Positions 1-64,000 of a DNA stretch of 64,000 bases are shown piece after piece. The DNA comes from Macrostomum lignano (Eukaryota): positions 62,001-126,000 of the forward strand of contig NIVC01000762.1 in assembly GCA_002269645.1 (NCBI GenBank), in the 5' to 3' direction. The notes under the pieces are model-generated. The model had not been told where the DNA came from. It saw only the letters and a list, made by a program, of their open reading frames with translations, and did no database searches. The translations under genes were made by a program, and so were the position numbers. Within the stretch, counting starts at the first letter, position 1. Every line of letters begins with the position of its first letter.

Positions 1-447
1 CATTCCCATGTGTTTTATAGGTGAGAGGCGCCATTCCCACGTTTTATAACAGGTGAGAGGCGCCATTCCCATGTGTTTTACAGGTGAGAGGCGCCATTCC
101 CACGTTTTATAACAGGTGAGAGGCGCCATTCCCATGTGTTTTATAGGTGAGAGGCGCCATTCCCACGTTTTCTAACAGGTGAGAGGCGCCATTCCTATGT
201 GTTTTACAGGTGAGAGGCGCCATTCCCACGTTTTCTAACAGGTGAGAGGCGCCATTCCAATGTGTTTTACAGGTGATAGGCGCCATTCCCATGTGTTTTA
301 AAGGTGAGAGGCGCCATTCCCACGTTTTCTAACAGGTGAGAGGCGCCATTCCAATGTGTTTTACAGGTGAGAGGCGCCATTCCCACGTTTTCTAACAGGT
401 GAGAGGCGCCATTCCCATGTGTTTTACAGGTGAGAGGCGCCATTCCA
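1..447. repeat. Minisatellite of alternating 31/32-bp units (AGGTGAGAGGCGCCATTCCC...), 63-bp dimer period; truncated by the window start
   Basis: Units are directly visible; the overlapping ORF 107-292 has a 21-aa period. Confidence 0.95.
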
Positions 448-760
448 ATGTGTAAATAGACTAAAGTGTCCGGGGAAATTTGAAGGGTTGGGCATTGGAA
501 AAGAGTTGCTGCTCCAAGTCCTGGGTCTGTGTATTCCTTGCCCAGACTTTGTCGGCTAGGGACTTTTAGAGAGCAATAAAATCATGCCGCCGCTGTATAA
601 TTGCAGGTTGCCATGGAGACGGCAGAAAACCCTACACAGACATCGGCGCCCCCGTCTTCTCGTCTCTGCCAATCAGCGGCAGCTGGAAATCTTGGCCAAA
701 CTGAGAGCCTATTTTAGGCTGCTGCGATCCAGCCAGCGCCCCCAGCTGTCGCTCGGCAAC

Positions 761-4643
<3,883 letters not shown>

Positions 4644-4959
4644 GCTGCGAGAGTTTCAGTTGGATGAAGTTTGACGTCTGGTAGAGATGAGGTGTTTTAA
4701 GATGTTTAGAGGCGTGAGCGACGGTACAGATGATTTTTAGTCAGAGAGAAGATTCTTCATGTTAACTGTTAGAGTTTTTTTTTACACAATATAAAGATAT
4801 TCTTTGTTGTTAACATTTCCTCATAAAGACATTTTATGTGGTTGTTGGAATCTCTGAGAGAAAATAGCATCTGAGCAAAGAAAAGCCGTGATGGTTTCTA
4901 GGAATATTTGGATAGGAATTCCCATGGTCTATAAATGTACATGTATAGATGGGATCCCT

Positions 4960-5240
4960 GGGATCTAAATATAGATAGGAATCCTCCAAGAACCTGAATA
5001 TCGATGGGAATCTCCAAAAATTCCAAATAAAGATGCGGGTTCCCCTATGATATAAATATAGATAGGAATCCCCCAAGGACTTAAATATAGATGGGAATCC
5101 CCCAAAAGACCTAAATATAGATGGGAATCCCCAAAAAATCTAAATATAGATGTGAGTTCCTTAGATCTAAATATAGAGAGGAATCCCCTAAGATCTAAAT
5201 ATAGATAGGAATCCCCATGAAATCTATATATAGATGGGCA
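4960..5240. repeat. Degenerate ~30-bp tandem repeat (TAAATATAGATGGGAATCCCC core)
   Basis: Direct. Confidence 0.8.
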
Positions 5241-6764
5241 TGCCTCTGGATTTAAATGTAAATGATAAATGTCAGAAATACTCGTAACTACATCCTTATC
5301 AAAGGAATCCCTAAGATAGTAAATATTAACAGAATTTAGTATCTGGTAATCTGAGAATATAATGTAGCGAAGTGGAAGTCCCTGAAATTGATAAAACTGT
5401 TTTGTTTGATAAAGTTTAATATTTCTGTTTATTGTTTAGTATCAATAATTGCAGTCAGTGATGTCTTTATTACTTTCTTTCTATTGTAAATCAAAACTAT
5501 CATTCTTCTGCAGATAGTAAACTTTTGTTTAAAAATTCATTTTTTTCCTGTTTTGCAATTTATCTACTTTAGCCCAGTGATTAAAACATTTAAAAGATAG
5601 GTAATAAAAATGTTTAACGCTTTATAATTTTTACGACTAAAATTTACAGTGTAGTTTTAATTATTGACTTTATAAGCTGAATATGTATGTATACTGCAAT
5701 CTGAGTGATGACGTCACACATGCTAAAATAGTGACAATCTGTACTTTATTTGCCACCGTTTTTTTAAGCTTAAATCGATGCATTATAACAAATAGCAGAC
5801 AATTTCTGTCTTAGACCCGAGATATCCTGAAAAGTTTACTTTTTTTGTACTGTGTGTGCCACTTGATTAATCAAAACGTAAATCTTTTATGCCTCATCTT
5901 TCCTAGATAATAGCTTATAGATTTTCTGTCTTCAAAGTTTTCATATAAAGATATTTATTAAAATATACATATTCTGTTCTTATCAGATTTCTAAATTTTA
6001 GTTTGATCGATTAAAAAATCTTATTAAAAAGCCATTAAGTTTACTTTCGCGGTTTTTGTTAATTTTGTTATAATTCTTAATTCAAGTTTCAAAAGTTCAA
6101 AAGTTCCAAGTTTCCATTTTCAGCACCTACCTCACATTGTGGACTTCCGATTTCAAAATCAAGCAAGTATGTCTTTTGCCAGAAATTGTTTCGCAACTCA
6201 AAAAGCAGAGCCTGTGTTTTTCAAAACCCCCAATACGGATTTTGCAAAGATTTTCGGTAGCATTTTGCTACATTATTAGTTACTTCGAAGTAGATAACAA
6301 TTGACTGTCTCCGATTTAGGCTAATATGATTAAGGGAGGGGCCAGAGGCAGGGGGCTGGGCGCACTTCAAGCGACATTGTCACTTAACCGGCGAGAGGCA
6401 TTGCTGCCAATTCCGCCGACTCCCCTGAGCAGGCACACAAGCGCGCGGATACGTACGCAGTCATACGCACAGGCACACACTCACACAGGAGTGCACAGTG
6501 GCCCCTACTTTATTTATCGTTAGGCATGTACATTTCACTGTGCCTTGATGGCTGCCCCTTAAGGGCGTTAATTGCACGAGCAGAGCCAAGCCAAGATTCC
6601 AATTTAGCTTCAAACTAGCAATCTTCGCCCCCCGATGGGGGACATCTGGATAGAATCTCTGTTCTCTACAATTAACAAAAAGACAGCCAAAAAATCCTTC
6701 ACAAAGACAACAGACAAACTGCTCAAATGAAGTGAATTGCAATAAGAAATCTTCCCAAGACCAC

Positions 6765-7222
6765 AAGCATCCCCCAGATAGCAAGCATCCTCCAGATAGC
6801 AAGCATCCCCCAGATAGCAAGCATCCCCCAGATAGCAAGCATCCCCCAGATAGCAAACATCCCCCAGATAGCAAGCATTCCCCAGATAGCAAGCATTCCG
6901 CAGATAGCAAGCATCCCCCAGATAGCAAGCATCCCCAAGATAGCAAGCATCCCTCAGATAGCAAGCATACCCCAAGATAGCAAGCATCCCTCAGATAGCA
7001 AGCATACCCCAGATAGCAAGCATCCCCCAGATAGCAAGCATCACTCAGATAGCAAGCATCCCTCAGATAGCAAGCATCCCCAGATAGCAAGCATCCCCAG
7101 ATAGCAAGCATTCCCCAGATAGCAAGCATTCCCCAGATAGCAAGCATCCCCCAGAAAGCAAGCATCCTCCAAATAGCAAGCATCCCCAAGATAGATAGCA
7201 TCCCCAAATAGCAACCATCCAC
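6765..7222. repeat. 19-21-bp minisatellite CCCCAGATAGCAAGCAT
   Basis: Direct. Confidence 0.95.
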
Positions 7223-7324
7223 CAGACAATAAGTAGCTAGAGCGACAATTTCCTTAGCTTTATAGTGGCTCCTTTAAATTGGCATGGCGCTTTATACCTT
7301 TACATTTGAAATTGGATATCTTGA

Positions 7325-10065
7325 ATGTTTGACATGGTGGCTATTTTATGTTTGACATAGTGGCTCTTCTATGTTTGACATGGTGGCTCTTTTATGTTTG
7401 ACATAGTGGCTCTTTTATGTTCGACATGGTGGCTCTTCTATGTTTGACATGGTGGCTTTTTTAGGTTTGACATGGTGGCTCTTTTATGTTTGACATGTTG
7501 ACTTTTTTATGTTCGACACGGTGGCTTTTTAATGTTCGACATGGTGGCTCTTTTAGGTTTGAACCGGTGGCTCTTTAATGTTTGACATGGTGGCTCTTTA
7601 ATGTTCGACATGGTGGCTCTTTTATGTTCGACATGGTGGCTCTTTAATGTTTGACATGGTGGCCCTTTAATGGTTAACATGGCGGCTCTTTAATTTTCGA
7701 AATGGTGGCTCCTTAATTTTCGAAATGGTGGCTGTTTTATGTTTGACATGGTGGCTCTTTAATGTTCGACATGGTGGCTCTTTAATGTTTGACATGGTGT
7801 CTGTTTTATGTTTGATATGGTGGCTCTTTAATGTTCGACATGGTGGCTCTTTAATGTTTGACATGGTAACTCTTTTATGTTTGATATGGTGGCTCTTTAA
7901 TGTTCGACATGGTGGCTCTTTAATGTTCGACATGGTGGCTCTTTAATGTTCGACATGGTGGCTCTTTAATTTTTAACATGGTGACTCTTTTATGTTCGAC
8001 ATGGTGGCTCTTTTATGTTTGACATAGTGGCTCTTCTATGTTTGACATGGTGGCTCTTTAATGTTTGACATGGTGGCTCTATTATGTTTGACATGGTGGC
8101 TCTTCTATGTTTGACATGGTGGCTTTTTTAGGTTTGACATGGTGGCTCTTTTATGTTTGACATGTTGGCTTTTTAATGTTCGACATGGTGGCTCTTTTAG
8201 GTTTGAACCGGTGGCTCTTTAATGTTTGACATGGTGTCTGTTTTATGTTTGACATGGTGGCTCTTTAATGTTCGACATGGTGGCTCTTTAATGTTCGACA
8301 TGGTGGCTCTTTATTTTTAACATGGTGACTCTTTTATGTTCGACATGGTGGCTCCTTAAGGTTTGAAATATTGGCTCTTTAATGTTTAACATGGTGGCTT
8401 TTCTATGTTCGACATGGTGGCTTTTCTATGTTCGACATGGTGGCTCTTGTATGTTCGACATGGTGGCTCTTTTAATGGTCGACATGGTGGCTCTTTAATG
8501 TTCTTCATGTTGGCTCTTTTATGTTTGACATGGTGGCTTTTTTATGTTTGACATGGTGGCTCTTTTATGTTCTACATAGCTGCTCTTTTATGTTCGACAT
8601 TGTGGCTCTTGTATGTTCGACAGGGTCGCTCTTTTAGGTTTGAAATGGTGGCTCTTTAATATTTGACAAGGTGGCCCTTTAATGTTTAACATGGCGGCTC
8701 TTAAATTTTCGAAATGGTGGCTGTTTTATATTTGACATGGTGGCTCTTTAATGTTCGACATGGTGGCTCTTTAATGTTCTTAATGGTGTCTGTTTTATGT
8801 TTGACATGGTTGCTCTTTTATGTTTGATATGGTGGCTCTTTTATGTTCGACATGGTGGCTCTTGTATGTTCGACATGGTGGCTTCTTTAGGTTTGAAATG
8901 GTGGCTCTTTAATATTTGACAAGGTGGCTCTTTAATGTTCGACATGGTGGCTCTTTTAGGTTTGAAATGGTGGGTCTTTAATGCTTGACAATGTGGCTCT
9001 TTAATGTTTGACATGGTGGCTCTTTAATGTTCGACATGGTGGCTCTTTAATGTTTGACATGGTAACTCTTTTATGTTTGATATGGTGGCTCTTTTATGTT
9101 CGACATGGTGGCTCTTTAATGTTTGACATGGTGGCTCTTTAATGTTTGACATGGTAACTCTTTTATGTTTGATATGGTGGCTCTTTTATGTTCGACATGG
9201 TGGCTCTTGTATGTTCGACATGGTGGCTTCTTTAGGTTTGAAATGGTGGCTCTTTAATATTTGACAAGGTGGCCCTTTAATGTTTAACATAGCGGCTCTT
9301 AAATTTTCGAAATGGTGGCTCCTTAATTTTCGAAATGGTGGCTGTTTTAGGTTTGACATGGTGGCTCTTTAATGTTCTTAATGGTGTCTGTTTTATGTTT
9401 GACATGGTGGCTCTTTAATTTTTAACATGGTGGCTCTTTTAGGTTTGAAACGGTGGCTCTTTAATGTTTGACATGGTGGCTTTTCTATGTTCGACATGGT
9501 GGCTCTTGTATGTTCGACATGGTGGCTTCTTTAGGTTTGAAATGGTGGCTCTTTAATATTTGACAAGGTGGCTCTTTAATGTTCGACATGGTGGCTCTTT
9601 AATGTTTGACATGGTGGCTCTTTTAGGTTTGAAATGGTGGGTCTTTAATGCTTGACAATGTGGCTCTTTAATGTTTGACATGGTGGCTCTTTAATGTTCG
9701 ACATGGTGGCTCTTTAATGTTTGACATGGTAACTCTTTTATGTTTAATATGGTGGCTCTTTTATGTTCGACATGGTGGCTCTTTAATGTTTGACATGGTG
9801 GCTATTGAATGTTTGACATGGTAACTATTTTAGGTTTGAAATGGTGGGTCTTTAATGCTTGACAATGTGGCTCTTTAATGTTTGACATGGTGGCTATTGA
9901 ATGTTCGACATGGTTGCTCTTTAATGTTCGACATGGTGGCTCTTTAATGTTTGACATGGTAACTCTTTTATGTTTGATATGGTGGCTCTTTTATGTTCGA
10001 CATGGTGGCTCTTTAATTTTCGACATGGTGGCTCCTTTAGGTTTGACATGGTGGCTCTTCTATTG
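7325..10065. repeat. ~2.7-kb satellite of 21-22-bp units (ATGTTCGACATGGTGGCTCTTT)
   Basis: Direct. Confidence 0.96.
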
Positions 10066-10479
10066 CGCTTTTTTTATGTTTAGCAGTTTTTTTTGTTTTT
10101 AAGGTGTTTTAATAAAAAAATTATTTTGCGCTTCTAAGATTCGAACCCAGGTCGCTACATTAGCATTCCAGTCTGTTCGCATCAGGGCTATCTCTTTTCA
10201 ATTGGAGAACATGAATTGTGGCCCTTATAATTCAATTCTTACAGCAAGTCAATTGGAGTAAAAAGTTATGACATAATCAATTTCTCAGTCAGCCAGTATC
10301 AGTCTCACTTCGAGTTAGCAATATGGTTACGCAATTTCAATCAAGTCGTGTGTGCATTTCTTCGGCACTGTTTTCAACTTGTTGTGATGCAATCTTTATC
10401 AGAATTGAAATTCAGTCAGTCAGTTTTTTCTCTAGCATTCTTACAATGCATTTCAAGTCGAAAATTTGGCTTGACCTTT

Positions 10480-10680
10480 GCAAAAAAGCGTGTTTTTCGA
10501 ATATTTAATCCCTTTAACATTGAGCAATTTCTTAGCCAAGATGCATGTACTGTGCCAGGAAAATTTCTGATCGAATGATGCAAGTTTGAAGAAAATCGGT
10601 TGAGCCGTTTTTTCTGAAATCAATCGCATACCCATATACATACATACATACAGACAACTCATTTTTAGTATATAGGATTA
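10480..10680 (+). mobile_element. Dispersed repeat resembling a non-autonomous Helentron/HINE (DINE-like) 3' part; second copy at ~38030-38270
   Basis: Near-identical tttttcgaatatt(t/g)aatcccttta...cttagccaaga...aatttctgatcgaatg(a/g)tgcaagtttgaa(g/a)aaaatcggttga in both copies, followed by a short microsatellite and a tttagtatat..gatt end; the family assignment is inference. Confidence 0.55.
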
Positions 10681-10842
10681 ATGCGACTGCACTTGGAATC
10701 GAGCCTGGGTCGCTGGACGCTGGGCTACAGCCCACTGGGTATAGTTTAGGTTTTAGAATAGGGTTTAGGTTAGGGTTAGATCTAGGGTTTGGCTCGAAAA
10801 TCAATTTGTGGCAGTCAATTCGTAGACCTTGGATAGAAGAGA

Positions 10843-11625
10843 GACAGTCAAAAAAGACAGTCATGGCTGAGACAGTCATAACAGAGACAGTCATGGCTGA
10901 GACAGTCATAACAGAGACAGTCATGGCAAAGACAGTCATGACAGAGACAGTCATAACAGAGACAGTCATGGCAGAGACAGTCATGGGAGAGACAGTCATG
11001 GCAGAGACAGTCATGACAGAGACAGTCATAACAGAGAGTCATGACAGAGACAGTCATAACAGAGACAGTCATGACAGAGACAGTCATGGTAGAGACAGTC
11101 ATGACAGAGACAGTCATGGCAAAGACAGTCATAACAGAGACAGTCATGACAGAGACAGTCATAACAGAGACAGTCATGGCAGAGACAGTCATGGGAGAGA
11201 CAGTCATGGCAGAGACAGTCATGACAGAGACAGTCATAACAGAGAGTCATGACAGAGACAGTCATAACAGAGACAGTCATGACAGAGACAGTCATGGCAG
11301 AGACAGTCATGACAGAGACAGTCATGGCAAAGACAGTCATAACAGAGACAGTCATAACAGAGACAGTCATAACAGAGACAGTCATAACAGAGACAGTCAT
11401 GACAGAGACAGTCATGGCAGAGACAGTCATGGCAGAGACAGTCATGGCAAAGACAGTCATGACAGAGACAGTCATAACAGAGACAGTCATAACAGAGACA
11501 GTTATGGCAGAGACAGTCATGGCAGAGACATTCATGGCAGAGCCAGTCATGTCAGAGACAGTCATAACAGAGACAGTCATGTCAGAGACAGTCATAACAG
11601 AGACAGTCATGGCAGAGACAGTCAT
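10843..11625. repeat. 15-bp minisatellite GAGACAGTCAT(G/A)(A/G)CA, preceded by a short degenerate TTAGGG-like tract (~10745-10790)
   Basis: Direct. Confidence 0.95.
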
Positions 11626-12159
11626 AAAAAGAGGCAGATATTAAAATTCTCCGTGAATAATCTTTATTTCATATATTTTAATCCATCCTAAAAACTGACA
11701 GAAAACAGAAATTCTGCATTTTGTATAATAATTTATAATGTATAAAAATGTCACTTTTTACTCAGGAATGCAACACAAAGCCATTAAAACGTTATTATAC
11801 TGTTAATTTACTTCGATGCATACAGAGTAGTGATTAAAGTTAGAGATTTCAACGCATTCTGTTTATAACCACAATAAAAGTATAGTTAAAAATAACCTGT
11901 ACATATAGGTGATGCAAAGCAATCTTGATTGATAAATCAGTCATGGTAATTGAGGTAATAAAATCTACTGGAAGTTTTAACACTTGACACTCGGATTCGT
12001 TAACAATTTGTCAATTTTTAAATAGTGTGTCGAAGGCTCTTTAACAGAGATTATTTTAAATACAAATATGCCACACAGTGATATGAGCACACACAATATT
12101 CAACTGTGAAATACATGACACGGTTGGACTTTTAATGCAGTTAGGTGGAGAAAAAAGAG

Positions 12160-13423
12160 AATATGGGTGAGATTGAGAGACTGAAGGGAGAGGAGAGAGG
12201 GAGGGAGAGAGAGAGGAGAGAGGGAGAAGGAGAGGGAGAGGAGAGAGGGAGGAAGAGAGAGAGGAGAGAGGGAGAAGGAGAGGGAGAGGAGAGAGGGAGA
12301 AGGAGAGGGAGAGGAGAGAGGGAGAAGGAGAGGGAGAGGAGAGTGAGAGGGACAGGGAGAGAGAGGAGAGAGGGAAAGAGGGAGGGGAAAGAGGGAGAGG
12401 GAGAGAGGAAAGAGGGAGAGAGGAAAGAGGGAGAGGGAAAGAGAGAGAGAGGGAGAGAGAGAGGGAGAGAGGGAGAGGGAGAGAGAAGAGGGAGAAGGAG
12501 AGTGAGAGGGACAGGGAGAGAGGGAGAGGAAAGAGGGAGAGGGAAAGAGAGAGAGAGGGAGAGAGAGAGGGAGAGAGAAGAGGGAGAGAGGGAGAGAGAG
12601 AGGGAGAGAGGGAGAGGGAGAGGGAGAGGGAGAGAGGAGAGGGAGAGAGAGAGGGAGAGAAGAGAGTGGGAGAGAGGAGAGAGGGGAGGAGAGTGAGAGG
12701 GACAGGGAGAGAGAGGAGAGAGGGAAAGAGGGAGAGGAAAGAGGGAGAGGGAGAGAGGAAAGAGGGAGAGGGAAAGAGAGAGAGAGAGGGAGAGAGAGAG
12801 GGAGAGAGGGAGAGGGAGAGAGAAGAGGGAGAAGGAGAGTGAGAGGGACAGGGAGAGAGGGAGAGGAAAGAGGGAGAGGGAAAGAGAGAGAGGGAGAGAG
12901 AGAGGGAGAGAGGGAGAGGGAGAGGGAGAGAGGAGAGGGAGAGAGAGAGGGAGAGAAGAGAGTGGGAGAGAGGAGAGGGAGAGGAGAGTTGGGAGGAGAG
13001 AGGGGAGGAGAGTTGGGAGGAGAGAGGGGAGGAGAGAGGGGAGGAGAGTTGGGAGGAGAGAGGGGAGGAGAGAGGGGAGGAGAGAGGAGAGGAGAGAGGG
13101 GAGGAGAGTTGGGAGGAGAGAGGGGAGGAGAGAGGGGAGGAGAGAGGAGAGGAGAGAGGGGAGGAGAGAGGGAGAGAGAGAGGGGAGGAGAGAGGGGAGG
13201 AGAGAGGGGAGGAGAGAGAAGAGGGAGAGGAGAGAGGGGAGGAGAGAGGGGAGGAGAGAGGGGAGGAGAGAGGGGAGGAGAGAGGGGAGGAGAGAGGGGA
13301 GGAGAGAGGGGAGGAGAGAGGGGAGGAGAGAGGGGAGGAGAGAGGGGAGGAGAGAGGGAGAGGAGAGAGGGGAGGAGAGAGGGAGAGGAGAGAGGGGAGG
13401 AGAGAGGGGAGGAGAGAGGAGAG
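12160..13423. repeat. Polypurine GA-rich low-complexity tract (GAGAGGG/GGAGAGAGGGG)
   Basis: Direct. Confidence 0.96.
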
Positions 13424-13848
13424 TAGAAAGCAGAGCAGAGATTAAAATGCGGTTTGTGCAAATAGCACAAAAACTTCAAAGAAAAGTTCCGGAAATATGA
13501 ATAAAAATTGGAAGATTCCGTTTGTCAACACGACGCAAAAATGTCGTTAAAAATAAAATCAACAATTCTGTCACGAAGCACTCAAATAGAAGCACCAGAG
13601 CAAAATTATTGGGAAGCAAAATGTCTGCACGATCCATCACAGAAATATCCATACCGAGCCCTAATCACAGCTGCATTAATTATGTAACAGAAGAATAAAT
13701 AAATAATAAATTCACAAAAACTTCGTTTCCTGGAAAATCGATTGTAAAAACAGTGAATTAGAAATAAACCAAATATATAAACAAAGTTATCAAGAGTTAT
13801 CACACAAAAACTCAGTAGGCACATTATTGAGTGCTGTAATGAGTGTAA

Positions 13849-14317
13849 CACAGGTGACACTGCTGTCTAACACACAGGTGACACTGCTGTCTAACACACA
13901 GGTGACACTGCTGTCTAACACACAGGTGACACTGCTGTCTAACACACAGGTGACACTGCTGTCTAACACACAGGTGACACTGCTGTCTAACAGGTGACAC
14001 TGCTGTCTAACAGGTGACACTGCTGTCTAACAGGTGACACTGCTGTCTAACAGGTGACACTGCTGTCAAAAAGGTGACACTGCTGTCTAAAAGGTGACAC
14101 TGCTGTCTAACAGGTGACACTGCTGTCTAACAGGTGACACTGCTGTCTAACAGGTGACACTGCTGTCTAACAGGTGACACTGCTGTCTAACAGGTGACAC
14201 TGCTGTCTAACAGGTGACACTGCTGTCTAACAGGTGACACTGCTGTCTAACAGGTGACACTGCTGTCTAACAGGTGACACTGCTGTCTAACACACAGGTG
14301 ACACTGCTGTCTAACAG
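13849..14317. repeat. 20/24-bp minisatellite CAGGTGACACTGCTGTCTAA(CACA), just 3' of the aGPCR stop codon
   Basis: Direct. Confidence 0.95.
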
Positions 14318-14357
14318 GTAAACACAGCCTGTCTCAAGCTGGTCCCCCAGACGCCAG

Positions 14358-26139
<11,782 letters not shown>

Positions 26140-27093
26140 TGGTGAAATTGGCGAGATCTGTTTGCAGAAGGTGACAGACTTTGTGCAGAAATTGAAGTCA
26201 GTTATTTATAAAATAAACACCTTTATAATAACAATAACTGTATCAAGATAAACTAGAAACACATATAAACAAATAAATTGTATTCATTGGCCTAATGTTT
26301 AATATAAAAATAAATTTCTATTTGTTTCTATTACAAAAAAGTTATAAAATGAATAAAAAATTCTTTAAAAATAAAACTTAAAACTTACTTTTTAAACTAG
26401 CTAAATTTGTTATTGCATTTCCAAAGTTAAGCATATAAGCATAAAGGAACTTGTACTGCTAATGGCCAATGAGATGAATTATGGTTATTTTAGTGATAGG
26501 CCTAGTCAATTTGGTAATTATCCATTTTGGTCATAGGTTACTTTGGTGCCAAATGTGTGCATAATTTTCCATTCAAGCTGAAATAAATATTCTAGATGAG
26601 ATGCTTGTAATTTAATGCCTTGCTTAAATAGGTCAGTTTTGAAAAGAAAGTATACTGCTTCTTGCTTGTTTAAATTGAGATGTTTCTAAGAAAAAGCATG
26701 TATTTTTAAAAGATTTCTTTTCAAAACAAAGTGCTTCTTAGAAAAATGTTATTTACTTTTATATTTCCTTATTTTATCAAAAATAGAAATTGTCAAAAGC
26801 TTATAAAATAAGAAATATAAAACACTAGGCATATCTGTATGTATAAAGGCAAAGCTAAGATATAAACGGAAAACCATAAGTTAGATTAAGAGTTGGATTT
26901 ATTTTTAGCCTATGCTTATTTCTTAGAAACCCTTTTGCTTAAACAAAAATAATAAGGTCCCTTAAATATATTTTTTATTTTAACTTAGCAAGACATTTAA
27001 ATAATTACTAAGAAAACTATTCGGTTGGGGAGAAAGTTCCCATGGTTTCTAGAACTTTCTGTCAAACTGAGTTTTTTAAAAACAAAAAGCCAA

Positions 27094-28780
27094 TTAAGAA
27101 ACAAAATAATCACTATCACAATTGATCACCTGCCATTTTTCAGGCAGACTCATAATACCGTCACTATAAAATTTCTCTGGCTTTGAAGTGAAAAAGTTGT
27201 TCAGCCAGTTATTGAGCTCTTCATCATCAGCAAAGGTTTTGTTGTTCAAGGCATTGGCCAGAGACAAAAACAAGTGATAGTCACTTGGTGCCAAGTCTGG
27301 TGAATACAGTGGATGGGGCACCAATTCCCAGCTAAGGTCCAGTAGCTTTTGGCAAGTCACCTTAGCAGTGTGTGGACAAGCGTTATCATGAAGGAATCGT
27401 ACTAGGCCATGGTTCAAATGCTTCTGTGCGATGGCGGCAGCCAATTGATCCAGCTGTTGGCAGTATAGCTTGGCCATAATCAATGTGCTGGGTGGCAGCA
27501 GTTTGTAGTCACTTACGGACATTTCCCCTCCGGCGTTTCCCCTCCGGACACTTCCCCTCAGGGATATTTCCCCTCAGGGACTTTTCCCCTCTGGACATTT
27601 CCCCTCAGGGACTTTTCCCCTCTGGACATTTCCCCTCCAGACATTTCCCCTTCATCTATAACAAAATAACAGTGCCTTCGGACATGTCCAAAGAGAACAT
27701 AAGTTGCATGTATATATATAAATGTATATAAGTATATATATAAATGTAATAATATAATAATATTATAATATTATAGTATAAAAATAATAATATACAAAAT
27801 AATATAATAACATAATAATAATATATAAAAATTTTTTATATATTAATAATAAAGAGAATAATATTTTATATTATAATTTTATTATAATAAAACCTTTAAT
27901 AAAACATAATAAAACCATCTACTCTCACAATAAAAGCAATCTAACAGCATAACTACATGGATGTGACGTACATGCATGCAAAACTTCTTTTTGGCATGTT
28001 CTAAAGCTCTGTTATTTTGTTATAGCTGATGGGAAATGTCCGGAGGGGAAATGCCGCTGAGGGGAAATGTCCAGAGGGGAAACGCCGCTGAGGGGAAATG
28101 TCCGGAGGGGAAATGCCACCAAGGGGAAATGTCTAGAGGGGAATTGCCGGAGGGGAAATGTCTGGTAGCCATTTGTAGTAGATGACGCCCTTGCAGTCCC
28201 ACCACACGCAGAGCATGACCTTGTGTGGGTGGATTCCGGCCTTTGGCTGCAGCTCAGGCGTCGCGTCAGCATCAACCTATAATCGTCAACATTTGATGTT
28301 GATGTACAGGCACCACTTTTCATCACCCATAACAATGGACTTCAACTAGTTGTGCATGCGCCTGTAGGAGAGGAGAGAAGTGGCTACCTCTGCCTTGCGT
28401 TCCTTGTCCCAATCTGACAATTGGTGGGGTACCCATTGTGCCAGCTTGTACACTTTGCCCAGCTGATGCAAATGACTGGTGACCATTTTATGGTCTACAT
28501 CAAGGACCTGCGCTAACTCACGCGTGGTTTGCCGAGGGTCAGCCTCTAAAAATGTGCGCAGCTAGTCATCATCAACCTTGGAGGGACGACCTGACTAGGG
28601 CAAATCTTCGAGGTTAAAATTTCCCTGGCAAAACTACGCAAACCAGTCCTGGGTGGTGCATTCAGGCATGGTACCCACACCAAATGTAGCGTTGATGCGG
28701 CAGCTGGATTCTACGGCTGACAGTCCAGATTTGAAGTCATAGAGCAGGAGACCACAAATATAGGCCCAAGAGAGATCCAT
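27094..28780 (-). pseudogene. Mariner transposase pseudogene with several in-frame stops, interrupted by a MITE
   Basis: Manual translation from the ATG at 28780 hits several TAG/TGA codons; the C-terminal part is ORF 27094-27522. Confidence 0.9.
27516..28165. mobile_element. Foldback-like MITE nested in the mariner: inverted arrays of GACATTTCCCCTC(C/A/T)G around an AT-rich spacer, TA-flanked
   Basis: Left end TA|CGGACATTTCCCCTCCGGC; right end reverse complement TA|CCAGACATTTCCCCTCCGGC. Confidence 0.8.
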
Positions 28781-31700
28781 AATGCTGGTGACTAGTGAGT
28801 AATCTCTGGTTTAAATAGCATGTTAGAATCACACATACCCACTCTCAATATATACCCACACAGCTGGGCTCTGGAATGTTCTAGAAAGTTCTTAGATTGA
28901 AAGTTCTAGAAACCGCGGGAACTTTCTCCCCAACCAAATATTTTAACCTAAATTTAAAATTGACTTTAATTTTTTGACAAAATGTCCTAAAAACATTTCT
29001 GCTAGCCAGATTAGGCCCCTACCTAGATATACATTTGTCACTATAGTCTATATTGCGTAAGGTTTTCTGTGTATGCTGGACACATTTTTATTGAATTTTC
29101 AATTGTATAACAACAGATTTTAAATGTATGCCAACTTAAAAATGATAAAAAAATTAATGAATATTTAAATTTAAATTTAAACTACAAAAATTGATAATGA
29201 CATGACGATGTTGTAACAATTCCGGTAATTAAAATGATTGGTAAATGAGAAAATAGTAGCAGAAAAAATGGTTTTTGAAATAACTTAACACAGAAAAAGC
29301 ACAAAAAATTCTTTATATTAATTTCTATGCCAGTCACCATACACCACACTATATGCCACACTGTACACAGCCAAGAAATGTATGCTGGTGAATGCCAAGA
29401 AAATCAAGTGTATGCCGGAATTTTCTAACATACACCCCACCATCCGCAAAATGGACTATAGTAGGCCTAACCTGTTACCAAAATCAAAATGGATGTCATT
29501 AAAGTGACTATCACCAAATTGTCACCAAAGTAACTAGTTTCCAATGAGATGTCAATGAACAAATACTTCATAAACATCTATGGCACCACATGTTTCTAGA
29601 AAAGGTCTTTGACACTGTCATTTTGGAAACTTCCAATGGCAGTGGCATGGTTCACTTTTATTATTATCTGATCTAATACTTACTTGGCATTTATAATAAT
29701 ATACCTGCTACTTGTATTCTGCCAGTTTCAACCATTTGTAAAAAAAACTAAAAAAAATTTAACACAGCAAACTAGGAGATTTATACTATATGCCAATTTA
29801 TATATACTATATAAGGCCCAATAACGTGTATTTTCTACCTTAAAAATTATTATAGCACTTCCCCCACCCATCAAAATCAGCCACTACAAATGAATGCAAA
29901 ATATTCAATTTAAAATTGGAAGAAAAACATTGACCCTGGACAATTTGACAATGTCTTTTTTAAAAAAAAGTTAAAGACATCAGGAAAAACAAAATTATTA
30001 TAATTGTGCTAAAAAAATGAGTTCATTATAATTTTGCTTATTATGGTTGCCACTATTAATTAAGGACAGCTGATGAATACTAGTAAAACCGGATAAAAAA
30101 TACTGTTACTTTTACCTGCGAAGCGACTACGAATATGACACATGTGCTGCTTAAAAACAAAAACAAGGTCTATCAACCACTGAATTGCACATAAATCTAC
30201 TTATAAAATCACTTTCTTAGAAACAGGTAATCTTAAACTAAACACTTTTTTAGTACATATTATAAAAAAGATACCTCTATTTTCTAGAACTTTAGGCATT
30301 TTTAAGTTATTAAAGTTTTAGTATTTAAAAATAGTTATAAATAACATATTTATAGAGATTTTTATGATATAGAAAAAATTCATTTTCAAATACCAAAATA
30401 TAATTTTTCATGTTCCGTGACTTAAATCTATTCCGTGGGTTTACTATGGAATTGCCGTGGTCCACCTTTGGGCTAGCCTTGGGTAGGGACTTCAGTGAGT
30501 TATAAGAAGTGCGTGCCAATGGCAAAAAAGTAAGAAAAAAGTCCAATTTTTCAAGGGCGATTTTAAAGAAACTATAGAAGCCAGGATGAAAGTAAAATAT
30601 GCATTTAAAAGGTAAAAAGGAGCTCTTTCAAATGACACCAACTGCAAGTCTAGCTTTGTTATACTTTTTGCACTGTCTATTTTTAAAGTTGACCATTTTT
30701 TAGGAGGAATATAAAATTGAAGCCAAAATGAATAAAAAAACAGTGGTTCAGAAAATGCTTTTTCTTAGCTGCAATGTGTTTCTTATAATGGAAACAAAGG
30801 TTTTACAGTGTAAAGGGATAATTTAGAAACATTTTTCTGGTGTTAAAAAAAAATTTTTTTTTCTTTTAATGCCCATATGGCTCTATGCAAAATTTCAAAT
30901 CCAAAATTTTCCATGAAATGCTTTTCCTGCATTGTTTCTCTTTATATTTTTCATTACCTATTGACAATACAAGCACAGTAAAAAAAACCGCTTGCCAATA
31001 GCTATAGGCGCAAAAATTTTGTGGAGGTTTCTTTTTTTGATACGTTTACATGTAAAATACCCATTGAAACGTGTATTTCGTGTTTTTTGTGAGACTCTGC
31101 CTTCCGGCAAACTAGTTCTCTGTGTCATTTAACTAATTCTGCTATGCTGAACACGATAGGCAAAACCGTTTTTTAATAAACCCATGCGCAAAGCCTGTAC
31201 AGCACATTACATTGCAGTTGGGATGTCTGTCATGCATTAAAAATTTAGGGCAAGAAGTAGAATAGTATTATAGTAGGTAAAAACCTGAACAAAATGACAC
31301 TAGCCTTGTATAAATTAAGCAAGCAGAACAGATGCTATTGTATTTTTAAAATTGCAATCATTGCGTATCTGGTTAAAATAGTCAAAATTTCATACACCCA
31401 TCCTGTTTCAATTAGCTTAGCAACTTGGGCATATAAAATAATATTAAAATATATAATTCATACAATTAACACTAAAAAACTGAACAAAATGACACCAAGC
31501 ACAGTCATTTTGGTTGGCTAGAAAATTAATTACAAGTGTTCAAAGACAAAAAGCCAACTTTTTGGCGAAAAATGATCACAAACCGTAATGTAAAAATTCC
31601 ATTGGCTAAAGGCACAAATCGGGGTTACTAAAATAGCTGTAGTTTCCTTATTACTCAACCAAATCACTAAAGTTTGGCCATTTTGGAAATGGGAAAGTAA

Positions 31701-33096
31701 GATCTATCTAGTGAAATAGCAGCCTATAACAATTTCTGAAATTTAATTTTCTCACTGAAGTGCCTACCTTGGGTCAGCCCTGCCTGAGAATGAAGTCTGC
31801 TCTGCAAATGCTTAACTTAGAACAAGGAATAGAGCAATTGAAAGATAGAGTGTTTTGTCAGCTTCAACACAGTAATAGATTTGGTTAGGCCTATTGCCGT
31901 ATTGGTTAAAGGTTAGGGCCTAGAATCGAAGAACATTGCAGGCCTGGTAAGTTAGGTTTCTTCTATTTTTTCATTAATAATGATAATAAAAAAGTATTCA
32001 TAAGTAATAACAAAATGTTGCTTATTAGGGTATTTAGGTTTTCAACTTGGCACTTGCCTTGGGTTTTATGGTTTTTTGCTTTTAGAAAAAATATGAATTT
32101 TTATTACATTTGTTTGATTAAAATCTAAAGCAAATTGAGGCTTGTTTTTTACTAATTAATAGGGCCTAACTCACTCACATAGAATATGAATAATTAAGCC
32201 TTGTACATTGTACATACATGATACATATATACTATTCTTAGACCTTGTTATACATTATCCATAGGGGGGCCTAGTCAGGATCATGTCATGGACTCATGGT
32301 ATATGCCGGAATAAAAAGTCCCCTAAAAATCTATGCCACTTCATACTGAAATGTATGCCAAGGTCCTAGGAACTTACGCCAGGTTTTCTAGGCTTTGGGA
32401 CAATAAATGACCTTTGTGTGTTACATATTTTTCTTTAAATTATTTAACAAATGTGTGGATTTCATTTAAAGTAAATTGGCTTACAGATAATGCCAACAAA
32501 AATCAATTTTTTGTTAAAGTTTTTTATAGAAAATTTCACAATTGGTTTGTGTGGAATTTTAATTTTTTATAAATCAAATAGTTATAAAATTTTCATCCTA
32601 CAAGCTTTATGGTTTTTATGATTTTATAATAAGATTCTGAGGTTATGGCATTATGCCAATAATTGTTAATATTAACTTTGGCATGAAGGTTGGAGTTGGC
32701 ATACACTACTTGGCATATTTATGCCACGGCGTCACGCTAAAAGGTATGCCAAATATATTTTGACTCATTTTTACGCCAATTGTAGGCCAAGTAAAATTTT
32801 CAATTGTACACCAGAAATTTCTGGTGTAATGTATATCATCTTGACTATAGTGCACTATATAATCTTTACTTTAGGTCTATCTCTAGAGGTATTTCTTTTG
32901 AGCACAGTCTATTATTAGAGTATAATAATATTTAGACCTTGGACTTACACCTTATTCTGATACTTTAGTATTTAAGACTAATCATTATGAGTAGGCCTAA
33001 GTTTAATTAGCTTAGTGCTCTATATTAACCTAAGTATTGGCCTAGTAATCTAATGCACAAGACTATATGGGACTATATAGGCTATATGGGAGCCAA

Positions 33097-33733
33097 CAGT
33101 GTTGGGCACCAGTCCATTAATAAGCATTAAGATTTTTCATTAACATTAACAGATTGCTATTAAAATTTTTTGAACTAACGGAATAATTAATTTGTGTTAA
33201 TAATTGTATGAGTTAACAACAAATTCATTGTCAATGTAACTTTATTGTTGCGCGTGAGCACCAATTGCTTTGATTCACTTCTTTTCCAATCTTTTGTATT
33301 TTTGCTATGCCTGTTAATGCTATTAAGACAACCTTCCTATTTGTATTTTATGATTAACTAATTAGCTTTCAAGTTTCAAATAGCTGAGTTTATTCCTTTA
33401 TGGTATGCTTACTTTTGGTAGTATTATGCATACAAGTTTTTTTAAAATATTATTTATTACCTTTTAGCTTGCAAATTGCTTAGATGACCTCTGTGTTTCG
33501 CTAAAAAGGTGGAAAAGCAAAGCGGTGTATTATGAAGTCTGCTTTGGAAATTAGCATAAGATTTCTATATTTTCTATGGTAACTTTACCAGATTAATGCT
33601 TATTAATGCTTATTAGTTAACTTTCAGTTAACTTAATGAAATTAAAGGTTAATAAGTTAAGATTTTTTGTTTTAATGCTAACGCTTTTGCTATTAACGGA
33701 AGTTAAGATTTTCATTAATAGTGCCCAACACTG
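33097..33733. mobile_element. hAT-type MITE, 637 bp
   Basis: 13-bp TIR CAGTGTTGGGCAC; perfect 8-bp TSD GGAGCCAA at 33089-96 and 33734-41. Confidence 0.9.
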
Positions 33734-35959
33734 GGAGCCAATATAGAACTAGGAAACTATCACTTATAAGTCCTATGAAAGTACAAAAGTCACTTAAAAG
33801 TACAAAAATTAAGATTAATGCACACTATATTTATACCAAATATTGAAGTGGCAGTGCATTAAAACAAACTTACAAACTTAATATATGTATTTGTACTTTA
33901 ATTATTTCATGTTACTATTTGGTGCTTGTGCATGAATTTTTAGTGAATTTATTCAATGAATTATTTATTAATATTTCATTATTACTCACAATATTATACC
34001 ATATCTGAAAAAATTACAATTATTTTGATGACAGTCATTTTGGTGTCATCTATTTTGGTGACAAAAGAGTATAGAGCTTTGAGTGTATGTTTAAAGTTTT
34101 TGTTTCTATTTTAAAAGTTAGTATTGAATAATTAATTACTTTTTTATTATTGTACATCATTATTTGCAATAGTACTTTGTAATCATAAGAATTTTGAGAT
34201 TTTGTTGTAATTCAATGTTGATAAGCAACTAATTTGAATATGTATGCTTTGGTCTACATTCTCTTAATCAGTTGTATGATTGTATGTAATTCAAGAACAT
34301 TTTCATGTATGCAGGCAAACTGCAGAAATGTTTTATTGCAATGCTCAATGTTGTAAAATCTATCTAAGACAGAAAACATTCTCGTATATAAATGAATTGA
34401 GAACAAATAAGAAATATAACTGAATGTGTCACAACTGAGTTTGCAGAATGAAATTAGAAATGTCACTTAACAAAATTTGAGCAGGTTTGAGCAGGCCTCT
34501 AGCAGGGACATGGCTAACTGGGTATTACTGCTATGGGGGCTTACTTATTCCAAAGGCGGAAGCAATTTGCCTGCAAGTTTAAATGATACTATCTTTGGAA
34601 TCACACTATCCTTTTCTAGCTAATAAGCTGCACATGAATGCTGACTAGCTGCACCTTTTGGTGCAATGTATTGTAAAAGTATGTTTTAAAATGTTAAAAA
34701 GGAAATAAAGGCAAATGAAGTCAGCTTAAATCAAGAACTAATAAATGTGTGACCCAAATAAACTAGAAGCTTTGTATTTGTCAAAGTTGTAGATGGCAAT
34801 ATATAAACATTTACTAATTTTAATCAAGTGAAGGGTGCTGAGCAATCAATAGTCACGTATATAATTGGGGGTTAGGATTAGGGTTAGAGTAACCAGTTCC
34901 CATCCAAAATGCCCTACTACATTGGCAGACAAAGTGACTTTTTTAAAAGAAAAGAAAAAATATAAGATAAGATATTGTAGAGAAAATACTAAAACTAAAC
35001 TAAAGACTATTTAATTAGAGTTAAATTGGAGCAATAAGTGGGCGCAGGACCCAAACTGATATATTTATACCAGATATTAACTTAGGGGGTTGAATTGCAG
35101 ATAATAAAAAGAAAGGGGTAGAGTGCGCAACTGAAGAGAGAGGCGAGACTAGTGAGCCAATCAGAAGGCAGCGAGGGAGACAAATAAGAATAACAAGATT
35201 GAGCTAGACAGAGAGAGAGAAAACAAAGTAAACAGAGACAAGTGAAGGTGAACTAAGAAATGACTAGGAAAGTAGCAAATTGTACAGAAAGCTATAATGA
35301 TATTATTCTGTATATATAATTTTGTTTATTGCACTATTTAAAAACAGTATGATATAAATTAAACAAGCTATTGAAAAAGGATGTGATAATTTCTGCAGAT
35401 TTTGACTATCTGGAATCCCAATATGGTTTCAAAAGTTGTTGTTTGGATCTAGAGATTTATTTGGGATTTGAGAATCTGTGGAATCTTCTATATTTTCTCT
35501 TATCCCCTCTCTTGCCTTTGCTCTCTTTCTAATCATCTATTCCTTCTTTCCACTCATCTGCCCCTTAGCCATGAGCTTGATTCTTTATCTGGCCTTTGAG
35601 ATAAAAGTCTGCCTATCCCTGCTTGGAAAGCCAGTTTGTGGGACTTATTATTCTCATGGTTGTTCTCAGGCTTTTATCATGTCATCTTTCTTGCCAATTT
35701 GCAGTCTTGAAAGGAATTTATATAACTTTAGCTTCACTGCAATCTGTATCAATCTTGAAAAATTTCAATTTTTCATTTTTTCAGTTAATGAAAAATTGTG
35801 TCAAGTTTAAAGTCAATCGCTTTATGTGGAACAAACTTATGGCAGCTGAAAGTTAGTCAATTTTGAAACCCCTTTTACACATCTGGGCCCAGATCAGGAA
35901 AGAGAGGCAGGCGCTGGCAGGTAGAGGCTGGGGTGGTTGCTATGTAGAAAAAAACAGCC

Positions 35960-36330
35960 TAACTTTAAAAGTGCAGAGCATTGCTCAGGATTAACTTTGA
36001 GACTTGAAATTTTACATGATTGTGCCAAAATAGTTAAAGATTGTCTGTGTCAAATTTGAAGAGAATCGGTAGAAGTGGAGCGGCACTATGGAGGATTCAG
36101 TAAAAAAAATCACACATTTTGAGCAGTTTTTTGTACTTTTAGGTACAAAAACTTCAGTCTAAGAAATTTTAAGGTAGCCTAAGACATTCTCCATAGTAAG
36201 TTTAGGGTAGGTGTAAAGTTTACTGTAATTTGGTTGAGCGGTTTGGGAGTCCATAGTGATCTAAATTGTACACACATAGACACACACATAGACAGACAGA
36301 GTTTTGATTTTTATATGTAGAGATATATAT
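35960..36330 (+). mobile_element. Helentron/HINE-like non-autonomous fragment
   Basis: aaatttgaagagaatcgg and ttggttgagcggtttggg motifs, a (CA/GACA) microsatellite and a ttttatatgtagagat end; family inferred. Confidence 0.4.
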
Positions 36331-36734
36331 ATATATAGCTATATATAGGTCAATATTTGGGTCCTTCTAGAAACCATATTTTTATATATGCTTATACTTC
36401 TAACAAAATGAGTTTATTATCTTTATTAGAAGTATTTTATGATTTTCAGATAATTGTTTTTAATATTATACAAGTATACATATTAATACTGATATCATGT
36501 TTAATATTTTGTGGTAAACAAAATGACTATACTATATTTTTGCAGAGGAAAGAGTGGGAGACAAACTAGCAACAGACAAAATGACTATTAACTATAATAA
36601 CTATGTAGATGGCATAGAACTGTCTAGTGAAAAATTGTTAAATTTTGGTGCTATGTTGCACCATTGCAAAATTAGTTATTTAGTCCAAACTAGCAATTAG
36701 ACCCGCTTTGCGGGACATAAAAATTTAGAAAGTT

Positions 36735-37520
36735 TACAACAGCACCCGTTAGACAGTTTACAACAGCACCCATTAGACAGTTTATAATAGCACCTGTTAG
36801 ACAGTTAACAATAGCACCCATTAGACAATTTACAATAGCACCCATTAGACAATTTACAACAGCACCCATTAGACAGTTTACAATTGCACCCATTAGACAG
36901 TTTACAATAGCACCCATTAGACAATTTACAATAACACCCATTAGACAATTTACAACAGCACCCATTAGACAGTTTACAATTGCACCCGTTAGACAGTTAC
37001 AATAGCACCGGTTAGACAGTTTACAACAGCACCCGTTAAACAGTTTACAACAGCACCCGTTAAACAGTTTACAATAGCACCCGTTAGACAGTTTACAACA
37101 GCACCCATTAGACAGTTACAATAGCACCCGTTAAACAGTTTACAACAGCACCCGTTAAACTGTTTACAACAGCACCTATTAGACAGTTACAACAGCACCA
37201 ATTAGACAGTTTACAACAGCACCAATTAGACAGTTTACAATACATGTAGCACCCATTAGACAGTTACAACAGCACCTATTAGACAGTTACAACAGCACCC
37301 ATTAGACAGTTACAACAGCACCTGTTAGACAGTTACAACAGCACCCATTAGACAGTTATAACAGCACCCATTAGACAGTTTACAATAGCACCCATTAGAC
37401 AGTTACAACAGCACCCATTAGACAGTTACAACAGCACCTGTTAGACAGTTACAACAGCATCTATTAGACAGTTATAACAGCACCCGTTAGACAGTTTACA
37501 ACAGCACCCATTAGACAGTT
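36735..37520. repeat. 21-22-bp minisatellite CAGTTTACAACAGCACCCATTAGA
   Basis: Direct. Confidence 0.95.
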
Positions 37521-38869
37521 ATATATCGCAGCAATTCCACCAATGATTATCCACCAATAGTGAGCCTTGATATCTCAGCAATTCCGCCCAGTGAAAATGG
37601 ATATCTCAAAAATTCCCACAATAAGCCTTGACTTCTAAGCAATTATACCCCAGCAAGCCTTGAAATCTTAGCCATTCACCCAGAACTTTACATCTCTGAA
37701 ATTTCCCATTAGACCTTGACATCTCAGCAATTCCCTCTTAAGCCTTGACATCTCAGCAATTCCCTTTTAAATGTAGCGCAATGTCGTCTAGGCATTTCTG
37801 TTCAAGTGATTATGCACATTTTGTAACACCCAGCTTTAATTCAGACAATCAGTTCAGGTTTCAAACAAGTTGAAGACGAAGATATTCATAATAAATTGTA
37901 AAATTTAACAAGCTAGGTATAACTATTTATAACTCATTGTATCAGCTCAAGAATTGAAGTTTAGTCTATGGCTGTAGACATATTGAGCTCTCATTGAGAA
38001 AAATACACTAATTAGATAGGGAAAATACAGTTTTTCGAATATTGAATCCCTTTAAAATGAAGCAATCTCTTAGCCAAGAGAACTGTACCGATTTGCAAGA
38101 ATTTCTGATCGAATGGTGCAAGTTTGAAAAAATCGGTTGAATAAATTTCTTTAAAATGGATTATGTACATATATATATATAGAAACTTTTCAGATTTAGT
38201 ATATTTAGAAGATAGATGGACAAGCAAGCATACAAACAAACCTTAGAGATTTAGTATATTTAGATTACACAGTGAATTGATATTGAAAATTTACATTTGC
38301 AAATTTGCATTTTTGGCTAATATATTTCTTTTTTTCTAAATAAATCAAGTCAAACAAAAAAAAAATCTAATATAAAAAATTTAAATTGAAGACCAGACTA
38401 CCTCTTAATCACTCATTTTTATGTGGTTACCATATTGATAACAAACAACTGCCAAGACAATGTAAAGATGTTCAAGCATTTAGACCTTTATAAGTAAAGC
38501 TAAGGTATAAAAAGTAGTAAGATTAAATAAATAAATAAAATATTAAATTTAGTAAAGGTAATAGGGGTGTTAAACTTGATCAAATTTAGTTCTATGTTTT
38601 ATATTTTATTTATATTTGTATTTTTAGTTGACATTATACAAATTTATACATTAATATAAATATTATTATAAATATTATAATAATTATATTATAATTTATA
38701 ATTTATAAATATTATATTATATAAATATTATTAATATTAATATTAATATAAATAATTTTATATTTTGCTTGCTTCTTTTTATTTCATTTATCTTAAAAAT
38801 AATAATAGATTTATGGTTCCCAGTATGACACTTACAATATAACTCTATTGTCTTTTTAGATTTTTTACA

Positions 38870-39859
38870 ATGGCAATGCTGAATTCTGGTCTGGTGCCTG
38901 TGCTGGTTCTGCTATCTATGGTGCATTCTACATATCAGCTGTCCATCTGCTCAGAGCATCCAATTGAAAAATGCGACTTCAGAGTTCAATATAGGAACGA
39001 TGCTTGCTCTTGCAGTCAGTGCACATCAGAACTATCCTCATGCTTAGACAGTGTTGTTATGAATGAAAACTCTAAGGAATTCTACAATTCTTTGTGCCAA
39101 AAATGGAAGTCGGAAAACTCGTGTACCGATTTGTTCATTCCGATTTCCACGGCTAATAAGCCTGGCCTAACCACTAGTGCTGAGAGTCCCGTGGTAACAA
39201 CAGTGACAGTGACAACAACACCAACAACAACCACTGGTACTACCGCAGCCAATATTTCTAAAACAGTTATCGAACAGCCATCCATTCAGTCTGCAGATGT
39301 GGCAGCCAGCCCTATGGTCTTACTTGTCGCAATTCTTGCCACTCTGGCGCTATGCAGTTTTGCTCTAATTGGATTTGTGGTCGTGAAAATATCTAGACAG
39401 AACACTAACACTCGCGATGCAATCCAATTAAATCTGCTTGCGTCATCAGCCTCACAGATGGGGTCAAACGTACGAGCCACAGTGTCATTTGTTGATGAAA
39501 CTGAAGCTTCTACTAATTCCATCCATGAAGATCAAGTCGACCAAGATGAAGAAGCTACTAATCAGCCTCTGCTTCCGACAGCGCCACCATTAGCTAGATC
39601 TGATAACGACACGATTTCAGTGAACCAGTATCCTCAGTCACCGGCGGACTTCAGTGTAGCCACAGGACAGCCTGTCCAGCAGCTCCCTGCTGTTGCAGAG
39701 GGCGAAGAGGCCACTGAGCGGCAGCCAAGTGACTCGTCCTCTCCGAGCAGCACTACTGGTCCGAAAGTTGAATCGGAACGACTGGTGCGAGCTGAAGAAA
39801 CTAACCGACCAATTCGCTATCCAGATACTCCGCAGACACCCGAAGTTCTGCATGTTTAA
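38870..39859 (+). CDS. Orphan single-pass type I membrane protein (329 aa): signal peptide, 6-7-Cys ectodomain, Thr-rich stalk, TM, acidic/Pro-rich tail with PTAP
   Basis: Non-repetitive single-exon ORF; signal MAMLNSGLVPVLVLLSMVHST; TM VLLVAILATLALCSFALIGFVVV followed by KISR. Confidence 0.82.
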   Translation: MAMLNSGLVPVLVLLSMVHSTYQLSICSEHPIEKCDFRVQYRNDACSCSQCTSELSSCLDSVVMNENSKEFYNSLCQKWKSENSCTDLFIPISTANKPGLTTSAESPVVTTVTVTTTPTTTTGTTAANISKTVIEQPSIQSADVAASPMVLLVAILATLALCSFALIGFVVVKISRQNTNTRDAIQLNLLASSASQMGSNVRATVSFVDETEASTNSIHEDQVDQDEEATNQPLLPTAPPLARSDNDTISVNQYPQSPADFSVATGQPVQQLPAVAEGEEATERQPSDSSSPSSTTGPKVESERLVRAEETNRPIRYPDTPQTPEVLHV

Positions 39860-39867
39860 TTATCTAT

Positions 39868-43575
<3,708 letters not shown>

Positions 43576-44049
43576 ATCCATCAGTGTATGCCTGCTTCTC
43601 TCTCAATTCGTCTGCTGTGTATATTTATATCTGACTTATCCAGCATAAAACACATGGTAGTGATACATGTGTATTAATCCTACAACCTATACGTGATTTT
43701 CGTGCTATGTATGTGCTCGCATGGGAAACATGATATTCGTTCGTGTAAATATAACCCATTTTGGGCAATGGAAAGTCATGACTAATTGTCGTTTAAGACT
43801 CGCATACTTATGTTACTATAGCGAATATTTATTGTCATACAGTTGCTATTCGTATTAATAATTTGTACCTCTTACACTTGACAGGCTACATGTTTTTTTT
43901 TACCATAGTAGACTTCTAGCCTATTTTTATTCAGAACAGTGCACTATGAATGCACGAAACAATGCTTTATTTCTTTAGAGAAATAAACTTCGTGTTTATT
44001 TTTTGCCTTTATTTTTTCTATTATACTCAAAGCACAGTCGTCCGAAAGA

Positions 44050-44335
44050 TTGGTAGATTTCTGCAGTAGATTGTCTCGTTGCTTAGTGGATTTCTACAGT
44101 AGATTGTCTCGTTGCTTAGTGGATTTCTACAGTAGATTGTCTCGTTGCTTAGTGGATTTCTACAGTAGATTGTCTCGTTGCTTAGTGGATTTCTACAGTA
44201 GATTGTCTCGTTGCTTGGTAGATTTCTACAGTAGATTGTCTCGTTGCTTAGTGGATTTCTACAGTAGATTGTCTCGTTGCTTGGTAGATTTCTACAGTAG
44301 ATTGTCTCGTTGCTTGGTAGATTTCTACGGGAGAT
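44050..44335. repeat. 33-bp minisatellite GATTTCTACAGTAGATTGTCTCGTTGCTTAGTG
   Basis: Direct. Confidence 0.95.
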
Positions 44336-44934
44336 TGTCAAAAAGATTGCTAGATCTCCACTCTAATTTTGTTATGTTCTTGGAGCTGCTTGTCAGATTT
44401 TTTTCAAAGTTTTTTATTACTAGCTACCATTAGTTCGAAGGTGGTAATAATTAAATCTCGTTCATACTTTCTTCTAGCTGAGTATTATCACCTGCCAATG
44501 GCTACTGACTTTATTTAGGTAGCTAAATGAAAGCATTTCAAATCTTTCTATTCTGTTGTCGCAAGATTTTTGCATGTTGACGGGCTTATAAAATTCTAGA
44601 AAAATGGAGCTCCGTCCGCCGAATATTTTTCATTACGAGCTAAATTTACCCTTATTTCCGTCGTAGCTTAGTACTATGAGTATAAAAGGTACAAAGTGCA
44701 AGTGTCGCGGTTTTTAAAATCAACAAAATACTTCTGGTTTTCTATTGTTTTTATAATTTTCTTTGATCGAATATTTATTTATTTATTAAAAACATTCGAA
44801 TAATATTTTCAAATAAAATCGGTTTGGTTGCACTTGGTCTTTGTTTAAATGTGCATCTTGCATATCTGTTAAAAATATTTTCTTGTTTCTTTGCGTTTCT
44901 TGATTTATTTCAAACCCCGAAATTATGTCTCTAT

Positions 44935-46287
44935 TGACACCCCTGATGCCCCCACTGACACCCTGAATACATCCACTGACACCCTGAATGCATCCACTGA
45001 CACCCTGAATGCATCCACGGACACCCCTGATGCATCCACTGACGCCCTGAACGCATCCACTGACACCCTGAATACATCCACTGACGCCCTGAATGCATCC
45101 ACTGACGCCCTGAATGCATCCACTGACACCCTGAATACATCCACTGACGCCCTGAATGCATCCACTGACGCCCTGAATGCATCCACTGACACCCTGAATG
45201 CATCCACTGACACCCCTGATGTCTCCACTGACACCCCTGATGTCTCCACTGACACCTCTGATGCATCCACTGACACCCCTGATGTCTCCACTGACACCCC
45301 TGATGCATCCACTGACACCCTGAATGCATCCACTGACACCCCTGATGTCTCCACTGACACCTCTGATGCATCCACTGACACCCCTGATATCTCCACTGAC
45401 ACCCCTGATGCATCCACTGACACCCTGAATGCATCCACTGACACCCTGAATGCATCCACGGACACCCCTGATGTCTCCACTGACACCTCTGATGCATCCA
45501 CTGACACCCCTGATGTCTCCACTGACACCCCTGATGCCTCCACTGACACCCCTGATGCATCCACTGACACCCCAGTGCATCCACTGACACCCCTGATGCG
45601 TCCACTGACACCCCAGTGTATCCACTGACACCCCTGATGCATCCACTGACACCCCAGTGCATCCACTGACACCCCAGTGCATCCACTGACACCCCAGTGT
45701 ATCCACTGACACCCCAGTGCATCCACTGACACCCCTGATGCATCCACTGACACCCCGATGCATCCACTGACACCCCTGATATCTCCACTGACACCCCTGA
45801 TGCATCCACTGACACCCCTGATGCATCCACTGACACCCCTGATGCATCCACTGACACCCCTGATGCATCCACTGACACCCCAGTGTATCCACTGACACCC
45901 CTGATGCATCCACTGACACCCCAGTGCATCCACTGACACCCCAGTGCATCCACTGACACCCCAGTGCATCCACTGACACCCCAGTGTATCCACTGACACC
46001 CCTGATGCCTCCACTGACACCCCAGTGTATCCACTGACACCCCTGATGCATCCACTGACACCCCAGTGCATCCACTGACACCCCAGTGTATCCACTGACA
46101 CCCCAGTGCATCCACTGACACCCCTGATGCATCCACTGACACCCCAGTGTATCCACTGACACCCCTGATGCATCCACTGACACCCCAGTGCATCCACTGA
46201 CACCCCAGTGTATCCACTGACACCCCTGATGCATCCACTGACACCCCTGATGCATCCACTGACACCCCAGTGCATCCACTGACACCC
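44935..46287. repeat. 20/21-bp minisatellite GCATCCACTGACACCCC(TGAT/AGT)
   Basis: Direct. Confidence 0.95.
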
Positions 46288-46356
46288 TTGTGCTTAATTA
46301 TAATGCGGTAGACGGCCGTGCGGTATTTTGCACATCATTATGGTTACATGTGCGAG

Positions 46357-46594
46357 CAGTGGCGGATCTAGAAGTAGATTTTCGGGGAGGGGGGGCGGTC
46401 CAAGTTTGGGGCGCCAACATAAATATGAGGGGCGCCAAATTTTAAGCTTAGGGGCGGGCGCAATCTGTGTAGGGGGCGAAAAATAAAGTTTAAAGGGCGC
46501 AAACTTAAGGTTTGTGGGGAGCGCAATATGGTTCATCAAGCTGTTTCTGGGGGGGGGGGGCGGCCCCCTCGCTCCCCCCTCTAAATCCGCCCTG
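46357..46594. mobile_element. hAT-type MITE, 238 bp
   Basis: TIR CAGTGGCGGATCTAG / CAGGGCGGATTTAG; perfect 8-bp TSD TGTGCGAG at 46349-56 and 46595-602. Confidence 0.9.
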
Positions 46595-46894
46595 TGTGCG
46601 AGTGCACGCGTACAGTGCGCGGCGGGTGTACTGACGGTTTTCAAACCTATTATCTACGTGTGTACAATACTGTACATGTAGCATATAGTTTGCCTATGAA
46701 AATAGGGCTTGTGCGATATCTCTTCTGCCCAGTCTGCTTCTGCTTTTGCGCTTGTGCGCATGTAGAAAACGAATATCAAGCAAAATTAAGTTAGACAATT
46801 CTCAGAGAGCGAATGCGATCGTTTTTAGCTGTCACTGTACATCGGCGGTGAGTAAATATACCGAATGATTCTTACTGTCTCTAATTCACGAAGC

Positions 46895-48265
46895 ATCTGA
46901 GCGATTCCCCGTTGACTCTTATTAGCATGCGAGCGATTCCCCGTGACTTATAGCATGCGAGCGATTCCCCATGACTCTTATAGCATGCGAGCGATTCCCA
47001 ATGACTCTTATAGCATGCGAGCGATTCCCAATGACTCTTATAGCATGCGAGCGATTCCCCATGACTCTTATAGCATCTGAGCGATTCTCCGTGACTCTTA
47101 TAGCATGCGAGCGATTCCCAATGACTCTTATAGCATCTGAGCGATTCCCCGTTGACTCTTATAATATCTGAGCGATTCTCCGAGACTCTTATAGCATGCG
47201 AGCGATTCCCCATGACTCTTATAGCATCTGTGCAATTCCCCATGACTCTTATAGCATCTGAGCGATTCTCCGTGACTCTTATTAGCATGCGAGCGATTCC
47301 CCGTGACTCTTATAGCATCTGAGCGATTCCCCTTGACTCTTATAGCATCTGAGCGATTCCCCGAGACTCTTATAGCATCTGAGCGATTCCCCATGACTTA
47401 TAGCATGCGAGCGATTCCCCATGACTCTTATAGCATGCGAGCGATTCCCAATGACTCTTATAGCATGCGAGCGATTCCCCATGACTCTTATAGCATCTGA
47501 GCGATTCTCCGTGACTCTTATAGCATGCGAGCGATTCCCAATGACTCTTATAGCATCTGAGCGATTCCCCGTTGACTCTTATAATATCTGAGCGATTCTC
47601 CGAGACTCTTATAGCATGCGAGCGATTCCCCATGACTCTTATAGCATCTGTGCAATTCCCCATGACTCTTATAGCATCTGAGCGATTCTCCGTGACTCTT
47701 ATAGCATGCGAGCGATTCCCCATGACTCTTATAGCATCTGTGCAATTCCCCATGACTCTTATAGCATCTGAGCGATTCTCCGTGACTCTTATAGCATGCG
47801 AGCGATTCCCCATGACTCTTATAGCATCTGTGCAATTCCCCATGACTCTTATAGCATCTGAGCGATTCTCCGTGACTCTTATAGCATGTGAGCGATTCTC
47901 CGAGACTCTTATAGCATGTGAGCGATTCTCCGTGACTCTTATAGCATGCGAGCGATTCTCCGTGACTCTTATAGCATGTGAGCGATTCTCCGTGACTCTT
48001 ATAGCATGTGAGCGATTCCTCGTTGACTCCTATAATATCTGAGCGATTCCCCATGACTCTTATAGCATGTGAACGATTCTCCGTGACTCTTATAGCATCT
48101 GTGCAATTCCCCGTGACTCTTATAGCATCTGAGCGATTCTCCGTGACTCTTATAGCATCTGTGCAATTCCCCGTGACTCTTATAGCATCTGTGCGATTCC
48201 CCGTGACTCTTATAGCATCTGTGCGATTCCCCGTGACTCTTATAACATCTGAGCGATTCCAAATG
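46895..48265. repeat. 30-bp satellite GACTCTTATAGCAT(G/C)(C/T)GAGCGATTCCCCAT
   Basis: Direct. Confidence 0.95.
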
Positions 48266-48420
48266 ACTCACATATGACCTCAGCCACATGATCTGTTTGC
48301 AATAAAGCTACATGTATTCCCTATAAGCTTGGATACCTGAGCAAATCTTAGGTGTACAAAACAGATTTAATCGCTTATAAAAAAGCTTCATGTATTTTTG
48401 AAATCTTCAGAGCCTTAGAA

Positions 48421-49014
48421 ATGAAACTGCGCAACACGGAACTGAGGCATCTACTTATTTTCACTCTGCTTATCTGCTTAGCCTGCCTGCTTTATCCCAC
48501 TGACTGAGCAGAAGAAATCAATGCACAAGAGGGTAATAGCAACACAATCCCAACACCAATGCAGCGTGAGGATTTCGGCCTGGTTGGAAACCGATCGGAA
48601 AAGTTGCACCTGTTCAGACTGCAAGTTTACCGATTTGTCAAAGCCAGCGACTATGTTTGATGTTGAAGCCTTCTTGAGAACGGTTGAGACCTCCCCGCTG
48701 TGGCAGTGTCAACCATGGGAGGCGAATTGCTTCTGTAAAAGTCTCGATGAGTATAAAACTTTATCAAGTCCATACAGAGTTCCAGATGGTTCATTCGAAT
48801 TTCCAAGTTCCTATACAGAGGACTCCTGCTATACAGGAGAGAACCTGATTTCGTTAATATTTGTTACTACTGTGTTACTATAGCCGCTGTTGCCATATTC
48901 GTGCTGCATCGACGTGATCAAAAGCCCCGATTGTATCCTAGAGCGAATGATACAAATCAGCCGCTGGTCTTTCCGGAACCACCTGAACCTCCAGAGGCTG
49001 TACTGGACTTGTAG
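48421..49014 (+). pseudogene. Small type I membrane protein gene split by two compensating frameshifts (pseudogene or assembly error)
   Basis: Frame A from 48421 gives a signal-like MKLRNTELRHLLIFTLLICLAC; frame B (ORF 48521-48883) gives a Cys-rich ectodomain and the start of the TM; frame A again gives VTIAAVAIFVLHRR...TNQPLVFPEPPEPPEAVLDL* ending at 49014. Confidence 0.6.
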
Positions 49015-50145
49015 CCAAGTTAACTGACGTTATTCATAGTGTTTTTACAATGCTATCGTTAAGTTTCATAGTTTTGTTTTACACGTAACTGACCGTTAAT
49101 TGTTCGCATTTGGCATTTTAACATCAAAAGCACGCGTTTCAATGCATTAACTACGAGTATAAGGGCGCAGTTTGCTGGTTTTCATCGATACAGCCTGGTT
49201 TATAACGATTCTTATTGGGTGGTTGACAAAGACCCAACTTTCATTTCGACAGTAATTTGCGGTCTTGACAACTATCGACGTGTACCGTTCTGCATTCATT
49301 GACGACTTAAGAACTTCAGGGTACGTCGTTTTAGGTGTGATTATTCATTACCAACCCTCTCAGCCTTCCCTGATCATCATCATCCCCACTAAGACAAACC
49401 ACATTAGGCGATTAGACTTGAATGAATACGCGGTAGCTCTCGTAATACCTCACGCAAACTCTACTAGTTAAGTAATTTCCATGTAGAATATCAGGAGAAA
49501 ACTTCAGCAACCGCTAGTCAGCGCACGCGCATATACTTAAGCAATAACCAACAATAGCCCACGCAACCCTAACACCCAAGCAACCCCAGACCAGTCCAGT
49601 GGCACTTTGCCACCTTCCTCCCCGCATAATCAGTCATTCATATCCCCAGGCGGCCGGGTGTCTTCCGGATTCTCATGAATCGCCGTATAGAAGCTCATCG
49701 GTTTGGTCGGAGCCGGAGCAGTCCGCGGACTGCTGAACTCCAACTCCAACTGCTGCCAGTAGTTGCAAATCCAGGGCGTTTTCATCCAGATCCAAATCAG
49801 ATGTTTACTATGCAGTGTTTAAAAAGTATTTTCAGAAAGTCGTCTTACGTACGTCTAAAATGTAACATTTAGTGCAAGAATTTTAATTTGTCAAGGTATA
49901 CCTGTAGCTCTATACCTTTTGAGGTCTAAAATTTCATTAAACGACATTAAATATGACATGCCAGAACAAGGATGTTTAGAATCAGGATGCTCCAATGCTG
50001 TATGAAAACTCAACCAGCTAATTCAAGGAATACCCTTTTTTATGGGTATTCTGCTACAAAAGGTGTCTCCTACAAAAAATAAAAGCTTTTATATTTTTCC
50101 ACTTCAGTTTGCAACTCGATCGACTTCAATGCAAAACGCAACTTT

Positions 50146-52828
50146 ACTACGTAGCACGCAGTTAGAGCTGGGTTTTTAGGCAGATTTGACGCAAAAAACG
50201 CAAATTATACTATTATCTGAAAATGAAGTAAGTAGTATATGAAAACGATATCCTAAGCGTGATATGCGTATATGTATTCGTATATGTACATTAATCCATG
50301 TACTCATGTATGTACATTAATTCCATGTACATTAATCCCTATCTATCCCAAATTGTCCATGTCTATACCCAATTCTATATGTACACAGTACATACATGTG
50401 CATTAATCTACATGTACAATGTCATCCCCAGACGGCCCACGTGCGCCCCAAGATTACATGTACAACTCGAAACCCTACTACATGTACAGTTGTACAATCT
50501 CATCCAAATGAGTCAACTAATTGTACAGCTCACATCGTAATGTATATTTCCAATGTACATTCTCAGAGACAGATTTGAATAATACTGGTCGGAGCCTATA
50601 TGTACATCGATAGCCTCTATACTCATATCCGCTACATAAAATTAGGTATGTACATTTTCACCCTCGGAGAATGTAGGTTTGAATATGCTGATAATTTATT
50701 CGAAATCACTTATAAAATACACATACTTTCATATAGAGGCGGGCCTGTACAAACTCTCGCCAAGCGATGGGGTGGAGGTTGCGTCATCCAAGCCTCTCCC
50801 CAAGTCAGACCCCAAATGCAGGACTGTGTTGAAGCAGTGCTTTATATTTCTATTGACGGTGGGTATGATACAAGACGCTTCGTCGCGCTTTAATTACAGT
50901 AAACCATCCCCTCGAAGCTCCTAAACTGAATGCTGAATCACCCTTTAGCTCGGACCATAGTCAAATTCAACCCTGTTCGAAAACAGCCACCCCTCCGATA
51001 TTCACCAGACTCGTCTTCACAGCGCAGACCCCATAGCAAAATCGAGCTAAATTTTAACACTCGCCCTGTTCTCTCTGTCCCCCTTCTAAATGCCTAGGAA
51101 TTTCGACCCTCTCTCCATTTTCAGTGTACAGACAGATCTTTCCACAGCACAGACCCTATATTAAAATTCATTCAGCAAAACCCCTCTCTTCTCCGATTAC
51201 GTCATCCATGCCGCCCCAGATAGCAAGAAACCAACTTTTAATGCACACATCAACTCGCGAATCTGAGCAAATCCGAGTCCTCCAACCTCTACCTGCATTG
51301 ACAAACCCCAGCTGCATTTGTAAATGTACACAGCCTATGAATCAGTGTCTCCACCGCATGCAATTCTGATTTACTTGATCTAAACTTTGTAAATAGTATA
51401 AGTCACCCTTGCGTTTACTAGAAGTAGTGAAGTCCACAAATTTAAATACGTGAGGCTATTCAATTCTGCCTCTCCACCTCCCCTGCCTTCTCACTTCAAG
51501 CTTTCAGACTGGGTCTTTGAGACGGTTTAATCTGTTAGAAGCAGGAATTAATCATGCACTGACCTCTCCACACAAAGTAAAGTTGGAATTTCAAACAAGA
51601 AATTTGGTTATTTTGAAAGCTGAATGACTAGAAAAGCACATTTTTTCATAAGAAAATACAATTTTTCACAGTTTTTATGCATTTTTTACGTTAAAATGCA
51701 GACTTTATTGATCAAAATCAGTAGTTTCATCACTAGAAACCATACTTTCAACAGCTAATTTGTCCAAATGTCGCTTTCAACTTGACCTTAGACAGCTTTT
51801 AAGCAGGAATGAACCCCACGAACATACTACACAAGCTAGCCCAAAATCATCCAAAGACATGGCTATTGAAGCCTAAATTGCTAGAAATGCGCATTTTATT
51901 CATAAGAAAATACAAATTTTCACCGTTTTTATGCATTTTTACGTTAAAATGCAGACTTTATTGATCAAAATCAGTAGTTTCATCACTAAAAACCTCAATT
52001 TTAACACAAAATTATCACAAATGCTACTTCTGGAACTCTGAGACAGCTTTGAGCAGGAATTATAGCCGCACACGGATTACCCGAGCCAGTCCAATTTCCA
52101 CTAAAGCCATGGTTTTTTAAAGCTAATTCTTAGAATTTCTCATTCTTTCGTTTAATAAAGGCCAATTTTCACAGTTTTATAAACGTTAAAATGCGAAATG
52201 CGAATTGATCAAACTTAGTAGTTTCATCCCAAAAACCATAATTTTAACCGCTAATTTGTCCAAATGCTGATTTCAAAGTTGGCAAGAGACAGCTTTCCTA
52301 CATTCTCCGAGGGTGAAAATGTACATACCTAATTTTATGTAGCGGATATGAGTACAGAGGCTATCGATGTACATATAGACTCCGACCAGTATTATTCAAA
52401 TCTGTCTCTGAGAATGTACATTGGAAATATACATTACGATGTGAGCTGTACAATTAGTTGACTCATTTGGATGAGATTGTACAACTGTACATGTAGTAGG
52501 GTTTCGAGTTGTACATGTAATCTTGGGGCGCACGTGGGCCGTCTGGGGATGACATTGTACATGTAGATTAATGCACATGTATGTACTGTGTACATATAGA
52601 ATTGGGTATAGACATGGACAATTTGGGATAGATAGGGATTAATGTACATGGAATTAATGTACATACATGAGTACATGGATTAATGTACATATACGAATAC
52701 ATATACGCATATCACGCTTAGGATATCGTTTTCATATACTACTTACTTCATTTTCAGATAGTAGTATAATTTGCGTTTTTTGCGTCAAATCTGCCTAAAA
52801 ACCCAGCTCTAACTGCGTGCGACGTAGT
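50146..52828. mobile_element. Non-coding long-TIR element (532-bp TIRs, 6-bp TSD); Polinton/Maverick-like non-autonomous derivative or foldback element
   Basis: 50146-50677 is the near-perfect reverse complement of 52297-52828; AACTTT at 50140-45 and 52829-34; the spacer holds three ~260-bp degenerate tandem units (~51600-52290). Confidence 0.8.
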
Positions 52829-53339
52829 AACTTTTATTCTACGAGTATCCCACACAGTTAATCTATCTGCACGAAAGGGTTGATATCTAAGAAAGCGAAA
52901 CCGAGAAACGCGGTCCTAAAAAGACTGCACATTGGTGTACAGTTCTTACCAGTAACTCAACCATAGCATCCGCGTTTACGAGTTGTGAAGCAAGCCCTAT
53001 GTATAGATAACACAGTGTATGCCCTGCAAAATATTTTGATTCAATGTCTTTTATAGGAAACGGGCCCATGCAGAGAGTCCTGGTTCGAACGGCTCAGCTT
53101 TATCAGGTATTGCACCTCTGTGCGTGTTGATTGCCAATTTTGCTTGAAAAAGCAGCTTGCGGTATTTATAAACACTGAAAACAAACATTTGATTGTCTGT
53201 AATTCTTACACTCTACAGGTGCCCAGCTCGTACGATGCTTCAATTAATAAATGTGAGTTTTTTGGCACACTTCTCGCACTTCCGCATGTCATTGTTAGTC
53301 ATAGTTTATTCCTTAGTAAGCTAATGTTATATCCTTGAC

Positions 53340-53595
53340 AGTAGAGCTAAATTCATACAGTTCCACCGCAGCTATTGCACGCCGCATCTGAAGGCTGCGT
53401 ACGGCTGTTCAGTGCAAATGCTGGGGGGGGAGTCGCCACACACACTCTCAATTACCCCAGCTATAATGCTGGCACCCATTTTACAGCTGGGTGAACTGAA
53501 GCAGCAATGCAGATCAGTTAAGTGTCTTGCTCAAGGACGTAAATTGTTTCAGTGAGTCCGACGCTCGAACCACTACTAAGGCTACAGCCCTTTAG
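53340..53595 (-). mobile_element. CORE-SINE (MIR-like) with a tRNA-derived head
   Basis: Minus strand reads ggctgtagccttagtagtggttcgagcgtcggactc (tRNA 5'-half-like), then ccttgagcaagacacttaac...ttcagttcacccagctgtaaaatggg, which resembles the MIR CORE consensus ccttgggcaagtcacttaac...ctcagtttcctcatctgtaaaatggg (recalled, not searched). Confidence 0.6.
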
Positions 53596-53705
53596 ATCTT
53601 ATAAACCTCACTTCGTATGAGAAGAATAGGAAACATCTATAGCTTCATACGCTCGTAGAAAACCTTTGAAGGAAAGTTTAAGCTATATCAACTTGTACAC
53701 TTCAG

Positions 53706-54269
53706 AGCCGAACAGTCGCGTGCCTAATACTTGTTCTGATGATGCTCAGCTGTCCGTCAACAGGACAGCCAATAAGCGTCTCAAAGTCACAACAGGCTGC
53801 TACGACGATGCATCCTCGAAATTCGGAAAAACAACTTGAGAATTTCAAGTTCGTGACAGCTCCCAGTTCTAGTAGTTCGGTGACAACGACGGCCAAATCC
53901 GCCAAGACGAGGCTCACTACAGCCAGGAATAATTCCGACTCCGCATCAGGATCTGGCCAAGTTATAGGCTACATCATTATATTCGGAGTGTTAGGCCACG
54001 TCTTAATCGGACTGCTGATCTGCTGCGGTCTTTGTTGTTGTCCTTGCTGCAAAAATTACAGAGTGTCAAGGCAACCCAGCAATTCAGCTCAACCAACAAC
54101 TCAGTCCTACAGACCGAGCAGTGTGCGCACTGTCGCTACCACCAGTTACCGAGCACCCGTGTCGCAGCAGCAAATGCAAGGCATTGCCGTGGCGCGCGCC
54201 ACATACAATACTAAGCAGGGCACCATGGAGTTGAGCGTTACTCGCTTGGTGACAATAAGAACATCATAA
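53706..54269 (+). CDS. Small type I membrane protein with a Ser/Thr stalk and a juxtamembrane Cys cluster (CCGLCCCPCC; Shisa-like/palmitoylated); 5' exon not identified
   Basis: Acceptor cacttcag at 53705; signal-like VACLILVLMMLSCPSTG; TM VIGYIIIFGVLGHVLIGLLI; stop at 54269. Confidence 0.65.
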   Translation, partial: SRTVACLILVLMMLSCPSTGQPISVSKSQQAATTMHPRNSEKQLENFKFVTAPSSSSSVTTTAKSAKTRLTTARNNSDSASGSGQVIGYIIIFGVLGHVLIGLLICCGLCCCPCCKNYRVSRQPSNSAQPTTQSYRPSSVRTVATTSYRAPVSQQQMQGIAVARATYNTKQGTMELSVTRLVTIRTS

Positions 54270-54542
54270 TGCCCTACTCAAGCTGACGAGATTTCCCGGA
54301 GAGTTCGCAGCGTTTCAATTTTGACATCTACTACCTTATGATTCCCTATCACTGCCATATCAGATTGAAAGATAGAGGGTTAGATATATTTTATTAGAAA
54401 TCTAATTCATTATCCGAAATGGTACAGAAGTTATAGGTTTTCAACGTTTAAAATGCCACTACATAGCCTACTAACAGTAAGAAGAAGAAGCAAAAGTGCT
54501 TTCCAACATTCCAAAACTGAGTCCTGTTGCATACCATGGTTA

Positions 54543-55373
54543 CAGAATCATGCAGAATCAATCATTCAGAATCATGACGATTTATTAAGAATCATGCAGA
54601 ATCATGACGATTTATTAAGAATCATGCAGAATCATTCAGAATCATGACGATTTATTAAGAATCATGCAGAATCATGACGATTTATTAAGAATCATGCAGA
54701 ATCAATCATTCAGAATCATGACGATTTATTAAGAATCATGCAGAATCATTCAGAATCATGACGATTTATTAAGAATCATGCAGAATCATGACGATTTATT
54801 AAGAATCATGCAGAATCAATCATTCAGAATCATGACGATTTATTAAGAATCATGCAGAATCATTCAGAATCATGACGATTTATTAAGAATCATGCAGAAT
54901 CATGCAGAATCATGTAGAATCATGCAGAATCATGCAGAATCATGCAGAATCCTGCAGAATCATGCAGAATCCTGCAGAATCATGCAGAATCATGTAGAAT
55001 CCTGCAGAATCATGCAGAATCATGTAGAATCAAGCAGAATCATGCAGAATCATGTAGAATCATGCAGAATCATGCAGAATCATGCAGAATCCTGCAGAAT
55101 CATGCAGAATCATGCAGAATCATGCAGAATCCTGCAGAATCATGTAGAATCATGCAGAATCATGCAGAATCCTGCAGAATCATGCAGAATCCTGCAGAAT
55201 TATGCAGAATCATGCAGAATCATGCAGAATCCTGCAGAATCATGCAGAATCCTGCAGAATCATGTAGAATCATGCAGAATCATGCAGAATCCTGCAGAAT
55301 CATGCAGAATCCTGCAGAATCATGCAGAATCATGCAGAATCATGCAGAATCATGCAGAATCATGCAGAATCAT
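54543..55373. repeat. Compound array: ~30-44-bp AGAATCATGACGATTTATTA units changing to a 10-bp AGAATC(A/C)TGC array
   Basis: Direct. Confidence 0.95.
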
Positions 55374-55746
55374 GCTTTAACTTAATTTCTAAGCAAGTTC
55401 CTTCTTTGAACTGACCGGGGGCAAAAGCTGTATTAGGGCTACAGCGAGGATTTCTATCCAGAGCGGGAATTAAAGTGTAGAGAGTACGGGGATGCTTAGC
55501 TGTACAGTAGACAAGTAAGGGAAACGCACTGTACGTCCGCACCGTACATTGAAGCAGAAAAAGTAGCATCTTATAAAACGAGAACTGTGCAGAAGAGTTA
55601 ATGTCTTTTTCTTGCTTACACACATCAGTACATCATTACTGAAGCTTTAGTACGCAACTCATTAGAGCTGTTCAGTCAGCATGCTCAAGCAGTATTAGTT
55701 GTACAGAGAGACATTTTTCAGTACTCTAGTTCGTACTATGATGTAG

Positions 55747-58700
55747 ATGGAAGCTGAAGGCAAAGCTCTTTTCACTGCATCCTGTGATGGTCATCTCGAA
55801 CAGGTCAGATCGCTTCTACATTGTGGAGCTTGCGTCAATTTCCGAAACGACAACGGAGAGTCACCACTGTGGACAGCGTCGCAGAATGGTCATCAGTCAA
55901 TCGTCAGTTTGCTTATCACATTCGGAGCTGATGTCAATCTTCAAGAGAAAGTCACCGGCTCTTCGCCACTGTACATCGGATCGCAGTATGGTCATTGTCA
56001 AGTTGTCGAACGTCTCATCGAAGCAGGAGCTAACGTCGACCTTCAACGAATAAGCGGGGAATCGCCAATCTACGTTGCATCGCGAAATGGTCATCACCAT
56101 CTGGTTAAGTCCCTAATCGCAGCTCAAGCAAGCGTTGATCTTCTTCGCAATACGGGCCAGTCACCACTGTACATCGCATGCCAGAACGGGCAGCGGCAGG
56201 TGGTTAAATTACTCATCAAAGGAGGAGCAGATGTCGATCTGCGGAGACAGACTGGTCAGTCGCCACTGTACATTGCTTCGGAAAATGGTCACTATAGAGT
56301 TGTAAAATCTCTTATCAAAGCACAGGCCGATGTCAACCTTCGGGAGGCTGTTAATGGCTGCTCACCGGTTTACATTGCATCGCAAAAAGGCCACTATCAG
56401 ATTGTTGATGCACTCATCAATGCGCAAGCAGATGTCAATCAAAAAAGTAACAATGACAGATCGCCTCTGTATATTGCAGCCCAGAATGACCACCATGGAG
56501 TGCTTGAGGTTCTTCTTAAATGCGCCCCTCTTGACCGCTCCCTGCACGAACTTCAGCTGGCATTGAATCGGGCTCGGGAGTTCGGCAGCGCTCGAGCAGC
56601 TGAAGTCTTGGACCGAACCATAAGAGGTGACGCACGGTCATGCTCACAGTTGCAAAAGACAAAAGGTGAGCAGATTAATTAGCCTTCCTGTAAAAAATCT
56701 TGAGCGTTTCAATTTTCAACTCTTTTGAGCGTTTCAATTTCTTTTTTTGTTTCAAAGCTGCTCCAAGCAATGATGCAGTGCTCAGTCTGCGGCTGAATTC
56801 AGCGCTAAGACGATCGGGCTTCGTGCACTCCAGAGCCGCCTTGCAGAGCGCTGCTGCCGATGTACTGCAGGATATCCTGAGGAAGAGGCATAACGACTCT
56901 GCGTTTTTCGTGGTTGGCAGTTTCACCGACGGCTGGGGCAACAGCCTGAGCAGTTTGGATGGCAGGACTGGCATCGAGTCTGATATTGATGTGCTGCGCA
57001 TCATCCAAGGACATGACATCCATCTCAAGAATCTGTGCGAGTGCCCTGTAGCTGATGATCAGAAAGTGGAGTATAATAACGGACACATCATGACACAAGG
57101 CTACGGTGAGAACCTATGAGCGATTCAACATAAAGTCGGACACTTTAATTACTTGCTTGACTTCGCAGCAGGGGACACAGGTCCGTCCCGGATGCAGCTG
57201 GGTGACCTTGCCGTCCAGCTTGGCGCCCCTTTCCAGCAGGCTTAGCGCCCCCTGAGACGTATGTCCACCCAAGCAGAAATCCTGTCTACGCCCCAGGCTA
57301 ACCAAGAAAAGCAGAGGTGGCTAATGTGAGAGCCGTAGACACCAAATCCAAGAGCCAACCAAAATCAGAGCCGTAGCCAGAAGCACTGGGACACTTACCA
57401 AGATCACCCGTAATCAACATGGCCTACTCAAAAGTCAGAGTCATGGGTCGGTTGCCAAAGTCCAGATAGCCCAACAAACGCAGGGCCTGCCTTGAATGCT
57501 TTCGAAGTGTGCACCTCTGGGTCGGCTTGTCAGTCAGGGATTGCAGCTATAGAGCATTGCAGACCGTAGCTCGTTAACCTGGTTAGTGCTGAACTCACCG
57601 TATAAAGCCAAGTCAAACAGTCGATTTTCATATCATCCGTCATTTACAAGTTAGCTGTGGCCAGCTGGGGGGAATTAAATCCAAATTTCAAGTGGGAAAA
57701 TATCTCTCCACTCTAAAGAGTACATAGAAACAAAATTACAAAGTATTGCAAACCCGCAGCATCGAGGCCAGCAGTCCGATTTCGAGGTTCGCCTGTGCGA
57801 CCTGCCGTGGATAAAGTTGACGCCCACCGCCTCTGCCGCTACCCGCCCATCGCGCCGCTGCTTGGGAACCGAGTCTCTGACTCAAACATCCCCCAGTCCG
57901 TTTTGCGATTGCTAGAGCAGGATCTCACCTCTGCCTCATCGCCCTGTCACGTGGTGCACGCAGCTCCTCCCGGAAAAGGAGGCCAGCAGCTCCGAGTGAG
58001 CACCAGCTTCCTGGAGAGGCGGTTGCTGCGGAGTCTCAGCACTCTGCAGGGCCAGCTGTTCGTCACGCTCAAGCAGCTGCTGAAGAAGGCCGTCCGACAC
58101 AACGGCTTCAGGTCCTATCACGCAAAAACAATCTTGCTAAGAATGCTCGAGGAGACACCGGCTGATCAGTGGAACGACCCTCGGAATCTCATGAGTCTCA
58201 CCAGACGCTCGCTGCAGATGCTTGAGAGCGACTGCAGATCAGACAGACCTGACGCCAGGATCATGGACCACTTCTTCCTTGACGATTCCGCTGTGTACCT
58301 GAGAGGCGTGGACACCTCATCGGCTGAGAAGGTGACTCGAGCGTTGACTGAGGCAGCCGATGCGGTGAGAAAGGCGATCGATAGGCTGCCTGAGCTGCTG
58401 CTGGAGTTCGAGCACAACCTGCGACCCGTCACCGACTCGGGCCGATTCCACTTCCACCCGTTTCTCATCTTGCCAATGATAGACTACCAAGCTCCAGTGT
58501 CAGCAGCGAAGGTGTGCGAGTACCACGAGATTTACAGCGTCGTGAGAGAGTCGCTGCTTCGAGTTTCAGACGGAGACCGAAGCTCAGAGTCCCGACAGCG
58601 TCTCTCGGAGCTGATCGGCAAGCTGCCAGACTGCGCCCGCTCGGCGAGAGAGTCCCTCAGAGCGCTGAACTGCCTGAAGTTCGGCAACCGAGAGGCTGCA

Positions 58701-59273
58701 GCGAAAGTCGTGAGCGACTGCAGGCCGTTCAGCGCGAGCAGAGGCATCGACTGGCCCGCTGAGAGGTCGGCGAGTGAGGCGACTGCGGACTTGGTGTGGC
58801 GGCACCTGAGGAGCCGAGACTCCGCGTGGAAGTTCTGCTTTCGATTTGACAAGCGGCAAAATATTCAACTGAAAATTAGCAAACCAATCGTCGAAATGTA
58901 TTTTCCACTCGAATTGAAAAACTACGACAATTATTTCTTTTTAAATTTTGACGCTCTGCTTTGGGCACTCCGCTTCGAGCTGATAGGATCAGGAGACTCC
59001 AGTGCTCAACACTGGATCCAGGATGTGGCGCACAGGGAGGATGCGGATGAGCAGGAGCTGGTGGTGGCTTCAGCGAACTGCAGAAATCTGGAGCTGCTTC
59101 GGCTGTTTCGCATCAAAAGCTCCAGGATGTTCGGCGACGTGCCTCGATGGCTGGAGGAGAAAGTGCGCAATCTGATTATTGAATCTGAACTGCTACTTGA
59201 GCCTGTGTCGAGTGGTTTAACTCAAAGCAATACCCGCAATGAGGCTTCAGAGTCAGACCATATTTGTAGTTAA
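55747..59273 (+). CDS. Ankyrin-repeat + Mab-21/cGAS-like (cGLR-type) nucleotidyltransferase; 926 aa, 3 exons
   Basis: Exons 55747-56665, 56758-57105, 57760-59273; both introns GT-AG and phase 1 (2781 nt). 8 clear ankyrin repeats (GxSPLYIASxxGH..VVxxLI.AgAdVn) plus a degenerate one; NTase motif VVGS...SDID; Mab-21 motifs [40 protein letters not shown]. Confidence 0.88.
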
Positions 59274-60044
59274 AAGATCAGACTCAAGAGTGCTTAAAAA
59301 AGCAGCCCATCTCACGCAGGTGACAACTGGAAACGTTCCACTTGTCTCTAACGTACACCGTTGACTCGTTTTAGACGTAGCTCGTACGGTAAAGTGCTCA
59401 CTTGACTTTGTTGAATTTTGCATTTTGCCTAAATAAGAGGTTTGTTTAGCCGCCCCCCCCTTTTCCTGGCTTTTTTCTTAAGCTGAAAGCCTGTATTCAC
59501 GCCTGTTGTTGTACTGTCACATGGCTATAATTAAATTTATAAACAAAGAATCCTATTAGAAGGAACGAAGCATCAAATTTGAAAGCAATAAGATAATATT
59601 TTCTAGCTCTTTAGTACAAGATCCGCTGCATCGTGTGTCTATTATGAGTTATGTCTCAGTGTTGTACCGTAGCATTTTTTCCATACACTACGCTAGTTAA
59701 ACAATATTGTACATTTTTCTAATTTTAGCCAGTGCATATCACTGGTACACTGGTACGAGTACCTTGTTACCCTTGTCATCACTTCAGCAATGAAAAACCG
59801 TACACGCACACGGAACTAACACAGAAGGAGTTATGCAGTATGTTATTAGGGACTCTATAAGACTATGAGTTTCGTTTTAAATCTGAACTTACTTATCATA
59901 TTTTATACGATAAAACGGCTTTTTAACAATTTTTGGACAATAATGCAAAACATACGACACCACCACGTAAGTAAACTTGTAGCCAAACTACCTAACTTAG
60001 AGAGCAGCTAAGTAGGTAACAAAGAGAAAGGGGCATCCATAAAG

Positions 60045-61547
60045 AGACAGGGGCGCCCACCAAGAGACAGGGGCGCCCACCATGAGACAGGGGCGCTCAC
60101 CATGAGACAGGGGCGCTCACCATGAGACAGGGGTACCCTGCACCATGAGACAGGGGTACCCTGCACCATGAGACAGGGGTACCCTGCACCGTGATACAGG
60201 GGTACCCTGATCCATGAGACAGGGGTACCCTGCACCATGATACAGGGGTACCCTGATCCATGAGACAGGGGTACCCTGCACCATGAGACAGGGGTACCCT
60301 GCACCATGAGACACGGGCGCCCACCAAGAGACAGGGGCACCCACCAAGAGACAGGGGCGCCCACCAAGAGACAGGGGCGCCCATGAAGAGACAGGGGCGC
60401 CCACCAAGAGACGGGCGCCCACCAAGAGACAGGGGCACCCACCAAGAGACAGGGGCACCCACCAAGAGACAAGGTGCCCACCCAAGAGACAGGGGTGCTC
60501 ACCCAAGAGACAGGGGCGCCCACCAAGAGACAGGGACGCCCACCAAGAGACAAGGTGCCCACCCAAGAGACAGGGGCGCCCACCAAGAGACAGGGGCGCC
60601 CACCAAGAGACAGGGGTGCCCACCAAGAGACAAGGTGCCCACCCAAGAGACAGGGCGCCCACCAAGAGACAGGGGCGCCCACCAAGAGACAGGGGCGCCC
60701 ATGAAGAGACAGGGGCGCCCACCAAGAGACGGGCGCCCACCAAGAGACAGGGGCACCCACCAAGAGACAGGGGCACCCACCAAGAGACAAGGTGCCCACC
60801 CAAGAGACAGGGGTGCTCACCCAAGAGACAGGGGCGCCCACCAAGAGACAGGGACGCCCACCAAGAGACAAGGTGCCCACCCAAGAGACAGGGGCGCCCA
60901 CTTAAGAGACAGGGGCGCCCACCAAGAGACAGGGGCGCCCACCAAGAGACAGGGGTGCCCACCAAGAGACAAGGTGCCCACCCAAGAGACAGGGCGCCCA
61001 CCAAGAGACAAGGTGCCCACCCAAGAGACAGGGGCGCCCACTTAAGAGACAGGGGCGCCCACCAAGAGACAGGGGCGCCCACCAAGAGACACGGGCGCCC
61101 ACCAAGAGACAGGGGCACCCACCAAGAGACAGGGGCACCCACCAAGAGACAGGGGCGCCCACCAAGAGACACGGGCGCCCACCAAGAGACAGGGGCGCCA
61201 ACCAAGCGACAGGGGCACCCTGCACCAAGAGACAGGGGCACCCTGCACCAAGAGACAGGGGCACCCTGCACCAAGAGACAGGGGCACCCTGCACCAAGAG
61301 ACAGGGGCGCCCACCAAGAGACACGGGCGCCCACCAAGAGACAGGGGCACCCACCAAGAGACAGGGGCACCCACCAAAAGACAGGGGCGCCCACCAAGAG
61401 ACAGGGGCACCCTGCACCAAGAGACAGGGGCACCCTGCACCAAGAGACAGGGGCACCCACCAAGAGACAGGGGCACCCTGCACCAAGAGACAGGGGCACC
61501 CACCAAGAGACAGGGGCACCCTGCACCAAGAGACAGGGGCACCCACC
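60045..61547. repeat. 20-22-bp minisatellite CCAAGAGACAGGGGCGCCCA / GGGGTACCCTGCACCATGAGACA
   Basis: Direct. Confidence 0.95.
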
Positions 61548-61931
61548 ATGAGTGTGATGTCTATGGTATTGAATACGAGCTATTTTATTTTGACTCTTGC
61601 AGCTCACTAACTCTGTTACTTTCTCTAAAACAAGACTGCGCATTTTCTTACGGCTACGAGCCGGATTCAAATATACAATCGTATGCACTTTTATCTGTCA
61701 AACCTGACAAACCTATTCCGACTCACTCCGACACAACAATGAGACGGGGCGCCCACTCAGAGATAGGTAGATAAACTTAAATCAAACCTCTCTACTCTTA
61801 ACTTTTCAATAAGCAATTTGAGCCTAATGTGTAATCAGATAAAGCAGAGTTAATGCTTTCATTGCTGTTTAGTTGACTGCAGTGGCAGTAATTACAAAGT
61901 GTATATTCATATCATTTTTTGCCTAATTCAG

Positions 61932-62306
61932 CACTGGTTCGTTGCCGCGCTGATGCTGGCACTACTGGTTGGTCAGCCAGCATCCAGCCAGAGAAACTAT
62001 AGCGATATGGCTGGACCATCAGAGACCACAGATGATCCGGGGTCTACAGCCTACTACAGCTTCACTACACCGAAACCAACTCAATCTGTTGTACACCAGA
62101 TACCGGCAGGCAACACCATTACTCTACCTAAATGGGTTTTTGGTTTGATGTGCACTTTACTCATAGTAGCCCTGATCGCACTAGCAGCTATGGCCATTCG
62201 TCGTAACATTTTTTGTCGAAGTACGAACCAGCCGGTAGAAGAAGCTGAAGGCCAAGCGGACGAAACATCCCTACCCATTGTGCCTGAGAGCAAAAACGCC
62301 AACTGA
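61932..62306 (+). CDS. Small orphan type I membrane protein; 5' exon not identified
   Basis: Acceptor tttttgcctaattcag at 61931; signal-like WFVAALMLALLVGQPASS; S/T stalk; TM WVFGLMCTLLIVALIALAAMAI followed by RR; acidic tail. Confidence 0.68.
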   Translation, partial: HWFVAALMLALLVGQPASSQRNYSDMAGPSETTDDPGSTAYYSFTTPKPTQSVVHQIPAGNTITLPKWVFGLMCTLLIVALIALAAMAIRRNIFCRSTNQPVEEAEGQADETSLPIVPESKNAN

Positions 62307-62402
62307 ACACTACGGTTACTACATGGCCTAAGGACGTGTACCTGGTGGTTTCTCATTATAATTGCTAGGGGAATGAACAATGTAGCGTACGTAATAGGCC
62401 TC

Positions 62403-63234
62403 TGTTGTGTAGTGACAAAAAACTGTCATGAATGTGTTATTGTAACTTGAGTTGAGTGCACTATTCTACGCCGGGCCAGTCTGGCCGGCCTCTCCCCCCC
62501 TCCTCAGATATTTTCTGACTCACCCCCCTTCACTTCTGCGCGTGCGTACCTCCCCCCTCTCTGCCTAAGCCTCGTCTGTTATTCAACCCCCATTCTTTGC
62601 GTGCGACCCCGCCCCTTTATTTTGTTAGCCTAGCCGCCCCGCCCCTGTAGGTCGTGATTGGCTGCCAGTCCCAGTCTGCCGTGCTGCGCCCCGGCGATTG
62701 GCTGGTACGGCTCATGTGTGTCGCATGCTGATGTCTAAGCCCCCTTTTCTGCCTTTATCCCGCGCCCTCAACCCCTAGTTTGCTACCTATTTATTCGGAC
62801 CCCCGTGAGACCCCATTCCTGTCGTCTTCGTGACTCTCCGGTGACTTTGCCAGCGTTGGTTGCTATTAAGTGTCCGAATTGTCCTACAAATTCAATTAAA
62901 GAATATCGATACTACCACTGCTCTGACGGCGCTGTTCCCGAGTTGTACGACCGAAATCGCGGCTGGAAGCCTTCCAATTCGCAAGTCATTTGGGTCTGCC
63001 TCTGTACTAGGCACCTAAGAGGGATTAAGTGCGTCGTACGCCGGTCCCAACCCAAGCAGCTCTGCATCGTACGCGAGTCTGTAGGCTGTCGTGCGTCGTA
63101 CGCTCGAGCAGCCTAGTCCCGACGGACACCGCGTCGTACGCGTGTCAGTGGAGGACCGCAGCCAGGGTCAGTGCGCGAACCCGGGTCTGGAAAAGGGGCA
63201 CGAAAGGACCGAGTCCTTGAGCCCCATCACAACA
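62403..63234. promoter_or_regulatory. GC/CpG-rich promoter-like segment, possibly a solo LTR
   Basis: Bounded by TGTTGTG...CACAACA; two GATTGGCTG (reverse CCAAT) boxes and CCCCGCCCC GC boxes; no TSD found. Confidence 0.35.
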
Positions 63235-63247
63235 AAACTATAGGCTT

Positions 63248-63456
63248 TAGTGGCCGATCTAGAATTTCATTTAGGGAGGGGGGCGCGGTCCAAGTTTGGG
63301 GCGCCAACACAAGTATAAGGGGCGCCAATTTTTAAGCTAGGGGCGCAAAGAATGCGTTTGGGGCGAATTAAAATCAAGATTATTAGGCACCTGTCAATTC
63401 TGTCAATTTTTTGGGGCGGCTGCCCGGCCCCGCCTCCGGCCTTAAATTTGCCGCTG
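63248..63456. mobile_element. hAT-type MITE of the same family as 46357-46594
   Basis: Shared internal ggtccaagtttgggg(g)cgccaaca..tat.aggggcgccaa..ttttaagct; degenerate TIRs; TSD ataggctt vs attggctt (7/8). Confidence 0.8.
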
Positions 63457-64000
63457 ATTGGCTTAGTATTATAGTACATCACATACAGTCTCGTACATGA
63501 AAAAAATCATTCTTTTTAATATATTACCTTATAGCTCGTATTTTACTACTAGTAAGAACATTAGCTAAAGGTTCAGTATAATTTAGTAAGGCTGGATATT
63601 TTTGTTGTACCCTCGTATTTAATTTTTCGATTTTGTCAGTTTTTATAGACGGTCTTTTTTGTGGTCGTTTAGTTCGACACATTTACATACATGTGCATGT
63701 ACATTATAAATATCTGCACTGGTCAATACGTCATTTGCTGCAACCAAATAAGGACATTGCTTTTATATTAAATGTATATTAAAGGGGATGTCAACTTAAG
63801 CACCGGAATGGAGACCGAAGTTCAGCTCCGGACCAAACCGACTGCAATCGATAACTTGTCGGCCCAGACGACTAGAATCGCCGAGACATCTCATCCCAGG
63901 CCCTGACCTGGGGTCCCAGGGGATAAAGAGGATAAAATGGGGATCTCATGTCAACTTAAGGCTCTGGAATGGAGCCCAAAGCAAGGCTCAGGACCAAACC

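Follow-up and report, generated by a model that had tools for sequence, protein, structure and literature searches.

A three-exon ankyrin-cGLR gene from Macrostomum lignano with a predicted complete active site and a family-specific C-terminal domain

Fusion of ankyrin repeats to a cGAS-like receptor (ANK-cGLR) is a recurrent architecture, and proteins of M. lignano have been listed among the predicted cGLRs (Li et al, 2023). The M. lignano ANK-cGLRs of that survey (PAA86972.1, PAA45980.1, PAA68676.1, PAA57558.1, PAA93208.1, PAA67649.1, PAA58690.1, and PAA68216.1) carry N-terminal Ank_2 repeats followed by the cGLR domain. In the accompanying screen, five of the flatworm proteins were cloned (entries 89–93) and a pool of poly I:C and dsDNA was used; the 15 active enzymes, numbered cGLR-01 to cGLR-15, do not include these five relatives (Li et al, 2023). 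Mab21L proteins lacking a predicted functional active site were set apart from the predicted cGLRs in the same study. Here, we describe a gene on the forward strand of a 64,000-nt stretch of M. lignano DNA (the window), whose product has the same domain order and shares the signature GSF(A/S/T)(E/D)GWG(N/S)..L(D/N)G....SDIDV with the catalogued proteins. It is a different paralogue or orthologue, and thus adds one member to a fusion type already recorded in this species in 2023.

More distant systems provide the frame for comparison. Vertebrate cGAS (PDB 4k9b, 7uxw, 5vds) has in common with the window protein the bilobed Mab-21/CD-NTase fold, the GS activation loop, the catalytic acidic triad, the R-x-S-x-S..E motif, and the SYH-x-KT motif. 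In contrast, identity amounts to only 13–16%, the window protein has neither a zinc thumb in its cGAS-like domain nor a disordered basic N-terminus, and it alone of the two carries ankyrin repeats, 10 additional residues in the activation loop, and a ~265-aa C-terminal domain. Sp-cGLR1 (8gjy) shares the cGLR fold (Foldseek E 1.2e-5) at distant sequence similarity; it is a stand-alone, dsRNA-activated enzyme for which a C-terminal domain of this kind is not described. The next-nearest relatives in sequence are cGLR-TPR fusions of ~700 aa (profile E about 1e-11 to 1e-13), which likewise combine a repeat module with the enzyme and are Pfam-positive for Mab-21 and Mab-21_C. However, their TPR repeats are located at the C-terminus rather than the N-terminus, and their C-terminal regions do not align with the C-terminal domain of the ANK-cGLRs. 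Finally, the developmental proteins MAB21L1/2 have the Mab-21 fold in common, but the predicted active site, which is absent there, is kept in the ANK-cGLR family.

The gene comprises three exons on the plus strand, 55747–56665, 56758–57105, and 57760–59273, which together yield 2781 nt, or 926 codons and a stop. Exon 1 (919 nt) opens with the predicted start ATG and ends in phase 1, as delineated by its open reading frame, its sequence, and Pfam Ank matches. It is followed by intron 1 (56666–56757, 92 nt, GT-AG, phase 1), which runs from the donor AAG|gtgagc through a pyrimidine tract to the acceptor tttcaaag|CT, and on both sides of which homologues align. Exon 2 (348 nt) encodes the spine helices and the first strands of the nucleotidyltransferase N-lobe. 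Intron 2 (57106–57759, 654 nt, GT-AG, phase 1) is bounded by ACG|gtgaga and acccgcag|CA, and its position matches that in the copies at locus L001 and in L003, an environmental contig encoding a relative with 38–53% identity. In exon 3, the first part (57760–58409, aa 423–639) completes the cGAS/Mab-21 domain and the second (58410–59201, aa about 640–903) encodes the family-specific C-terminal domain kept across paralogues, while the end (59202–59273) specifies a disordered acidic tail (aa 904–926, pLDDT <50) and the TAA stop at 59271–59273.

Since a stop codon lies a few codons past the donor in each of the open reading frames, splicing is needed to obtain a single protein. Homologous M. lignano proteins support this arrangement, as they align to the window by tblastn collinearly and unbroken over both exon junctions; in P0001, aa 271–388 map to 56754–57107 and aa 388–860 to 57759–59183. 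Moreover, the window junction peptide, which begins with GY, the splice point, and 11 further letters, matches the homologue peptide GYASRPADQFKGS, and two tandem M. lignano copies (L001) show an identical three-part layout. The possibility of two separate genes, one for ankyrin repeats and one for the nucleotidyltransferase, was rejected in view of the collinear homologues and the in-phase first intron, which at just 92 nt is too short to house a promoter of its own for the downstream part. The three open reading frames lie where the original prediction placed them, and its proposal that removal of two phase-1 GT-AG introns unites them in a 926-aa protein, so that a list of reading frames breaks up one real gene, is borne out by splice sites and homologue collinearity. 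Judged from the in-phase GT-AG junctions, the collinear homologous gene models, and the short intron, the ankyrin and nucleotidyltransferase parts are predicted to be joined in one mRNA. A TAG stands in frame directly 5′ of the predicted start ATG, with several more stops further upstream in the same frame, and nothing resembling an ankyrin repeat precedes the ATG in this frame. For the N-terminal leader of P0001, tblastn gives no match anywhere in the window, where no second copy of the family was found either. Minisatellites flank the gene.

The N-terminal part is a repeat module by sequence: eight ankyrin repeats occupy aa 1–264 (55747–56538; Pfam Ank E 6.9e-52 in 8 stretches, Ank_2 E 1.2e-49), and their 33-aa register is visible. 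Residues 265–297 (56539–56637) form a helical cap or degenerate ninth repeat ahead of a short linker, in agreement with the eight to nine repeats proposed before. This module varies between paralogues. Divergence is much greater in the ankyrin exon (about 68% nucleotide identity) than in exon 3 (88%), and among family members the array ahead of the family-profile match ranges from about 300 to 950 aa.

The assignment of the central domain rests on profile and fold evidence, because its own Mab-21_C score is below the Pfam cut-off and the nucleotidyltransferase model has no match. The Mab-21_C region (aa 524–614; 58062–58334) reaches 19–20 bits against a cut-off of 24.1, and PF03281, the Pfam Mab-21 nucleotidyltransferase model, matches neither the window protein nor seven paralogues. 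Of the two Pfam comparisons originally suggested, Ank is strongly positive and Mab-21 gives the sub-threshold Mab-21_C score only. Mab-21_C (PF20266) is nevertheless matched at E<=1 in 8/8 aligned paralogues (best E 6.6e-08), and with the family profile, Mab-21 proteins that are themselves Pfam-positive are hit at E about 1e-11 to 1e-17. Searches of the PDB sequences by phmmer and profile hmmsearch recover just the Mab-21_C stretch (62–78 aa, E about 1e-4 to 3e-5), which is too short to place catalytic residues, so profile–profile alignment was used. With hhalign, human cGAS alone gives coverage of the C-lobe only; the family profile against a profile of cGLRs and human cGAS gives a probability of 99.8% (E 1.7e-30) and covers human cGAS 157–522. 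The numbering of the human cGAS query was checked by the known catalytic positions in invariant alignment columns. The C-terminus of human cGAS aligns near aa 635–639 of the window protein, marking the boundary of the cGAS-like domain. Structure prediction agrees. In a 620-aa AlphaFold (AF2) model (pLDDT 87, pTM 0.87), the cGAS/Mab-21 fold expected from the original prediction is found, and the 50 listed Foldseek matches in the PDB consist of 49 cGAS chains and the coral cGLR Sp-cGLR1 (rank 38), with E about 1e-6 to 2e-5 and target TM 0.47–0.59. By profile alignment and predicted structure, we therefore assign the domain to the cGAS-like receptors with a Mab-21/CD-NTase fold. The nucleotidyltransferase domain is basic (pI 9.3), which would be compatible with nucleic-acid binding.

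The active site is divided over two exons. G360-S361 of the VVGS motif (aa 358–361; GS at 56916–56921) and D382-I-D384 of the ESDID motif (aa 380–384; DID at 56982–56990) are located in exon 2, as anticipated for the short reading frame, while the third catalytic aspartate, D440 (57810–57812), which had not been placed, is located in exon 3. In the hhalign alignment, G360/S361 correspond to G212/S213 of human cGAS, D382/D384 to E225/D227, and D440 to D319. Further downstream, R501/S503/E508 of the RVSTSFLE motif (57993–58016) align with R376/S378/E383, and Y542/K545 of the SYHAKT motif (58116–58127) with Y436/K439. According to AF2, GS comes just after the end of the first strand, and D382 opens the next one; the family-specific 10-aa insert between GS and DxD, not seen in cGAS, lies in the activation loop that connects them. 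Across 92 family domains, the G, S, D, and D of GS and DxD are retained in 90, 90, 91, and 88, respectively, and D440 in 84; catalytic and nucleotide-contacting residues together are retained in 81–91. Residue alignment and family conservation thus indicate, as originally proposed, an intact catalytic motif, and the active site is predicted to be complete.

The 492-aa reading frame that forms most of exon 3 had been regarded as Mab-21-like. This holds for the first ~215 aa of the exon, but about 265 aa constitute a separate conserved domain. AF2 renders it as largely alpha-helical, the strands being few and short, at a pLDDT of 78 when modelled alone and at high confidence inside the 620-aa model. 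The domain has no match in Pfam, and Foldseek returns only weak TPR-like noise from PDB and BFVD (best E 0.68 and 0.60). With a dN/dS of about 0.46–0.49, it is a conserved and previously undescribed domain, carried by all family members, with no counterpart in Pfam, PDB, or BFVD.

Within Macrostomum, the gene belongs to an ANK-cGLR family with very many, rapidly diversifying paralogues. A profile search at E<1e-30 collects 85 clusters (50% identity), and those looked up are all from M. lignano. The suggested search for paralogues therefore succeeded, and the “candidate lineage-specific sensor” of the original prediction is not a lone gene but belongs to a paralogous series whose fusion type was known from Li et al (2023). 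The best database match to the window protein shows 78% amino acid identity over the non-ankyrin part; neither the exact product nor the exact 311-aa ankyrin reading frame is present in the protein collection searched. Against L001, blastn finds exon 3 alone in common and no shared repeats. Comparison with the nearest paralogues gives dN/dS values of 0.25–0.49, which show purifying selection on the gene, along with a mosaic dS pattern and no frameshifts or internal stops. According to gene models, some family members carry fused caspase, RING, or P-loop kinase-like domains. Many clusters, variable array length, and divergence of the ankyrin exon together suggest immune-receptor-like behaviour of the family.

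On this evidence, we consider it probable that the locus encodes a three-exon ANK-cGLR whose active site is complete and which ends in the C-terminal domain, a family paralogue that would act as a ligand-gated synthase of a nucleotide signal. We envisage that the protein stays inactive in the absence of its ligand, and that ligand binding would order the GS activation loop. The metal site formed by D382, D384, and D440 could then use NTPs to make a small signalling nucleotide, in all likelihood a cyclic dinucleotide, by which an immune receptor further along the pathway would be switched on. Ligand or partner recognition, or autoinhibition, may be served by the variable ankyrin repeats and perhaps also by the C-terminal domain.

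Which signal is made, and what reads it, could differ from the cGAS paradigm. As is well established, the GS/DxD/D core is common to all Pol-beta-type nucleotidyltransferases; consequently, the product is not fixed by sequence alone. An active nucleotidyltransferase that is not a STING-coupled cyclic-dinucleotide synthase might produce a cyclic trinucleotide, a linear 2′-5′ oligonucleotide (OAS-like), or some non-canonical nucleotide that is read by a non-STING effector, or might act in a protein complex, for example in partnership with ANK-caspase proteins. The C-terminal domain without a known fold match and the caspase, RING, or P-loop kinase-like fusions of some members would fit such a role, as would the finding that the M. 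lignano relatives were not among the enzymes active in a standard cGLR assay. Furthermore, the literature reports loss of cGAS and STING in flatworms, both planarian and parasitic. No STING-like gene was noted among 10 scanned reading frames (162–1039 aa) elsewhere in the window. However, a search with human STING, which returned only mammalian proteins among the best 120 of 321 matches, is blind to a divergent flatworm STING and too insensitive to establish its absence in Macrostomum. Conservation of the cGAS-type nucleotide contacts (equivalents of R376/S378/E383 and Y436/K439) and the nearest structures, which among the listed Foldseek matches are cGAS and cGLR and not OAS, also speak for the canonical product, and we regard this alternative as credible though unlikely.

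A non-catalytic scaffold like MAB21L1/2, in which the nucleotidyltransferase fold is a protein- or nucleic-acid-binding module on ankyrin repeats, is very improbable. The weak similarity to the Pfam Mab-21 models and the so far unreported activity of this clade would accord with it, but retention of G-S, D-x-D, and D in 84–91 of 92 divergent domains is hard to explain without catalysis, the M. lignano members were grouped with predicted cGLRs rather than Mab21L (Li et al, 2023), and a canonical Mab-21 protein, PAA76228.1, exists separately in the species. Least likely of all is a paralogue that is silent or in decay, as a recent pseudogene with still open frames in a tandemly expanding family would be: the exact product missing from the protein collection, the lack of a P0001-type N-terminal extension in a reading frame that begins right after a stop codon, the flanking minisatellites, and the mosaic dS pattern are outweighed by 926 unbroken codons in three exons, intact splice sites, dN/dS of 0.25–0.49, and an intact set of catalytic residues.

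For the biology of Macrostomum, the single locus adds one paralogue to the flatworm cGLR expansion and otherwise leaves existing knowledge unchanged, although it illustrates how annotation at the level of reading frames splits a genuine immune-type gene in three. The main interest lies in the family as a whole: dozens of ANK-fused cGLRs whose active sites are conserved are kept in Macrostomum, in contrast to planarians and parasitic flatworms, for which loss of cGAS and STING is reported. We speculate, as a rather doubtful possibility, that these proteins form an NLR-like, STING-independent receptor repertoire in which the ankyrin arrays recognise pathogen proteins, the C-terminal domain is a new module, and some members are wired to caspases. 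If true, this module would be regulatory, oligomerising, or signal-reading, and the repertoire would be the product of a phylum from which cGAS-STING signalling is otherwise believed to have been lost. Since M. lignano is a laboratory model, the family offers a workable system in which to study the ligands of repeat-fused cGLRs and the read-out of their signal.

Splicing of 55747-56665, 56758-57105 and 57760-59273, read directly from the DNA, yields 2781 nt (926 codons plus stop), and the coordinates, motifs and protein length of the original prediction all proved correct. Three open frames on the forward strand, namely an ankyrin-repeat-rich frame of 311 aa (55747-56682), a frame carrying VVGS...ESDID (56700-57119) and a frame of 492 aa (57795-59273), are thereby joined into one protein. 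Both introns (92 and 654 nt) are GT-AG and phase 1, and a pyrimidine tract precedes the acceptor of intron 1. As both upstream frames run into a stop a few codons beyond the donor, they can continue by splicing only. Homologues are unbroken across both junctions; for instance, ...GHVLSPGYASRPADQFKGSILRPAVD... in a homologue corresponds to the stretch of the window protein in which GHIMTQGY precedes a proposed junction. In tblastn against the window, homologues align collinearly, with P0001 from M. lignano covering 56754-57107 by aa 271-388 and 57759-59183 by aa 388-860. The same succession of ANK exon, short exon and long exon recurs on the M. lignano contig NIVC01001606.1 (L001), which holds two tandem copies and one partial inverted copy. 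In a relative of 38-53% identity on an environmental contig (L003), the position of the second intron is conserved to the codon. The fusion of ankyrin and nucleotidyltransferase parts in one predicted gene is supported by homology and structure, and their assignment to two separate genes is a negligible prospect.

Pfam detects eight ankyrin repeats (E 7e-52), and the 33-aa register corresponds to eight repeats and a helical cap. The only other match, Mab-21_C at aa 524-614, reaches 19 bits and stays below the cut-off of 24.1. AlphaFold2 models aa 307-926 with high confidence (pLDDT 87, pTM 0.87). Of the 50 PDB matches listed by Foldseek (E about 1e-6 to 2e-5, target TM 0.47-0.59), all are cGAS except the one at rank 38, which is coral Sp-cGLR1 (8gjy), bearing out the predicted cGAS/Mab-21 fold. 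Plain HMMER against PDB sequences aligns the SYHxKT region only. With the family profile, by contrast, Mab-21 proteins that are Pfam-positive are recovered at E values of about 1e-11 to 1e-17; aligned by hhalign to a profile of these proteins plus human cGAS, the family profile scores a probability of 99.8% (E 1.7e-30) and spans human cGAS 157-522 end to end. The numbering of the human cGAS sequence used fits the known catalytic positions via invariant columns of the alignment.

In this profile alignment, G360-S361 of the window protein corresponds to G212-S213 of human cGAS, D382/D384 to E225/D227, and D440 to D319. Further, R501, S503 and E508 within RVSTSFLE match R376, S378 and E383, and Y542 and K545 within SYHAKT match Y436 and K439. 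In the AlphaFold2 model, the first strand stops just before GS and the next starts at D382, as the fold predicts. In contrast to cGAS, the zinc thumb is missing and an extra 10-aa insert separates GS from DxD. Across the 92 family domains spanning the core, the catalytic residues are kept in 84-91 (G and S 90 each, first D 91, second D 88 plus one E, third D 84 plus one E). Comparison with the nearest paralogues gives a dN/dS of 0.25 in exon 2 and of 0.33-0.49 in exon 3. Consequently, the catalytic motif is intact, as originally proposed, and under selection. Since the third acidic residue lies in exon 3, two exons together build the catalytic centre.

The long frame had been read as Mab-21-like. 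This holds up to about aa 635-639, where the cGAS-like domain ends; the next ~265 aa (about 640-903) form a separate stretch that had been missed, conserved family-wide and folded confidently by AlphaFold2. Pfam gives no match to this C-terminal domain, and structure searches of PDB and BFVD yielded no neighbour (best E 0.68 and 0.60, respectively) beyond weak TPR-like noise. The final 23 aa are disordered. The nucleotidyltransferase domain is basic (pI 9.3), in contrast to the nearly neutral ANK array and C-terminal domain.

With the 620 aa outside the ankyrin array as query, 41 proteins were found (best 78% identical), many with ankyrin Pfam domains; the organism, named for 39, is M. lignano in every case. 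The exact product of the window gene is absent from the searched protein collection. When 1.84 billion cluster representatives were searched exhaustively with the family profile, 876 proteins came up at E<=1e-3, 85 of them at E<=1e-30 and covering much or all of the profile length; all ten clusters looked up derive from M. lignano. Ankyrin repeats occur in 11 of 11 long members scanned, mostly N-terminal to the cGLR domain, and about 300 to 950 aa precede the cGLR match. A few models carry one more domain, of the caspase, RING or P-loop kinase-like type. The cGLR (with C-terminal domain)-ANK-caspase order is annotated in P0084 (PAA59752.1), P0181 (PAA80948.1) and P0097 (PAA93319.1). In the P0084 gene (M. 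lignano contig NIVC01002235.1, 3001-6651), cGLR and ANK (aa 1-706) form one tblastn segment (3001-5313), followed by two introns of about 70-90 nt and the caspase exon; being this compact, it looks like a genuine sensor-effector fusion rather than two merged models. Putative fusions in annotated models are ANK-cGLR with WSC and a C-terminal RING finger (P0086) and with an AAA_33/zeta-toxin-like P-loop domain (P0083).

Compared with its nearest M. lignano copies, those on L001, the window gene diverges in a mosaic fashion. At the DNA level, L001 shares only exon 3 with the window (88%, blastn); dS drops from about 0.9 in exon 2 (56760-57104) to about 0.25 in exon 3 (57762-59183), and the ANK exon shows only about 68% DNA identity. 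Such a pattern points to exon shuffling or gene conversion between paralogues, in which the ankyrin array changes fastest. The annotated P0001 gene (L001 6001-25445) spans 19.4 kb and appears to take its ANK exon (6001-6678) from tandem copy 1 and its exons 2-3 (22619-22984, 23991-25442) from copy 2; it would then be a chimeric model across the tandem pair. The partial inverted copy lies at 775-1856. L003, a 2.9-kb contig (JGI metagenome 3300040801, Ga0450804_4230032), carries a relative of exons 2 and 3.

Minisatellite arrays flank the window gene at 54560-55375 (period 20/30 nt, about 28-40 copies) and 60019-61552 (period 20/40/60 nt, about 25-74 copies), and both give long spurious ORFs on either strand. 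On the reverse strand, a 1039-aa ORF at 21023-24142 without Pfam match resembles a mucin: its N-terminal part contains Cys, and Thr/Pro repeats of the TTALPETT type then extend over hundreds of residues. Another ORF, at 16588-17367 (-), matches Pfam GPS and 7tm_2 (secretin/adhesion GPCR) and probably represents one exon of a gene for an adhesion GPCR.

The architecture is already catalogued, and the window gene is a further member. According to a survey of about 3,000 predicted cGLRs, fusions with ankyrin or TPR repeats occur among them, and nematodes and most platyhelminths have no cGLRs except Mab21-like proteins (Li et al, 2023; PMC9980059). Among the entries of its domain table are M. lignano proteins that carry Ank_2 (PAA86972.1, PAA45980.1, PAA68676.1, PAA67649.1, PAA58690.1, PAA68216.1), and five M. 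lignano members, entries 89-93 of its screen, carry the motif GSF.(E/D)GWG...D.D as in the window family. As the 15 enzymes reported as active are numbered cGLR-01 to -15, these flatworm proteins are not among them. Beyond this survey, the literature searched contained nothing on ANK-cGLR function or Macrostomum cGLRs. Flatworms are otherwise reported to be without cGAS and STING; with human STING as query, the matches listed (the best 120 of 321) were all mammalian, which speaks neither for nor against a Macrostomum STING.

Taken together, the original finding is real and its interpretation essentially right: a single gene encodes ankyrin repeats, a cGLR domain with a conserved cGAS-type active site and a C-terminal domain, within a large paralogous family. 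On balance, we lean toward a nucleotidyltransferase that would be gated by a ligand to make a small nucleotide signal; recognition or autoinhibition would fall to the ankyrin array, the C-terminal domain or both. An active enzyme whose product is not a CDN, or whose signal is read by something other than STING, seems rather unlikely. Active-site conservation disfavours a non-catalytic scaffold, which we consider improbable, and a silent young pseudogene is highly improbable. The interest of the gene is moderate and lies at the level of the family, in an undescribed C-terminal domain and in how far these paralogues have expanded, although their phylum is presumed to have lost the pathway.
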